Numbered from the stretch's first letter, positions 1 to 64,000 are shown. The stretch is DNA of 64,000 nt from an uncultured Phycisphaerales bacterium (GCA_963844715.1 CAWJPJ010000008.1:96001-160000), one strand, 5' to 3'. The notes: generated from the sequence alone by a model not told the origin. Made by a program: numbers and translations.

Positions 1-243
1 TAGCGGGCTGGAAGTCAATGAGCAAAAATTTCTTCTGGCTTACCCACCTTTCGTAAATCCTTATCCGTCCATACCGAACAAACGATATGGGCTCTCTGGA
101 CTGCCCGTTCCGCAAATGTGATACCGCACGGCCAAACCGCCAATAATTTGTCCGCCTCAGTTCTGCGCATTGCACACCCATTAAGCATTCATTAGCAACG
201 GCAAAAATTGCACGATGCATCATCGCCGGATAAGTTCGGGTTA

Positions 244-732
244 ATGCCTCCCCCGGTTCCAGTCATTTATTCCCCACGTGTCGTGGTCGAGCGCCTCTCC
301 CTCTTCGGCCGAGCGACCGCCCTGGCGTCGTCCGTCGGGTGTCTAGCCCTGCTGATCACCGCGGCAAAGCTCATCCCCAGCCCAACCGGCGTCGGCACGC
401 ATACCGAGCTGACCATGCCCCCCTGCGCCTTCCTGGCCCGGACCGGCGTCCCATGCCCAACCTGTGGAATGACAACGAGTTTCGCCTGGTTCGTCCGGGG
501 TAATTGGCTGGCGAGCTTCTACGTCCAGCCGATGGGATTCGTCCTGGCGATGCTGGCCGTCGCCGTCTTCTGGGCGGGGCTTTATATCGCCGTCAGCGGC
601 AGGGGGATCCATCGTTTGCTTCGCTTCATCCCGCCCCGGTATTATGGTGTCCCGCTGACGACCTGGGCGATCCTCGCCTGGGCCTGGAAGATATATATCC
701 ATTTGCACGGCCTGGATGGCTGGAGCAGCTAG
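244..732 (+). CDS. DUF2752-like membrane protein
   Basis: PCAF..TGVPCPTCGMTTSF motif plus hydrophobic helices. ATG at 244 preferred over TTG at 208. Confidence 0.75.
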   Translation: MPPPVPVIYSPRVVVERLSLFGRATALASSVGCLALLITAAKLIPSPTGVGTHTELTMPPCAFLARTGVPCPTCGMTTSFAWFVRGNWLASFYVQPMGFVLAMLAVAVFWAGLYIAVSGRGIHRLLRFIPPRYYGVPLTTWAILAWAWKIYIHLHGLDGWSS

Positions 733-755
733 AGCAGTTTCCTAACCCGCCGGTT

Positions 756-1454
756 GTGAGGAATCGTTTGGACAGCCCGTCGCTCGATCGCGGAACTCTT
801 GCCGCCTGCTGCCGATCAATTGTTTTGCTCGGCCTGCTGATCCTTCCGGCCGGCTGCAACGCCGTCGGCGCCGTCGCCAATGCAGTTCCCGAACCCATGG
901 TCGCCGCCGCGTATGGCGGACTGAAAAATCAGCATGTGGCCGTCATGGTCTGGGCCGATAGCGCGACGACGTCCGATCATCCGACCATCGAAGCCGACAT
1001 TGCCAAGACGTTGTCCGGAAATCTCCAGGAAGCGGCCGACGCGGGGTGTGGGGACGTCAAAAACATTCAATGGATCGGGGTCGACCGGATTCTTCGCTTT
1101 CAGGAGGATCATCCCGAGATGGAGACTGATGCCGCCGAGGACGTGGCCCTCCGATTGCCCGTCCCCGCGACGAGGCTGATCTACATCGAGGTCGCCGCGT
1201 TCTCCCTTCATTCCGACGAGGCCGTCGATCTCACCCGCGGCTCGGCGACGATCAACATCAAAGTCATCGAAATCGCCGCAGGCAAGGCGACCGTGGCTTA
1301 TCAGGAGGACAACATCAACGTCATCTATCCCTCGGATGCGCCGCCGGAAGGATTGCCCGGCTTGGACGAGGATCACGTCTATCACGAAACGATCAAGGCC
1401 GTCGGCGACGAGATCGGCAAGCGCTTCGTCAGCCATGAATCGGATGTTCAATGA
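756..1454 (+). CDS. Hypothetical lipoprotein
   Basis: 3' part of ORF 504..1454 with lipobox-like LLILPAG-C. Stop overlaps the next start (ATGA). Start codon uncertain. Confidence 0.6.
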   Translation: MRNRLDSPSLDRGTLAACCRSIVLLGLLILPAGCNAVGAVANAVPEPMVAAAYGGLKNQHVAVMVWADSATTSDHPTIEADIAKTLSGNLQEAADAGCGDVKNIQWIGVDRILRFQEDHPEMETDAAEDVALRLPVPATRLIYIEVAAFSLHSDEAVDLTRGSATINIKVIEIAAGKATVAYQEDNINVIYPSDAPPEGLPGLDEDHVYHETIKAVGDEIGKRFVSHESDVQ

Positions 1455-2119
1455 GTAAGATTTGGTCCATTCTGTTCGGCGGTATTTGTGCGGCGACGCT
1501 GCTCGCGGCAGGGGGGTGCCAGGCCGCCGGGGCCGCGGCATACGCCGGTACGCCGCCGGACACGATCAAAGCTCAATACGTCCTGCCCAAGGCGCCGACC
1601 CTCGTCCTGGTCGAAAGCTACGGCAACGCCGGGGAGGCGACACTCTATGCCGATCAACTCGGCGTCGCCCTCGTCCGGCAGCTCAAGGACCATCAGGTCG
1701 GACAGGAAGTCGATCCCCAACTCCTCGCGAAACTGCGCGAGGACGACACCGAAAAATACGACAAGATGACCATTGACGGCATCGGCCGCGCACTCGGCGC
1801 AAAACAGGTCATCTACGTCAACGTCATTCGTGCCGAACTGGAAGACCCCTCCGGCAGCGCCTCGGCTCGCGGCGACATCGACTGCATCGTCCGCGTCGTC
1901 GATGCCGCCACCGGCGAAACCCGCTGGCCTCCCGAAGCCTCGGATGGGCAACTCATCCAGATCCAAACCCCCTGGCTCCACAGCGATGCACCGATCCCCA
2001 CGCGGCCTGATGTCCATCAGGACATGGTCCAACGCACCGCCGACGCCGTCGCCAAGCTCTTCTATGAGTGGGAACCGGATTCCCCCATCCAGGAAACACC
2101 CCAGCCCGCCCCCGAATAG
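1451..2119 (+). CDS. Hypothetical lipoprotein, similar layout to the upstream gene
   Basis: Signal peptide ending LLAAGG-C. Translationally coupled to the previous ORF. Confidence 0.65.
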   Translation: MSKIWSILFGGICAATLLAAGGCQAAGAAAYAGTPPDTIKAQYVLPKAPTLVLVESYGNAGEATLYADQLGVALVRQLKDHQVGQEVDPQLLAKLREDDTEKYDKMTIDGIGRALGAKQVIYVNVIRAELEDPSGSASARGDIDCIVRVVDAATGETRWPPEASDGQLIQIQTPWLHSDAPIPTRPDVHQDMVQRTADAVAKLFYEWEPDSPIQETPQPAPE

Positions 2120-2128
2120 ACCGTAAGA

Positions 2129-2683
2129 CTAACCCTGAAACGCCGGCGGCTGGGGCTGATGGCCGTGTTGCATCTCGTCCCCCTTGGCGTGACGCAGCGC
2201 ACCGCCATACAAGTCGAGATAGAAGTAGAGCAGTTCCTTGTTTCCAACCAGCCGGCTGGTCTCGTGGCGGAACCGGAATTTCTTGAACACCCGGATCGCC
2301 AGCTCGCGATCCATGAACGTATCGAGCGTCATCTTCAGATACTGGTTTTCCTGACAGAATTTCAGCGCGGTTTCCACCAGACCCGACCCGATTCCCCGGC
2401 GGCGAAAGTCATGAGCCACCCGCAAGCGCCGAATCTGCCCGGCGCTCTCCTCCTCATAATGCTGCACGCCGACCATCCCAACGATCTGACTTGTCTCGAT
2501 TTCTGCCACCCAGAAATGATTCCCCGGCGCATGCATGTAGACCGCTTCGATATTGTCGATATCCGCCCCGGTGTCGTTTTCCGCCAAATGACCGCCGTTG
2601 AGCCCGCCTTCATCGTAAAGATTTCGGCAGGCCCGCAGATCTTCGGGCTGAAAACTACGGATTTTCCAGGTTGGTTGCGGCAC
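2129..2683 (-). CDS. GNAT family N-acetyltransferase
   Basis: Acetyl-CoA motif A: RLRVAHDFRRRGIG. Confidence 0.85.
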   Translation of the reverse strand: MPQPTWKIRSFQPEDLRACRNLYDEGGLNGGHLAENDTGADIDNIEAVYMHAPGNHFWVAEIETSQIVGMVGVQHYEEESAGQIRRLRVAHDFRRRGIGSGLVETALKFCQENQYLKMTLDTFMDRELAIRVFKKFRFRHETSRLVGNKELLYFYLDLYGGALRHAKGDEMQHGHQPQPPAFQG

Positions 2684-2730
2684 GGTTCGCCTATTCTAGC
2701 ACCGCTCAATGCCGCCCGGAGCGCGCCCTT

Positions 2731-3218
2731 TCAAATATTCACAGGCAGATGTTGAAGTACGTCCGTCTGGAGGTCGAGCACCGCCACCGATTTTCGCGCC
2801 GCGCGATACAGCGCCCCGGGATTGATCACCCGAAGTTTTCCCGACCGGTCGTCCCGGGCGACGTGTGTATGTCCATGCAGGAGATAGTCATGCGTGTTTC
2901 CGCTGATGATCCGCCGCATGATCTGGTGGTCGTGCCCGTGGGTGAGGGCGATGATCTTCCCGTCGAGTTGCAATTCCGCAAGATCGCCCCGGCAATCGAC
3001 CCCCAATCCCGCCGCATACGCGCCAGCTCCTCGCGATTGAAATCCGTATTGCCCCAGACAAAGATCACTTTTTCCCCCGCCATGAGATCGATCACCCGCT
3101 GCCCGCCGACGTCTCCGCAGTGGAGGAAGATCTCCGCGCCATTTCTGCGCAAAACCTCCATCCCCGCCGCCATCGCTTCCACCCGGTCGTGCGTGTCGCT
3201 GAGAATTCCGATCCGCAT
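2731..3218 (-). CDS. YfcE-like metallophosphoesterase (frameshifted)
   Basis: SDTH, HCGD and GNTD in ORF 2826..3218; THGH, HGHTH and INPG in ORF 2731..3006. One frameshift near 3000. Confidence 0.85.
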
Positions 3219-3243
3219 GGCAATCAGAGCATTTTAATTAGCT

Positions 3244-4017
3244 CTACAGTCGTCGCAAATGAAACCCGCCGTCCACATGGATCACTTCGCCGGTGCTGTA
3301 AGGGAGCAAATCGCGCGCAATGGCGCAAACGGCCCGCGCCACGTCCTCCGGCTTGCCCCACCTGGGTATCGGGTTGATCTTGTCCTGCAAGATTAACTGA
3401 TCGTACTTCGCCTTAACCGCGGCCGTCATGTCCGTTTCTACAATCCCCGGACGAATTTCATAAACATTGATCCCGTGCTCGGCCAATCGCGCGGCGTAAA
3501 GCTTCGTCATCATCGCCATCCCCGCCTTGGCGACGCAATAATCCCCGCGATTGACGCTCGCCGCCTCGGCGCTGACGGAGGTAATGTTGACGATCTTCGG
3601 CGACCCGATCGGCTTGACGTCGATCATTTTCCGCGCGATAAGCTGCGTGAGAAAATACGGGCCCTTGAGGTTGATCGAGATCAAGCGATCGAAGCTCTCC
3701 TCCGTGGCTTCGAGAATATCCGCGCGGGCCGTGGGAGCGACGCCGGCGTTGTTCACCAAAAGATCGATCCGCCCGAAAGCGTTCCAGCCTTCCTCGGCCA
3801 ATCGCTTGCGATCGGCGGGGTTGCTGATGTCCGCCTGGATAACAATCGCCTTTGCCCCCAGCGCCTCGGCTTTCTTTTTGGTTTCCTCAGCCGCGGCGGT
3901 GTTGCCTGCATAATTGATGATCACATTGAACCCATCCCCCGCCAGCCCCAGGGCGATTCCCCGCCCGATCCCGCGCGAGGCTCCCGTGATCAGCGCCGTC
4001 CTCCTTATTTGGCTCAT
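3244..4017 (-). CDS. SDR oxidoreductase (3-ketoacyl-ACP reductase-like)
   Basis: [12 protein letters not shown] and YCVAK (YxxxK) motifs. Confidence 0.9.
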
Positions 4018-4029
4018 GACTTGCGCTCC

Positions 4030-4836
4030 CTACGCGATGTGCCGTCCGTAAAGTCGCAAAATCCCATCCACCAGAATGTACCATCCCAGGCAAAAGGTGA
4101 TGGCATAAACTATTTTAATGAACAACTGGTCTTTCATGCGACGGTTGATCCATTTTCCAAAATCGCCCCCACCAATACCAGCGGCAGCAACTCCAGGGTC
4201 AATTTCAATTCAAAATGACTGAATTGCCCGCTAAACCAGTAGGCGGGCAGTTTGGCGGTGTTGAGGATGAAAAAATAGACCGCGCACGTCCCGACATAAA
4301 GCTGCCGATCCATCGAAAGGGGCAGCAAATACATCGCAATAATCGGCCCCGCAGCATGCGCCATGGTGGAGCTCGACCGCCGCGAAACCGCCGGTCAGAT
4401 GCGACCGCAGCGGCTCACGCAACAGATGCCGCCGAGATCCGCGCCAGATCCGCCACCAATGCAGCGAAACCAGCAAAACCGATTCAATTCCGATCTCGAT
4501 GCGAATCAGCGCCCCGACAAGATTAGCCTGCCGATGAAGAAACCACAGAAGCACGCCTCCCAGCGCCACCCCCACGGCCGTCCCGGGAAGCAGCTTGATC
4601 ACGTACTGTTTCGCCGGCCCGGCAAAGAAGAGATCCCAATACTGCCACACCGCCAGCAAATCCCCCACGATCAAAAGCGGCAAAAGCAACCCCAGCGCCA
4701 TCTCCGACCCCCGCCCCGGGATATTCCCAAACGCAATCGCCACCATCGGCACGATCATCAGCCCCACACCGCTGCCAAACCCGCTCTTAGTGATCCCGAT
4801 GAGCAGTACCGCCGCGAAAACCAGCACCCACCACAT
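4030..4836 (-). CDS. Sulfite exporter TauE/SafE family permease (frameshifted)
   Basis: GITKSGFGSG...LLPLLIVGD in ORF 4231..4920 and HAAGP...YLL in ORF 4134..4364. The C-terminus is in a further frame ending at TAG 4030. Confidence 0.75.
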
Positions 4837-4908
4837 GGCGCCATAAATACCTTGAAATCGGGCGATTTGCGATTGATTCGGCCGCAAGGGTGCCGGGCCG
4901 GGTGCCCG

Positions 4909-4917
4909 TGGTATAAT
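4909..4917 (+). promoter_or_regulatory. Extended -10 promoter element for the TA operon
   Basis: TGGTATAAT (TGnTATAAT), 12 nt upstream of the ATG at 4930. Confidence 0.45.
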
Positions 4918-4929
4918 CATGCGGCAAAA

Positions 4930-5241
4930 ATGATTTCACTTTTAAAGATTAAATCTGCTGAACTCGCCGACCTATGCCGCACCCATCGCGTCGCCCGTCT
5001 GGAGGTGTTCGGCTCCGCCGCCGGAGACTCCTTCGATCCCCGTCACAGCGATATCGACTTTCTGGTGGAATTCGAACGCGATGTGGATATGGGGCCTTGG
5101 CTCGCGCGCTATTTCGACCTGAGGGAAGACCTCTCCCGCCTGGTCGGGCGCCCCGTCGATTTAGTGATGATCTCCGCCATGAAAAACCCCTACTTCGTGC
5201 GCGAGGTCAACCGTACCCGCGAACTTCTCTATGCAGCCTAA
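4930..5241 (+). CDS. Minimal nucleotidyltransferase (MNT) antitoxin
   Basis: 103 aa with FGS...SDIDFLVEF and GRPVDLV. Overlaps the HEPN gene. Confidence 0.88.
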   Translation: MISLLKIKSAELADLCRTHRVARLEVFGSAAGDSFDPRHSDIDFLVEFERDVDMGPWLARYFDLREDLSRLVGRPVDLVMISAMKNPYFVREVNRTRELLYAA

Positions 5242-5578
5242 GACCCCAAAGCTGCTGGCGGACATCCTCGACGCGACCCGATTTATCCTGGATTCCGTGC
5301 AGGCCAAAACACTCGAAGACTACCGTGCCAACCGAGCGCTACGTCAGGCGATCGAACGGAATTTCGAAATCATCGGAGAGGCGGTCAATCGACTCGGCCG
5401 CATCGATCCATCCGTAGCTGCCAAAATTTCCAACAGCGCTCGCATTGTCGCATTCCGAAACTTGCTGATCCATGGATATGACCTCATCGACGACAAGGAA
5501 GTGTGGCAGGTCATCACCGGTTCGCTACCCACGCTTCTGGCCGAAATTCAGGCGTTGCTGCCGCCGGCGCAGCCTTAA
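5231..5578 (+). CDS. HEPN/DUF86 ribonuclease toxin (HepT-like)
   Basis: ERNFEIIGEA and the RX4HXY motif RNLLIHGY. Confidence 0.88.
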   Translation: MQPKTPKLLADILDATRFILDSVQAKTLEDYRANRALRQAIERNFEIIGEAVNRLGRIDPSVAAKISNSARIVAFRNLLIHGYDLIDDKEVWQVITGSLPTLLAEIQALLPPAQP

Positions 5579-5672
5579 GAAAAAGGGCCATTTGAACACA
5601 TGGCCAATGGATGACGGCACGCGGCGGTCGTCGCCGCGTAGCGGGTCGCCAAACGGTACAATTCCCGGCGTG

Positions 5673-6391
5673 ATGGGCGCAGAACATTCCCAATTCGCCG
5701 CCACGCGCTGGACCATCGTCCTCGCCGCCGGCAACTGGCGCGCACGGCTCCGACGCCCGCCGAGCCATGGGCGAACTCGCTTCGCTCTACTGGTTCCCGC
5801 TCTATGCTTATGTCCGTCGAAAGGGGAATCCGCCGGCGCAAGCCGAGGATTTCGTCCAGGGATTTTTCACCCATCTCCTTGAGAAGGATTCCCTCGAGAC
5901 CGTCGATCCGGCCAAAGGAAAATTCCGCTCGTTTCTTCTGGCGTCGCTCAATCATTATCTCGCCAACGAATGGGACAAACAGCGAGCCGCAAAGCGCGGC
6001 GGCGGCAAAAAGATCGTGCCTCTGAACGGCGCCGACGCCGAAGCGCGCTACGCCGCCGAGCCCGTCGATGAGATGACCCCCGAGCGCCTCTTCGAGCGGC
6101 GCTGGGCGCTGGCGGTTCTCGATCAGGTCCTCAAGCGATTGCGCGACGATTATCACGCCCGCGATCAGGATAAAATCTTCGCCGCCCTCGAGCATCTCCT
6201 AATTGGCCAGGATGGCTCGACCTATCCCGACATCGCCGCCAGGCTCAACATGACCGAAGCCGCCGTGAAAGTCGCGGCCCACCGCCTGCGCCGCCGCTAC
6301 CGCGAACTCTTGCGCGACGAAATCGCCCAAACCGTGGCCGATCCGCCGCCTTGTGGATGAGGAAATTCGCCAATTGCTCGCCTCCCTGTAA
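5673..6391 (+). CDS. ECF RNA polymerase sigma factor, kinase-associated PVC type (frameshifted)
   Basis: FAATRWTIVLAA N-terminus, YWFPLYAYVRR, AEDFVQGFF and VKVAAHRLRRRY. Frameshifts near 5750 and 6350. Confidence 0.85.
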
Positions 6392-9351
6392 CCTTTGGGC
6401 GCCGTTTGCTTTTGTAAAGGGCGACGCAAACGGAGTCGAAAAATGAGCCAACCCAATTCATGCCCGGAATGCGGCGCTCCGCTGCCCGCCAGCGCCCCGC
6501 GCGGACTATGCCCCGCCTGTCTGCTCGAGCGCGGCCTGGAAACCAACACCATCGCCAACCCGACGATGATTCCCCCCACCCAGTGGCTGCCCCCGGCGGT
6601 CGAAGAAGTGGCCGCCCGATTTCCCGAACTCGAGATTCTCCGCCTCATCGGCCGCGGTGGCATGGGCGCCGTCTATCAGGCCCGCCAGAAAAATCTCGAC
6701 CGCGTCGTCGCCCTCAAAATCCTCCCCCCGGAGATGGCCCACGCCCCCGCCTTCGCGCAGCGATTCGCCCGCGAAGCCCAGGCCATGGCGCGCCTCAATC
6801 ACCCCCACATCGTCACCATCTATGAATTCGGCGAGCGCTCCGGCTGGTATTTCTTCATCATGGAATTTGTCGACGGCCTAAATCTGCCGCACGTGCTCAA
6901 TAGCGGCCACATCTCCCCCCAAGAAGCCCTCGCCATCGTCCCCCAGATCTGCGAAGCCCTCCAATACGCACACGAGCACGGCATCGTCCATCGCGACATC
7001 AAACCCGAAAATATTCTCCTCAATAAACAGGGCGACGTGAAGATCGCCGATTTCGGCCTGGTCAAACTGATGGGCCGCGACGCCGCGCCCGAGCCGATCA
7101 TGGGCACCCCCAAATACATGGCCCCCGAGCAGCGCGACCGTCCCACCGAGGTCGATCATCGAGCCGACATCTATTCCCTCGGCGTCGTCTTCTACGAAAT
7201 GCTCACCGGCAAAACACCCGATAAATTGATCGAACCGCCGTCCAGAAAAGTCGTCATCGACGTTCGCCTCGATGAGGTCGTCCTGCGCCCCTGGAAAGGG
7301 AGCCGCGGCGAAGATATCAGCAGGCGAGCGAAGTAAAAACGGTCGTCGAGACCATCGCCGGCGATTCGCCTCATGATTCCACACCCGATCGCTTCGCCGC
7401 CGCCTCCGCACAGACCTCACAGAATCTTTCCCCCTGGTGCCGTCTCGTCGAACTGATGGTTGGAATCCGTTTCACCTCTCCCGTGGCCATCGCTCTGACG
7501 AATTTGTCGGCCCTTGGATTTCTGGGCTTTTTGGGCAATCTTCGCTATCTGGATTCGCTCTGGCCTCCCTTGGCATACTGCGCACATCTCTCCGGCCTGT
7601 TCGGGCTTTTTGGGTTGATCGGCTTCGCCATCGCCATCGAATTCCCCGCCGCGCGCCGCCGCGCAAGGGCAATTCGGGAATCTGGCGGACCGGGTTCCGC
7701 GGGATCAACTTAACGGGCCGTCGGTCGGCTTACTTCTCGTCGGAATCGCCAACTGGCTCTTCCACGTCGCCGCCGTCATTTATTTCGCCCACCGCAATCC
7801 CGCCGCAGCCGGCACTTTGATTCCCATCATCCTCTCCGCATTTGTCTGCGACAGCCTGATCATTCTCGCGGCCCTGAAGATGCGAAATCTCGAACATCGC
7901 GGGTTATGCATCGGCGGCTCCATCCTGGCCCTGGTGACCGCCCCGGGAAATATCATCGGCCTGCCAATCGGAATCTGGTCCCTCGTCGTCCTCAGCCATC
8001 GCGACATCAAAAATGCGTTTGCCCAATCGGTCCAGACTACGCCTCGCGCTGGCCCAGCCCATTCCCACCGCGCCGGCGTCGGCCGCGGCCTTCTCTTTAC
8101 CGCTCGCATCAACGCAACATTCTGGCTCCTCGGCTTCGGCGTCCTGTTTTTCGGCGGGGGCCCGCCCAACCTCCTTCACGAACCCCCGCGCGTTGAATGG
8201 GAATATGCCGGCACGACCCTCATCTTCGCAGGCTTGGCGATCGGATTATTTCCAGCCCGAGTCTCAGCCGACACCTCGCGCGCCGCCCGTCAGCGCCTCC
8301 ATCGCCGCAAGTCTTGTGCTTTCCGGATGGGTGATATTCCTTGTGGCCGAAGGACGAATCCACGCCCTCTGGTGCATCGACTGGGCCGCGCTCATCGCCG
8401 TCTTCTATTTGATTGCCGGTTGGCTGCTCACTCCGTCCAACCGCCGGCGAGCCGTCGCGGCCCTCGTCGCCGCCTCCACTCTCGGAATCGCTTTGACTTA
8501 CGCGTTAACTTACATCTTGGTTTTTGGAGTCTTTGCCTCGCGCCACACCACGCCGCAGGATGTGATTGCGGAAAAAACTCATGCCGGCCTTGCCTGGACG
8601 GAAATGGACAGGGAAACCTCAAGTGACGCTGTCATGCAAAAAATTCAGGCCGGCATTGTCCACCAGCTCGCGGATTCCGGAGCTTCGATCGACACACTCA
8701 TCCTCAACAGCATCGGCGACAGCCAATCCGGCACCTCTTTCGAAGTCACCTATAGCGGTCTGATTCATTTTAAATCCCCCAATGGAACAACCCTCGATCA
8801 TGCGAGCGGCAAATTTGATATGTCCTATATCGGCGGCGGCACATGGCAAGGGTCGCTGGCGGGAATGACGATCACCGTCCAAGTCGCAACCGTCGACAAC
8901 ATCGACCTCCCCTTCATCAACGATCCCGACGCGATCGGCCAGTGGCAGTCCGTCGATTTCGTCGCCGATCCCTCAATGTTCAATCCCGACCATCCAACCT
9001 CCACCGGCAGCTTGTATTTCAAGGGATTGACCTTGCTGGCGGATGGCAAGACGTCCGAGCCGTGGTTTACTTGGACGAGGGGAACCCTCATTCACCACGG
9101 CGACAAAACCGCCAGCCACTATCAGATGCAGGATATCCAAGGGCAAAAATAGGGAATTATATACTTGAGTCCCGTTAGGCTTGCATCGATTTGCTCACGT
9201 CGATACGATTTCCGCAAATAAACGCCGCCCTGACTCACGAGGTCCGGGCGGCAGGGTCGGCCTGTGATAGAGGCCAACCGATGCCTATCGTAGCATCCGT
9301 TGTGATTCCCCTCTACCCTTGTCGTTACCCGCCCAAAAGGGAGTTGGTTTT

Positions 9352-9549
9352 ATGGCAAAGGACAGGGATGTTCCGAAGCCCGATCGGTCTGGCGAATCTC
9401 ATGCAGAGCATTCGGGCGCTAGGCGATTTTCTCGTGGGGATGACATAAAGGCTGGAAGGCCGACCCAAGAGCCGAAACCAGATACCACGGGGAGCAGCGG
9501 GCCGAGGAAAGACGACAGCCAGAATCAGGGCGGGAACAAAGACGAATGA
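9352..9549 (+). CDS. Small hydrophilic hypothetical protein inside the IS1595
   Basis: 65-aa ORF with GGGAG RBS, convergent with the membrane cargo gene. No recognised family. Confidence 0.35.
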   Translation: MAKDRDVPKPDRSGESHAEHSGARRFSRGDDIKAGRPTQEPKPDTTGSSGPRKDDSQNQGGNKDE

Positions 9550-9550
9550 T

Positions 9551-9946
9551 TTAGACGGAAAACTTGCCGATCAGAAAACTCAATAGGAATCCATACGCCA
9601 CGAGGACGGCCAAGCCCTTCGTCCAGAAAAACGCGATGGATGGCCAGTTGACCTCGCGCCGGACATGGAATTCTATATCTTGATCGTGGCCAAGCTGTTT
9701 CTCCTTGTGCCGATGAATGAATCCCCATGCAAGCGCCCCGTAAGCATATTGCATAAAATCACAGGCCAACGACAAAACGGCCAGCGCGGCGGCGATAATC
9801 AGCGGCGAGGCAACGTGATATCGCCCAGTGGATTCGGACTTGAAAATCCACACAACAGCTAACGCGGCCATGGCCAGTTGGCGAGACAGGTTGCTCATCT
9901 GCGCCGAAAGCTCGTGGTAACATTCCAATGCTCCGCTGAGTTTCAT
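9551..9946 (-). CDS. IS1595 passenger: small 3-TM membrane protein
   Basis: 131 aa with three hydrophobic segments. Its ATG overlaps the stop of the upstream small ORF. Confidence 0.7.
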   Translation of the reverse strand: MKLSGALECYHELSAQMSNLSRQLAMAALAVVWIFKSESTGRYHVASPLIIAAALAVLSLACDFMQYAYGALAWGFIHRHKEKQLGHDQDIEFHVRREVNWPSIAFFWTKGLAVLVAYGFLLSFLIGKFSV

Positions 9947-10122
9947 AATGCCTCTTTTCTCATTTCTTTTTTGGACTGTGCGGGCCTCTTACTTTGTTTT
10001 TTCTTGGATCGCTGCCTCGAAGCCATCGCTTCTTGCTTGCGTTTTTTCGGCTTAGTCTTTTTGGGCGGGCGATAGCCAAGAACCACGTCGGTAATCGCGT
10101 CTAGCGCCTTAACATCGGTCAT
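9943..10122 (-). CDS. Lys-rich 59-aa protein coupled to the IS1595 transposase
   Basis: Hand-translated as MTDVKALDAITDVVLGYRPPKKTKPKKRKQ...RKEAL. ATGA overlaps at both ends. Not in the ORF track. Confidence 0.55.
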   Translation of the reverse strand: MTDVKALDAITDVVLGYRPPKKTKPKKRKQEAMASRQRSKKKQSKRPAQSKKEMRKEAL

Positions 10123-11039
10123 GCGATCAGTTCCTTGTATGTGATTCGTTTGCCGGGCGTTGCTTGGACGAAGCTGGCCAGCCGCGAAAGCGTATGGCGA
10201 CGGACGTTACCATCGTTCAGCCTGAACGCAAACTCATCGACATAACGGCCCAAATGTTTTTCGCTGGCGTGGTGGTAAACGCCATGCAGTCCGCGCTTCA
10301 AAACGGCCCATACGCTTTCGATGCTGTTCGTCGTCACTCCGTCTCGGACGTATTCGCCGGTATTGTGATTGATCGTCGCATGCTGGAAGGACGCTTGAGA
10401 GAGTCCGGCGTAGGCGGCGTGCTCATCTGTGTGGATTGTTGAGCCGGGGACGACGTTGGCCATGATTTGCGGTTGGAGGTTCGCCGCATCAGTTCCCTGT
10501 ACATGCACGGCCTTTGTGCGTCCGCCGCGTTCCCGCATACCGATCACTGCCGACTTCCCCACTGTCCCGCGTCCGGCGCGGAGCTTCTTGTCGCCATGCT
10601 TGTTCTTTTCCTTACCGCCGATGTATGTCTCATCGACTTCCACGATTCCCTGTAAAGCGGCCAAATCACCGGCACAGGCTTCCCGCAGACGATGCAGAAC
10701 AAACCACGCTGACTTTTGGGTGATGCTCAATTCCTTGGAAAGCTGGACCGACGAAATACCCTTGCGAGCCGTCACCAGCAGGTACATCGCATAGAGCCAT
10801 TTGTGGAGCGGGACGTGTGACCGCTCAAAGATCGTCCCGGTGCGGACAGTGAAATCCTCCGAGCAAGCGTTGCAGCGGTAGTAGCCGCCCTTGCGGGTCG
10901 TGATCCGTTCGCCGCTTTGGCAATGGGGGCATTTAACGCCGTCCGGCCATAAACGGGCCTCCAGATATTTTCGGGCGGTTTCCTGATCGGGGAACATCTG
11001 GAGGACTTCAAACGTGCTGATCGTGATTCTGTCCTTCAT
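10119..11039 (-). CDS. IS1595 family DDE transposase
   Basis: Zn ribbon (CPHC...CNAC), VEVDETYIGG, TDE, TNSIES and YVDEFAFR. Confidence 0.95.
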   Translation of the reverse strand: MKDRITISTFEVLQMFPDQETARKYLEARLWPDGVKCPHCQSGERITTRKGGYYRCNACSEDFTVRTGTIFERSHVPLHKWLYAMYLLVTARKGISSVQLSKELSITQKSAWFVLHRLREACAGDLAALQGIVEVDETYIGGKEKNKHGDKKLRAGRGTVGKSAVIGMRERGGRTKAVHVQGTDAANLQPQIMANVVPGSTIHTDEHAAYAGLSQASFQHATINHNTGEYVRDGVTTNSIESVWAVLKRGLHGVYHHASEKHLGRYVDEFAFRLNDGNVRRHTLSRLASFVQATPGKRITYKELIA

Positions 11040-11374
11040 GCCCAGATTTTACCGGGAATGGTCAAGGGAGTCAAGTATATAATTCCCCAAAAATACATGT
11101 TCCTCGAATGGAAGAGCGGCGACGTAACCATCCTGGGCATGAAGCCATATTATTACGTTCTGAAAAAAGTTGACGTCTCGCAAACCGCCCCAACGACCGA
11201 CTCATCCTCGTCGTACTACCTCCTGAAAAAACTCCCCCCCTCAACATCCGCTCCGGCGAACCAGTGAGAAATGCGAAAACATGGATTTCCCTCGCGCTTA
11301 GATGAGCGTCGCGCTGACATCCGTTCCCCCCTGCCAATCCGCGGAATACGCCGTTCACAAAAATGTGCCACTTA

Positions 11375-12016
11375 TCATTTCTCCCGCACGCCCATCCACA
11401 AAGGCGCCGCCAATACCGACCCCAAAAACGGCGCCGTCAAATAAACCCAAAGACTCGCCAAATGCCCGCTCACAACCGCCGGCGCCAGCGAGCGCGCCGG
11501 ATTCATCGACGCCCCGCAGATCGGCCCGGCAAACAGCGCCTCCAAACCGATCACCCCGCCAATCGCGATCCCCGCCATCGTTCCCGATTCCTTCGAGCCC
11601 GTCGACACGCAAAGAATTACGAACATCAAAATTCCCGTGAGGATCGCCTCCAGCGCAAACGATTGCCAATCCGACCCCGCCGGCGTCGTCGCCCCCAGCC
11701 CCGCAACATTCCCGAACATCCAAAGCAGCGTCAAACTTGCCGCCATAGCCCCGCACAACTGGCTTAAAACGTAAGGCGCGAGCAACCGCGCCTCCAGCCG
11801 CCGCGCCACGGCGAACCCGAGCGAGACCGCCGGATTCAGATGCGCCCCCGACACATCCCCCAGCGCATAAATCATCGCCATCACCACCAGCCCGAACGTC
11901 AGCGCAACCCCCACATGCGAAACCCCGCCCCCGCTGATGTGGTCAATCACAATCGCCCCCGTCCCGCAAAAGACGAGCGCAAACGTCCCCATCGCCTCGG
12001 CCAAAAATCGCCTCAT
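11375..12016 (-). CDS. MIP family aquaporin in the ars operon (likely arsenite channel)
   Basis: Two NPA motifs (HLNPAVS, SMNPARS). Coupled to arsC. Confidence 0.88.
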   Translation of the reverse strand: MRRFLAEAMGTFALVFCGTGAIVIDHISGGGVSHVGVALTFGLVVMAMIYALGDVSGAHLNPAVSLGFAVARRLEARLLAPYVLSQLCGAMAASLTLLWMFGNVAGLGATTPAGSDWQSFALEAILTGILMFVILCVSTGSKESGTMAGIAIGGVIGLEALFAGPICGASMNPARSLAPAVVSGHLASLWVYLTAPFLGSVLAAPLWMGVREK

Positions 12017-12486
12017 CCCTGCCCCTCTCTTTTCTCCGCCTGTTGCCTCTCCAATCCCGCCGGCAACGTTTCCACAAACCCCCGAATCTCATCCCTCACC
12101 CGCCGATAATGCCCCATCGCCTCCTCTTCATTCCGCGCGAACTTCGCCAGCCGCGGCGGATCATCAAACCCCACATGCACTACCTTCGTCTTCCCCGGAA
12201 ACACCGGGCACGCCTCATGCGCGTCATCGCAAACCGTCACCACATAATCAAACGGCACCTCCCTTAATTCATCCACATACTTAGAACGCTGCCCGTCGAT
12301 ATCCACTCCCGCCTCTTTCATCGCCTGAATCGCCAGCCTGTTCACCCCATGCGGCGACACTCCCGCCGAATACGCCTCGATTACGTCCCCCTTCAATTCC
12401 CGCGCCCATCCCTCCGCCATCTGGCTTCGGCACGAATTCCCCGTGCAGAGAAACAGCACGCGCAGTTTCTTCTGATCACCGCCCAC
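12013..12486 (-). CDS. arsC: Thioredoxin-type arsenate reductase (LMW-PTP fold)
   Basis: CTGNSCRSQMAEG, VTVC...ACPVFPG, FDDP and RRVRDEI. Confidence 0.9.
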   Translation of the reverse strand: MGGDQKKLRVLFLCTGNSCRSQMAEGWARELKGDVIEAYSAGVSPHGVNRLAIQAMKEAGVDIDGQRSKYVDELREVPFDYVVTVCDDAHEACPVFPGKTKVVHVGFDDPPRLAKFARNEEEAMGHYRRVRDEIRGFVETLPAGLERQQAEKREGQG

Positions 12487-12868
12487 AGCATCCCCCGTTT
12501 CCCTTTCCGCGCTTCGAGGAAGGGCAGCAACTTTCCAGGGCGTCCGCCAGCGCTCGCAGCTTCGCCCCCAGCTCGCCGTATTTCACCTTGTAATAGACCG
12601 TCCGTCCCTCCTTCGCAGAGTCCACGATTCCCGCCCGCTCCAGAAGAGCCAGATGCCGCGACACCACCGAAAAATCGACGGAGCAGCATTCCGCCACTTC
12701 GCTCACCGAGCATGCCCGCCCGCACTTGGACAAACACGCCAGCAGGTTCAACCGAGTCGGATCGCACAGCCCCTTGAAAAGCTCCACGTCCAGAAGGTCG
12801 TCGATCGCCCCGCAGCACCCCGCCGCCAGCTTCGGCGTCAAGGGTCTTCGTTTGCTTATTTGCGTCAT
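12476..12868 (-). CDS. arsR: ArsR/SmtB transcriptional repressor
   Basis: C-terminal 130 aa of ORF 12476..13456: FKGLCDPTRL, VSRHLALL and GRTVYY. Own ATG at 12868 with an adjacent promoter. Confidence 0.88.
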   Translation of the reverse strand: MTQISKRRPLTPKLAAGCCGAIDDLLDVELFKGLCDPTRLNLLACLSKCGRACSVSEVAECCSVDFSVVSRHLALLERAGIVDSAKEGRTVYYKVKYGELGAKLRALADALESCCPSSKRGKGNGGCCGR

Positions 12869-12903
12869 AATGCAAGTATACACCTCCGGCAGCCGCAAGG
12901 CAA
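12857..12903 (-). promoter_or_regulatory. Sigma70-type promoter and putative ArsR operator
   Basis: Minus strand TTGCCT-17nt-TATACT-6nt-ATG (possibly leaderless). Imperfect palindrome TATTTGCGT-N4-ATGCAAGTA at 12857-12878 overlaps the start codon. Confidence 0.55.
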
Positions 12904-12933
12904 GCCGCCGTCGAGCCCGCCCCCTCAACGTCT

Positions 12934-13506
12934 TCAGCGCCTGCTGCGGTGAATCATTAAGAAATGCGAAAACTCGGTTTTCCCCCTGCGCATAAACCAG
13001 CGTCATGCTCACATCCGTCTCCCCCCGCCATTCCCAGTACGCCGCATCGGGCGCCGCCGCCGCCGGCGTCCCAGACGCCGGCCCATACCCCTGCGGCGGA
13101 ATATACCCCGGCGAATCCACGCCCCCGGTCACCGCGCTGGTTCCATACTGATTCCCAGGCGATGCGGCTTCGTCCTCATCCGCCATCGGCGGAAAAACCT
13201 CGTCGATATAAGATTCCGGCGCGATCGTCTCGCTCTGCAGCGGATGACTCTGCCCATCCGGATCGACCACCGCGCTTTTTCCGCCCAGCAATTCAATCGG
13301 GTCGCTCGTCGGATTAAAGATATGCATCACCAACCGCCCGTCATCCGCGCAGGTGGTACTGAAGCGGATCCAGCGAAACGCCCGTCCAATCATCCCCGGT
13401 GATTTGCGGACTCGCGACGTGCGGCTGCACCAGATCAAACTGCCAAGTCTGCGCACCCCGTACAGAAAAGAGACAACACCAGAAACAAGAACAATCGCAA
13501 GGTCAT
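12934..13506 (-). CDS. Hypothetical lipoprotein (frameshifted)
   Basis: MTLRLFLFLVLSLFCTG-C signal at 13506. Body is in the 12476..13456 frame; probable stop after FSHFLMIHRSRR at 12934. Confidence 0.55.
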
Positions 13507-13556
13507 AAACCCCATGTAACCATGCCCCGACGAGCTTTTCTAGCCTCCAGCTTCTA

Positions 13557-14443
13557 GGGCCTGTCTGATGAATCGCTTTTGGTTATAAATAGCGGTTTTC
13601 AGACGAGGTGTCACGGATGCGACGTTATGAGCTCACGGATGAGCAGTACGAGTTGATCGGCGATCTGCTGCCCGGCAACGGCAAGCGCGGCGGGCAGTGG
13701 AACGACCACCGCACCACGCTCAACGGCATGTTCTGGATTCTGCACTCGGGCGCTCAATGGCGCGAGATGCCCGAACGTTACGGCAGATGGCAAAGCGTCT
13801 ACGACCGCTTCAACCGCTGGAGAAAGGACGGAACGATTGATCGAATCCTCCAGCGGCTGCAGATGAGGTTGGACAAGCAAGGACGAATCGACTGGGACCT
13901 GTGGTGCATCGACGGCACCAATGTGCGAGCCAGTCGATCCGCCGCCGGAGCCAGAAAATCAAAACCGCCCCGGAAGAACCGGCGGATCACGCGTTGGGCC
14001 GCAGCCGAGGCGGGTGGGGCAGCAAGCTCCACCTGGTTACTGACGGCCAGGGAGTTCCGCTCGCCGTCGAGGCCAGCGCCGGCCAATGCCACGAGAGCCG
14101 GTACGTGGAGCCGGTGATGAACGCGATGCGCATCGGTCGCCGCCGTCGTCGCCCCAGGAGGCTGGCGGGCGACAAGGGATACAGTTACGGAAATGTGCGG
14201 CGATGGCTGCGTCGCCACCGAATCCAAGCGGTGATCCCGGCGAAATCGAATCAGCCGCCGCAGGAGAACTTTGATCGCAAGGCGTATCGCCGACGGAACG
14301 TGGTGGAGCGTTGCGTGAATTGGATGAAGGAGAATCGCCGCCTGGGCACGCGTTACGAGAAACTGGCGGTGAACTTTCAGGCCATGGCCAAGCTCGCCAT
14401 GATCCGTCGCTATTTCAGGATTTTGGATTCATCAGACAGGCCC
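13557..14443 (+). mobile_element. IS5-family (IS427-like) insertion sequence, 887 bp
   Basis: Perfect 18-bp IRs GGGCCTGTCTGATGAATC / GATTCATCAGACAGGCCC. TA is duplicated within a CTAG target. Confidence 0.93.
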
Positions 14444-14446
14444 TAG
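13617..14446 (+). CDS. IS5 family transposase, two ORFs joined by a -1 frameshift
   Basis: ORF A: YELTDEQ, GAQWREMPERYG, IDGT. ORF B: LGRSRGG, GDKGY, YRRRNVVER. The TAG stop uses the target TA. Confidence 0.9.
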
Positions 14447-14462
14447 AATCTAGCCTCTAGTC

Positions 14463-15148
14463 ATGAGCAGACATCGCGGCTTTTTCTTCCTGATGGGCAC
14501 GCGCCGCATGATCTCCAACGACGGCGCGCCCGCCGAGGCCGTCTGTCCCAATTGCCACCAGCGCGTCCTATTTCAGCCCAAGAGCGCGCGGAACTGGTTC
14601 ACTTTCTTTCTGATCCCGCTTTTCCCCGTCAGCGGAAAGACCAGCATCAGCCAATGCGGCAACTGCCGGATGCAATATCGCCTCACCCCCCAGGAATTGA
14701 ACACGCGCGTCGCCGCCTCCCAGCAGCAGCACATGCAGCAGGCGATCCAGATGTACAACAGCCTGCGAACCAGCCCCGCCAATTCGGTGACGCTGAATAA
14801 TCTGATGCTGCTTTACCTCGAGTTGCGCGAGCTGGACCAGGCCGTTTCCGCCGCCAACGAATTTCCCCAGGCCCTCAACGCCAGCGAGCAGTGCATGACC
14901 ACGCTCGGCCGCGTGCTCATGGAGCGAGGCCAGCACGCCGAGGCCATCAAATGGTTCGACGCCGCCCTGGCCCGCAACCCCATGCTCGGCGAGGCCTCCT
15001 ATTGCAAAGCCGTCGCCCTGATGAATTTGAAACCCCCGGACCTCGAAGCCGCCAAAGCCGCCGCCCGCGCCGCGGGGTGCCAACGTCCCCGGCGCCGACG
15101 TCCTTCTCCGCAACATCGAAGGCCTGCGCCGCGACAGGTCAATCCTGA
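14463..15148 (+). CDS. Zinc-ribbon + TPR protein
   Basis: CPNC...WFTFFLIPLFP...CGNC followed by TPR-like helices. Frameshift near the 3' end. Confidence 0.7.
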
Positions 15149-16445
15149 GTCGCCGCATGAAAAGCATGCGACCGCCGCGTCGACGGCGCCGTGCTAGGCT
15201 TATATGCTGCCGCCCCCTCAAGCCCAACTCCCGTCACATTGTTAATAAAAACCCTCGCCCCCATGACCTGAACGTCGCGCAGCTCAACATTCCGCATATT
15301 CGATAAATAAATCCCCTTGCGGCATCGCCCCGTGATGTCCAGCAGAAACAATCCATCCAACGGCTTCACCGCCGAAATGTTAGACGCCTCCACCAGCGTA
15401 TCGCAATCCACCCGCGCGTCTGAGATGCCGATATTCCCCGCCTGCGGAATCCCCGCCTCCCCCGGCACCGGCTCCGAATCCGCGATCCCCTTCATCACCA
15501 GGTCGATCCGCAAAAACGCCTTCGCCTTCGCGTCGATATCCTCAAACCAGACGTTTTGGATAGTTCCGCCCCGTCCATTGCGGCTCTTAATGAATATCGC
15601 ATTCGTCCCCTTGCTGAACTGGCAATGTTCCACCAGCACATCGCGGATACCGCCGGACATTTCCGTCCCGATCCCGATCCCGGCAAACGACTTGCTCCCC
15701 AACTTGCACCCGCTGATCAAAACATCCTCCGTCGGCGCGCCGTCCCGGACCGCCGCCAGTCCGCGCCGGACTTCAGACTGATCGCATCGTCCCCCGAATC
15801 GATATCGCATTTCTCGATCGACACATTCTTGCACGAATCAACGTCGATCCCATCCCCATTGGCCAGATTGCTCCGAATCGTCAGATTACGAATCGAAACA
15901 TCCCGGCAAAAGGCCGGATGAATCGACCAGTCCCGCTGAAACGTCGTAAAAAACCCGTCGAGAACGACGTCATCGCACCTCATCAACTCCACCAGCAACG
16001 GCCCCCGCGGATTCCGCAGCGGCCCCAGCGCATCGCATCCAACGATCCGGCCAGGGCCGTATACTCGAATGTGATCCGCATGATCCGCCCAAAGCAGGGC
16101 CCGCCGTCCCTGCATCCACCGCCCCTCATTCCGCACGGTCACAATCGGATAATCGTCCGCATTACAGCTCCCCCAAAGCACGGCGTCCGCCTCGAGCCGC
16201 AGCGTCGTATTCGCCCCAATCCGCAGGCTTCCGATACGATAATTGCCCGCCGGCACGTCAACCTGCCCCCCGCGCTCGGCGCATCGATCCAAAGCCGCTT
16301 GAATCGCAGCCGTATCCAGACTCGCGCCATCCCCAATCGCCCCCAATTGCCGCACATTCCAGTCCCCCGGCCCCGATGCGCACCCGCCCAGCAAAAGCAA
16401 AATCCCCCAGCCAAGGATCGCCGTCGCGGCAAGGCGGCATTTCAT
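15139..16445 (-). CDS. Glycoside hydrolase family 28 (polygalacturonase-like), frameshifted
   Basis: NGDGID and GDDAISLKSG in ORF 15717..16499; GTEMSGG and IKS.NGRGG in ORF 15139..15834. Confidence 0.85.
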
Positions 16446-16604
16446 CGCGCCGAAATTATCCGGCCCCGCGCCGGTGCGATCAATGACGATAAATGACATC
16501 GTATTTCTTTCGTTTTCTGCTAAGTTAACCGCCGCCCAGGCGGGGCGTTAGCGGCGGCTCGCCGCTTTTCCACCGGCGACAGCGGAGGTCCAAAGAACCG
16601 GAGT

Positions 16605-18590
16605 TTGTTCATGCATTGGATCGATTGGGCCATCACCCTCTCGTCGGTCATCCTCGTCTTCGGCTGCGCCCTCTACACCAAGCGCTATAACCGCAGCGTC
16701 GCCGACTTCATGGCCGGGGGCCGCGCCGCCGGTCGATATCTCATCTGCAACGCCAAAGGCGAAGCCTCCTCCGGCGTCGCCAATACCATTTCCAAGTTTC
16801 AAACCTATTCCACGGCCGGTTTCGTCACGAGCTGGTGGGACGCCCTCGGCCTCCCCATGCTCATGATCGCATCCCTTTTCGGATTCATTGTCTATCGCTA
16901 CCGCCAGACCCGCGCCATGACCGTCGGGCAGTTTTTCGAGATGCGCTACTCCCGCAATTTCCGCAAATTCACCGGCATTCTTGGTTTTATCGCCGGAATC
17001 CTCAACTACGGCATCTTCCCCGCCGTCGCTTCCAACTTCTTCGTCTATTTCCTGGGCCTCCCCCCCGTCACCCATTGGGGCCCGCTGCATATTCACACCA
17101 ACGACATCGTTATGGCCATCTACCTCAGCTCCTGCCTATGGATGATGCTCGTCGGCGGACAAATCACCCTCCTGGTCATCAACTGCATCGACGGAATCCT
17201 TTCCCATCTCATTTACGTCATCATGATCTGGGCCATTCTCTACGCCGTCGGCTGGGGCGAGATCAAACACCTCATGTTCCAGCAGTCTCCCGGCCATTCC
17301 ATGGTCAATCCCTTTGACGCCTTCAAGGTCAAAAACTTCAACTTCTGGTACGTCATGATCTACTGGATCATGTACATCTATCAGACCAATTCCGTGCAAA
17401 AGGACAACGGCTATTCCGCCGCCGCCCGAAACCCGCACGAAGCCATGATGGGCGGCGTCCTGGGCAACTGGCGCATGATGGCCCGCTCCGTCATGCTCGT
17501 TGTCGTCTCGCTGGGCGCGCTGGCATACACCATGCAACCCCACTACACCGGCTTCCAACTCGTCAAATCCGCTCCCCTTCAGATACAAGACCAATTGCGA
17601 ATCCCCGTCGCGCTACGCTTCCTGCTTCCCGTCGGAGTAAAAGGGCTGTTCCTCACCATCATGGTCCTGGGCATGACCGACGGCGACTCCGCCCACATCC
17701 TCACCTGGGGCGGCATCTTCATTCAGGACGTCGTCCTCCCATTCCGCGGCCGCCCGCTCGAGCCCGAGCAGCACGTCCGCGTCCTCCGCTGGAGTGTGAC
17801 GGGAGTCGCCGCCTTCGCCCTGGTCTTCAGCCACTTTTTCACGCAGACTCAGTACATCGCCAACTGGTGGGCCATCACCGAGGCGATCTTCGTCAGCGGG
17901 GCGGGAATCTCGATCATCGGCGGCCTCTACTGGAGCCGCGGCACCGGCACCGGCGCCTGGCTGGCGGTGATCGTCGGTGCAACGGTCGCCGCGTTTGGAA
18001 TTCTCGCGCCCTATCGCTGGCCGAATTTCCCGTTTAACGGGACGGAAATGAAAGGGATCGCCGCCGTCGCGGCAATTCTGGTCTATGTTTCCATGTCGCT
18101 GGTGACCAGCCGCGAGCGGCACGATATGGATCGCCTTCTAAATCGCGGCAAGTGGGCGGTCGCCGACGACAAGATCGCCGTCGCCGCCAAGCCCGCCGCC
18201 AAGCCCCGGAACAGGCTCCAAAAAATCATGGGCATCAACGACAACTTCACTTTCACCGACAAGCTGGTCACGGGCGGCCTGTTTGTCTGGTCCATGCTCT
18301 CCATGGCAATTGTCGTCGTCGGGACAGTCTGGAACCTGGCCTTCAAGGGATGGTCCAACGAGACTTGGGCAACCTATTGGTTCGTCATGGGCTTGGTCAT
18401 CCCCATGATCATCGCCGGGATCACTCTGGTCTGGTTTGGCATCGGTGGGGCCATGGACCTGAACAAGTTCTTCCGCCGGCTGGCAACCATGAAACGGGAC
18501 GAAACCGATGACGGAACGGTCAATGAACATGCCCAATCCCCAGAGCACGCTCTCCCCGTCATGCCCGCCGGAGAGGAGACCCGCCGATAA
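16605..18590 (+). CDS. Sodium:solute symporter family transporter
   Basis: Many TM segments, DFMAGGR and RAMTVGQFFEMRYS. Confidence 0.88.
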   Translation: MFMHWIDWAITLSSVILVFGCALYTKRYNRSVADFMAGGRAAGRYLICNAKGEASSGVANTISKFQTYSTAGFVTSWWDALGLPMLMIASLFGFIVYRYRQTRAMTVGQFFEMRYSRNFRKFTGILGFIAGILNYGIFPAVASNFFVYFLGLPPVTHWGPLHIHTNDIVMAIYLSSCLWMMLVGGQITLLVINCIDGILSHLIYVIMIWAILYAVGWGEIKHLMFQQSPGHSMVNPFDAFKVKNFNFWYVMIYWIMYIYQTNSVQKDNGYSAAARNPHEAMMGGVLGNWRMMARSVMLVVVSLGALAYTMQPHYTGFQLVKSAPLQIQDQLRIPVALRFLLPVGVKGLFLTIMVLGMTDGDSAHILTWGGIFIQDVVLPFRGRPLEPEQHVRVLRWSVTGVAAFALVFSHFFTQTQYIANWWAITEAIFVSGAGISIIGGLYWSRGTGTGAWLAVIVGATVAAFGILAPYRWPNFPFNGTEMKGIAAVAAILVYVSMSLVTSRERHDMDRLLNRGKWAVADDKIAVAAKPAAKPRNRLQKIMGINDNFTFTDKLVTGGLFVWSMLSMAIVVVGTVWNLAFKGWSNETWATYWFVMGLVIPMIIAGITLVWFGIGGAMDLNKFFRRLATMKRDETDDGTVNEHAQSPEHALPVMPAGEETRR

Positions 18591-19012
18591 TATCGGCTAT
18601 AAGATGCTGAAAATTATTGAGTTATATGCGTAACGCCGCAAAAAATGGCCAAAAATGCCCCGAAAACGCCTATGGGGAACGAAAATAGTTGTTGAAGCTA
18701 ATCGCTTGGCAAGCTATTCTGGCGGGCCTGTCGGCGGAGTGAGAAGTTGCCACGATAAATGTGAACGGCCTACTAAGTCGCTGCAAAATTTCAGAGAAAT
18801 TTGATCGTCGTATCGCCCAACGTAATGATTGTTGAAGAGTGCGGACGCGGACCCAGGCATGGAGGTTGGCTTGGGTGATTTGGGACCGCAGTGTGCGTTC
18901 CTGCCGTGTGTAAATCCCACTGAAAACGCCGAACGATTCCGAGTAACGGTCTGGCGGTTGTTTCCAAGAGCGAGCATTCAACGGGTTTTTTGCCCACTAT
19001 GACGGAGGTTTT

Positions 19013-20305
19013 ATGAAGCGATCAAGAGGTTTTACCCTCGTGGAATTGCTGGTGGTGATCGGCATCATCGCAATTCTGATTTCCATTTTGCTCCCATCGT
19101 TGACCAAAGCCCAACGCATGGCCAAGATGGCCCGCTGGGGTGAATTCAGCGCGTCGTTCCGATCCCAGACGAATCTGATCGGCTATTACAACTTCCTCAA
19201 CGACGTGGGTAATGCGATTGTCAGGAACCAGGCCATCGTCTGCGACGACCAGCGCATGACTCCAAGTGCGCTCGATATGCATTTGGGCGATGCTTCTCAG
19301 TCCCCTGCGCCCGAGCACGGCGGTACGTACACCCCCGTTAACCCTCTTTACGTTCCGGGGTACGGCGGACCGTTGTTCGCCACGCTGAGTGACATCTGGG
19401 GTATGGACGGGCGCTTCCCTGGGAAGGGTGCCATCACCAACAGCCCTTACGGTGCAACACCCACGGGCCCATATTACGTCGGCAACGTCTTCGGCAGCGG
19501 CATGCAGCAGCTTGCGCGTTTGCTTAACAACACCGATAGCGGTTCGACGGATCAGGAGCTGACGGTCGCCGCTTGGATTAACTCGCCTCCTCTGGGTCTT
19601 GAGCCGGGCATTGCGGCCACTGGAGGCACGGACGGCATTTACATCTTCAACTGGCGCGTGGCGTTCACTGGAACGGCGACCGGACCGAACGTTGCCGACG
19701 TCATCCGGTTCTACTGCGACAAGACTCAAAACATGAGTTTTAAGATCGGCAATTATCAAGCGGCTTCTTATGACATAGTGCACGATCCGCAGCACCTGGC
19801 GACCGGATCATGGGACTTCTGGGTGGGCACATTCCGTTATCAGCCCAACGTGTGGCCCAACAGCAAGTGGAACCAGATTACCCGCCTCTATCGGAATAAC
19901 ACCCTCTGCGCAAGTGGTCCCTTTGTTCAGGCGGACGGTAATTATCCGGATACAACTACCCCCGGCAGTAACCCCGGTGGTGCTTCCACGCCGCTGGCTG
20001 GGTTCTCCACTTTCGTCGAGTCGACCGATCCCCCCTCGACCGTCGGCGATGGTACTAATGCGGGTGAATCCGGCACCAATGGTTTGAAGAACGACATGGA
20101 CATTATGTGGAGCAAAGACCACGGCGTGAACAATTACGCCTTCTGGGGCCAGTATGATGAAGTTGCCATCTTCGATAAAGATCTCAGCGACGACCACAAG
20201 CCCACGACGCAGTGGCCGTCTACCCAGCAATGCCCCAATGACGCCGTTACGGAAGATCCGTCCGGCAGCACCCTCTCGCAGATGTATCTCTCCGGGACGC
20301 CGTAA
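19013..20305 (+). CDS. Prepilin N-terminal methylation domain protein with LamG-like C-terminal region
   Basis: G/FTLVELLVVIGIIAILISILLPSL; TVAAW, RLYRN and GQYDEVAIFD resemble LamG/ConA. GGAGG RBS. Confidence 0.85.
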   Translation: MKRSRGFTLVELLVVIGIIAILISILLPSLTKAQRMAKMARWGEFSASFRSQTNLIGYYNFLNDVGNAIVRNQAIVCDDQRMTPSALDMHLGDASQSPAPEHGGTYTPVNPLYVPGYGGPLFATLSDIWGMDGRFPGKGAITNSPYGATPTGPYYVGNVFGSGMQQLARLLNNTDSGSTDQELTVAAWINSPPLGLEPGIAATGGTDGIYIFNWRVAFTGTATGPNVADVIRFYCDKTQNMSFKIGNYQAASYDIVHDPQHLATGSWDFWVGTFRYQPNVWPNSKWNQITRLYRNNTLCASGPFVQADGNYPDTTTPGSNPGGASTPLAGFSTFVESTDPPSTVGDGTNAGESGTNGLKNDMDIMWSKDHGVNNYAFWGQYDEVAIFDKDLSDDHKPTTQWPSTQQCPNDAVTEDPSGSTLSQMYLSGTP

Positions 20306-20344
20306 CTTCGGCATTGGGAATTGCCCCTTCGCATAAGAAATCAG

Positions 20345-20382
20345 GCGGAGCGTTCCTCATCGAACGCTCCGCTTTCCTTTTT
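20345..20382 (+). terminator. Rho-independent terminator
   Basis: GCGGAGCGTTC-ctcatc-GAACGCTCCGC followed by a T-rich tract. Confidence 0.75.
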
Positions 20383-20423
20383 CCACTATTGACCCGCCGC
20401 CCTTTTTTTGCATTCTTTCAGTC

Positions 20424-21746
20424 ATGAACTCCGAACCCATCAAACGCGAAAATCTCTTCAAAACCGTCGAAAAAACGCTCTTCGCCCAGCCCGTGCTGGA
20501 CATGCATACCCATCTCTACCCTCCCACCTTCGGCACCCCCGACCCCAACGCCAGCGGGCGTCCCGATCCGGCGGGCCTCTTGCTCTGGGGCATCGACGAA
20601 TTGGTGACTTATCACTATCTCGTCGCCGAGGTTTACCGCGTCGTTCCCGCCACCAAGCTTCCCTATGAGCAGTTCTGGAAGATGAGCAAGCAGCAGCAGG
20701 CGGACCACATCTGGAAGAATCTCTTCGTCGAGCGTTCCCCCATCAGCGAAGCCTGCCGCGGCGTGCTCACCACGCTCCAGCGCCTCGGCCTCGACCCCAA
20801 CGAGAAATCCCTCGACGCCTATCGCCCATTTTTCACCCGGCAGGACCCCGGCAAATACATCGACCGCGTCATGGAACTGGCCAACGTCTCCTCCATCACC
20901 ATGACCAATCCCGTCTTCGACGACAACGAGCGCAAGCGCTGGCTCGCCGATCCCGGCATCGGCGACGACCCGCGCTTCAAGGCCGTGCTGCGAATCGATC
21001 CCCTCCTCCGCGCCTGGCCCACCGCCGCCAAAAAACTCTCGGAGTGGGGATACCCCGTCAGCGAGGAAATTTCCGCCGCCACGATCGACCAGACTCGCCA
21101 ATTCCTTCGCGACTGGATCGACCGCCAGCAGGCGATCTATCTCGCCGTGAGTTTGCCGCCGGAGTTCCGCTATCCCGCCGCCGCCGACGATGCGCTCGGC
21201 CGCGCCGGCCAGGCGATGCTCGAAAAAGCGATTCTCCCCGTCTGCGCCGAACGCGGAATCCCCTTCGCCATGATGATCGGCTCGAAACTGCGCGTGAATC
21301 CCGCCCTCGGCGACGCCGGCGACATGGTCGGGAAGTCCGACGTCGCTTCGGTCGTCAATCTCTGCCGCGAATTCCCCAAGAACAAATTCTTCGTCACCAT
21401 GCTCGCCCGCGAAAATCAGCACGAGCTATGCGTCGCCGCCCGAAAATTCGGCAACCTGATGGTCTTCGGCTGCTGGTGGTTCCTCAACAATCCCAGCCTG
21501 ATCGAGGAGATGGAGCGCATGCGCATCGAACTGCTCGGCACCAGCTTCATCCCCCAGCACTCCGACGCCCGCGTGCTCGACCAGCTCGTATACAAATGGG
21601 ATCACAGCCGCCGAATACTCGCCAAGGTGCTGGCCGACAAATACGCCGAAACCCTCGACACCGGCCGGCGCGTTTACGAGTCCGACATCACCCGCGACGT
21701 CCGCCTCATGTTCCGCGACAATTTCCTGGAATTCGTCTCGCGATAG
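20424..21746 (+). CDS. Uronate (glucuronate) isomerase, amidohydrolase superfamily
   Basis: DMHTH, GCWWF, PQHSDARVLDQLVYKW and MTNPVFD motifs. Confidence 0.85.
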   Translation: MNSEPIKRENLFKTVEKTLFAQPVLDMHTHLYPPTFGTPDPNASGRPDPAGLLLWGIDELVTYHYLVAEVYRVVPATKLPYEQFWKMSKQQQADHIWKNLFVERSPISEACRGVLTTLQRLGLDPNEKSLDAYRPFFTRQDPGKYIDRVMELANVSSITMTNPVFDDNERKRWLADPGIGDDPRFKAVLRIDPLLRAWPTAAKKLSEWGYPVSEEISAATIDQTRQFLRDWIDRQQAIYLAVSLPPEFRYPAAADDALGRAGQAMLEKAILPVCAERGIPFAMMIGSKLRVNPALGDAGDMVGKSDVASVVNLCREFPKNKFFVTMLARENQHELCVAARKFGNLMVFGCWWFLNNPSLIEEMERMRIELLGTSFIPQHSDARVLDQLVYKWDHSRRILAKVLADKYAETLDTGRRVYESDITRDVRLMFRDNFLEFVSR

Positions 21747-21790
21747 GCCGGAACTCGGCGCCTGATTTTAAATCCGCGCGCCGCATTCCG

Positions 21791-21864
21791 CCTCCTCCGG
21801 TACTCCGGGGGAGCACGCCCTGTCCGCTTCCTTTTGTTTCGGCACGACGGGTGGGGCCGGTCCG
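21791..21864. repeat. Dispersed ~75-bp intergenic repeat, copy 1
   Basis: Shares GTACTC, GAGCAC(G/T)CCCTGTCC, GTTTCGGCACGA(C/T)GGGT and GGGGCCGGTCCG with 27187-27264. Confidence 0.8.
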
Positions 21865-21903
21865 CGACTCAACTACGATCGGCATGAAGCACAATTGGCC
21901 GCG

Positions 21904-23352
21904 TTACCAAACAGCCCCTATCTCGCCGGCCCTCTCTGGCCCCCAACCTCTTTCCCGTCCATCTCGACGACCGGGGCATTCCCGTCTCGCCTCGCGTACA
22001 ACTCCCCGATGGCGATGTCCTCGGAATTGGAGATCGAAACCGCCGGGCCGAGCTGATGCGCGCACGTCGACCCGCCGCAGCTTCACGTTCCGGGCGTTGC
22101 GGATGATGATGCCGGCCCGGCACATGTCCGGAATGTTCGGCGCCATCACCGGCGCCCTGCCCTTGGTGTTTTCCACATCGAGATAAACCGCGATATTGTC
22201 AAACGCCACGTCCTCCACATACATCTCCGGCAGCCCCAGCACATACCCCGCCGCGTATTTCACCCGCCGCGCCGATATATTGGAGAACCGCAGCCGCCGG
22301 AATCGCGGCGTCCCGTCATCCACCGGATGCGCCGCCTGATCCGTCACCCGGCTCGATCCCTCCGCCCCGCATTCGTAAAACAAATTTATCGACATCGGAC
22401 ACAGAACATCGTCCATCACGATATTGTCGACCCGCAGGTCTTCGATCGAGCTCCCGCGCCCCCGGCGGGATTTCAGGCGAATCCCCCGATCCGTTCCGCT
22501 GAAAACGCAATTCGAAATCGCGATATTCCGCACCCCGCCGCTCATTTCGCTCCCCATCACCACGCCCCCGTGCCCGTGCAGCATGGTGCAATTGGTGATG
22601 GTCAGGTTTTCGCACGGCCGGAGATTCGCCCGCCCATCCTCCTCCGTCCCTGATTTGATCGTCACGCAATCGTCCCCCACATCAATGTGGCAATCCGATA
22701 TGTGCACATTGCGGCACGAATCCGGATTGATCCCATCCGTGTTCGGCGAATCGCTCGGGTTGCGCACCGTGATCCGGCTGATCGTCACGTTGTCGCAAGC
22801 CGTCGGGTTCAGCGTCCAGAAGGGGGATTGCGTCAGGAAAACGCCCTCGATCAAAACATCCCGGCAATCGACCAGCCTTATCAAATTCGGCCGAACGTGC
22901 TCGAGCTTCTTCTGCCGGAACAAGTCCCACCACGGCTGCCCGCCGCCGTCCAGGGTTCCCCGGCCCGTAATCGAAACGTTCTGCAACCCCTCCCCCGCAA
23001 TCAGCGCCGCATGCATCGGCTTGACCCCGGTGCCTTCCCACTTGCTCGTCCAAAGGGGAAATGCCGCCACTTCACCGCTCCCGACGATCGCCGCTCCGCT
23101 ATCGAGGTAAAGATTGATATTGCTGCGCATCCAGAGCGTTCCCGTGAGGTACCGCCCAGCCGGAAAGAGAAGCGTCCCCCCGCCCGCCTCGGCACATTGG
23201 TCAATCGCCCGCTGGATCGCCTGCGTGCAGACGTTCGACCCGCTGGGGTCCGCCCCCGCCTCGACCACGTTCAACCACCCCCGGCTGCGATCCGGAACCG
23301 CCGTACGACCCGCCTGCTCCGGGCTGGAATGTTCAATGACGCTCATCTTCAT
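21904..23352 (-). CDS. Glycoside hydrolase family 28, no obvious signal peptide
   Basis: PNTDG, GDDCVTIKSG, GHGG.VMGSE and RLKS. The 3' end is probably frameshifted. Confidence 0.9.
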   Translation of the reverse strand: MKMSVIEHSSPEQAGRTAVPDRSRGWLNVVEAGADPSGSNVCTQAIQRAIDQCAEAGGGTLLFPAGRYLTGTLWMRSNINLYLDSGAAIVGSGEVAAFPLWTSKWEGTGVKPMHAALIAGEGLQNVSITGRGTLDGGGQPWWDLFRQKKLEHVRPNLIRLVDCRDVLIEGVFLTQSPFWTLNPTACDNVTISRITVRNPSDSPNTDGINPDSCRNVHISDCHIDVGDDCVTIKSGTEEDGRANLRPCENLTITNCTMLHGHGGVVMGSEMSGGVRNIAISNCVFSGTDRGIRLKSRRGRGSSIEDLRVDNIVMDDVLCPMSINLFYECGAEGSSRVTDQAAHPVDDGTPRFRRLRFSNISARRVKYAAGYVLGLPEMYVEDVAFDNIAVYLDVENTKGRAPVMAPNIPDMCRAGIIIRNARNVKLRRVDVRASARPGGFDLQFRGHRHRGVVREARRECPGRRDGRERGWGPERAGEIGAVW

Positions 23353-23832
23353 TTCCTTCCTAAGTTCGCATGGCTACTCAAATTGCCGCCAATAGTGTAA
23401 CATAGAGCACCGCCGTCAAAATGGCGCAAGCGCGTGCAAAATTCGTGCGCATTTACCGGACCATGATATAATTTTTACCAACAAGTTGCACAAATGAGTT
23501 TTTTCGGAGTGTCTCTCATCTAAAACCAAAGTTATGCGTACCTTAATACAGTGCGCCTATGTCTCGGTAGCTGGGGACGTTATCTACGAAGGGGCGGGCA
23601 GCCGCCACAGCGCCAAGACTCGGGGCAGGTGCTTGGACCGGGAGGCTTCAGAAGATGAATCCGGCAGCCATGGCGGCGGGACGGGTTGCGCGGCTCGTGA
23701 AGGCGCCGACGAACGAGGCCCGGCAGGTCGATCCGCCGGATCGGTACTTTCGTCCTCGCGCAAAGCTCGCTCCGATTCTAACTCCCAGACCAAGCCCGGC
23801 GCAACGCCGCTGCCGGCAACGGCAAACCCGGT

Positions 23833-24981
23833 ATGCGCCACGTCGCGCTCCTCATCGAAACCACCGGCGCCTACGGCCGCGGACTGCTTCGCGGCATCTC
23901 CCGATACAACCGCGAGCACGCCGGCTGGTCCGTTTACTTCCATCCCCGCGGATTGGGTCATCCCCCTCCCGAATGGCTCCGCGACTGGAAGGGCGACGGA
24001 ATTCTCGTCCGCATCGATTCTCCCGCCGTCGCCGACATGATGCTGCACTGCAAAATGCCCGTCGTGAATCTCCGCGGTCCGCGCCCGGATTTGCCCTTCC
24101 CCTTCGTCGGCGGGGATCACGCCCAGGCGGCACGCTTCGCCGCCGATCATCTCCTCGAACGCGGCCTGAGCAACTTCGGATTCTGCGGCCGGCCCGAAGG
24201 GGTCCATCCCGGTCTCGATCTTCGCGGCGCCTGTTTTCGAAACTATATCGAGGCGGCAGGATTTCCTTGCGATTTCTTCGTTCCTCCGCCCTTTACCGCC
24301 GATGATTCCTGGGAAGCCGAGCAGGAACGCCTCTCCGCTTGGATCCGCAGCGTCCCCAAGCCGATCGGAATCCTCGCCTGCAACGACGAACGAGGCCTCT
24401 ATCTTCTGGACGCCTGCCGCCGCAGCGGAGTCACCGTCCCCGATGAGGTTGCCGTCATCGGCGTCGATAACGACGAATTCATCTGCGATCTGGCCATTCC
24501 CCCTCTCACCAGCGTCGATATCAACTCCGAGGAAACCGGCTATCAGGCCGCCAAATTGCTCGATCACCTCATGGCCGGCGACGAGCCCCCGGCGCATATT
24601 CCGACCACCCCGACCCGCGGCGTCGTCACCCGCCTCTCCACCGACGTCGTCGCCAGCAACGACGATGAGGTCAATCGCGCCATCCGCTTCATCCGCGACC
24701 GAGGCAGCGACAAAATCCGCGTCATGGACGTCCTGGCCCATCTCGGCATCTCCCGCGCTTCCCTTCAGCAGCGCATGAAAAGGGTCGTCGGACGCACTAT
24801 TCACGAGGAAATCGAACGCATGCGCCTCGCCCGGGTCAAGGAAATGCTCGTCAAACCCGACATGACGATCAAGCAAATTGCCCGCGAAACCGGCTTTTCC
24901 AGCGTCCAATACCTCACCCGTGTCTTCCGCGCCGCCGTCGGCGAAACCCCGGCCAGGTTTAGGAATCGCCGCGACAAATAG
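23833..24981 (+). CDS. XylR-type regulator (LacI-like sensor + AraC HTH)
   Basis: YGRGLLRGI, VPDEVAVIGVDND and a C-terminal AraC HTH. Confidence 0.9.
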   Translation: MRHVALLIETTGAYGRGLLRGISRYNREHAGWSVYFHPRGLGHPPPEWLRDWKGDGILVRIDSPAVADMMLHCKMPVVNLRGPRPDLPFPFVGGDHAQAARFAADHLLERGLSNFGFCGRPEGVHPGLDLRGACFRNYIEAAGFPCDFFVPPPFTADDSWEAEQERLSAWIRSVPKPIGILACNDERGLYLLDACRRSGVTVPDEVAVIGVDNDEFICDLAIPPLTSVDINSEETGYQAAKLLDHLMAGDEPPAHIPTTPTRGVVTRLSTDVVASNDDEVNRAIRFIRDRGSDKIRVMDVLAHLGISRASLQQRMKRVVGRTIHEEIERMRLARVKEMLVKPDMTIKQIARETGFSSVQYLTRVFRAAVGETPARFRNRRDK

Positions 24982-25079
24982 CTGCTTTTCGGGTATTTAT
25001 TATGGCTCAAACGCGGAACCTCGGCGACGAAGCCGAATTCGCGCGTTCTGGCGGAAAAAATATCTAAGGAGTCAACCTA

Positions 25080-26448
25080 ATGTTTTCACGATCCAACCGA
25101 TTTCTCGCATTTGTGGGAGCCGCCGCGGCTGTGCGCTGCGCAGGCGGGCTCAATCGCCCGCGCCGACGACGCCACCACCCAGCCCACCATCCCCGCGCCC
25201 AACATCCCCGACAAGACCTTCAGCATCGCCGACTACGGCGCCGTCGGAGATGGCACAACCATGAACACCGACGCCATCACCAAGGCCATCGCCGCCTGTT
25301 CCGCCGCCGGCGGCGGAACCGTCCTTGTCCCGGCGGGAAATTTCCTCACCGGCGCCTTCTCCCTTGTCAGCAGCATGGATCTCAAGATCGATCAGGGAGC
25401 CACGCTCACCTTCAGCAACGACCCCACCATTTACCCCGTTTCCGAAGACTCCAGCCATGAAAGCAGCGAAGGCAACGGCAAACGCTATCAGAACTTCATC
25501 GAGGGAGATAATCTCCACGACATCGCCATCACCGGCGCCGGCACCATCGACGGCCAGGGCGTCAAGTGGTGGCTCGCCTTCCTCCCCTTCAAGAAAAAAA
25601 TGCACGACCCCGCGGCCCCGCCGCATCGTCCGCTCCTCATCAGCCTCAAGAATTGCCAGCGCGTGGATGTTGAAGGCGTCACCCTTCATAACTCCCCCAT
25701 GTTCCATCTCGTGCCCCAGGCCTGTCAGGACGTTCTCATTTCCGGATTGACGATCACCGCCTCCCCGACATCCCCCAACACCGACGGCATCGATCCCTCC
25801 GGCAGCAACTACCTCATCAAGGACTGCACCATCGATACCGGCGACGACAACATCGCCCTCAAACCCGTCCATGGCGCCATCGAAGGGCATCCCGCCTGCG
25901 AGAATTTCTATATCACCGACATCCACTGCAAGTCCGGCCACGGAATCTCCATCGGCGGCCAAACGAATGGCAGCCTCAAGGGCTTGATCGTCCGTAACTG
26001 CACCTTCGAAGGCACCGACAACGGCATCCGCATGAAAGCCCCCCGCGGCCAGGGCGGAACCGTCGAGGACGTCACCTACGACAACATCACCATGGAAGAC
26101 GTCAAGCACGCCATCTCCATCAGCAGCTTCTATCCCCTCCCCAAGAGCGATGACGTCTTCGACGAGATCAAGCCCATCGATGCCAAAACCCCCATCTGGA
26201 AGGACATCACCATCAATAACGTGACCGCCACCGACTGTGGCGCCGCCGGCGAAATCTTCGGCACCGGCGAATCCCACATCACCAACCTCACCCTCAACAA
26301 CGTCAAAATCGCGGCGCGGAGTGCCCTCCGCATCGCCAACGCCGATGGCGTCAAGTTCGTCAATTGTGAAATCGATGTGGCTCAAGGTCCCGCCGTGGTT
26401 CTGACCAACGCCACAATCGTTGGCCTCGACCCGCAGACCGGCAAATAG
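25080..26448 (+). CDS. Secreted glycoside hydrolase family 28 (frameshift in the signal peptide)
   Basis: PNTDG, GDDNIALK, GHGISIG and GIRMK. AAGGAG RBS before ATG 25080. Confidence 0.88.
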
Positions 26449-26475
26449 ATCGAACTTCACATCCGCTTTTCCCTG

Positions 26476-26513
26476 GCGGCGGCGCGAATCTCGCGCCGCC
26501 GCTTTTTTGTTTT
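26476..26513 (+). terminator. Rho-independent terminator
   Basis: 12-bp stem GCGGCGGCGCGA/TCGCGCCGCCGC followed by TTTTTTGTTTT. Confidence 0.85.
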
Positions 26514-26648
26514 GAACTCCCCCTCGCGCGGACCTCGCCGATCACCCCCGCGCCCGGTCTTCCGATAGTTTCCGCAGGATCGGGAGGGGATCGGCAGCGC
26601 AAAAAACTCGCCTCCCCGCTATTCATCGAATAGGTTAATCTCCCCCCA

Positions 26649-27161
26649 ATGCCCCGATTCACCCGAACCTCCTCCGGCTACTACCGCCCCAAAAACTGCA
26701 CCATCGTCGGCGATTGCCTCATCGGCGAAGCCACCAGCGTCTGGTTCGGAGCCGTCATCCGCGGCGACGTCGCCCCCGTCCGCATCGGCCGCCGAGTCAG
26801 CGTCCAGGACAACGTCGTCATCCATTGCGATACCGGTATCCCCAATACCATCGAAGACGATGTCGTCATCGGACACGCCGCCGTCGTCCACGGCAAACAC
26901 GTCGGCTTCGGCTCCCTCATCGGCATGAGCGCCACCCTCCTCAGCCGCACCGTCGTCGGCCGTGAATGCCTCATCGGCGCCGGCGCCGTCCTCCCCCCCG
27001 GCCTAGTCGTCCCCGACCGCTCCCTCGTCGTCGGCGTCCCCGGCAAGATTGTCCGCCAGGTTACCGACGAGGAACTGAAATACATGCGGTGGCTAACCAG
27101 CACATATCTAGACCTCGCCCGGCGATACGAATCCGGCGAGTTCGATTCCGATCCCGATTAA
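26649..27161 (+). CDS. Gamma carbonic anhydrase family protein
   Basis: VWFGAVIRGD, QDNVVIH, IGHAAVVHG and hexapeptide repeats. Confidence 0.88.
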   Translation: MPRFTRTSSGYYRPKNCTIVGDCLIGEATSVWFGAVIRGDVAPVRIGRRVSVQDNVVIHCDTGIPNTIEDDVVIGHAAVVHGKHVGFGSLIGMSATLLSRTVVGRECLIGAGAVLPPGLVVPDRSLVVGVPGKIVRQVTDEELKYMRWLTSTYLDLARRYESGEFDSDPD

Positions 27162-27186
27162 ATCCCTGCGCGCTCTGCACTTATCC

Positions 27187-27264
27187 CCTCTCCCTGTACT
27201 CGGGGAGAGCACTCCCTGTCCCAATTTCCGCCAGTTTCGGCACGATGGGTGAGGGGCCGGTCCG
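27187..27264. repeat. Dispersed ~75-bp intergenic repeat, copy 2
   Basis: Aligns with 21791-21864. Confidence 0.8.
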
Positions 27265-27360
27265 GGAGGAGCCGTTCATTTACCGTCTCCAATATATAGG
27301 TAGACGAGGGTCCGTTGCGCGCCATTCCCCTATTCCTACCGTGGGAAATTAGGAAATTCG

Positions 27361-27390
27361 TTGAAAATCCCACGCCCGTTTTGGTATCTT
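27361..27390 (+). promoter_or_regulatory. Putative sigma70 promoter of the cold-shock gene
   Basis: TTGAAA-18nt-TATCTT with extended TG. Implies a ~210-nt 5' UTR, typical of csp mRNAs. Confidence 0.4.
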
Positions 27391-27608
27391 TTCGTAGCCG
27401 GTTAACTTCACCTCGCCGGCAACGGGGCAGTGTGTGCGGTCATGTCTGAGAGTCGTCCAATCTTCTCATCGGTTGTTGTTTCCAAGGGTGGATTGCCGCC
27501 ACGCCTTTCCTTGTCTATCGGTGATTCATTTCTCCATCTGTCATCGGCGCGGTCCCGGGCCTCACATCTCCCCCGGATCTCGCTCGATTTGGTTTAGGGA
27601 GGACGGTC

Positions 27609-27848
27609 ATGATCAACGGCACCGTCAAGTGGTTCGATTCCAAGAAGGGTTTCGGCTTTATCCTCAATCCCGAGGGAACCGACGTTTTCGTCCATTTCAG
27701 CAGTATCATGGGCGACGGCTTCCGGTCCCTTAAGGACGGGGAACAGGTCGAATTCGAGCAAGTCGCCGGAGCCAAAGGGCTTTCGGCGCATTCGGTTCGC
27801 CGCCTCGAGGCGCAGCACGCCGCGTCCCGATTAAATGTTGGCGTCTAA
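27609..27848 (+). CDS. Cold shock protein (CSD)
   Basis: GTVKWF, KGFGFI and DVFVHFS. GGAGG RBS. Confidence 0.95.
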
Positions 27849-27866
27849 ACCGCTACAGTATCGGGC

Positions 27867-28709
27867 GTGAATCCATTTGCATCCGGTTTGCTGATCGGCT
27901 TGGCCGTCGGCGCGGCTGGCGTTGCCGTCTTCGCAGCCGTCTCCCTACGCCGAATCCGCGCCTGGCGAATCCATCTAAAAGGAACGCTCCAGCGCATCCG
28001 CGCCGCCCGAAAAAAACTCCGCGCCCGCGCCGCCCAGGCCGAGCGCCTCGCCGAATTAGGCACCCTCACCGGCGGCCTCGCCCACGAAATCGAAAATCCC
28101 CTCTCCACCGTCCAGCTCAATCTCCAGCTTCTCCAGGAGGACATTGACCCTACCAATCCCGCCTATTCGCGCGTCGCCCACCGCCTGCAAACCGTAGAGC
28201 GAGAAGCCGGCCGCCTCCGCGACATCCTCGAGGATTTCCTCCGTTTCGCCGGCAAGATCGAACTCCGCCGCAAGGAAGTCGATTTGAATTCCATCCTCGA
28301 GCAGCTAGCCGATTTCTTCGCCCCCCAGACGCAACTGAACAAAGTCCAGCTCCGCTTCAAACCCAGCCCCCACCCCCTGTTCGTCTCGGTCGATGAGCGC
28401 CTAATCAAACAGGCAATTTTGAATCTGATGATCAACGCCCTACAAGCCATGACCGCTGGCGGCGAACTGATCCTGGCCGCCTCCACCCACTCCCCTTGGG
28501 CCGTCATAGACGTAATCGACACCGGCCCCGGCGTCCCCCGCGAGCAAGCCGAAAAAATCTTCCAAGCCTACTACTCCACAAAAAAAGGCGGCACCGGCCT
28601 CGGCCTCGCCATGACCAGAAGAATCATAGAAGAACACGGCGGCCAAATCGGCGTCACCAGCGAACCCAACAAGGGATCAGATTTCTTCATAAAATTACCC
28701 CTAAAATGA
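27867..28709 (+). CDS. Sensor histidine kinase (HisKA + HATPase)
   Basis: LAHEIENPL, NLMINALQAM, DTGPG and GTGLGL. Confidence 0.92.
   Translation: MNPFASGLLIGLAVGAAGVAVFAAVSLRRIRAWRIHLKGTLQRIRAARKKLRARAAQAERLAELGTLTGGLAHEIENPLSTVQLNLQLLQEDIDPTNPAYSRVAHRLQTVEREAGRLRDILEDFLRFAGKIELRRKEVDLNSILEQLADFFAPQTQLNKVQLRFKPSPHPLFVSVDERLIKQAILNLMINALQAMTAGGELILAASTHSPWAVIDVIDTGPGVPREQAEKIFQAYYSTKKGGTGLGLAMTRRIIEEHGGQIGVTSEPNKGSDFFIKLPLK
28589..28709 (+). repeat. 121-bp direct repeat, copy 1 (3' end of the kinase gene)
   Basis: Aligns without gaps to 29417-29537, 15 mismatches counted by hand. Confidence 0.92.
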
Positions 28710-28786
28710 TCCGTCCGGCCCTAAAACAATCCAACGATCCCCCCCCCAAAAAAAATTTGGCCATTTCCCCGCCCCCCGATATCCTA

Positions 28787-28858
28787 TGAAAATCTCAAAT
28801 ATGAAATCTCAAATATGAAAATCTGAAATTTGAAATCTGAAATTTGAAATTTCCAATC
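28787..28858 (+). repeat. Tandem heptamer array T(G/C)AAAT(C/T/A), about 10 units
   Basis: tgaaaatc tcaaata tgaaatc tcaaata tgaaaatc tgaaatt tgaaatc tgaaatt tgaaatt tccaatc. Confidence 0.9.
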
Positions 28859-28870
28859 CGAAAGGCCCCC

Positions 28871-29401
28871 ATGACCTACCAGCGCTTCGAAGACGTCCCC
28901 GTATGGCAGGCCGGCCTAGAACTAGCCGAAAAAATCTTCACGCTGACAACGGATCTACTCTTCGTAGGCCAAGGCGACCTCGCCAATCAACTTCAGCGCG
29001 CCGCTCTCTCCATTCCCAACAATATCGCCGAGGGATTCGAATGCGGATCGACCTCTCAGTTGATTGCATTCCTCTATTACGCCCGCGGCTCCGCTGGAGA
29101 AGTGCGATCCATCTTCTGCCTGCTGGAACGCATGCCCAGGTTCGCCAATCTCAAATCTCAAATCTCAGATCTAAAATCCGCCGCCGAATCCTGTTCGCGC
29201 CAATTGCGTGCCTGGGCCGACCACCTCCAAAACACCCAAATCAAGGGCCCGCGCCATCTCAACGACGTTTCCCGCGCCCGCTACGACCAATCCCGCCGTT
29301 CCGACGCCTTTCGCCAAAAACTACAAGACCTCCGCGCCGGCGTGGCCAGACCGAGTAACCAGATGTCCATGCCAGACCGGAAAGAATCAGAAGACTCCTA
29401 A
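28871..29401 (+). CDS. Four-helix-bundle protein (23S rRNA IVP / TIGR02436-like, structurally related to DGR Avd)
   Basis: RFEDVPVWQ, QLQRAALSIPNNIAEGFE and FLYYARGSAGEVRS. Confidence 0.9.
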   Translation: MTYQRFEDVPVWQAGLELAEKIFTLTTDLLFVGQGDLANQLQRAALSIPNNIAEGFECGSTSQLIAFLYYARGSAGEVRSIFCLLERMPRFANLKSQISDLKSAAESCSRQLRAWADHLQNTQIKGPRHLNDVSRARYDQSRRSDAFRQKLQDLRAGVARPSNQMSMPDRKESEDS

Positions 29402-29416
29402 ATCCCGCCAAAACGC

Positions 29417-29537
29417 CGGCACCGGCCTCGGTCTGGCCATGACCCTAAGAATCACAGAAGAACACGGCGGCCAAATCGGCGTCACCAGCGAACCCAGCAA
29501 AGGATCGGATTTCTTCATCAAATTGCCCATGCTTTGA
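29417..29537 (+). repeat. 121-bp direct repeat, copy 2 (orphan duplicate of the kinase 3' end)
   Basis: Encodes GTGLGLAMTLRITEEHGGQIGVTSEPSKGSDFFIKLPML-stop with no 5' part of the gene. Confidence 0.92.
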
Positions 29538-29603
29538 AAGCGTGAAGACGGTTAGCCGCCAGCCCGCCCGCGGGTAGACTCCGAACGCGACCAAAGAGTT
29601 AAC

Positions 29604-29681
29604 CCGCGGCTTTCACGGATGGCACGGATGAAATCCCAAAATGACCTTGTCTTCATCCGCGTTAATCCGTGAAATCCGCGG
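29604..29681. repeat. Imperfect palindrome of C(A/G)CGGAT units
   Basis: ccgcggctttcacggatggcacggatgaa ... ttcatccgcgttaatccgtgaaatccgcgg. Confidence 0.75.
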
Positions 29682-29791
29682 TCAAAAATCCGTATTTAAT
29701 TTGTTACGATTCGACAAGATTCGAACCGTGCGGAAAATGCGACAGCAAAAATTGGTGACAGCGTCTCACCTTTACTAGACGAGGCCGTACT

Positions 29792-30274
29792 ATGACTACT
29801 CCCAACGAAGTCTTCCACCGTGCCCTATCCAAACTCCTCCAAGAAATCTTCAACGGCCCGCCCACCCAGGAAGCCTATATCCTAAACCCCGGCGATCCCG
29901 GCCTCCTCGGCCAGCTTGAATCGATCGACGCTGCCAAAGCCTCCTCTCGCCCCATGCCCGGCAAGACCACCATCGCCGCCCATGCCGATCACATTCACTT
30001 CGGCCTTTCCCTCCTCAACCGCTGGGCCGCCGGCGAACCCAACCCCTGGGCCGACGCCGACTGGAACGCCAGTTGGCAACGCACCATCGTGACCGAGGAT
30101 CAGTGGCGAACCCTTCGCAACAATCTCCGCCGCGAGGCAGAGTCATGGCGAAAGGCAGTCGCCGCCCGTTCCGATTGGGACGACCTCGCCGCCGCCGGCG
30201 CCCTCTCCAGCCTCGCCCACACCGCCTACCACCTCGGCTCCATCCGCCAAATTCTCGCCGCGATCAACAAATGA
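29792..30274 (+). CDS. DinB/YfiT-like protein
   Basis: TIAAHADHI and AHTAYHLGSIRQI His motifs. Confidence 0.7.
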   Translation: MTTPNEVFHRALSKLLQEIFNGPPTQEAYILNPGDPGLLGQLESIDAAKASSRPMPGKTTIAAHADHIHFGLSLLNRWAAGEPNPWADADWNASWQRTIVTEDQWRTLRNNLRREAESWRKAVAARSDWDDLAAAGALSSLAHTAYHLGSIRQILAAINK

Positions 30275-30290
30275 AACGGAGGCAAAGCAC

Positions 30291-30716
30291 ATGGCCCAAT
30301 GGAGACGCGCTGCTATCGAACATTTGCCCGAACTGCGCCAGAAAATTGCCGCGGCCGACAGCATTATGGCGTTATGGATTGAGATTCACGGCGCATTCGA
30401 GAAGGCCTACCGCGAACCCCGCAATGAGGACCTCATAGCGCGCATCTATGCCTTCGCTCGATGGTGCTGGCACGCCCCTCGGAATGAAGATCCCGGCCGC
30501 GATCCATCCACAGCCGCGACCGTCGCGTTTCTTGAGCACATTCCCGGAATCCCCGCCGCCCGCGAAGACATGCCGCGATGGTTTACGTTCGATGAGATCG
30601 CCGCCGCTAAAAGCATCTTCGTCTACTCGTTGGGGGAGATCGCGTATAAGGAATTGCTCGCCCACATGCAGAGAAACAAGCACCAGCATTCAAAGCACCC
30701 CAGACTCCTCCCTTAG
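30291..30716 (+). CDS. Hypothetical protein
   Basis: 141-aa ORF with GGAGG RBS. Contains IYAFARWC and VAFLEHI. Confidence 0.65.
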   Translation: MAQWRRAAIEHLPELRQKIAAADSIMALWIEIHGAFEKAYREPRNEDLIARIYAFARWCWHAPRNEDPGRDPSTAATVAFLEHIPGIPAAREDMPRWFTFDEIAAAKSIFVYSLGEIAYKELLAHMQRNKHQHSKHPRLLP

Positions 30717-31329
30717 CCCGCGCCCGTGCGACGTGCCGCCGCTTACTTACACCCGCAACCGACTCGCAGGTGCTGCATTTTCCGCCTCCGGACGGTTTGA
30801 GGGGAAGGAAAGAGGGCCTCTGCACCCGCCGCCGCAGGCGGCAACTCCCAACCCTCCCCTTGCAAACGGATCACTCGAACCGCAGCAGGCCAGCCAGCCG
30901 TCCTCGCATCGGCAACCCGCTCTCGAATTCGAGCCGGTTGACCCGATCGGAACGAACGCTATGACCGACAAAAAAAATAACAAATCACAAAAAATGCATA
31001 TTTCGCCACCGCCCGCGACCTACCCGTCAAATCCCGCGCCCAAATATAATTACAAAAAATCAGCCCACACAAAAATTCAAAAAATGACCTTGCATGAATT
31101 TCAATTTAATTTCCGATTTTCAGTCCCTTTTTGCCAAAATCCTGCTCCACCCTCCGAAGCCTGCGCAATCTGGGCAATCCACACAATGTATGTTCAATAT
31201 TCATCAACCCCCGCAACCCCGTTACAGCAAAAGACTTCCCCCAAAAAACCCCCCAATATCGGTTCGAACCGAAAGCCCTAGGAAAAATAATTACCCCACC
31301 CTTTTTCCGAATTCGATTTATTTTCCCCC

Positions 31330-31446
31330 GCCCTGAGCCCTGTCGAAGGGCCCGCCCTTGTTCCCAATCTTAATCCTAATCCTCCCCCCGAAGCCCAAAT
31401 CAAGCACCGATTAAGATTATGATTACGATTAAGATTACGAGCAGGA
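31330..31446. repeat. REP-like motif plus hexamer-unit palindrome
   Basis: gccctgagccctgtcgaagggc (inverted homolog at 44754-44777), then AATC(T/C)T x3 facing GATTA(A/T/C) x5. Confidence 0.7.
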
Positions 31447-31456
31447 AGAAGGGAAA

Positions 31457-32119
31457 ATGGATTTAGCCGCAACGATCGATCACACCCTCCTCAAACCCGA
31501 GGCAACCGAGGCCGACATCCGCAAACTCGCTGCCGAGCAAATCGAATTCAAATTCGCCACCGCCTGCGTGAACGGAACCTGGGTCAAACTCGCCGCCGAC
31601 TTAGGAGCCAAAGTCTGCGCAGTAGTCGGCTTTCCCCTCGGCGCCGCAAAATCCTCAATCAAAGCCGCCGAAGCCGTCGCCGCGATCGAAGACGGCGCGT
31701 CCGAAATCGATATGGTCGCGCCCCTCGGCCTTTTGCTCGACGCCAAAGACCCCCTCGTTCAAGACGACATCGCCCAAGTCGTCCGCGCCGTCAAAACCGT
31801 GCGCCGGGACGCGATCGTAAAAGTCATCCTCGAAACCGCCGCTCTCTCCGAACATCAAACCGCCGCCGCCTGCCGCGCCGCCAAAGCCGCCGGCGCGGAT
31901 TTCGTGAAGACTTCCACAGGCTTTCATCCCAAAGGCGGCGCCACAATCCAAGCCGTCCGCTGGCTCGCGAAATACGCCGCCGGAATGGGCGTCAAAGCCT
32001 CCGGCGGAATCAAGGACCGCGCCGCCGCCGAGGCCATGATCGCCGCCGGCGCCACCCGCATCGGCACATCCAGCGGCGTGGCCATCATCCGCGGGGGCGG
32101 TTCGAGCAGTTCGTATTAA
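31457..32119 (+). CDS. deoC: Deoxyribose-phosphate aldolase
   Basis: IDHTLLKP, VVGFPLG, EIDMV, FVKTSTGF, VKASGGI and RIGTS. Confidence 0.95.
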   Translation: MDLAATIDHTLLKPEATEADIRKLAAEQIEFKFATACVNGTWVKLAADLGAKVCAVVGFPLGAAKSSIKAAEAVAAIEDGASEIDMVAPLGLLLDAKDPLVQDDIAQVVRAVKTVRRDAIVKVILETAALSEHQTAAACRAAKAAGADFVKTSTGFHPKGGATIQAVRWLAKYAAGMGVKASGGIKDRAAAEAMIAAGATRIGTSSGVAIIRGGGSSSSY

Positions 32120-33003
32120 CTGGCGCGGGCGATCAGATTTTCTAAAACGGTCTCAAGCGGAACGACGCCTTTGAGGGTTTTGGCCTCTTCCGATTCGAAG
32201 CAAATCCACCCTTCATTGAACCCGTCGAGCATGGCCATTCGCGGCTCGCCGTTGGTGGATCCCTGCGAGGAAAAAATCCCCGCCCATTTTTCGCGAGGGA
32301 CGATTTGGGCGCGAACGGCGCGATCCAGCAATATGGAGAAGGCCGCCGCGACATCCGCGGGGCTATAGCGCCGCGGGCCTTCAAGTTCGACCACTTTGCG
32401 GCCGGTCCACTCATGCTGGAGCATTTCGGCTGCGACGCGGCCGATGTCGGCGGTGGCGACCATCGGGAAAAGTTTGTCCAGCGGCTTCAGAAAGCTGTCG
32501 AGGATGCCTGTCTTTTTCGCCAACTCGACATCCCAGGCGAAGTTCTCCATGAACCACGCCGCGCGCAGAAAAGCGATGGGGATCGGCAGATTCCCCAGAG
32601 TCTGCTCCACCATCGTCAATTGGGTCAGCAGGTTGGTTCGCGTGGCCTGCGCGCGAACCGTCGAGAGGCAAACGATTTTCGCGGGCCTGGCGCTGGCCAG
32701 CGCCGAGTTGAGGGCCGCGATGATGCCTTTCGCTTCGGGGAAACCCGGGGACGGAGCGAAAACGGGTGGGAGAAGCACAAAGACCCCGTCCACGCCGGAA
32801 AACGCCGCCATCAGCGCTTCGGCGTCGGACATCTCCGCGGCCGCGATCTGGCATCCCTGCTCGCCCCACTCCCTCGCTTTGTCCGGGTTGCGAACCACAG
32901 CGCGTACGGATTTTCCAGCGACAAGAAGCGTTCGCGCGACCACGCCCCCAACCTGGCCCGTTATTCCGGTCACGGCAAACACTTGATCGTCGCGGCGCGG
33001 CAT
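32116..33003 (-). CDS. NmrA-like NAD(P)-binding protein
   Basis: VTGITGQVG, LRAAWFMEN and MVATADIG. Confidence 0.85.
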   Translation of the reverse strand: MPRRDDQVFAVTGITGQVGGVVARTLLVAGKSVRAVVRNPDKAREWGEQGCQIAAAEMSDAEALMAAFSGVDGVFVLLPPVFAPSPGFPEAKGIIAALNSALASARPAKIVCLSTVRAQATRTNLLTQLTMVEQTLGNLPIPIAFLRAAWFMENFAWDVELAKKTGILDSFLKPLDKLFPMVATADIGRVAAEMLQHEWTGRKVVELEGPRRYSPADVAAAFSILLDRAVRAQIVPREKWAGIFSSQGSTNGEPRMAMLDGFNEGWICFESEEAKTLKGVVPLETVLENLIARAS

Positions 33004-33082
33004 CGCGGCTCCTTTCGCATCCAGATTTGCCCAGCGCTGTGGATTATGGCAACGAAAATATTATGGAGTACCATCCCTTCCA

Positions 33083-34072
33083 ATGATACGGGGAAAAGCA
33101 CTTTGGCCGGCCGTGATCGCCTGCCTTGTCCTGACCTGCACCGCGGCCCATGCCCAGAAAATGGCCGCCAATACCGAGCCCTCAACCCAGCCCGGCGGCC
33201 CGCAAAAAACCTACGTCGGCATCTACATCAACGACGTTTACGAACTGGATCTCAAGCAATCCACCTACGTCGTCGACTTCTACATCTGGTTCCGCTGGAA
33301 GGGGGATATCGACCCCACCGAGTTCGAATTCATGAACGGTGAACTCGATCTCAAGGAACACCCCTATCGGCAGGCCGACAACGGAGTCAATTACGTTTCC
33401 TACCATTGCCGCGGCACGTTTCACATCGTCTTTGATTTCCGCAGATACCCGCTCGATTCCCATCAGCTAATCCTCGAGTTGGAAGACGGCGTGCACGACG
33501 TCAACGAACTTTACTACGTCGTCGATAGCGAGCACATGCAAGGCCTCCGGCCGGTCGTCCTCTCCGGCTGGAACTGCGGCGATCCCGACTTCAATGTCGC
33601 CGACCATCTCTATAAGACCAATTTCGGCGAGCCCACCCAGCGCGCATCCAAAACCGACACCTATTCGCGTTTCACCTGCGCCATCCACATCTCCCGCTCC
33701 GGCGACTCCATCTATATCAAAACCTTCCTCGGCCTGTTCATCTCCGTCGCCATCGCGTTTTTGTCCTTCCTCCTCAGGCCCAACGACACCGACCCGCGTT
33801 TCGCCGTCGGCGTCGCCGCGATTTTCGGAGCCGTCAGCTCCGAGATCGTGACCTCGGGCAATCTGCCGGATATGCCCTACCTGACCATGGGGGACAAAAT
33901 CCACCTCTTCAGCCTCTTCATGATCTTCCTATCGCTTCTGCAATCATGCCTGCTGCTGAAACTTTACCGGGTGGAGAAACACTCCGTCGCGTTTCGCATC
34001 AATCGGCTATCGCTCTTCGCGTTCCCGATCTTCTACGCGATCGTCGTCTCCGTGTTGTCGTATTTTGGATGA
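33083..34072 (+). CDS. Prokaryotic pentameric ligand-gated ion channel (GLIC/ELIC-like)
   Basis: Signal peptide, beta-rich extracellular domain, Pro-loop FRRYPLD, LPDMPYLTMGD M2-M3 loop and four C-terminal TM helices. Confidence 0.8.
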   Translation: MIRGKALWPAVIACLVLTCTAAHAQKMAANTEPSTQPGGPQKTYVGIYINDVYELDLKQSTYVVDFYIWFRWKGDIDPTEFEFMNGELDLKEHPYRQADNGVNYVSYHCRGTFHIVFDFRRYPLDSHQLILELEDGVHDVNELYYVVDSEHMQGLRPVVLSGWNCGDPDFNVADHLYKTNFGEPTQRASKTDTYSRFTCAIHISRSGDSIYIKTFLGLFISVAIAFLSFLLRPNDTDPRFAVGVAAIFGAVSSEIVTSGNLPDMPYLTMGDKIHLFSLFMIFLSLLQSCLLLKLYRVEKHSVAFRINRLSLFAFPIFYAIVVSVLSYFG

Positions 34073-34086
34073 CGCGGATTCAATGC

Positions 34087-34210
34087 AACCGCAGAGACGC
34101 GGAGGCCGCGGAGATAGACGCGGAGAAGAATGGAAAAGATCAATTCGAGATAAAATTCAAAATCATTTCTTGCATTTTCATCTGTGTTGATCTGTGCCCC
34201 ATCTGTGGCT
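34087..34210. repeat. Two short-unit repeat arms between convergent genes
   Basis: CGC(A/G)GAG x4 on the left and ATCTGTG x3 on the right. Confidence 0.65.
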
Positions 34211-34243
34211 AAAGGGCATTTGGATTTCCCATCCTCGACGCGC

Positions 34244-34939
34244 TTATCGCAGCACCTTGTATCGGAACCAGTTCACGCCGTTGGGAAGCTTCTTCTGCCA
34301 GATCAATCGCAATCCCGCGGCGGCTTTGGTTTGCCGGGGATCGTCGACATCGAAAAAACTCGAAACGCCCACGCCGCCGTCGACGATGGGGACTACAACC
34401 TGGCTGATTTCGTCAATGAGCCCCGCGCCGAGCATCGATCCGTTGAATTTCCCGCCCCCCTGGCACATCAGTTTTTTCAGATTGAAACCCCGGCGGAGTT
34501 TGGTCATCGCCAGCGGAAGATCGATTTCCGATTTGCCGCAGAAAAGATAAGACACGCCGGCATGCCGCAGCCGGGCCAGATGGACATCGCTTGCGCGCTG
34601 GGTGATGAGCAGAACGACGTGGTCGCCCCCGACTTCGGGTTTTTGGAACTCGAGGACGCCTTTGGCATCCGCGCCGATGGCGAGCGTCTTGGCATTGGGT
34701 TTAACGATATGGTCGCGCCGCGGGGCCGGCCCGTCAGCCGGCAGGCGTTTTTTCCCGTGATACGAGAATTCCTTCATGGTGGTCGTGCCCACCACCCAGG
34801 CGCCGATTTTGAAACTCGCCGCGGTCGTTTCGAAAAGCTTGGCGGACCCGCGAACGCCGGGAATATCCGGCCAGCGATGCCCGATGATTTTCCCGTCAAT
34901 GGTCGTGCACATGTGGCAAATGATATAAGGGCGCGGCAT
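34244..34939 (-). CDS. RibD C-terminal / dihydrofolate reductase-like protein
   Basis: RPYIICHM.TTIDGKI, QGGGKFNGSML.AGLIDEIS and P.VDG. Confidence 0.85.
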   Translation of the reverse strand: MPRPYIICHMCTTIDGKIIGHRWPDIPGVRGSAKLFETTAASFKIGAWVVGTTTMKEFSYHGKKRLPADGPAPRRDHIVKPNAKTLAIGADAKGVLEFQKPEVGGDHVVLLITQRASDVHLARLRHAGVSYLFCGKSEIDLPLAMTKLRRGFNLKKLMCQGGGKFNGSMLGAGLIDEISQVVVPIVDGGVGVSSFFDVDDPRQTKAAAGLRLIWQKKLPNGVNWFRYKVLR

Positions 34940-35028
34940 GGCCGATTAACCTCCTTCGATTGGCTTGTCTCTCCTTCCGAGTTTAGCAGGGGATCGTCCC
35001 GCGAAGAATGGGGCAAGAGGGCCGGAAT

Positions 35029-37119
35029 TCAGGCGTGTTCTTCAACCCGTCCCGCGATAACGGCAATGGTCGCGAGCAATTCCGACGGCTCGACCGGCTT
35101 GGCGACATGGGCGATATATCCCGCGCGAAGGGCGCGGGTGCGATCCTCCGATCGCGCAAAGGCCGTCAGCGCGATAGCGGGGATTCGCGCGCACGCCCCG
35201 GTGCGGATTTTCCGCACTTTTCTGAGGAATTCGTACCCGTCGATGCCCGGCATGCCGATGTCGCTGACCAGCATGTCCGGCGTGTCGTGCTCGAGCATTT
35301 GCAGCGCCTGTGTCGCGGATTCAGATGTGAGAACCTGCGCCCCCGATTCGACCAGCAGCCGCCGGATCAGTTCGCGGGCGTCCGATTCGTCGTCGACCAC
35401 GAGAACCTTCAGGGACGAAAGATCGGAGCGTTGGATCGCGACGGACATGCCCGCCGAATCGTCGCATTGGGGATTCATTGTCACGGGCAGGATCGGCAGA
35501 CGAACCACGAAAACCGCGCCCTTTCCCGGGCCGTCGCTGTTAGCTTCGATCGTACCGCCATGCAATTCGACGAGTTGTTTGACGATCGCCAAACCCAGTC
35601 CAAGCCCGCCGTGCTTTCGATTTGCCGAGGAGTCCGCCTGGCTGAATCGCGCAAAAAGATTGGGCAGAAATTCCGGGACGATGCCCTGGCCAGTGTCGGA
35701 GATCGTGAGTTCAACGTGCGAGCCGACGCGCTGGAGGATCACCCGCACCCGTCCGCCCCGCGGCGTGAATTTTACGGCGTTGCTCAGCAGGTTCCAGACG
35801 ATCTGCTGCAGTCGAGCCGGATCGCCCGAGATCAGCCCGGCAACGGGATCGAGATGTTTTTCAATGCGGATCTGCTTGGCGTCCGCCGAGGACTGCACCG
35901 TTTCGATCGCTTCGTTGACGGCGGGCAACGGGTCGACCCGCTGAATCTCCAGCCGCAATTTGCCGGAAATAATGCGGCTCATATCGAGCAGATCGTCGAT
36001 CAGTTGTTTTTGCAGTCGGGCGTTCCGCTCGATGACCAGCCCGGCGTCCTTCATGTCTCCCGGTGACATGTGTCCCGCGGTGAGCAGCCGGGCCCATCCC
36101 ATGACGGCGTTCAGCGGCGTGCGCAATTCATGGGAGAGGATCGCCAGGAACTCGTCCTTCATGCGATTGACGCGCTGCGCCTGCTCGCGGGCGTGCCGCT
36201 CGGCTTCCAGAAGCCGCTCCTGCTCCTGCTCCAGACGTTTGCGGTCGGAAATATCGTGGGCAATCTTGGAAGCGCCGATGACTTTGCCCGAAGCATCGCG
36301 CATCGGGGAAACCGTCACGGAGATGTCGATCAACCGCCCGTCCTTAGCGCGCCGCTGCGTGTCAAAATGATCGATCCGTTCCCCGCGGCGAAGGCGCGAG
36401 ATGATCTGCACCTCCTCATCGTGCCGGTCGGACGGAACGATCAGAAGAATCGACCGCCCGATCGCCTCATCCGCGGTGTAGCCGAAGAGCCGCTCGGCCG
36501 ACCCGTTCCAGGACGTGATGATCCCGTCGAGAGTCTTGCTGATGATCGCGTCGTCGGAACTTTCGATGATCGCGCCAAGCCTCGCCTGGACGATCTCGGC
36601 CGCCTTCTGCACCTCGTCCGACTGGTGCCGCTCCGTGACGTCCACCAGCATGTTCACGGCGCCGATGATCCGCCCGTTCGCGTACAGCGGAGACGGAAAC
36701 GGCATCACATTCCGGCGGACCCCGTCGGGGCGCTCGACGATAATCTCCACATCGCGCACCGCGCGCCCTTCCTTCAATGCGATAGCCATGGGGCACTCGT
36801 CCAGCGGCATCGGCGAGCCGTCGAGACGATAGATGCGGAACGACCCGCACCACATGTCCGCGCCAATCTCCGGCTTGCGGCCCCACATTTGCGCCGCGGC
36901 GTCGTTGAAAAGACAAATGCGCCCCGACGCATCACAAATATAAATGGCGAAAGGCAGTTCCTGAATGAGCTGGCGATAAACATCGCTCCGCAATAGGAGT
37001 TGCGATTGTGAATCGGAGTTGGGGGAAAACTCACCAATACTACTGGTGACGACAGGCTCAACCGGTCCGACCGCGTCTGCCGACGGAATGCACCGGGGGT
37101 TATCCAACTGCTGCGCCAT
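35029..37119 (-). CDS. Hybrid PAS-PAS histidine kinase / receiver
   Basis: PAS domains, SHELRTPL, NLLSNAVKF, GLGLGL and receiver SDIGMP. Confidence 0.92.
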   Translation of the reverse strand: MAQQLDNPRCIPSADAVGPVEPVVTSSIGEFSPNSDSQSQLLLRSDVYRQLIQELPFAIYICDASGRICLFNDAAAQMWGRKPEIGADMWCGSFRIYRLDGSPMPLDECPMAIALKEGRAVRDVEIIVERPDGVRRNVMPFPSPLYANGRIIGAVNMLVDVTERHQSDEVQKAAEIVQARLGAIIESSDDAIISKTLDGIITSWNGSAERLFGYTADEAIGRSILLIVPSDRHDEEVQIISRLRRGERIDHFDTQRRAKDGRLIDISVTVSPMRDASGKVIGASKIAHDISDRKRLEQEQERLLEAERHAREQAQRVNRMKDEFLAILSHELRTPLNAVMGWARLLTAGHMSPGDMKDAGLVIERNARLQKQLIDDLLDMSRIISGKLRLEIQRVDPLPAVNEAIETVQSSADAKQIRIEKHLDPVAGLISGDPARLQQIVWNLLSNAVKFTPRGGRVRVILQRVGSHVELTISDTGQGIVPEFLPNLFARFSQADSSANRKHGGLGLGLAIVKQLVELHGGTIEANSDGPGKGAVFVVRLPILPVTMNPQCDDSAGMSVAIQRSDLSSLKVLVVDDESDARELIRRLLVESGAQVLTSESATQALQMLEHDTPDMLVSDIGMPGIDGYEFLRKVRKIRTGACARIPAIALTAFARSEDRTRALRAGYIAHVAKPVEPSELLATIAVIAGRVEEHA

Positions 37120-37313
37120 CTTGATTCCTGCTTGCCCCGTGCAACATCGCCGCAACGACCATCGTAAGCAGCCATCCTACGTCTTTGTGGTGATTCCGCC
37201 AATGTTCAAAATTCGACTTTTGCCACGGTCCGTTATTTATGCAAAGAGTTATCAATAAAAAACTTATGAAGGTGATAGGACGGGTCTCGACGGATTGTTA
37301 ATATCGTTCAGAA

Positions 37314-37727
37314 ATGGACATCCGGCGCTTTGAGATTTCTGATGAGGCGGACGTGATTGCCCTCTGGCGGGAGTGCGATCTGATCCGGCCTTGGAATGAT
37401 CCGCATAAAGAAATCACGCGAAAGATGGCGTCTCAGCCCGACTGGTTTCTGGTTGGAACGCTCGATGGGAAGATCGTCGCCAGCGTGATGGCCGGATATG
37501 ACGGGCATCGGGGATGGCTCAACTATGTCGCGGTGGCGCGGAAATACCGCCGGCGCGGTTTGGGCGGGTTGATCATCGCGCATGCCGAGCAACTTTTGCA
37601 CGCCGCGGGGTGCCCGAAAATCAATTTGCAGGTTCGTACTGCGAATCAGGACGTGATCCGCTTCTACGAGAAGCTGGGGTATGCGGCTGATGATGTCACG
37701 AGCATGGGGAAGCGATTCAGCGATTGA
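37314..37727 (+). CDS. GNAT acetyltransferase (YpeA-like)
   Basis: RPWNDP, GYDGHRGW, GCPKINLQVR and FYEKLGY. Confidence 0.85.
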   Translation: MDIRRFEISDEADVIALWRECDLIRPWNDPHKEITRKMASQPDWFLVGTLDGKIVASVMAGYDGHRGWLNYVAVARKYRRRGLGGLIIAHAEQLLHAAGCPKINLQVRTANQDVIRFYEKLGYAADDVTSMGKRFSD

Positions 37728-37916
37728 TGCTCGTCTCCGCCGGAATGTTTCGATCAACATGTCTAAACGGGATCAGCGCACGACAAAAAAAATTAATTCG
37801 TCGCAACTTGGACACGTTCGAAATTGTGTACTCAAAGGAAGGAACGTAATCGCGGCGGCAGTCGAATCGCGACCCGCGCCGCACGCGGACGGGCAATATT
37901 CTAAGGAGGTTTCGTC

Positions 37917-38756
37917 ATGAAAAGAGCGGCAATTATTACGGCGGCAGTTATTTCGATCGGCGCACTCAATCTGGAAAACGCGCGGGCGTCCGACAATTCG
38001 CCGGCGACGCAGCCATCTCATCAGATGGTCAGCGCCGGAGTCGCCGCCGTGAAAACCGACCCGGGCGGGGCGTCGATCACGGATGTTCGGATACGCAGCG
38101 TGATCGCCAGCGCCACCGATGCGGCCATGAATCCCAAAGGCATGCCCGACCTGGTCTCCACGTTCCGCGACGCGCAGCGACAAAGCATCGAGAAATCGAA
38201 GACCTATTCCGAGGGCTTCGGCAGCGATCTGAAAATGCATATCGAGGCGATCTCCAAGGACTGGAAGAAAAAATATGGCGACGAGTTCTCGATTTCGACC
38301 GCGACGAAAATCTTCAGCCCGAGTTTCGCGGCGATTCAGACCGAATCCCCCGCCTCGAACAACGGGCATCGCGAATCCGCCCTGGTGACCCTTCGAGGTG
38401 AGACCCATCTCGGAGGCATGCAGGTGCCCCTGATTTGCGAGCAGGGCAGCGACTGGAGGATCGATGCTCCCGCGGCTCTGGACGCCGTGACGCTGCGAGC
38501 CAATTTGCTGGAACGCCTGACGAGTGTGCAGCACAACTTTGCGAACTGGCCCAAGAGTGAAACCGACGCCTATCGGCTGGTTGCTCACGAAGTGATGGGA
38601 GCCGTGCTGAATCGGACGATGCATGTGCAGGCTTCGGCCGCAGTGCCGTCGGAAACCACGGCTATCAACTCGTCGGCTCAGCAGACGAGCGCAACCGTGA
38701 AACCGGTTTCGGAAACGACCACGACGCACCACTGGTATCAATTCTGGAATTGGTGA
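37917..38756 (+). CDS. Secreted hypothetical protein
   Basis: AAGGAGG RBS; signal peptide followed by PATQP. Confidence 0.7.
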   Translation: MKRAAIITAAVISIGALNLENARASDNSPATQPSHQMVSAGVAAVKTDPGGASITDVRIRSVIASATDAAMNPKGMPDLVSTFRDAQRQSIEKSKTYSEGFGSDLKMHIEAISKDWKKKYGDEFSISTATKIFSPSFAAIQTESPASNNGHRESALVTLRGETHLGGMQVPLICEQGSDWRIDAPAALDAVTLRANLLERLTSVQHNFANWPKSETDAYRLVAHEVMGAVLNRTMHVQASAAVPSETTAINSSAQQTSATVKPVSETTTTHHWYQFWNW

Positions 38757-38782
38757 TAGCGCGTGTTGTATTGACGCGACAA

Positions 38783-38819
38783 AAAGCCAACGGATTGCCG
38801 TCCGGTGGCTTTCTTCTTT
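38783..38819 (+). terminator. Possible intrinsic terminator
   Basis: AAAGCCAACGGA-loop-TCCGGTGGCTTT followed by a T-rich tail. Confidence 0.45.
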
Positions 38820-38870
38820 GATGGGAGCGCATTTTCGCCACGCGGGCGAACGTGGTAGATTTCCGGGGGT

Positions 38871-40252
38871 ATGTCCGAGCAGAGCAATTTCAAAGCCGAA
38901 GTGCTGATCGTCGATGACGAAAAAGAGCACGCCCAGGTCATGAGCGATGCGCTCACCCGGCAGGGGCATCGTTGCGATCTGGCCTATAGCCTCAGCGAAG
39001 CGAAGGAGAAGCTGAATAAAAAAAGCTACGACATCATCGTCACCGACCTGGTGATGGACGGCAAGCGCGATGGGCTGGAAGTGCTGAAGCTGTCGAAGGA
39101 TCTGACCCCTCCCCCGCAGGTGATTCTGGTTTCCGCCCATGGGGATATTCCGATCGCCGTCGAGGCCATGAACGAGGGGGCCTACGGGTTCATCGAGAAG
39201 CCATTGGATTTGAGCCATTTTCGGGCCCAGGTGAATCGCGCCGCCGAGCGCGTGTCGCTTCAGAGGCAGAATCAGGTCCTGCGCGACCAGTTGTCGGATC
39301 AATCCAGCTTCGAGGGGATCGTCGGAAAAAGCGCCGCCATGCAAAAACTGCTGGCGACCGCGCGCCAGGTGGCCGCCAGCGACATCCCCGTCCTCATCAT
39401 GGGAGAAAGCGGCACCGGCAAGGAACTCATTGCGCGGGCCATTCACTTCAACAGCAAGCGCCGGCGGAACCGCCTGGTGACGCTCAACTGCGCCGGGCTC
39501 AGCGAGAGCATCCTGGAAGACGAATTGTTCGGGCATGTGCGGGGGGCCTTCACTGGCGCCAAGGCGAGCGCGAGGGGCGCTTCGAGCACGCCGACGGCGG
39601 GACGCTCTTCATGGACGAGATCGGCGACATGCCGTCCCCCATGCAGGCCAAGCTCCTGCGTGTGCTGGAAAACGGAGAAGTCGTCCGGCTGGGCAGCAAC
39701 GAGCCGATCAAAGTGGATGTGCGGCTTATCAGCGCGACAAACCGAAAACTCGAGGACATGGTCGCCGACAAGCAGTTCCGGGAGGATTTATTCTTCCGGA
39801 TTAAAGGCGTGACGCTGGTTCTCCCGCCGCTGCGGGAGAGGCGCGAGGACATCCCGCTCTTGATCCATTTCTTTTTGCGGGAATTTTCAGAGAAGTACAA
39901 TAAGGAACTGGAAGGCGTGTCGCCCGCCGCCCAGCAACTGCTGGTTTCATATAGCTGGCCGGGAAACGTGCGGCAGCTTCGCACGGCGATCGAAAACATG
40001 GTGGTTCTCTCCCCCGGAAAGATCCTCGGCGCCGAAGGCCTGCCCGCCGAGATTCGCCCCCCGGGCCTTCCTAGCCCCGGCGAGGCGACGGCTTCCACCG
40101 GAAACCTGGTCGGCATCAGCCTCGAACAGGCGGAGAAGGAATTGATCCGCAATACCCTCAAAATGGTCGAAGGGAACCGCGAGCAGGCGGCGAAAATTCT
40201 GGGGATCGGGGAGCGCACCCTCTATCGCAAAATACGGGAATACGGACTGTGA
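38871..40252 (+). CDS. Sigma-54-dependent response regulator (NtrC family), frameshifted
   Basis: Receiver domain, [26 protein letters not shown] and Fis HTH. Frameshift near 39570. Confidence 0.92.
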
Positions 40253-40750
40253 AAACGCAACAACACGACAATTTGCCGCGCATCGGCCAGGGGTACGACA
40301 TTCACCGTTTGAAGCCGGGAGGGAAGTTGATTTTGGCGGGCGTTGAAGTGGCGGAGGGAATATCGCCGATTGCGCATAGCGACGGGGACGTTGTCTTCCA
40401 CGCGGTCGTCGACGCGCTTCTCGGGCGCATTGGTTCTGGGAGACATTGGGGAGATGTTCCCCAATACGGACGCGCGGTGGAAGAACGCCCAGAGCCGCGT
40501 CTTTGTCGAGGAGGCGATGAAAAGGGTGAGCGCCGCCGGATACGCGGTGGCGAATGTGGACGTGACGGTGCTGGCGGAGAAGCCGAAATTGAAAGCGTTT
40601 AAATCGAAGATGGCCCAGTCGCTATCATCCCTGCTGGGCGCCCCGGCGAATCTGAAGGCCGGGACCAACGAGGAGTGCGATGCGATCGGCCGCGGCGAGG
40701 CAATCGCCGCGATGGCGGTCGTATTGCTGACTCGAACTAAGTTGGGATAA
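40249..40750 (+). CDS. ispF: 2-C-methyl-D-erythritol 2,4-cyclodiphosphate synthase (frameshifted)
   Basis: RIGQGYDIH, HSDGDV.FHA..DALLG, GDIG.MFP and KA.TNE...IGRGE. Confidence 0.92.
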
Positions 40751-40816
40751 TAGTATTTCGCGTCTTGGGCACGGAAGAGGGCCACGGCCGGGCGGAACGA
40801 TTCGCGACAGGTCTGT

Positions 40817-42325
40817 ATGAGCCTTCGAGTTTACAACACATTGTCCCGCCAAAAGGAGATGTTTGCCACGGTCCATCCGGGCAGGGTGGGGATCTATTTA
40901 TGCGGGCCTACGGTCTACAAGCCGCCGCACATCGGCCACATGGTCGGCCCCGTCATCTTTGATGCGATCAAACGCTATCTCAAATACAAGGGCTACGAGG
41001 TCACCTGGGTCGTCAACATCACGGATGTGGACGACAAGATCATCGAAGCCGCGGCCCGGCAGCAGGTGCAGGTGCAGGAGTTGTCGGACAAGTACACGGC
41101 CGAATATCTGGATTGCCTCAACCAATTTGGGATCGATTCGATCGATCGCTTCCCCAAAGCTTCGGAGCACATGCATGAGATTATCGAGCTGGTGCAGAAG
41201 CTGATCGACCATGGATTTGCTTACGTTGCCGACGGGAACGTCTGGTTCGAAGTGGCCAAGGACCCGGATTACGGAAAGCTCTCCAATCGGAAAGTCGAGG
41301 AGCAGGAATCGGGTCTGCGCGAACTCGAGGGGCAGGGGAAGAAGAGCGCGGCGGATTTCGCACTGTGGAAGAAAGCCAAGGCGGGGGAGCCGGCGTGGGA
41401 TTCACCCTGGGGGAAGGGGCGGCCCGGCTGGCATATCGAATGCTCGGCGATGAGCCAGAAATACCTCGGCGAAACCCTCGATATCCACGGCGGCGGCATG
41501 GACCTCATGTTCCCCCATCATGAAAATGAGCTGGCCCAATCCGAATCGGCCAATGGCAAGCCTCTGGCGAAATACTGGCTGCACAACGGCTTGACCCGCG
41601 TCAAAACCAAACTGAACAGCGGCGAGTGGTCTCAGGAAAAGATGAGCGGGAGCGTGGGGAACGTCGTCTCCGCAACGGAATTGCTCGGCACGTATGGGGC
41701 GGAGGTTTTGCGATACATGCTCCTGAGCACGCACTACCGCCGGCCGATCGAATTCACCGACGAAGTGCTGGTCAACTCGCGCAAAGGTCTGTCCGTCTTT
41801 TCGCGACTGGTCGAGCGCATCGAGCGATTGACGGGAAAACCCCTGAACGCCGAAGTGCAGGATATGGATCGCGCGGCGGCGAAGCTCCTCGAATCCGAAG
41901 TCGGCCCGTTTGCGCGGCAGACGCTGGCCGAAAAAATGCGCTTCCTCGAGATGATGGACGACGATTTCAACACTGCCGGGGCGATTTCCGTGATGCACGA
42001 TCTCGCCGGGCAGGTGAACAGTTTCCTCGAGCAGAACCGCGCTGAGTCGAATCGCCAGCCGGATGTCCTGGAGGCCGCGGGGGCGGCGACCCAAACGGTG
42101 CTTTCCCTGGGAAGGATTCTGGGCCTGTTCCGTCCCGGCGTGCGGCAGCCGGAAACGCAGCAGCCGGCGCTGGTGGATGGCCTGATGAATCTTCTCATCA
42201 AGATTCGCAACGATGCGAGGCAAAGCAAGAATTTCCCCCTCGCCGACGCCGTGCGGGATGGCTTGAAGGAGCTGGGGATTACGCTGGAAGATCGCCCCTC
42301 GGGGACCGGGTGGAGGAAAGAATAA
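40817..42325 (+). CDS. cysS: Cysteine--tRNA ligase
   Basis: CGPTVY, HIGH, GRPGWHIECSAM, FPHHENE and KMSGS. Confidence 0.97.
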   Translation: MSLRVYNTLSRQKEMFATVHPGRVGIYLCGPTVYKPPHIGHMVGPVIFDAIKRYLKYKGYEVTWVVNITDVDDKIIEAAARQQVQVQELSDKYTAEYLDCLNQFGIDSIDRFPKASEHMHEIIELVQKLIDHGFAYVADGNVWFEVAKDPDYGKLSNRKVEEQESGLRELEGQGKKSAADFALWKKAKAGEPAWDSPWGKGRPGWHIECSAMSQKYLGETLDIHGGGMDLMFPHHENELAQSESANGKPLAKYWLHNGLTRVKTKLNSGEWSQEKMSGSVGNVVSATELLGTYGAEVLRYMLLSTHYRRPIEFTDEVLVNSRKGLSVFSRLVERIERLTGKPLNAEVQDMDRAAAKLLESEVGPFARQTLAEKMRFLEMMDDDFNTAGAISVMHDLAGQVNSFLEQNRAESNRQPDVLEAAGAATQTVLSLGRILGLFRPGVRQPETQQPALVDGLMNLLIKIRNDARQSKNFPLADAVRDGLKELGITLEDRPSGTGWRKE

Positions 42326-42329
42326 AACG

Positions 42330-42411
42330 AGTTGCCAGTTGCGAGTTGCCAGTTGCCAGTAAAGACTGAGAATGCTTTTTACTGGCGACGGGTATCTCGC
42401 AACTGGCAACT
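42330..42411. repeat. Palindrome of GTTGC(C/G)A heptamers
   Basis: agttgccagttgcgagttgccagttgccagtaaa ... tttactggcgacgggtatctcgcaactggcaact. Confidence 0.8.
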
Positions 42412-42415
42412 TTTT

Positions 42416-42904
42416 ATGCGCGTTCTTGGGATTGATCCTGGTTTGCAGATCACGGGGTACGGGGTTGTCGATTTTGAGCGAACACCGAAATTGATCGATG
42501 GCGGCGTCATTCGGCTAAAGCCCAAGTCTTCCCTTGCGGCGAGATTGGTCGAGTTGGAATCCGAGTTGGGGGAATTGTTCGAAGAGTTCGAGCCGGACGT
42601 TTGCGCGGTCGAGCAGTTGTATGCGCATTACAAGCACCCGCGCACCGCGATCCTGATGGGGCATGCGCGCGGAGTGATTCTGCTGGCGGCGGAGCGGCGC
42701 GGCGTGCGCGTTGAGCAGGTGTCCGCCAATCGCGTGAAAAAATCGCTTCTAGGGTACGGACACGCCGGGAAATTGCAGATGCAGAAGGCGATTCAGCAGT
42801 TGTGGGGCTTGAAGGAATTGCCCAAGCCGCCCGATGTGGCCGATGCCCTGGCGGTGGCGCTTTGCTGCGGGCGGGAAATTTCCGGTAAACTGAGCCGCAG
42901 ATGA
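42416..42904 (+). CDS. ruvC: Holliday junction resolvase
   Basis: LGIDPG, AVEQ, MGHARG and PDVADALAVA. Confidence 0.95.
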   Translation: MRVLGIDPGLQITGYGVVDFERTPKLIDGGVIRLKPKSSLAARLVELESELGELFEEFEPDVCAVEQLYAHYKHPRTAILMGHARGVILLAAERRGVRVEQVSANRVKKSLLGYGHAGKLQMQKAIQQLWGLKELPKPPDVADALAVALCCGREISGKLSRR

Positions 42905-43533
42905 TCTGCGCAATCACCGGCGAACTTCGGCGCGTTGAAGACGATCGAGTCCACCTCGCCAGTGGGCCGGTCGTGTATGAAATTCTGGTTCCGGCGTTCG
43001 ATCTCACGGAATTGCAGGCAAGCCTCGGCGAATCGATCACTCTGCACACGATTTTTGACCTCGAGGGAGACCCGACGCGCGGCGGACTGGCCCCGCGATT
43101 GATCGGCTTCCTCCGCCTGCACGACAAGAATTTCTTCCAGCTCTTCGTGACGGTCAAAGGGATCGGCCCCAAGCGCGCCCTGCGGGCGCTGGTTCAGCCG
43201 GTTGGGCAGATCGCGGCTGCGATCGAGAATCGCGATGCCCGGTTTCTAGTGCAATTGCCCGAAATCGGGAAACGAACCGCCGAGCAGATCGTCGCCGAAT
43301 TGGCCGGGAAATTAACCGACTTTGCGATGGAGCAGGGGGCGGTTGCCGCCCCATTGGCCCGCAAGGATCGATCGCCGGCTGAACTGGATGCAATTGACGG
43401 GATCATCCTCCTGGGGATCGGGCGCTCGGATGCGGAGCGATTGCTGGAACGAGCCAAGGCCGCCGAGCCGGACCTGAGTACCGCCGATGCGCTGGTGAGG
43501 GAGATGTTGAGATTACGCACGGTTCGGGCGTGA
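42901..43533 (+). CDS. ruvA: Holliday junction branch migration protein
   Basis: VKGIGPKRAL and LPEIGKRTAEQI HhH motifs; operon context. Confidence 0.92.
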   Translation: MICAITGELRRVEDDRVHLASGPVVYEILVPAFDLTELQASLGESITLHTIFDLEGDPTRGGLAPRLIGFLRLHDKNFFQLFVTVKGIGPKRALRALVQPVGQIAAAIENRDARFLVQLPEIGKRTAEQIVAELAGKLTDFAMEQGAVAAPLARKDRSPAELDAIDGIILLGIGRSDAERLLERAKAAEPDLSTADALVREMLRLRTVRA

Positions 43534-43540
43534 TGGGCAC

Positions 43541-43696
43541 GGAACCCGAAATCCGAAGCCCGAAACCAGAAATCCGAATCAAACCAGAATGGCGAAATGA
43601 CCGAATAGTCCCCGCGAATCGAATGCGGTGCTTCCGTTTGGTCATTCTGGTTTTGGGCATTGATTCGTCATTCGGGTTTCTGGTTTCGGGTTTGAG
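43541..43696. repeat. Long imperfect palindrome of GAAA(C/T)C(C/A) and GAATG(A/C)C units, copy 1
   Basis: Heptamer arms in inverted orientation. Same units occur at 61987-62092. Confidence 0.8.
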
Positions 43697-43777
43697 CCCA
43701 GAGTTGCGATTCAACCCATTTGCGCCAATGATTGATTCATGGCTCCTTCGATTGGATCAGGCCGCGGAGGTTCCCCC

Positions 43778-44740
43778 ATGGCAGGGGGGTTTCGGCTCTT
43801 TCGCATTTTCGGGATCACCGTCTACCTCCATTTCACGTGGTTCATCATCGCGCTCTTTGAAATTCAGTCGCGCAAGGGGGAATACAGTTCGATCTGGTGG
43901 AACGTCGCGGAATACCTTTCACTCTTCGCGATCGTGCTGACCCATGAATTCGGCCACGCCCTGGCCTGCCGATCCGTCGGTGGGACGGCGGACACGATCA
44001 TGCTTTGGCCGCTGGGCGGGATCGCGTTTGTGAATCCGCCGCCGCGGCCCGGAGCGCTGCTTTGGAGCATCGCGGCCGGGCCGCTGGTCAACGTGCTCAT
44101 TCTGATTCCGACCTATTCCCTGCTGAGTTTGCCGCACGACACCGACCTCCATCGGTTCCTCTTTGTTTTCGCGGCGACGAATCTGATGCTGCTCGTGTTT
44201 AACATGCTCCCGATCTATCCGCTGGACGGGGGGCAGATCGTGCAGGCGCTGCTTTGGTTCGTGATTGGGCGCGGACGGAGCTTGATGGTTTCGGCCGTGC
44301 TCGGGATCATCGGCGCGGTGGGAATGGTCGGTTTGGCGATCTATTTGAGCAATCCCTGGCTCGTCGTCCTGGCGATCTTCGCGGGGTTCCAGGCTTTCCG
44401 AGGAATCAAGATCGCGCAGATATTAAGGGCGCGCGAAACCATGGCGCGGCGCGGGGGGGTCACGTGCCCCTCTTGTGGGCAGGCGCCGCCGATGGGGGCG
44501 TTCTGGAGATGTTCCACGTGCCGGCAGCCGTTCGACATCTTCGAGAGAAGCGGGATATGCCCGAACTGCGGAACGATGAACCGGATGGCGTTTTGCCCCT
44601 CGTGTCGAAACGGCGCGCCGGTGGCGGCGTGGATGGGGATGAATCCGGATTTGCCCCCGCTGCCGACCGTGCCCGTGCCGCAACCCGCGTGTCCGCCTCC
44701 CCCGCCCCTGCCCCGAATGCCCCCGGCGCCGCCCTGGTAA
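43778..44740 (+). CDS. Site-2 protease (M50) with C-terminal Zn-ribbons and Pro-rich tail
   Basis: HEFGH, AGP, FNMLPIYPLDGG and four CxxC pairs. Confidence 0.9.
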   Translation: MAGGFRLFRIFGITVYLHFTWFIIALFEIQSRKGEYSSIWWNVAEYLSLFAIVLTHEFGHALACRSVGGTADTIMLWPLGGIAFVNPPPRPGALLWSIAAGPLVNVLILIPTYSLLSLPHDTDLHRFLFVFAATNLMLLVFNMLPIYPLDGGQIVQALLWFVIGRGRSLMVSAVLGIIGAVGMVGLAIYLSNPWLVVLAIFAGFQAFRGIKIAQILRARETMARRGGVTCPSCGQAPPMGAFWRCSTCRQPFDIFERSGICPNCGTMNRMAFCPSCRNGAPVAAWMGMNPDLPPLPTVPVPQPACPPPPPLPRMPPAPPW

Positions 44741-44825
44741 AAGCCAACGGACGGCCCTTCGATAAACTCAGAGCGGGCCATCCATTGGCTTTGTGGGGGG
44801 TGACCCGTAATGTTAGAACATACCC

Positions 44826-45876
44826 ATGCCGCGCGAGAGAATTGTTTCGGGCCAGTCGGGATCGGAAGAGGAAACCCGATTCAATTACTCGCTTCGCCCC
44901 GAGAACTTTTCCCAATATATCGGCCAAGACGCGCTGGTCCGCCGGCTGAAGATCGCCGTCGATGCCGCCAAGGCGCGCAAGGAGCCGATCGAGCATGTTC
45001 TCCTCCACGGGCCCCCGGGGCTCGGGAAGACGACCCTGGCCCACGTGATCGCCCATGAAATGAACGCCCAGGTTCACGTCACCAACGGCCCGGCGCTCAC
45101 CAAAGGCGCGGACCTGGTCGGCATTCTCACCAAACTCGGGCCCGGCGACGTTCTTTTCATCGACGAGATTCATCGCCTACCGGCCATAGTCGAGGAATAT
45201 CTCTATCCCGCCATGGAGGATTTCAAGGTGGACATCACGCTCGATTCCGGCATGCACGCCCGGACGATCACGATGCCCCTGGCGGCTTTCACGCTGATCG
45301 GCGCGACCACCCGCATCGGCTTGCTCAGCGGCCCGATGCGAAGCCGCTTCGGCATCGCCAATCACATCGAGTTTTATACCCCCGAGTCGCTGCACGAAAT
45401 TCTGCGGCATAACGCCAAACTGCTGAAGCTCCAAAGCGAGGACGAGGCGTTGAAGGAACTGGCTCGCCGCAGCCGGGGAACGCCGCGCATCGCCAATCGG
45501 CTGATTCGCCGCGTGCGCGATTACGCCGCGGTGGAAGCCGCGTCGAAACTCACGCTCGCCGTGACCAAATCGGCCCTAAGCCTCGAGGGAATCGACGAGC
45601 GCGGCCTCGACGAGCAGGATCGGAATTATCTGAAAACGCTGATCAATGTTTACGACGGCGGCCCCGCCGGTGTGGAAGCCCTGGCCGCAAGCCTGGGCGA
45701 GGAGATCGATACGCTGGTGGATGTCGTCGAGCCCTATTTATTGCAGACGGGCCTGGTTCTGCGCACGCGCGCAGGGCGCGCCGCGCACGAAGACGGCGTA
45801 CGATCATCTCAAGATCGAGTGGAACCCGTCCAAAGACGTCTCGGAAGATCCATCCCTCTACGAAAATCAGGCCTGA
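44826..45876 (+). CDS. ruvB: Holliday junction helicase (frameshift near the 3' end)
   Basis: [29 protein letters not shown] and EPYL. Confidence 0.95.
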
Positions 45877-47072
45877 TGTTCCATTTCCTCGCTGGGCGCT
45901 TCATCCGCCCCACGGCGGGATTTGCGGCGGTATTGCCTCGGGGTTAATCCGATTTGGTCGTGGAAAGCCATGCTGAGCTGCCGCGCTTCCTTGAACCCGC
46001 AGGCGTCGGCAATTTCCCTCACCGGGCGATCCGTGCGCGACAGCAGCAATTTCGCCCGCTCAAGCTGGACCCGGCGGATTTCCTGATAGGGCGAGCGCCC
46101 CAAAGCCTTGCGGAACCGCATCTCCAGCGACCGGCGGGAAAGCTGAGTGCGCGAAAGGAGATCCTCGACGTTGATCTCGCGCCCGCCGCGATCACGGATG
46201 AAGCGCACGGCCGCGGCGACTTCCGCGTCGGCCAGCGCCAGCACGTCGCTGCTGCGCCGCGTGATGACTTCGACGGGCGGGACGAGGATCGGCTCAACCG
46301 GAGCGGGTTGCCCGGCAATCAGTTTGGCCAGCAGAGCCGCGGATTCGTAGCCGATCTGTTCGGTGTTCAGGCAGATGCTCGAGAGCTGCACGCCGGACAG
46401 TTCGCAATTGATTTCGTCGTTATCGACGCCCAGGACGGCGATCTGATCCGGGACTTGTAACTCCAGTGAAGTCGCCAGGCGCACCGTTTCCTTCGCGCAC
46501 GAATCATTTCCGCAAAAGATCGCCAGGGGGCGCGAAAGCGTGGCCAGCGCCTCGAGCCGCGCGGAGCGATCCGAGTCCTGGGAGACCAGGGCCGGCTCGC
46601 CGGCAATTTCCTCCTTGCGCTGCACGATTGAGCAATCGAAGCCCGCGGCGCGCAGGGCCTCCTGAAAACCGTCGGCGCGCTGCTGGGCGTAGGCGGCGCC
46701 TTTGATCCCGAAGAAGGCGAAATTCCTGAATCCGCGCTCGATAAAATAGGAAGCCGCCAGTTTTCCCGTGGCAATGTCGTCGGGAAGAACCGCCGGCATT
46801 TCGATCGGCGGCTCAATGACGTTGGAGATGTTGATCGCCGCGACGCCGCTGGCAATCAGTTCCTGCGCATGCTGGCGCTGGCGGATCTGGACGATGACGC
46901 CGCGGACATTGTCGCGGGCGAAGGTTTCGGTGAAGCCGGGCTCGATGTGCGAGGAGAAATTGAAATCCCACCCGCCGTGGATTTTCGCGTAGTCGGCAAT
47001 GCCGCGCAAGACGCCACGGCTGTAGGCATAAACGACGTCGGCGTAGAGGCGAACCGAACAGTTTTCCGGCAC
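45867..47072 (-). CDS. XylR-type regulator
   Basis: [22 protein letters not shown] and AraC HTH. Confidence 0.9.
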
Positions 47073-47461
47073 GATCAGGCTCCTTCCCGCCGGGCCATTG
47101 GTTCATCCGCTGGTCCGGTCCCATCGCCCCAAGTCACGGCATATTAACCGACGGCCCGGGTTCCCCAAACGTCCCGACTCCGGACAAACAGCGCCGTCGG
47201 CAGGGCCATTTTTGCTAGCCCACGTTTCTCAATCTCTCCATATTACCAATAATAAGCCGGAATAAACCATTTAAACCGCATTTCTTCTCGATTTACCCAT
47301 TTGAATGTGTTAGGTTATGGGCTGTGAGAAACCTACGTTATCTGCCTCTGACGTTTCTTTGCGGGATGCCGGGATTTGTGTACTTTGCGCCTGTGCTGAT
47401 TGTGTGCACCGCAACGTTTCTGGCTACCCGTCGTAAACCGCTCGCCAACTAACTAATTCAT

Positions 47462-50363
47462 TTAAGCGATCTTCTGTTCCGCCTCCGGGTTGCGCGGGGC
47501 CAATCTCATTTTGAGATATTCCGAGGTATATCCCAGTCCCGATTTGGCGACCCGTTCTGGGGTCCCTGCAACAACGATTTGCCCGCCCGCTTCGCCTCCC
47601 TCGGGGCCGAGATCGATAATCCAATCGGCGCATTTGATGACATCGAGATTGTGCTCGATGACCAGCACGGTGTTCCCGAAATCCGCCAGGCGATTCAGCA
47701 CGTTGAGCAGATTGTGAATGTCCGCAAAGTGCAGCCCGGTCGTCGGCTCGTCCAGAACGTAAAGCGTGTGGCCCGTCGCGCTCTTGCCGAGTTCGGTCGC
47801 GAGCTTGACGCGTTGCGCCTCCCCGCCGGAAAGCTGCGTGCTCGGCTGCCCGAGTTTGATATACCCCAGGCCCACGTCGTTGAGCGCCTTAAGAAGCTCG
47901 CGCGATGTGCGGGAAATTTTCGAAGAAGCCGAGCGCTTCCTCGACCGTCATGTTCAACACATCGGCGATCGTCTTCCCGCGATAATGAATCTCCAGCGTC
48001 TCTGCGTTGTAGCGCGAACCGTGGCAGACTTCGCACGCAACATATACATCCGGGAGAAAGTGCATTTCAATGCACTTCGTCCCCTGCCCCTGGCAGGCTT
48101 CGCAGCGGCCGCCTTTGACGTTGAAGCTGAAACGCCCCGCCTCGTATCCGCGGATTTTGGCTTCCTTGGTCTTGGCGAAGACTTTTCGAATGTCGTCGAA
48201 GACACCGGAATAAGTCGCCGGGTTGCTCCGCGGCGTGCGCCCGATCGGGCTTTGATCGATCTCAATAACTTTGTCGATGCGGCTGACGCCATTGAGGGCT
48301 TTGAACGCGCCCGTCTTTACTTTCGAGGCGTAAAGCTTTCGCCGCAGCGCGGGAAGCAGGGTCTGATTGATGAGCGTCGATTTCCCCGACCCGCTGACGC
48401 CCGTGACGCATACCACGCCGCCCAGCGGGATGCGCACGTCGATATTTTTCAAATTGTTCTGCCGGCACCCCTTAAGCTCTAGGCACGATTTATTCGGATC
48501 CATCGGCCGGCGAACCTGCGGCGGAACGATGGCGTACTCGCCGGTCAGATATTTCACGGTTGTGCTGTGCGCATTCTGCAGAACCTGCGGCATGTGGCCC
48601 GCGCAAACGATCGTTCCGCCATGAGCGCCGGCCCCGGGGCCGACATCGATGAGATAATCCGCCGCCCGAATGCACTCCTCATCGTGCTCGACCATGATGA
48701 CCGTGTTCCCGAGGTCTTTGAGGCGCTTGAGCGTGCGGATAAGCCGTGCGTTATCGCGAGAATGAAGCCCAATCGTCGGCTCGTCCAGAACATAGCAAAC
48801 ACCGACGAGCCCGCTTCCAACCTGCGTCGCCAGCCGGATGCGCTGCGCCTCGCCGCCGGATAGGGTGGCGGTTTTTCTGTCGAGTGTGAGATAAGCCAGA
48901 CCCACATCCGACATAAATCCGAGCCGAGCCGAAATCTCGCGGACGATCGGCTCGGCGATAACCGCCTGTTCGGGCCCGAGGCGCAGGTTCTGGAAGAATT
49001 GCCGCGCGGTTTCGACGGTCATCGCCGTCACGTCCGAGATGCTGTAACCCGCCAGTCGGATCCCCCCGTTGGGAAGCTCGCTGGACCCGTCGGGATCGCC
49101 GTGGATGCGCACGGCCAGCGCCTCAGTCCGCAATCGCGTCCCGCCGCACTTGGCGCACGGCTGTTCGGATGTGTACTGATGCAGCCGCGTTTTGACGAAT
49201 TCGCTTTCGGTGTTCTCGAATCGCCGCTGAAGATTGGGGATGACGCCCTCGAACCAGGTTCCGGTCCCTTCGTCCCCCTGTTCATCCGTGCCTTCCATGA
49301 GGATGGCGCGGATTTTTTTGGGGATGTCCTTGTAGGGCATCGAATAGGAGATACCGAAGTCGCGGGCGAACTGCCGCAGGACGCGGCTGTAATAAATGTT
49401 CATCCGCTTCCCATTTTTCCGCCACGCCTCGATCGCACCGTTTTCGAGGGAAAGCGACTCATCCGGGACGATCAATTCCGGATCGAATTCGCACGTCGTC
49501 CCCAGTCCATGGCACGCCGGGCACGCCCCGTGCGGGCTATTGAAGCTGAATATCCGCGGCTCCAGCTCCGGGAGCGAAACATGCGGATGATCCGGGCAGG
49601 CAAATTTCTCGCTGAAGGTCTGATCGACCCATTTATTGTCGGCCCCCTGAATGCTGACGATCAAAATTCCCTGCGAGAGCTTCAGCGCGGTTTCGACGGA
49701 ATCGGCCAATCGCGAGCGAATTTCCGGCTTCAAAACCAGCCGGTCCACGATCGCCTCGATGTTGTGCACTTTGGTCTTTTGCAAAGACGGCGCGCTCTCG
49801 GCGGCCAGTTCCAGCATTTGCCCATCGACCCGCGCCGAACATAACCCTGCTTATGCAGAGCCGCGAAGATTTCCTTGTGCTCCCCTTTTTGCCCTTTGAT
49901 CAGCGGCGCCAGCAGCATCACCTTGGACCCGGCGGGATGCTTCATCACCGCATCCACGATCTGCGAAGGCGATTGGCTGGCGATCGGCCTTCCGCAAACC
50001 CAGCAATACGGCCTGCCCGCCCGGGCAAATAAAACGCGCAGTGTAATCGTAAATCTCGGTCGTCGTCGCCACGATGCTGCGCGGATTGCTCGACGCCGAC
50101 CGCTGCTCGATGGCGATGGTGGGGGGGAGCCCCTCGATTTCGTCGATGTCCGGCTTCTGCAGTTGCTCCAGAAATTGCCGCGCGTATGCCGAAAGCGATT
50201 CCACATATTTCCGTTGTCCCTCGGCGTAGATGGTGTCGAACGCCAGCGTCGACTTCCCGCTCCCGCTCAGACCCGTCACCACGACGAGCTGATCGCGCGG
50301 CACGTCCACGTTCAGGTTCTTCAGATTATGCTCGCGCGCGCCTTTGATTCGGATGAATTTCAC
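47462..50363 (-). CDS. uvrA: Excinuclease ABC subunit A (several frameshifts)
   Basis: [24 protein letters not shown] x2, FSFN and Zn fingers across ORFs 49851..50555, 49730..50206, 47889..49817 and 47462..47875. Confidence 0.95.
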
Positions 50364-50469
50364 TCGTCCACTCCGGTACCCGGTGTTTGGTCGGGAATTG
50401 AAACTGGATATTCTAGCGGGCATGGCGGCGGGAATCGAATCGACCGGTGGTTCGCGGCGAAAGCAGGGG

Positions 50470-52143
50470 ATGCCGCTTGAAAGGCTGAAAATCCAGCCGC
50501 CGCACAACCTGCCTCGATTTATTGCCGGCGGGGCATTGATCGTCGTGCTGGGCATGCTGGCCTATCTGCCCGCGCTCAATGGCCAGTTCGTCTGGGACGA
50601 CAACTCCTGGACCACCGGCATCGTCCCGCTCCTCCAGGACTTTTCCGGCCTGGAAAAGATGTGGCTCCAGGGCACCGCACTTCAGCAATATTACCCCCTG
50701 ACCGGCACCAGCTTCTGGATCGATTACCACCTCTGGGGATTTCACACCCTTCCCTACCATATCGAAAACCTTCTGCTCCATCTCACTTCCGCGCTGCTGT
50801 TCTGGACCCTGCTCAAAAAACTCCAGGTTCCCGGCACGTGGCTGGCTGGTGCCATATTCGCCGTCCATCCCGTCATGGTCGAATCCGTCGCCTGGATCAC
50901 CGAACGAAAAAACGTCCTCTCCATGGTCTTCTTTCTAACCGGCCTGCTGGCGTACGGACGATTCAGCAACTTTTGGAAAGCGGAAGAAAAGTCCCCCAAT
51001 TGGTCCATCTACGCGCTGGCTCTCTTTCTATTCATCTGCGCCCTCCTCGCCAAAGCCACCGCCTTCTCATTTCCGGCGGTTCTCCTGCTCATCTGCTGGT
51101 GGAAGAGGGGGGAGATTCGCTGGAAGAGGGATGTCCTCCCCACGCTTGCCTTCTTCGCGATCTCCATCGGCTTTTGCCTCAGGACCAGTCGGCTGGAGAA
51201 ATACCACGTCGGAGCCATCGGCCCCGAATGGAACATCTCCTTCCCCGCTCGATGCCTGATTGCCGGTCGCGTAATCTGGTTCTATTTCGGCAAACTCCTC
51301 TGGCCCAGCTCTCTTTGTTTCATCTATCCGCGCTGGCATCTGAACGTGGCCAGTTGGAAACAGTGGCTCTGCCCAATCAGCGTGATCGCAATCCTCGGCG
51401 TCCTGTGGCACTACCGCCGCCGCATCGGCCGAGGTCCGCTCGCCGCCGCCCTCTTTTTCACCGGCACCCTCTTCCCCGCCCTGGGATTTATGGACGCCTA
51501 TTTCATGCGTTTCTCCTTCGTCTGCGACCACTGGATGTACCTTTCGAGTCTGGGATTGATCGCGCTGTTCGCGGCGATCGTTACTCAGAAGATCCATTCG
51601 AGAGCGGTCGTCTGCGGTTTTTCCGCCGTTCTGCTCGGCGCGTTCGCCATTCTGACCTGGCGACAGTGCGCCGTTTATTCCGATTTGGAAACCCTCTGGC
51701 GCGACACCCTGGCGAAGAACCCTGACGCCTGGATGGCGCAATACAACCTGGGATACTTGATGCAAACCCACGGCAACATCGCCGAGGCAAAGGAGCGATA
51801 CGAGCGCACGCTTGCGATCAACCCCAACTGCGACGAGGCGGAAAATAATCTGGCCTGGCTCCTGGCGACACTTTCGTCCGCGGAGGGGGGAGACCCGGCG
51901 TGCGCGGTGATTCTGGCCGAGAACGCCTGCCGCTCAACGAGCAATCAGGATGCGAATCGACTGGATACGCTGGGGGTCGCCTACGCGGCCGACGGGCGGT
52001 TCGATGACGCCGTCGCGACCACGCAATCGGCCATCGCCCTGGCGCAGCAAGAGGGCCAAACCGAGCTGGTGAGGCGCATGGAAGCTCGCCTGGCCCTCTA
52101 TCGACAAGGCCATCCATATAATCCGTCCCCGGCCGGCGGTTGA
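50470..52143 (+). CDS. TMTC-like multi-TM glycosyltransferase with C-terminal TPRs
   Basis: [33 protein letters not shown] and TLWRDTL, followed by TPRs. Confidence 0.75.
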
Positions 52144-52183
52144 GGCGAGCCGGCCGCCCATCGTCTATCATTCCCTGGCGACA

Positions 52184-54122
52184 ATGAATCAGGATGCGCA
52201 CGAATTATTTCAGATGGCCAGGCAGGACCACGAAGCCGGGAAACTGGCCGAGGCGGAACTGCTCTACCAGCACGTGATCGCGCGCGATCCGAATCACGCG
52301 GACGCCTTGCATCTGCTGGGGATTATTCTGGCCCAGACCGATCGCGCCCCAAGGCCGCGGAGATGCTCCGGCGCGGCGGCCGCGAATCCCAATTCGGCGG
52401 ACGTGCACAACAACCTCGCCAACGTGCTTCAGAGCCTCGGGCAGTTGGAAGAGGCCATCGCCCAGTACAACGCGTCGCTGGCGCTGAATCCGAATTTTCC
52501 CACGGGCCTCAGCAATCTGAGCAACACCCTGCGATTGAGCGGCAGATATGACGACGCGATTGCCGCCGCCCGGCGGGCGATCGAGCTGAACGCCGGTTAC
52601 GCGCCGGCTTACGTAAATCTGGGATACGCCCTCCAGGAAAAGGGCGATCTCGAGCAGGCGATCGACGCCTTTCAAAAAGCCCTCATGGTGCGGGCGGATT
52701 TCCCGGAGGCGCAGACCAATCTGGGCATGCGCCCTGGCAGCCGTCGGACGGCTCGACGAGGGCATCGCGGCTTGCCGGCGCGCGGTCAATCTCGCCCCCA
52801 ATCTGGCCCAGGCTCACGTGAATCTCGGCAACGCCCTGCAATCGGCCGGGCGATTGGATGAAGCGATCGCCTCGTTCGACCGCGCACGAACCATCAATCC
52901 CGATTACACGGCCGCTCACAGCAACCGGTTTTTCGCGATGGCGTATATGCCCGAGTTCAATTCGCCGGCGATTCTCCGCGAGATGAAGGCATGGGACGCC
53001 CGGAATCCGCGGCCGATGACCGGGCACAAGAACGATCGGAATCCGGCCCGAAAATTGAGGATTGGGTATGTCTCGCCCGATTTTTACCGCCATTGCCAGT
53101 CGTTTTTCACGATTCCCCTGCTGTCGCACCACGATCATGTGCAGTTCGAGATTTACTGCTACGCCGATGTGAGCAGTCCCGACGAAATCACCGCGAGAAT
53201 TCAAAACCACGCGTATGTTTGGCGAAGCACAGTGGGGAGGAGCGATGAGCAGATCGCAGAGCAAATCAAAGCCGATGGAATCGATATTCTGGTCGATCTG
53301 ACCATGCACATGGCGCATGCAAGGCCGGGGGTATTCGCCAGGAAACCCGCGCCGATCCAAATCGCCTGGCTCGCCTATCCCGGAACGACGGGATTAAGCG
53401 CCATGGACTATCGGCTCAGCGACCCGCACCTGGACCCACCTGGGGAACATGAGGGGTGGTACGCGGAGAAGACGGTTTTGCTTCCCGACACGTTTTGGTG
53501 TTACGAGCCGTTGGGGGAGGTTCCGGAAGTGCAAGCACTGCCCGCCTCTCAGAACGGATATGTGACCTTTGGCTGTTTGAATAACTTTTGCAAGGTGACC
53601 GATCAGACCCTGGACCTGTGGGCGCACGTCATCCGCGAAACGAAGGAGTCGCGACTGATTTTGTTATCTCCCCGTGGCGAGCACCGTCAAAGGGTCATTA
53701 GCAAAATCGGCGTGGCGCGGTCCCGGGTCGAATTCGTCGAGTTCCTTCCTCGGCAGAAATACCTGGAAACCTACCACCGAATCGATCTCTGCCTCGATAC
53801 CTTCCCATATAACGGCCACACGACCAGTCTGGATGCATTTTGGATGGGAGTTCCCGTAGCGACGCTTTGCGGGCAAACCGCCGTCTCGCGGGCGGGGTTC
53901 AGCCAGACCAAGAATCTCGGGCTCGACGCCGCCCTGGTTGCGCATGATCCGGATGAATTCGTCAAAAATACCGTCAGATTGGCCGGGAATTTGGCCGCCC
54001 TGAGCGAACTGCGAAAGGGACTGCGCCAAAGAATGGAAAAATCGCCCCTCATGGACGGAAAAAAATTCGCGGCGAATTTCGAAAAAGCGTTGCGCGAGAT
54101 GTGGCGGCGGTGGACGTCATGA
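52184..54122 (+). CDS. TPR + GT41 (O-GlcNAc transferase / SPINDLY-like) protein, frameshifted
   Basis: TPR array, LRIGYVSPDF, DILVDL, KPAPIQ.AWLAYPGTTG, NNFCK and DTFPYNGHTT. Confidence 0.88.
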
Positions 54123-55751
54123 ACGACGCGGAATCGCATTTCAATCGCGGCAACGCCCTCATGAACCAGGGTCGCCCCGCCGAGGCGGTCGAAGCGTATC
54201 GGCTTTCCCTCCAGGAATTCCCGAATCATGCCATCACGCTCTTCAACCTCGGCAATGCCCTCAAAGAGACCGGTCGAGGCGAGGAAGCAATTGAAGCTTA
54301 TCGCTCCGCGCTGGTGGCGAAGCCGGATTTTGCCGATGCGGCTTACAACCTGGCGATCGCCCTGCGCGAGGCGCATCGGCCCGACGAGGCCCTGGCGGCC
54401 TACCAAAAAGTGCTCGCGATTCAGCCGGATTATCGGGATGCCCACAATGACATGGGTGAGATCCATCGCGAATTGGGCCGATTCGACGAGGCCCTGGCCT
54501 GCTACGCGCGCGAATTGGAATTGCACCCCGATCACGCGCTGGCGCAGAGCAATCGGCTTTTTACGTTGAACTATCATCCCGGCCATACGCCGGAAAAAAC
54601 TCTACGCGAACATCTCGATTGGAATCGAAAAAATATTTTCCGCTCGACAGCTCATTCAAACGATCGAAATCCCGAGCGCCGGCTGAAAATCGGCTACGTC
54701 TCCCCGGATTTTCGGCGCCATTGCCAGTCGTTCTTCACGATTCCTCTACTGTCGCATCACGACCACGCGCAATTTGAGATCTACTGCTACGCCGATGTGA
54801 GCCGTCCCGACGAAATCACCGCGAGAATTCAAAAATACACGGATGTATGGCGAAGCACGGTGGGAAAGAGCGACGAGCAGATTGCAGAGCAAATCAAAGC
54901 CGATGGGATCGATATTCTCGTCGATCTGACCATGCATATGGCGCACGGAAGGCCGGGGGTATTCGCCAGAAAACCCGCGCCCATCCAAGTCGCCTGGCTG
55001 GCCTATCCCGGTACGACGGGATTAACCGCGATGGATTACCGGTTAAGCGACCCGTATCTCGACCCACCGGGCGAACACGATGGGTGGTACTCGGAGAAGA
55101 CGGTTCTCCTTCCGGATACTTTTTGGTGTTACGAGCCATTGGGCGACGTACCGGCAGTACAATCACTGCCCGCTGACCGGAACGGGTATGTAACCTTTGG
55201 CTGTTTGAACAACTTTTGCAAGGTGACGGACCAGACCTTGGAACTGTGGGGGAAGGTGATGGGGGAGGTGACCAACTCCCGGCTCATTCTGTTATCCCCC
55301 CTCGGGGAGCATCGGCAAAGGGTCATCAGCAAACTGGGCGTGGAGCGATCCCGCGTTGAATTCGTCGAGTTCCTGCCTCGCCAGAAATACCTGGAGACCT
55401 ATCGCCGGATCGATCTTTGCCTGGATACATTCCCCGTAAATGGCCACACAACCAGCCTCGACGCCGTGTGGATGGGGGTCCCCGTGGTGAGCATGGTGGG
55501 AAAGGCGGCGATCGCGCGGGCGGGAGTCAGCCAGAACGCAAATCTGGGACTCAGCAGGGAATTGGTGGCGGAATCGAAGGAAGGGTTTGTATCGCTGGCA
55601 ACCGGTTTGGGGCGGGATACTGGCAAATTGGAGCAACTCGGGTCGCGGATTGCGGCAGCGAATGGAAGTATCGCCCTTAATGGACGGGGGCCGTTTTGCC
55701 CGTGGCGTGGAAGCCGTTTTTCGCGATATTTGGCGGCGGTACTGCTGTTAA
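54119..55751 (+). CDS. Second TPR + GT41 protein (frameshift near the 3' end)
   Basis: Same GT41 motifs; ATGA overlap with the first paralog. Confidence 0.88.
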
Positions 55752-55781
55752 ATGGCTCTGGCCGATGACTATCATTGAGAT

Positions 55782-56111
55782 ATGTCCATGCGAATTGCAC
55801 TGGTTTGCGGGATTTTGGCTTTCGGAATAGGCGGATGTTTTTCGCCTGATCCCAAGTCAATAAAAAGCGATAATGCCGCCAGTGCGGTTCCTGCGATCAA
55901 GGACGCGGCAATCAAGGACGATCGCACCGCGATTCCACGTTTGATCCAGGATTTGGACGATAATGATCCAGCGATTCGCTTCGCGGCGATCTGCCGCCTT
56001 CATAAAATGACCGGTCAGACTTTCGGATACCGGTATTATGACGACGCGGAGGATCGGCGGCCTGCCGTCAAACAATGGCGCCTATGGCTGCAATCGCATC
56101 CGAGTCCATGA
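55782..56111 (+). CDS. Small HEAT-repeat lipoprotein
   Basis: Lipobox GIGG-C, AIPRLIQDLDDNDPAIRFAAI and TGQTFGY. Confidence 0.7.
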   Translation: MSMRIALVCGILAFGIGGCFSPDPKSIKSDNAASAVPAIKDAAIKDDRTAIPRLIQDLDDNDPAIRFAAICRLHKMTGQTFGYRYYDDAEDRRPAVKQWRLWLQSHPSP

Positions 56112-56579
56112 GGTTTATGATCCAATCGGCGAATCATTTCGGAATGGGCGGACGCTCGGGCGAGAGGCTCGAGTTGAAGATCGATAGCGACCCGGCTAAT
56201 CTTCGCCAGGTCCGCAAGAGCATCGAGGAATTTGCCGCTCAGCGCCGGCCTCCCGCGCGAAGCGTGCGATGAAGTGGGACTGGTGATCAACGAGGCGCTG
56301 GCAAACGTGATCCGCCACGGCTACGGCGGCGCGACGGATCGGCCCATCCTGGTGACCGCCACCGCCGAGGACCAAGCCGTGCGATTCACCATTCGCGACT
56401 GGGGCAAGCCGTTTGACCCGGCCGCGGTCGCGAAGAAAAAAACGGGCGAATTATTGAAGCCCGGCGGGCTAGGATTGGTTTGCATCAAGAAACTCATGGA
56501 CGAAGTGCAGTTCGCGCAGTTGTCGGATGGAATGCAGTTGACCATGGTGAAATACTTGCGGCCGCAACAAGACCGCTAG
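56108..56579 (+). CDS. RsbW/SpoIIAB-like anti-sigma factor Ser kinase (frameshifted)
   Basis: NEALANVIRHGY, IRDWGKPFDP and GGLGL..IKKLMDEV. Start at 56108 or 56144. Confidence 0.85.
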
Positions 56580-56594
56580 ACAGGTAACACCACC

Positions 56595-56956
56595 ATGTCA
56601 GAGGTTAAAGCCGAACACCGAATTGGTATCCCTCCCGCAGGTCCGTGACGACGCGGTCCTCGGCGTCGGTGCGCGGCGAGGTCGATCTCCACAACAGTCC
56701 CGAACTGCGCGCGGCCCTGCTGGGAATGCTGACCAAATCGCTTCCTAAGAAGATGGTGCTGAATCTATCGCAGGTTCCGTACATGGATTCCAGCGCCGTC
56801 GCGGTGCTCGTTGAAGTGCTTCAGAAACTCCGCCGCGCCGGCGGTCGATTGATGCTCAGCGCTCTCCAGCCGCGCGTCAAAGGCTTGCTCGAAATCGCCA
56901 GGCTGGATTCAATCTTCGTACTGGCCGGCAGCGACGAAGAAGCTCTGGCGAAATAA
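56595..56956 (+). CDS. STAS-domain anti-sigma antagonist (RsbV/SpoIIAA-like)
   Basis: GEVDLHNSPELR, VPYMDSSAVAVL and LEIARLD. Frameshift near the 5' end. Confidence 0.85.
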
Positions 56957-56963
56957 TCCGCGA

Positions 56964-57794
56964 TTGAGTCCGGCTCATTTCATGAACACGGTTCTCCGCC
57001 CCATCGCTCTGCTGTACACGTCCGTTATCGGGTTCTTTCGTTTTGTGGGGGAGATCGCCTATCTCCTGTTGGACACCGCGATCGGACTGCCGCGATCCCT
57101 CTTTCACAAGCAGGGCCGTCGTCTCGGTTGGATGAATCTTTGGGACCAGATGGACCGCTTCGGCGTGCGGAGCATTCCCATCGTTGCCCTGGTGCTCTTT
57201 TGCATCGGGGCGATCCTGGCCTTGCAGATGGCGCCGATCCTGCACGACTACGGCGCGCTGGATAAGGTGGCGGATATCATTGCCGTCACCGTCGGGCGCG
57301 AGCTGGGGCCGCTGGTCTCGGCCGTCGTGCTCACGGGCTTCGCCGGAGCGAGCATCGCGGCGGAACTCGGCAGCATGGTGGTCTCTGAGGAAATCGAGGC
57401 CCTCGAGGCCCACGCCATCAGTCCGATCCGCTTCCTGGTTGTCCCCCGGGTTTTGGCCACGACGATCATGATGATCTGCATCGCCGTCGTTGGCGATTTC
57501 GCCGGCGGCATCGGCGGGCTCGCAACCGCCGGTTGCTTTCTCGGCATCAGCCCGGACCTCTACGTCCATCACACCTTCGACGCCCTGAAACTGAAGGATT
57601 TCGTCACCGGCCTGATCAAGGCCGGCGTCTTCGGAATGCTCATCAGCGCCATGGCCTGCCGTCTGGGATTGTCCGTCACCGGCGGTGCCGAAGGCGTCGG
57701 CGTGGCGACCACCAAAACCGTCGTCTATACCATCGTCGCCCTGATCTCGGTGGACCTGATCTTCACGGCGATCTTTTACTTCCTGGGATGGTGA
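56964..57794 (+). CDS. mlaE: MlaE-family ABC permease
   Basis: RELGPL, AELGSM.VSEEIEAL, LVVPR and GVG.ATT..VV. Confidence 0.9.
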   Translation: MSPAHFMNTVLRPIALLYTSVIGFFRFVGEIAYLLLDTAIGLPRSLFHKQGRRLGWMNLWDQMDRFGVRSIPIVALVLFCIGAILALQMAPILHDYGALDKVADIIAVTVGRELGPLVSAVVLTGFAGASIAAELGSMVVSEEIEALEAHAISPIRFLVVPRVLATTIMMICIAVVGDFAGGIGGLATAGCFLGISPDLYVHHTFDALKLKDFVTGLIKAGVFGMLISAMACRLGLSVTGGAEGVGVATTKTVVYTIVALISVDLIFTAIFYFLGW

Positions 57795-57797
57795 CGC

Positions 57798-58595
57798 ATG
57801 CCCGACGACGTCATCGAGGTCCGGGATGCCACTAAAATTTACGACGGCCGAGTCATTCTCGACGCCATCCGCCTCGAAGTCCGCCGCGGCGAGACGCTGG
57901 TCATCATGGGCGGCTCCGGTTCCGGAAAATCCACCATGCTCAGATTGATGATCGGCAACGCCATGTGCGACGGCGGCGACATCATCGCCTCCGGCCGCAG
58001 CCTGCGATCCATGACCGAAGATCAGTTGGACGATTATCGCAAGACCGTCGGCGTCCTCTTCCAGAGCGGAGCACTTTTCAACTCCATGTCGGTGGCGGAT
58101 AACGTGGCGCTGCCCCTGCGGGAACATACGGATCTCGAAGAGGCGACCATTCAGATCATGGTGAAAATCAAGCTCGAACTTGTGGGCCTGCGGCAGCATG
58201 CGGATAAGATGCCCGCCATGCTGTCCGGCGGAATGAAAAAGCGGGCTGGTCTGGCGCGGGCGATCGCGCTGGATCCGCACATCCTGTTTTACGACGAGCC
58301 GTCCGCCGGCCTCGACCCGGTGACCAGCGCCGAGATCGATCAATTGATCATCGACCTGAACAAAAAGCTCGGCGTGACCAGCGTCGTGGTGACGCACGAG
58401 ATGGATTCGGCGTTCCGAATCGCCGACCGCATGGTTCTGCTGGATCGCGGGAAATTCATCGCCAGCGGCACGCCGGAGCAGATGCGCACCAGCGCCGATC
58501 CCCTGGTGCATCAGTTCGTGTTCGGATTGGCTGAAGGCCCGCTCACCGATCGGCGCCGCGCCGGCGGTTACGAGGCGGATTTGCTCGGAGCATGA
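57798..58595 (+). CDS. mlaF: MlaF-family ABC ATPase
   Basis: GGSGSGKS, FQSGALF, LSGGMKKR, DEPSAGLDP and VTH. Confidence 0.9.
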   Translation: MPDDVIEVRDATKIYDGRVILDAIRLEVRRGETLVIMGGSGSGKSTMLRLMIGNAMCDGGDIIASGRSLRSMTEDQLDDYRKTVGVLFQSGALFNSMSVADNVALPLREHTDLEEATIQIMVKIKLELVGLRQHADKMPAMLSGGMKKRAGLARAIALDPHILFYDEPSAGLDPVTSAEIDQLIIDLNKKLGVTSVVVTHEMDSAFRIADRMVLLDRGKFIASGTPEQMRTSADPLVHQFVFGLAEGPLTDRRRAGGYEADLLGA

Positions 58596-58611
58596 AGGGA
58601 GCCGCTGACGT

Positions 58612-59817
58612 ATGGCAGCACAGCGTAACGCCGTCCGGGCGGGAATTTTCATGTTGGCCAGCCTCGCGCTGGTCGTGTTCGTCATCATCGCCATCAGCGG
58701 CGCCTCCAGGTTCACCCAGCGCTTCTCGACCTACGGAGTTCAATTCTCATTGCAGGACGACGTCGGCGGCCTGCGCCCGGCGACGACGTGCCGCATCGGC
58801 GGGCTGAAGGTCGGGGACGTCCACGACATCGTGATCAACACCCAAAACACGCCGGACAATCAGCCGGACCTGGTGGTCTACATCGAAGTTCCTGCGCGCT
58901 ACCCGATGGCGTCCGACGCCGTGGTTTCGATCGAGAAGTCGATTACCGGATCGGCGGCGGTCAATATCGATAACCTGGGAACCGGGCCCCCTCTCAGCGG
59001 CGGCGAAATGCTCCGCGGACATCCCGATGCGCTCTCCGGATTCCTTCATCGCGTCAGCGCCATGGGCCCTGATCTCCAGGAAGTCGTCGCCAACTTGAAG
59101 CGCGCCTCGACCAAAGTGAATACCGACCTCGACAAATTCGGACAGACCGCCGATGCCATCACCGAGACGGGCTACACGGCGACGGCGACCGTCCGCGAGC
59201 TGCACGTCCGTTTGCCCGAAATCATCGGACGATACGATCAGACCACCGCCTCGGCGATCCGTGCCCTCGACACCATTCACGATCTCCTCGGCCCCAGCGC
59301 CGGCGACATTCATGCGACGATCGCCAATGTTCGGGCGATCTCCACGGATGTTCACGCGCGCCTGCCGGAGTTGCTGGACGATCTGCGTTCGATCCTTCAG
59401 AAGACGGATCTGGCCGTGACGCGCGCGGCGTCCGCCATGCAGGACATTCAAAACACAACCGGCTCGATTCACGAGGTGATCGCCGGAAACAGGAGCCGCT
59501 TCGACGGAATCATCTCCTCCCTCAAGGCGACCAGCGACAATTTGAAATACGCGAGCATGGAAATCCGGCACAGCCCCTGGCGGCTGCTGTATCAGCCCAA
59601 GCCGGATGAAATGGCGAACCTGAATATTTACGATTCCGTTCGCCAATTCGCCGAGGGGGCGACCGACATGGATAACGCCGCCGAGGCGCTGCGCGACGCC
59701 GCCAGGGACCCCAACGCCGATCCGGCGCGGATCAGGAAACTCACCGCCGATCTCGACGTCAGCTTCTCGCGTTTCCAGACGGTCGAGCAGAAGTTGTGGT
59801 CCGACATCAAGCAATGA
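58612..59817 (+). CDS. MlaD/MCE-domain protein with long helical tail
   Basis: N-terminal TM, GL......IGGLKVGDV MCE motif and C-terminal PWRLL. Confidence 0.85.
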   Translation: MAAQRNAVRAGIFMLASLALVVFVIIAISGASRFTQRFSTYGVQFSLQDDVGGLRPATTCRIGGLKVGDVHDIVINTQNTPDNQPDLVVYIEVPARYPMASDAVVSIEKSITGSAAVNIDNLGTGPPLSGGEMLRGHPDALSGFLHRVSAMGPDLQEVVANLKRASTKVNTDLDKFGQTADAITETGYTATATVRELHVRLPEIIGRYDQTTASAIRALDTIHDLLGPSAGDIHATIANVRAISTDVHARLPELLDDLRSILQKTDLAVTRAASAMQDIQNTTGSIHEVIAGNRSRFDGIISSLKATSDNLKYASMEIRHSPWRLLYQPKPDEMANLNIYDSVRQFAEGATDMDNAAEALRDAARDPNADPARIRKLTADLDVSFSRFQTVEQKLWSDIKQ

Positions 59818-60030
59818 TGCTCTTCTGGCGGCGTCCGGCGCGAAGAAGCCCGGCGGTGAGCTGATTCGGCGGGCCAATACGGCGCTCCGCTAATGTGACC
59901 GCCCACACCGATTTATGACAAAAATCCGCCCCCGGGGCGCTGCGGACCGGCTGTCGATCTTTTATTATTCGCCTCCTAAGATTTCCTGGTTGTAAAGCGG
60001 CGTCAACTGCCCGCCGAGGACAGTATTGGA

Positions 60031-61981
60031 ATGGTCGTAACCCTGGGCGAAGGTTTACTCTCACGAGACGACAAGGGGGATCTGCGCGTCCGCATCGCTA
60101 CGGTCTTTCCACGCTCCGGCACGATCGTGACCCTCCCCGGCATCCACGCCAGCCAGCGCGAAGCCTATATCGAATCGCTGAACCACTCTCGCCAGGAGCG
60201 CGGCAAGCCGCCTCTCACCGATATAGAGCAGGACGCCGAGATGGAACTGGCCGTCGATCTGATCGTCGACGAGCAGGGCGTTCTGATCCGTCCCGACCCC
60301 ACGCGAATGGATCTGGCCAAGGAGGCTGATGAGCTGCTCGAGGAAGTGATCCCCAAGCGGCTGATCAAGTATCTGCTCCTCAGCGACCGGCGCGCTGCGC
60401 GATTCCCTCAAGAAGCGCGGAGAATGTTGGCGGGTATTTTTGCCGCCGACTGATCCGAGGGAAATCCGCCGCATGATCGCCGAGGCGCGCTGTTCCATCG
60501 AGGGCAAGCCGATCTATTATTACAGCCCCTTCACCGGAACCCGCCTGCTCACTTTCGAAAATCTCAAAAAACTTGGCGACCTCGACGACTCGCAGCTTCG
60601 CAAGCACCTGGCCGAAATCGGCGCCTACGGAAATTGCCGCAACCGCGAGGGATATTGCGAAATCGAATTCTTCATGGCCGATCACGCCCCCGGCGTCCCC
60701 GCAATGGGGGATTTCGAATTGGCCGCCACGGCCGGCGGAAGAGAGCTTCGCACGCGCTTCAATGCTCTCTGCGACCGGCTCCAGAACCGAATCCCCGCCG
60801 AATTCCGCCACGACGATCTGGACGACCCTGAATGGCGCAACCGGATGTTCGCCTCGCTGATGGCGCAGCGAAACGGCGCCCTGGTGGACGACCGCACGAT
60901 GGGGCTCGATCCCGAATTCGCGATGCGCGTCGAGTGGCTCCCCGGCTGCCGCATCGAAGAGGGCGAACTCATCCTCGACCCGGCAATCGAGGAACCCTAC
61001 GGCCGCCAGGGCGAAAAGAAGCTCTCCAGTGTCGTCCGCGGCCTGATCCTGAATCTGGTGCAGGAATACGGGGACATGGAATACCTCAATCTCGGCGACG
61101 TGCTCCCCTCCGCCACCCGCAACGAAAATCGCGGCGGAAGGCGCGAAGTCTATGTCGCACAAATCAAACAGCGCCGCGCCACCGGCGAAATCCTGCAAAT
61201 CATCCGCATGCAAAAGTGGGGCGTGCGCGAGCACCTCGACGACGGAAAAGACCTCGAAAACGCCATGACGGCGACCGAGGAATACACCGAATACGTCCAG
61301 GACCGCCGCCTCGCCTGCCGGCAATTGGGGATGAACCTTCAGGCTTCGCAAACCACTCGAAAAGTCAGCGAGCAATATTTCGGCAAAAATCAGCGCTATC
61401 ACGCCCGCCGAATTTGGTCTCCCTATTTCCAGCGCGACTACATCTCCGGCGCGGCCACCGATCAGGTCTCGGCCCGAAAAATGGAGGACCGCTCGTACGC
61501 CCTGATCTTCGCCCGCCTTCTCGGCCAGGCGGCGGCGTCCAACATCATCCTCGGCCGCGCCGAACTCAGCGGCGAAGTCGTCTTCGACGTGGGCGACGAA
61601 ATCGTCACCGAAGACGCCTCGGGAATGCCCGCGCAGATCGTGGTTTCGGATCACGTCGGAACATTCGTCGATTGGCGCGGAACGCTCGAATCGCGCGCCC
61701 CCTCTTACGCCAAACCGATCTGCAAGCGCCTCCCGCTCGTCCCCGACAAGCGCGAATTTGCCGATGCCTATCTTTCCGGATTTACCGAACGATTCGTGCG
61801 CATCCAGGACGAATACGCACGCCACCGCCGCGCCTTTGACACACTCTTCAAGCACCGCCCCTGGGACGAAGGCGGCTCGCTCGCCAAGCGCTGGTCGAGC
61901 ATTCTCGAACGGCTGCGTCTGGCTAATCCGCGCGGGCTAAGCGAATTGATGCGCCAGGCAATAGGCCAATGTCCCGCGTAA
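60031..61981 (+). CDS. Large hypothetical protein (~650 aa, frameshifted)
   Basis: ORFs 60031..60453 and 60440..61981 overlap with genome-typical codon usage. A single gene is inferred. Confidence 0.65.
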
Positions 61982-61986
61982 ATCTC

Positions 61987-62092
61987 AAACCAGAAATCCG
62001 AAACCCGAACCAAACCAGAATGCCCGAATGAACGAAAGGCCATTTCGTCATTCGGGCATTCGGGTTTGATTCTGGTTTCGGGCTTCTGGTTT
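61987..62092. repeat. Heptamer-unit palindrome, copy 2
   Basis: aaaccagaaatccgaaacccgaaccaaaccagaatgcccgaatg ... cattcgggcattcgggtttgattctggtttcgggcttctggttt, between convergent genes. Confidence 0.85.
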
Positions 62093-62879
62093 ACTCGATG
62101 GTTTCGGCCTCATCGCTCGCGCCCGGCACAGCCGGCGTGCGCGTCGCGCTCGCCGCCTTGCGCGCCGCGGCCTTGCGGCTCCGGCGGGTGCGGCCGACCG
62201 TCTGCTGATCCACCGTCGCCTTGCGCTCGGGATTGATGTTGGCGACCTGAACCGCGTGGAACGCATCCGGGGCGTACAGATCGGCGCCGATCTCGTCGGC
62301 CAATCCTTCGGCTCGCTTATAAATTCCGCCGCAGCACATCACCTGCATGTCCGGGCAGGAATTCACTTCGCGCAGATAGTCGATGAGCTTCCGCACCGCC
62401 GGCACTCCCGAGGGGAGCGTCGCGAACATGACGACCAGGTCCGGGCGATATTCGCCGATCAGCTTGAGGACTTCGTCCTCGGGGACGCCGCCCCCGGCAA
62501 AGCGCGTCGTCCACCCGTCGGCTTCGAAGAGGTCGGCGGTGATTTGTCCGCCCAGTTCCTCCGGCTCGTCGTTGCCGCAGAAGATCAGCACTTTCTTGTT
62601 ATTCCGTTCCTTGTGAGGAATCTGGGCCGCCAACTGGTCGGTAATGGACCGGTTCAGGCGCGTCGCCAGGTTCAGGGTGCTGCGCGTGATCTGGTCCTGG
62701 CGGTAGTGATCCTGGAGCGACTCCATGGTGGGCCAGATGAGGGTGGCCAATAAATCACGGGCGCTTATACCGCTAAACAGGGCATGCTCGACGACGCGGC
62801 GGCATTCGACGCGGTCACCGGCCAGAAGCGGTTCAAGGTACTTATCGTTGAGAGAGACGCTGGGTATGGAAAGACTCAT
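62091..62879 (-). CDS. Cobalamin-binding-domain protein (cap + Rossmann domain)
   Basis: N-terminal helical cap, then ADLFEADGW, GGGVP, RPDLV, CGG and IGAD.YA.DA. Confidence 0.78.
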   Translation of the reverse strand: MSLSIPSVSLNDKYLEPLLAGDRVECRRVVEHALFSGISARDLLATLIWPTMESLQDHYRQDQITRSTLNLATRLNRSITDQLAAQIPHKERNNKKVLIFCGNDEPEELGGQITADLFEADGWTTRFAGGGVPEDEVLKLIGEYRPDLVVMFATLPSGVPAVRKLIDYLREVNSCPDMQVMCCGGIYKRAEGLADEIGADLYAPDAFHAVQVANINPERKATVDQQTVGRTRRSRKAAARKAASATRTPAVPGASDEAETIE

Positions 62880-62971
62880 GGGACGTTACTCCAAGATCGG
62901 AGGGCCTGTCCGTTAAGCCGCTGCCGATTCTGCAACACATTGGAGGCGTCCCTGCCACCATTACCAGGAAG

Positions 62972-63077
62972 ATGTTAAAATAGGCAAACTGCGTTGATAT
63001 GTGTATCGGAGATGTGCTTTTGAAATCTTCACTATTTTAACATTTTGTCCGTGGGTAGAGCGAATCTATCTTAACAT
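62972..63077. promoter_or_regulatory. Three copies of a 12-bp motif upstream of the B12-domain gene
   Basis: ATGTTAAAATAG (62972-83), its exact reverse complement CTATTTTAACAT (63032-43), and CTATCTTAACAT (63066-77). Confidence 0.5.
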
Positions 63078-63107
63078 TATATACATAAGTAATTTAATTA
63101 CAAATGG

Positions 63108-63920
63108 TTATATTATATTGCCACGCCGGTCGGCTTGGATATATTGGGGAACATCCGGGCAATAGGCGGTAAGGAGGCCAACAGGGCTCAGGGCAGATGC
63201 CGTGTCCACCAGGACGATTTTCTCGGCGACGATGGGGATCAGCTTCCCACCCCCATGCCGGTCGTACCCGCCCCGGCTGCCGTAGGCATCCACCGGCGTG
63301 TGGCCGAAGTACCCGGTCCGCTTCCAGGCCTTCGGCTGATCCAGCTCTTCGACCGTAAAACGCCCCCAAATGGCGACCCGCCGCATCTCATGGTCGTGAT
63401 GCAGCCGGACGGCGGGGTCGGGGTCGGAATCAGACTGATGAGTCTCCCATTTCGCGTGCACCACGAAGAGGTCCGGCTCCTGAATCACCGGCTGAAGCCC
63501 GCGCAGAAAGTCCCGGTGGCTCTGTGGGACCGCCGCGAACAGGCGATCCAGTGCCGACTCGCTTGGATGCCGCATCACCTCGATCATGTCGTTGGGGTGC
63601 ACCCCATAGCTCGCCAGCGTGTCGGCAAGGCCATGTTCCATGAACCATCGAAAGGCGATAGGGCGGTTGTTCTGCGTGGCCTGCTCGGCGAAGCTGGAGC
63701 CGTTGAGGATCAGATCGAGAACGTCGTCGTGATTTCCCCGGCAGAATCTCGCATTGGGGAATTGCAGCAGCAAATCGACAACCCCGCGGGCGTCCGGGCC
63801 GCGGTTGACATAGTCGCCGACGAAAATCCACTGCGGTGAGGAATCGAGCTCGGTCACCGCGTCAATCAGTCCCTGAAGGGGCCGCAGCATTCCGTGGATG
63901 TCTCCGACAATCCAGCGCAC
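63108..63920 (-). CDS. Calcineurin-like metallophosphoesterase (PPP-type Ser/Thr phosphatase)
   Basis: GDIHG, GDYVNRGP, RGNHD, VHA, FGHTP and VDT. Start at GTG 63920 or TTG 63947. Confidence 0.88.
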   Translation of the reverse strand: MRWIVGDIHGMLRPLQGLIDAVTELDSSPQWIFVGDYVNRGPDARGVVDLLLQFPNARFCRGNHDDVLDLILNGSSFAEQATQNNRPIAFRWFMEHGLADTLASYGVHPNDMIEVMRHPSESALDRLFAAVPQSHRDFLRGLQPVIQEPDLFVVHAKWETHQSDSDPDPAVRLHHDHEMRRVAIWGRFTVEELDQPKAWKRTGYFGHTPVDAYGSRGGYDRHGGGKLIPIVAEKIVLVDTASALSPVGLLTAYCPDVPQYIQADRRGNII

Positions 63921-64000
63921 AGTCCGAAAGTATACGCCGAAGCTCAAGAATAATGGACCAGCTCAAGGTGTTTCTCCGCCCCGTCGAGCAGAAGCTGGTC

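Follow-up and report, generated by a model that had tools for sequence, protein, structure and literature searches.

The last 121 bp of a sensor histidine kinase gene in an uncultured Phycisphaerales bacterium recur downstream of the gene, on the far side of a small four-helix-bundle (FHB) gene, and this segment is probably the scar of a one-sided recombinational insertion from a relative, in which the FHB gene was a passenger. The window analyzed is a 64,000-nucleotide stretch of one strand (GCA_963844715.1, CAWJPJ010000008.1:96001-160000), and coordinates without a prefix refer to it. Three observations carry this reading: the layout itself, the coding-like divergence of the two copies of the gene end, and the same layout at 11 other loci of this genome. 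They suggest that the duplication belongs to the insertion route and that the FHB cassette is cargo.

A kinase gene end is duplicated around an FHB gene

The anchor gene (27867..28709, plus strand) encodes a sensor histidine kinase of 280 aa with HisKA and HATPase_c domains, as assessed by Pfam/NCBIfam profiles. Alignment of its live 3' end (28589..28709, plus strand) with the segment at 29417..29537 (plus strand) reproduced the duplication reported in the original prediction: the copies align over 121 bp without gaps, at an offset of 828, with 15 mismatches in 6 synonymous and 5 non-synonymous codons, and with the TGA in register. Similarity is absent beyond the stop codon. A BLAST search with the repeat returned a 119-bp match (89.9%, E = 2e-39) that is the sole close copy in the 4.55-Mb genome. 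In an ungapped scan of the 10 kb downstream of the kinase, the second copy scored 89 and the runner-up 11.5, and there were neither older kinase orphans in this 10-kb stack nor an orphan of the regulator 5' end. The second copy is an orphan, with no start and no upstream kinase sequence. As shown by residue tallies over 80 homologs, the in-gene end, putatively the incoming allele, retains a conserved Gly and a conserved Arg, whereas the orphan, putatively the displaced resident allele, has an Arg-to-Leu change whose base is present at that site in 0 of the 80. By its sequence, the orphan has decayed somewhat since, with at least this one change unseen in homologs.

That only a heptamer array and an FHB gene lie between the copies was borne out, with two additions, a G-poor spacer and a heptamer run inside the gene. 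The spacer, recognized by its sequence and composition, leads from the kinase stop to the array (28710..28784, plus strand). It is followed by the heptamer array (28785..28856, plus strand) and the FHB gene (28871..29401, plus strand), and then by a joint without homology that leads from the FHB stop codon to the orphan (29402..29416) and has no right heptamer arm; the orphan starts 9-15 bases past the FHB stop. Profile searches likewise agreed with the original prediction that no integrase, transposase, or reverse transcriptase (RT) lies between the copies, and the called genes from the kinase to its response regulator gave no match to transposase or recombinase families.

The FHB protein, of 176 aa, belongs to the long subfamily of PF05635/TIGR02436 (E = 3e-21 and 76 bits against a cut-off of 33.8 for PF05635; E = 6e-21 and 74.8 against 24 for TIGR02436), the homologs of which have a median length of 169.5 aa. 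It matches PDB entry 2GSC by sequence (E = 6e-9), no Avd chain among the structures at E≤1, and no catalytic family among the Pfam/NCBIfam profiles. The array is of the AATCTCA/AATTTGA type, the usual left arm of such FHB genes, and an upstream array is present at 57 of 74 FHB homolog loci. The run inside the coding sequence (29147..29178, plus strand), which reads NLKSQISDLK, is shared by 66 of 74 homologs. We rejected the missing right arm as a sign of truncation, since 20 of 57 loci that have a left arm lack a right one, and also a long stem in which the internal heptamer run would pair with the upstream array, since the fold of 28770-29200 is not significant (z = -1.35).

Heptamer repeats upstream of the ORF are known for 23S rRNA intervening sequences that bear S23p/IVP genes of PF05635/TIGR02436 (PMC4990558), so that protein family and heptamers are common to both. 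The locus here differs in lying outside rRNA, in encoding the long subfamily of 176 aa, and in having no terminal inverted arms that close a long stem. An intervening sequence was also rejected on the window itself, with no Rfam match in 27000-32000 and no significant closing stem (the z value above). Elsewhere in this genome, an FHB gene with inverted heptamer arms in an apparent 23S rRNA (G000:C4:133101-133425) looks by eye like a classic ORF-bearing intervening sequence.

In a comparison limited to contigs of four soil runs (of five listed, none recorded as RNA), at a depth of 3-5 and possibly from the very source of the window, the junction between FHB gene and orphan is unchanged in two short-read contigs (29137-29835 and 29204-29540, 0 differences each). 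Because these contigs cross the joint without differences, the right junction is not an assembly artifact. None of the listed contigs bridges both kinase-end copies. The same four contig sets contained no circle, excision, or empty-site joints, at a depth too thin to speak on either, and listed no variant letters within the repeats. At position 28092, contigs of two runs have A instead of G, which gives the usual HEIKNP motif. The G is likely a long-read base error, and frameshifts in the response regulator (38871-40252), in ComEC, and in one FHB gene may be similar errors.

Divergence of the copies and the probable direction of replacement

Across 10 pairs of gene-end copies (eight from this genome plus the FHB homolog loci L060 and L097, with gapped or later-found loci omitted), we counted 78 synonymous and 66 non-synonymous differences, for a pooled pN/pS of 0.28; the value at this locus is 0.31. 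The eight own-genome pairs have 38 amino acid differences, against 60-64 expected when a local duplication followed by neutral decay of the orphan was simulated; in each of four settings, none of 2000 runs reached a value this low. This locus taken by itself is borderline, with 5 amino acid differences against 8.3-9.0 expected (p = 0.02-0.06). In view of the synonymous excess, the copies therefore diverged mostly while coding, as alleles of different lineages would. Such a pattern fits copies that would have come from separate donor and recipient lineages.

Only the geometry speaks to which copy was resident, and it points to the orphan. The original prediction had used codons to mark the foreign copy, and part of that observation stands: the in-gene end does have an excess of rare codons (7 of 40, vs 1-3 per 40 upstream in the kinase), matched in 9 of 1785 comparable genes. 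One proposed codon pair did not hold, the CTG of the orphan being opposite CTC and not CTA, and the orphan, said to have typical codons, also contains CTA, AGA, and ACA. The argument is weak, and we rejected it, because the closest relative, which lacks the cassette, has a similar jump in A-ending codons at its kinase end (15 of 40 vs 2-6) and because substitutions are symmetric between copies across the 10 pairs.

The kinase locus in relatives

Homologs of the kinase were collected at 85 loci (29 from genomes and 56 from metagenomes); the 3' end could be read at 80 of them, with 38-2997 bases beyond it. One of these loci (L012) and one control locus used below (L278) come from an unpublished genome (G004), which supplied no positive example. 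A sigma-54 response regulator lies <700 bp behind the kinase at 27 of the 56 homolog loci whose flank reaches 900 bases or more. In this genome, the distance is ∼10 kb, with accessory genes in between: a stack of ∼9 kb (29792..38756; DinB-like, DeoC, NmrA, RibD_C, a hybrid kinase, GNAT, and others) parts the kinase from its cognate regulator (38871..40252, plus strand), which is frameshifted in the assembly and matches the regulator behind the kinase in a same-genus genome at 75-83% by tblastn. The closest relative (L127) is syntenic at ∼77% DNA identity and has an antitoxin-like small gene and a PIN gene in the gap between kinase and regulator. Because the gap holds differing cargo in the two genomes, the kinase end is a cargo-collecting place. 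In the relative, this cargo stands behind the kinase with no orphan end, showing that cargo also arrives or persists without a scar.

At none of the 80 loci with a readable 3' end is there an FHB gene or a second intact kinase behind the kinase; an intact paralog in relatives, which would have made the segment a decayed tandem duplication, was thus sought and not found. A duplicated kinase end occurs at a single homolog locus (L033), where it adjoins an N gap; we take it to be a probable assembly artifact and did not count it. Alignment of the locus across relatives had been proposed as a way to see which copy an empty allele matches. No empty allele turned up among 41 relative genomes, 3 genomes of the genus, and 80 metagenome loci, the best of which, at ∼75% amino acid identity, are too distant to assign the copies, and the closest relative is equally near both (101 vs 100 of 123).

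The same layout at ordinary gene ends elsewhere in the genome

Genes were called with a simple hexamer model, and each was searched for non-coding local copies; from the BLAST and scan lists we chose 12 loci by eye, including this one, leaving out hits to repeat proteins, dispersed repeats, and paralogs. Each consists of a gene 3' end, 0.1-2 kb of other DNA, and an orphan of 37-162 bp at 76-93% identity, the similarity of which ends at the stop codon or no more than a few bases from it or, for 5S rRNA, at the terminator. The anchors are the kinase, an ABC-2 permease, a phosphorylase, an epoxide hydrolase, an H+-PPase, MTHFR, pantoate ligase, a small unnamed gene, an unnamed 190-aa gene, and three that we take, from their sequences, to be a mutS-like gene (with two orphans), an astB-like gene, and 5S rRNA. 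The cargo is equally diverse: FHB, ORF6N, PEP-CTERM genes, a P450, an IS630-like DDE gene with its neighbor, DUF433/DUF5615, Phd/PIN, a TPR protein, MNT/HEPN, an antitoxin-like gene, and octamer or other repeat arrays, with FHB as cargo at this locus only. Since unrelated cargo is found at 12 anchors, the insertion is therefore bound neither to a particular target nor to a particular cargo. Two of the 12 scars are 2-5 kb from a tyrosine-integrase match and one contains a DDE transposase gene; some of the 12 may be of other origin.

Clean 3' cases predominate by eye in this genome, and raw counts that include paralogs are equal (54 3' vs 54 5' at a score of 24). Given these equal counts and the 5' cases in other genomes, we drew no conclusion about an RNA intermediate.

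The mutS-like gene (G000:C7:1155290-1156600) is trailed by two orphans that repeat its final ∼50 bp. An CTTCACAC octamer array precedes each of them, similar in type to the arrays around the FHB gene at C7:480318, and no FHB gene lies in between. The 5S rRNA 3' end and its terminator are doubled around a small toxin-antitoxin-like insert (G000:C4:135337-136080), and the same 5S end and terminator are duplicated in a same-genus genome (G002; L270:981-1860) around other cargo, a DUF433 pair.

Frequency of gene-end duplications at FHB and control loci

The long-FHB set comprises 80 homolog loci, of which 68 have at least 800 bases on both sides; four of these 68 are bracketed by a duplicated terminus of a neighboring gene, at 3' ends (L060 and L097) or 5' ends (L052 and L056), with one locus with a duplicated FHB leader (L071) uncounted. 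None of 29 usable classic FHB loci from the same family (30 in all) and none of the six other FHB loci of this genome is bracketed, whereas the control loci, also from the same family, gave 1 of 16 usable loci for ORF6N and 3 of 26 for DUF433. Gene-end duplications thus occur at 4 of 103 FHB and 4 of 42 control loci (p = 0.23), in a comparison that favors the FHB set, with flanks of 5 kb for its 68 long-FHB loci vs 1.5 kb. Scars in other genomes likewise involve, at 3' and 5' ends, DUF433 pairs (L268, L270, and L271), ORF6N (L240), and a small gene (L063). Periodic arrays are found at 2 of the 12 scars and in 9.7% of gene-downstream kilobases, and an association of repeat arrays with scars was rejected as not significant (p = 0.33).

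These counts bear on the central idea of the original prediction, that the FHB gene and its heptamers are a mobile unit that made the duplication, and they do not uphold it, the cargo being unrelated at the 11 other loci and the bracketing no commoner than in controls. The search proposed in the prediction does yield other bracketed TIGR02436-like genes. What is supported is the entry of DNA at a gene end, which left a displaced copy of that end, with no recombinase nearby; the FHB unit as the agent is not supported.

At L052:4387-5193 and L056:4840-6230, the FHB gene lies between doubled gene starts in apparent CRISPR-Cas operons (cas1- and cas4-like by eye). At L240:83-2385, an ORF6N gene lies amid three copies of a gene start (∼240-305 bp, 91-92%), a serial scar.

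Alternative explanations

A duplicated target gene end that flanks an insert is a feature of integrative islands, and the segment could be the remnant of one that entered the kinase end by means of an integrase, restored the gene, and later lost all but the FHB gene. The geometry equals that of icd/e14/icdC, in which the incoming 3' copy of e14 restores icd and a pseudogene fragment, icdC, is left on the far side (PMC13626634). Restoration by an incoming 3' copy and a 3' pseudogene fragment on the far side are thus shared with that system, and the genome has 38 tyrosine-integrase (PF00589) matches, of which two lie 2-5 kb from other scars. Differences from e14/icd (PMC13626634) are the missing integrase, the lack of a fixed target, and the small inserts (∼0.1-2 kb at 12 genes). 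With twelve anchors, unrelated cargo, no integrase remnant between the copies, the nearest integrase match on this contig ∼107 kb off, and no such orphan at the 80 kinase loci save the one beside an N gap, we regard a decayed island as unlikely. Had the kinase, or just its end, been duplicated in tandem on the spot, with later deletion and decay and a separate landing of the FHB cassette between the copies, no donor would be required; the R>L change of the orphan, unseen in homologs, and the borderline result of the single-locus decay test agree with this. We find it quite unlikely, given a pooled synonymous excess far past the decay expectation, similarity that stops at the stop codon and does not extend into the flanks, and a second kinase at no homolog locus.

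The FHB cassette with its heptamer arms might instead be an active minimal mobile element that duplicates the terminus of a neighboring gene on insertion. At L060, as here, the orphan directly follows the FHB stop and the left arm starts from the host stop; at L052, heptamer runs abut the duplicated gene start; and at the mutS-like locus, octamer arrays of the FHB-flanking type precede both orphans. Against this stand the frequencies of bracketing (0/29 classic, 0/6 own-genome, and 4/68 long-FHB loci vs 4/42 controls), arrays not significantly commoner at scars than in the background, a protein with no catalytic family match, and a missing right arm that is common among FHB loci, which together make such an element very unlikely. 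We hold it no less improbable that the cassette is an enzyme-free selfish element whose protein or arms fix the non-homologous joint at the cassette end and which spreads by replacing gene ends; its footprint would be joints at FHB stops (here and at L060) and arm-type arrays that abut the two mutS-like orphans. Joints near the cargo stop occur with non-FHB cargo too, and we therefore read them as selection for intact cargo together with trimming. Last, the layout invites comparison with a DGR devoid of its RT, with the orphan as template repeat (TR), the in-gene end as variable repeat (VR), the FHB protein as Avd, and an RT acting in trans. DGRs have the order VR-Avd-TR, which the layout here matches, and their VR differs from the TR at TR adenines. 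We rejected this reading, which is extremely unlikely, because there is no RT match (PF00078, 0 matches in an 85%-complete genome) and because the adenine pattern is opposite to that of TR-to-VR transfer: despite 33 adenines in the would-be TR, only 2 of the 15 mismatches are at its adenines, and the would-be VR, the coding copy, has A at 9 of the 15. The target would moreover be the conserved ATPase end of the kinase, and no variant letters are listed in the repeats of the four low-depth runs. At the level of the family, PF05635 has been reported to be homologous to Avd, and DGRs have an Avd-related protein between near-identical repeats, one of them at a gene 3' end (PMC10053308). They differ from this locus, with its missing RT, reversed adenine pattern, and no variation listed in contigs at depth 3-5, and the parallel drawn in the original prediction falls.

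A probable one-sided recombinational insertion and its possible routes

For the preferred reading, a one-sided recombinational insertion with the FHB gene as passenger, we infer a donor, a direction, and a route as follows. The donor would be a related strain in which the FHB gene already lay downstream of the kinase, and it would supply a fragment with the kinase end and the cargo. This incoming fragment would pair with the resident kinase to form one homologous joint, its other end would be joined without homology inside the kinase, and the resident end would be stranded behind the cargo. The locus has such a one-sided layout, with a homologous anchor on one side, a non-homologous joint on the other, and no recombinase gene. 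Because the kinase remains intact, the event can persist. Two routes could lead to it, a single crossover with a trimmed, re-circularized fragment or homology-facilitated illegitimate recombination (HFIR) with the illegitimate joint inside the anchor gene; they give the same product and are indistinguishable here. HFIR is reportedly the subject of transformation studies by Prudhomme (2002), de Vries (2002), and Meier (2003).

An experimental parallel exists in Escherichia coli. When a donor with one-sided homology was used, 56 of 60 selected clones gave a PCR product diagnostic of partial duplication of the lacZ end; the duplicates measured 109-950 bp in 14 sequenced clones and were ascribed to a single crossover with a trimmed, re-circularized donor (PMC3240628). 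The remaining 4 of the 60 were true HFIR clones, with deletions, and the events were rare (6e-9) and occurred via conjugation (PMC3240628). The integrase-free, one-sided entry, the size of the duplicate, and the layout are the same as here. The E. coli events (PMC3240628) were engineered and selected and involved identical homology, whereas the copies here are 12% apart, like alleles of separate lineages, and its true HFIR clones had deletions, whereas there is a duplication here. The authors of a study on Vibrio T6SS and Rhs loci likewise propose HFIR as the origin of the orphan arrays there (PMC5361080). In the C-terminal displacement at Rhs/CDI/T6SS effector-immunity loci, a module that enters by way of an anchor in a conserved gene likewise drives the resident 3' part downstream as an orphan, and serial events stack (PMC5361080). 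There, the anchor is the toxin gene and the swap alters the toxin (PMC5361080), whereas the scars described here are anchored in ordinary genes (a kinase, metabolic enzymes, 5S rRNA), leave the protein nearly unchanged, and have an unrelated downstream gene as cargo. ComEC, DprA, ComM, and Ku family genes are present in this genome, and competence genes are widespread (in 10-11 of 14 control genomes); to judge from sequence, these genes would permit, but do not show, uptake and end joining. Weighing against recombination are the 37-50 bp copies, which are short for a crossover unless later trimmed, and the fact that neither a donor nor an empty allele was found in the relatives searched.

The locus itself is ordinary, a kinase trailed by a passenger gene, and the pattern matters more. 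If our reading is true, small genes (such as toxin-antitoxin, FHB, and PEP-CTERM) would spread via the end of any conserved neighbor, which serves as a one-sided handle, without integrase or transposase, and every event would leave a countable scar in which part of the displaced allele survives. With twelve such scars in 4.55 Mb, a process that laboratory measurements show to be very rare would seem to be an everyday way for some environmental bacteria to gain genes, and this would account for the patchiness of "non-mobile" accessory genes. The protein family, the adjoining heptamers, one-sided recombination, and orphan displacement are already known. In the literature searched, with subscription journals thinly covered, we found no genome-wide account of such scars at ordinary gene ends and nothing relevant on FHB genes with gene-end duplications, the one related match being a paper on the Coxiella intervening sequence.

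Repeats and base composition around the locus

The plus strand is strongly G-poor over 28000-31600, with a GC skew down to -0.49, and the rise of A-ending codons at the kinase end is seen in L127 as well. Three families of dispersed hairpin repeats lie nearby, of the CACGGAT (29604-29681), GATTAA (31359-31443), and CCCTCTCCC (27180-27260) types, all with many copies or loose-end matches elsewhere; the CACGGAT-type repeat, with many matches in the genome, stands behind the orphan and outside the insert. Hairpin repeats also occur past the kinase in L032, L132, and L135. Directly past the kinase stop in L016, there is a TTGCAAT-type heptamer hairpin with no FHB gene before the response regulator. 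This amounts to a pair of arms without a gene at the corresponding site.
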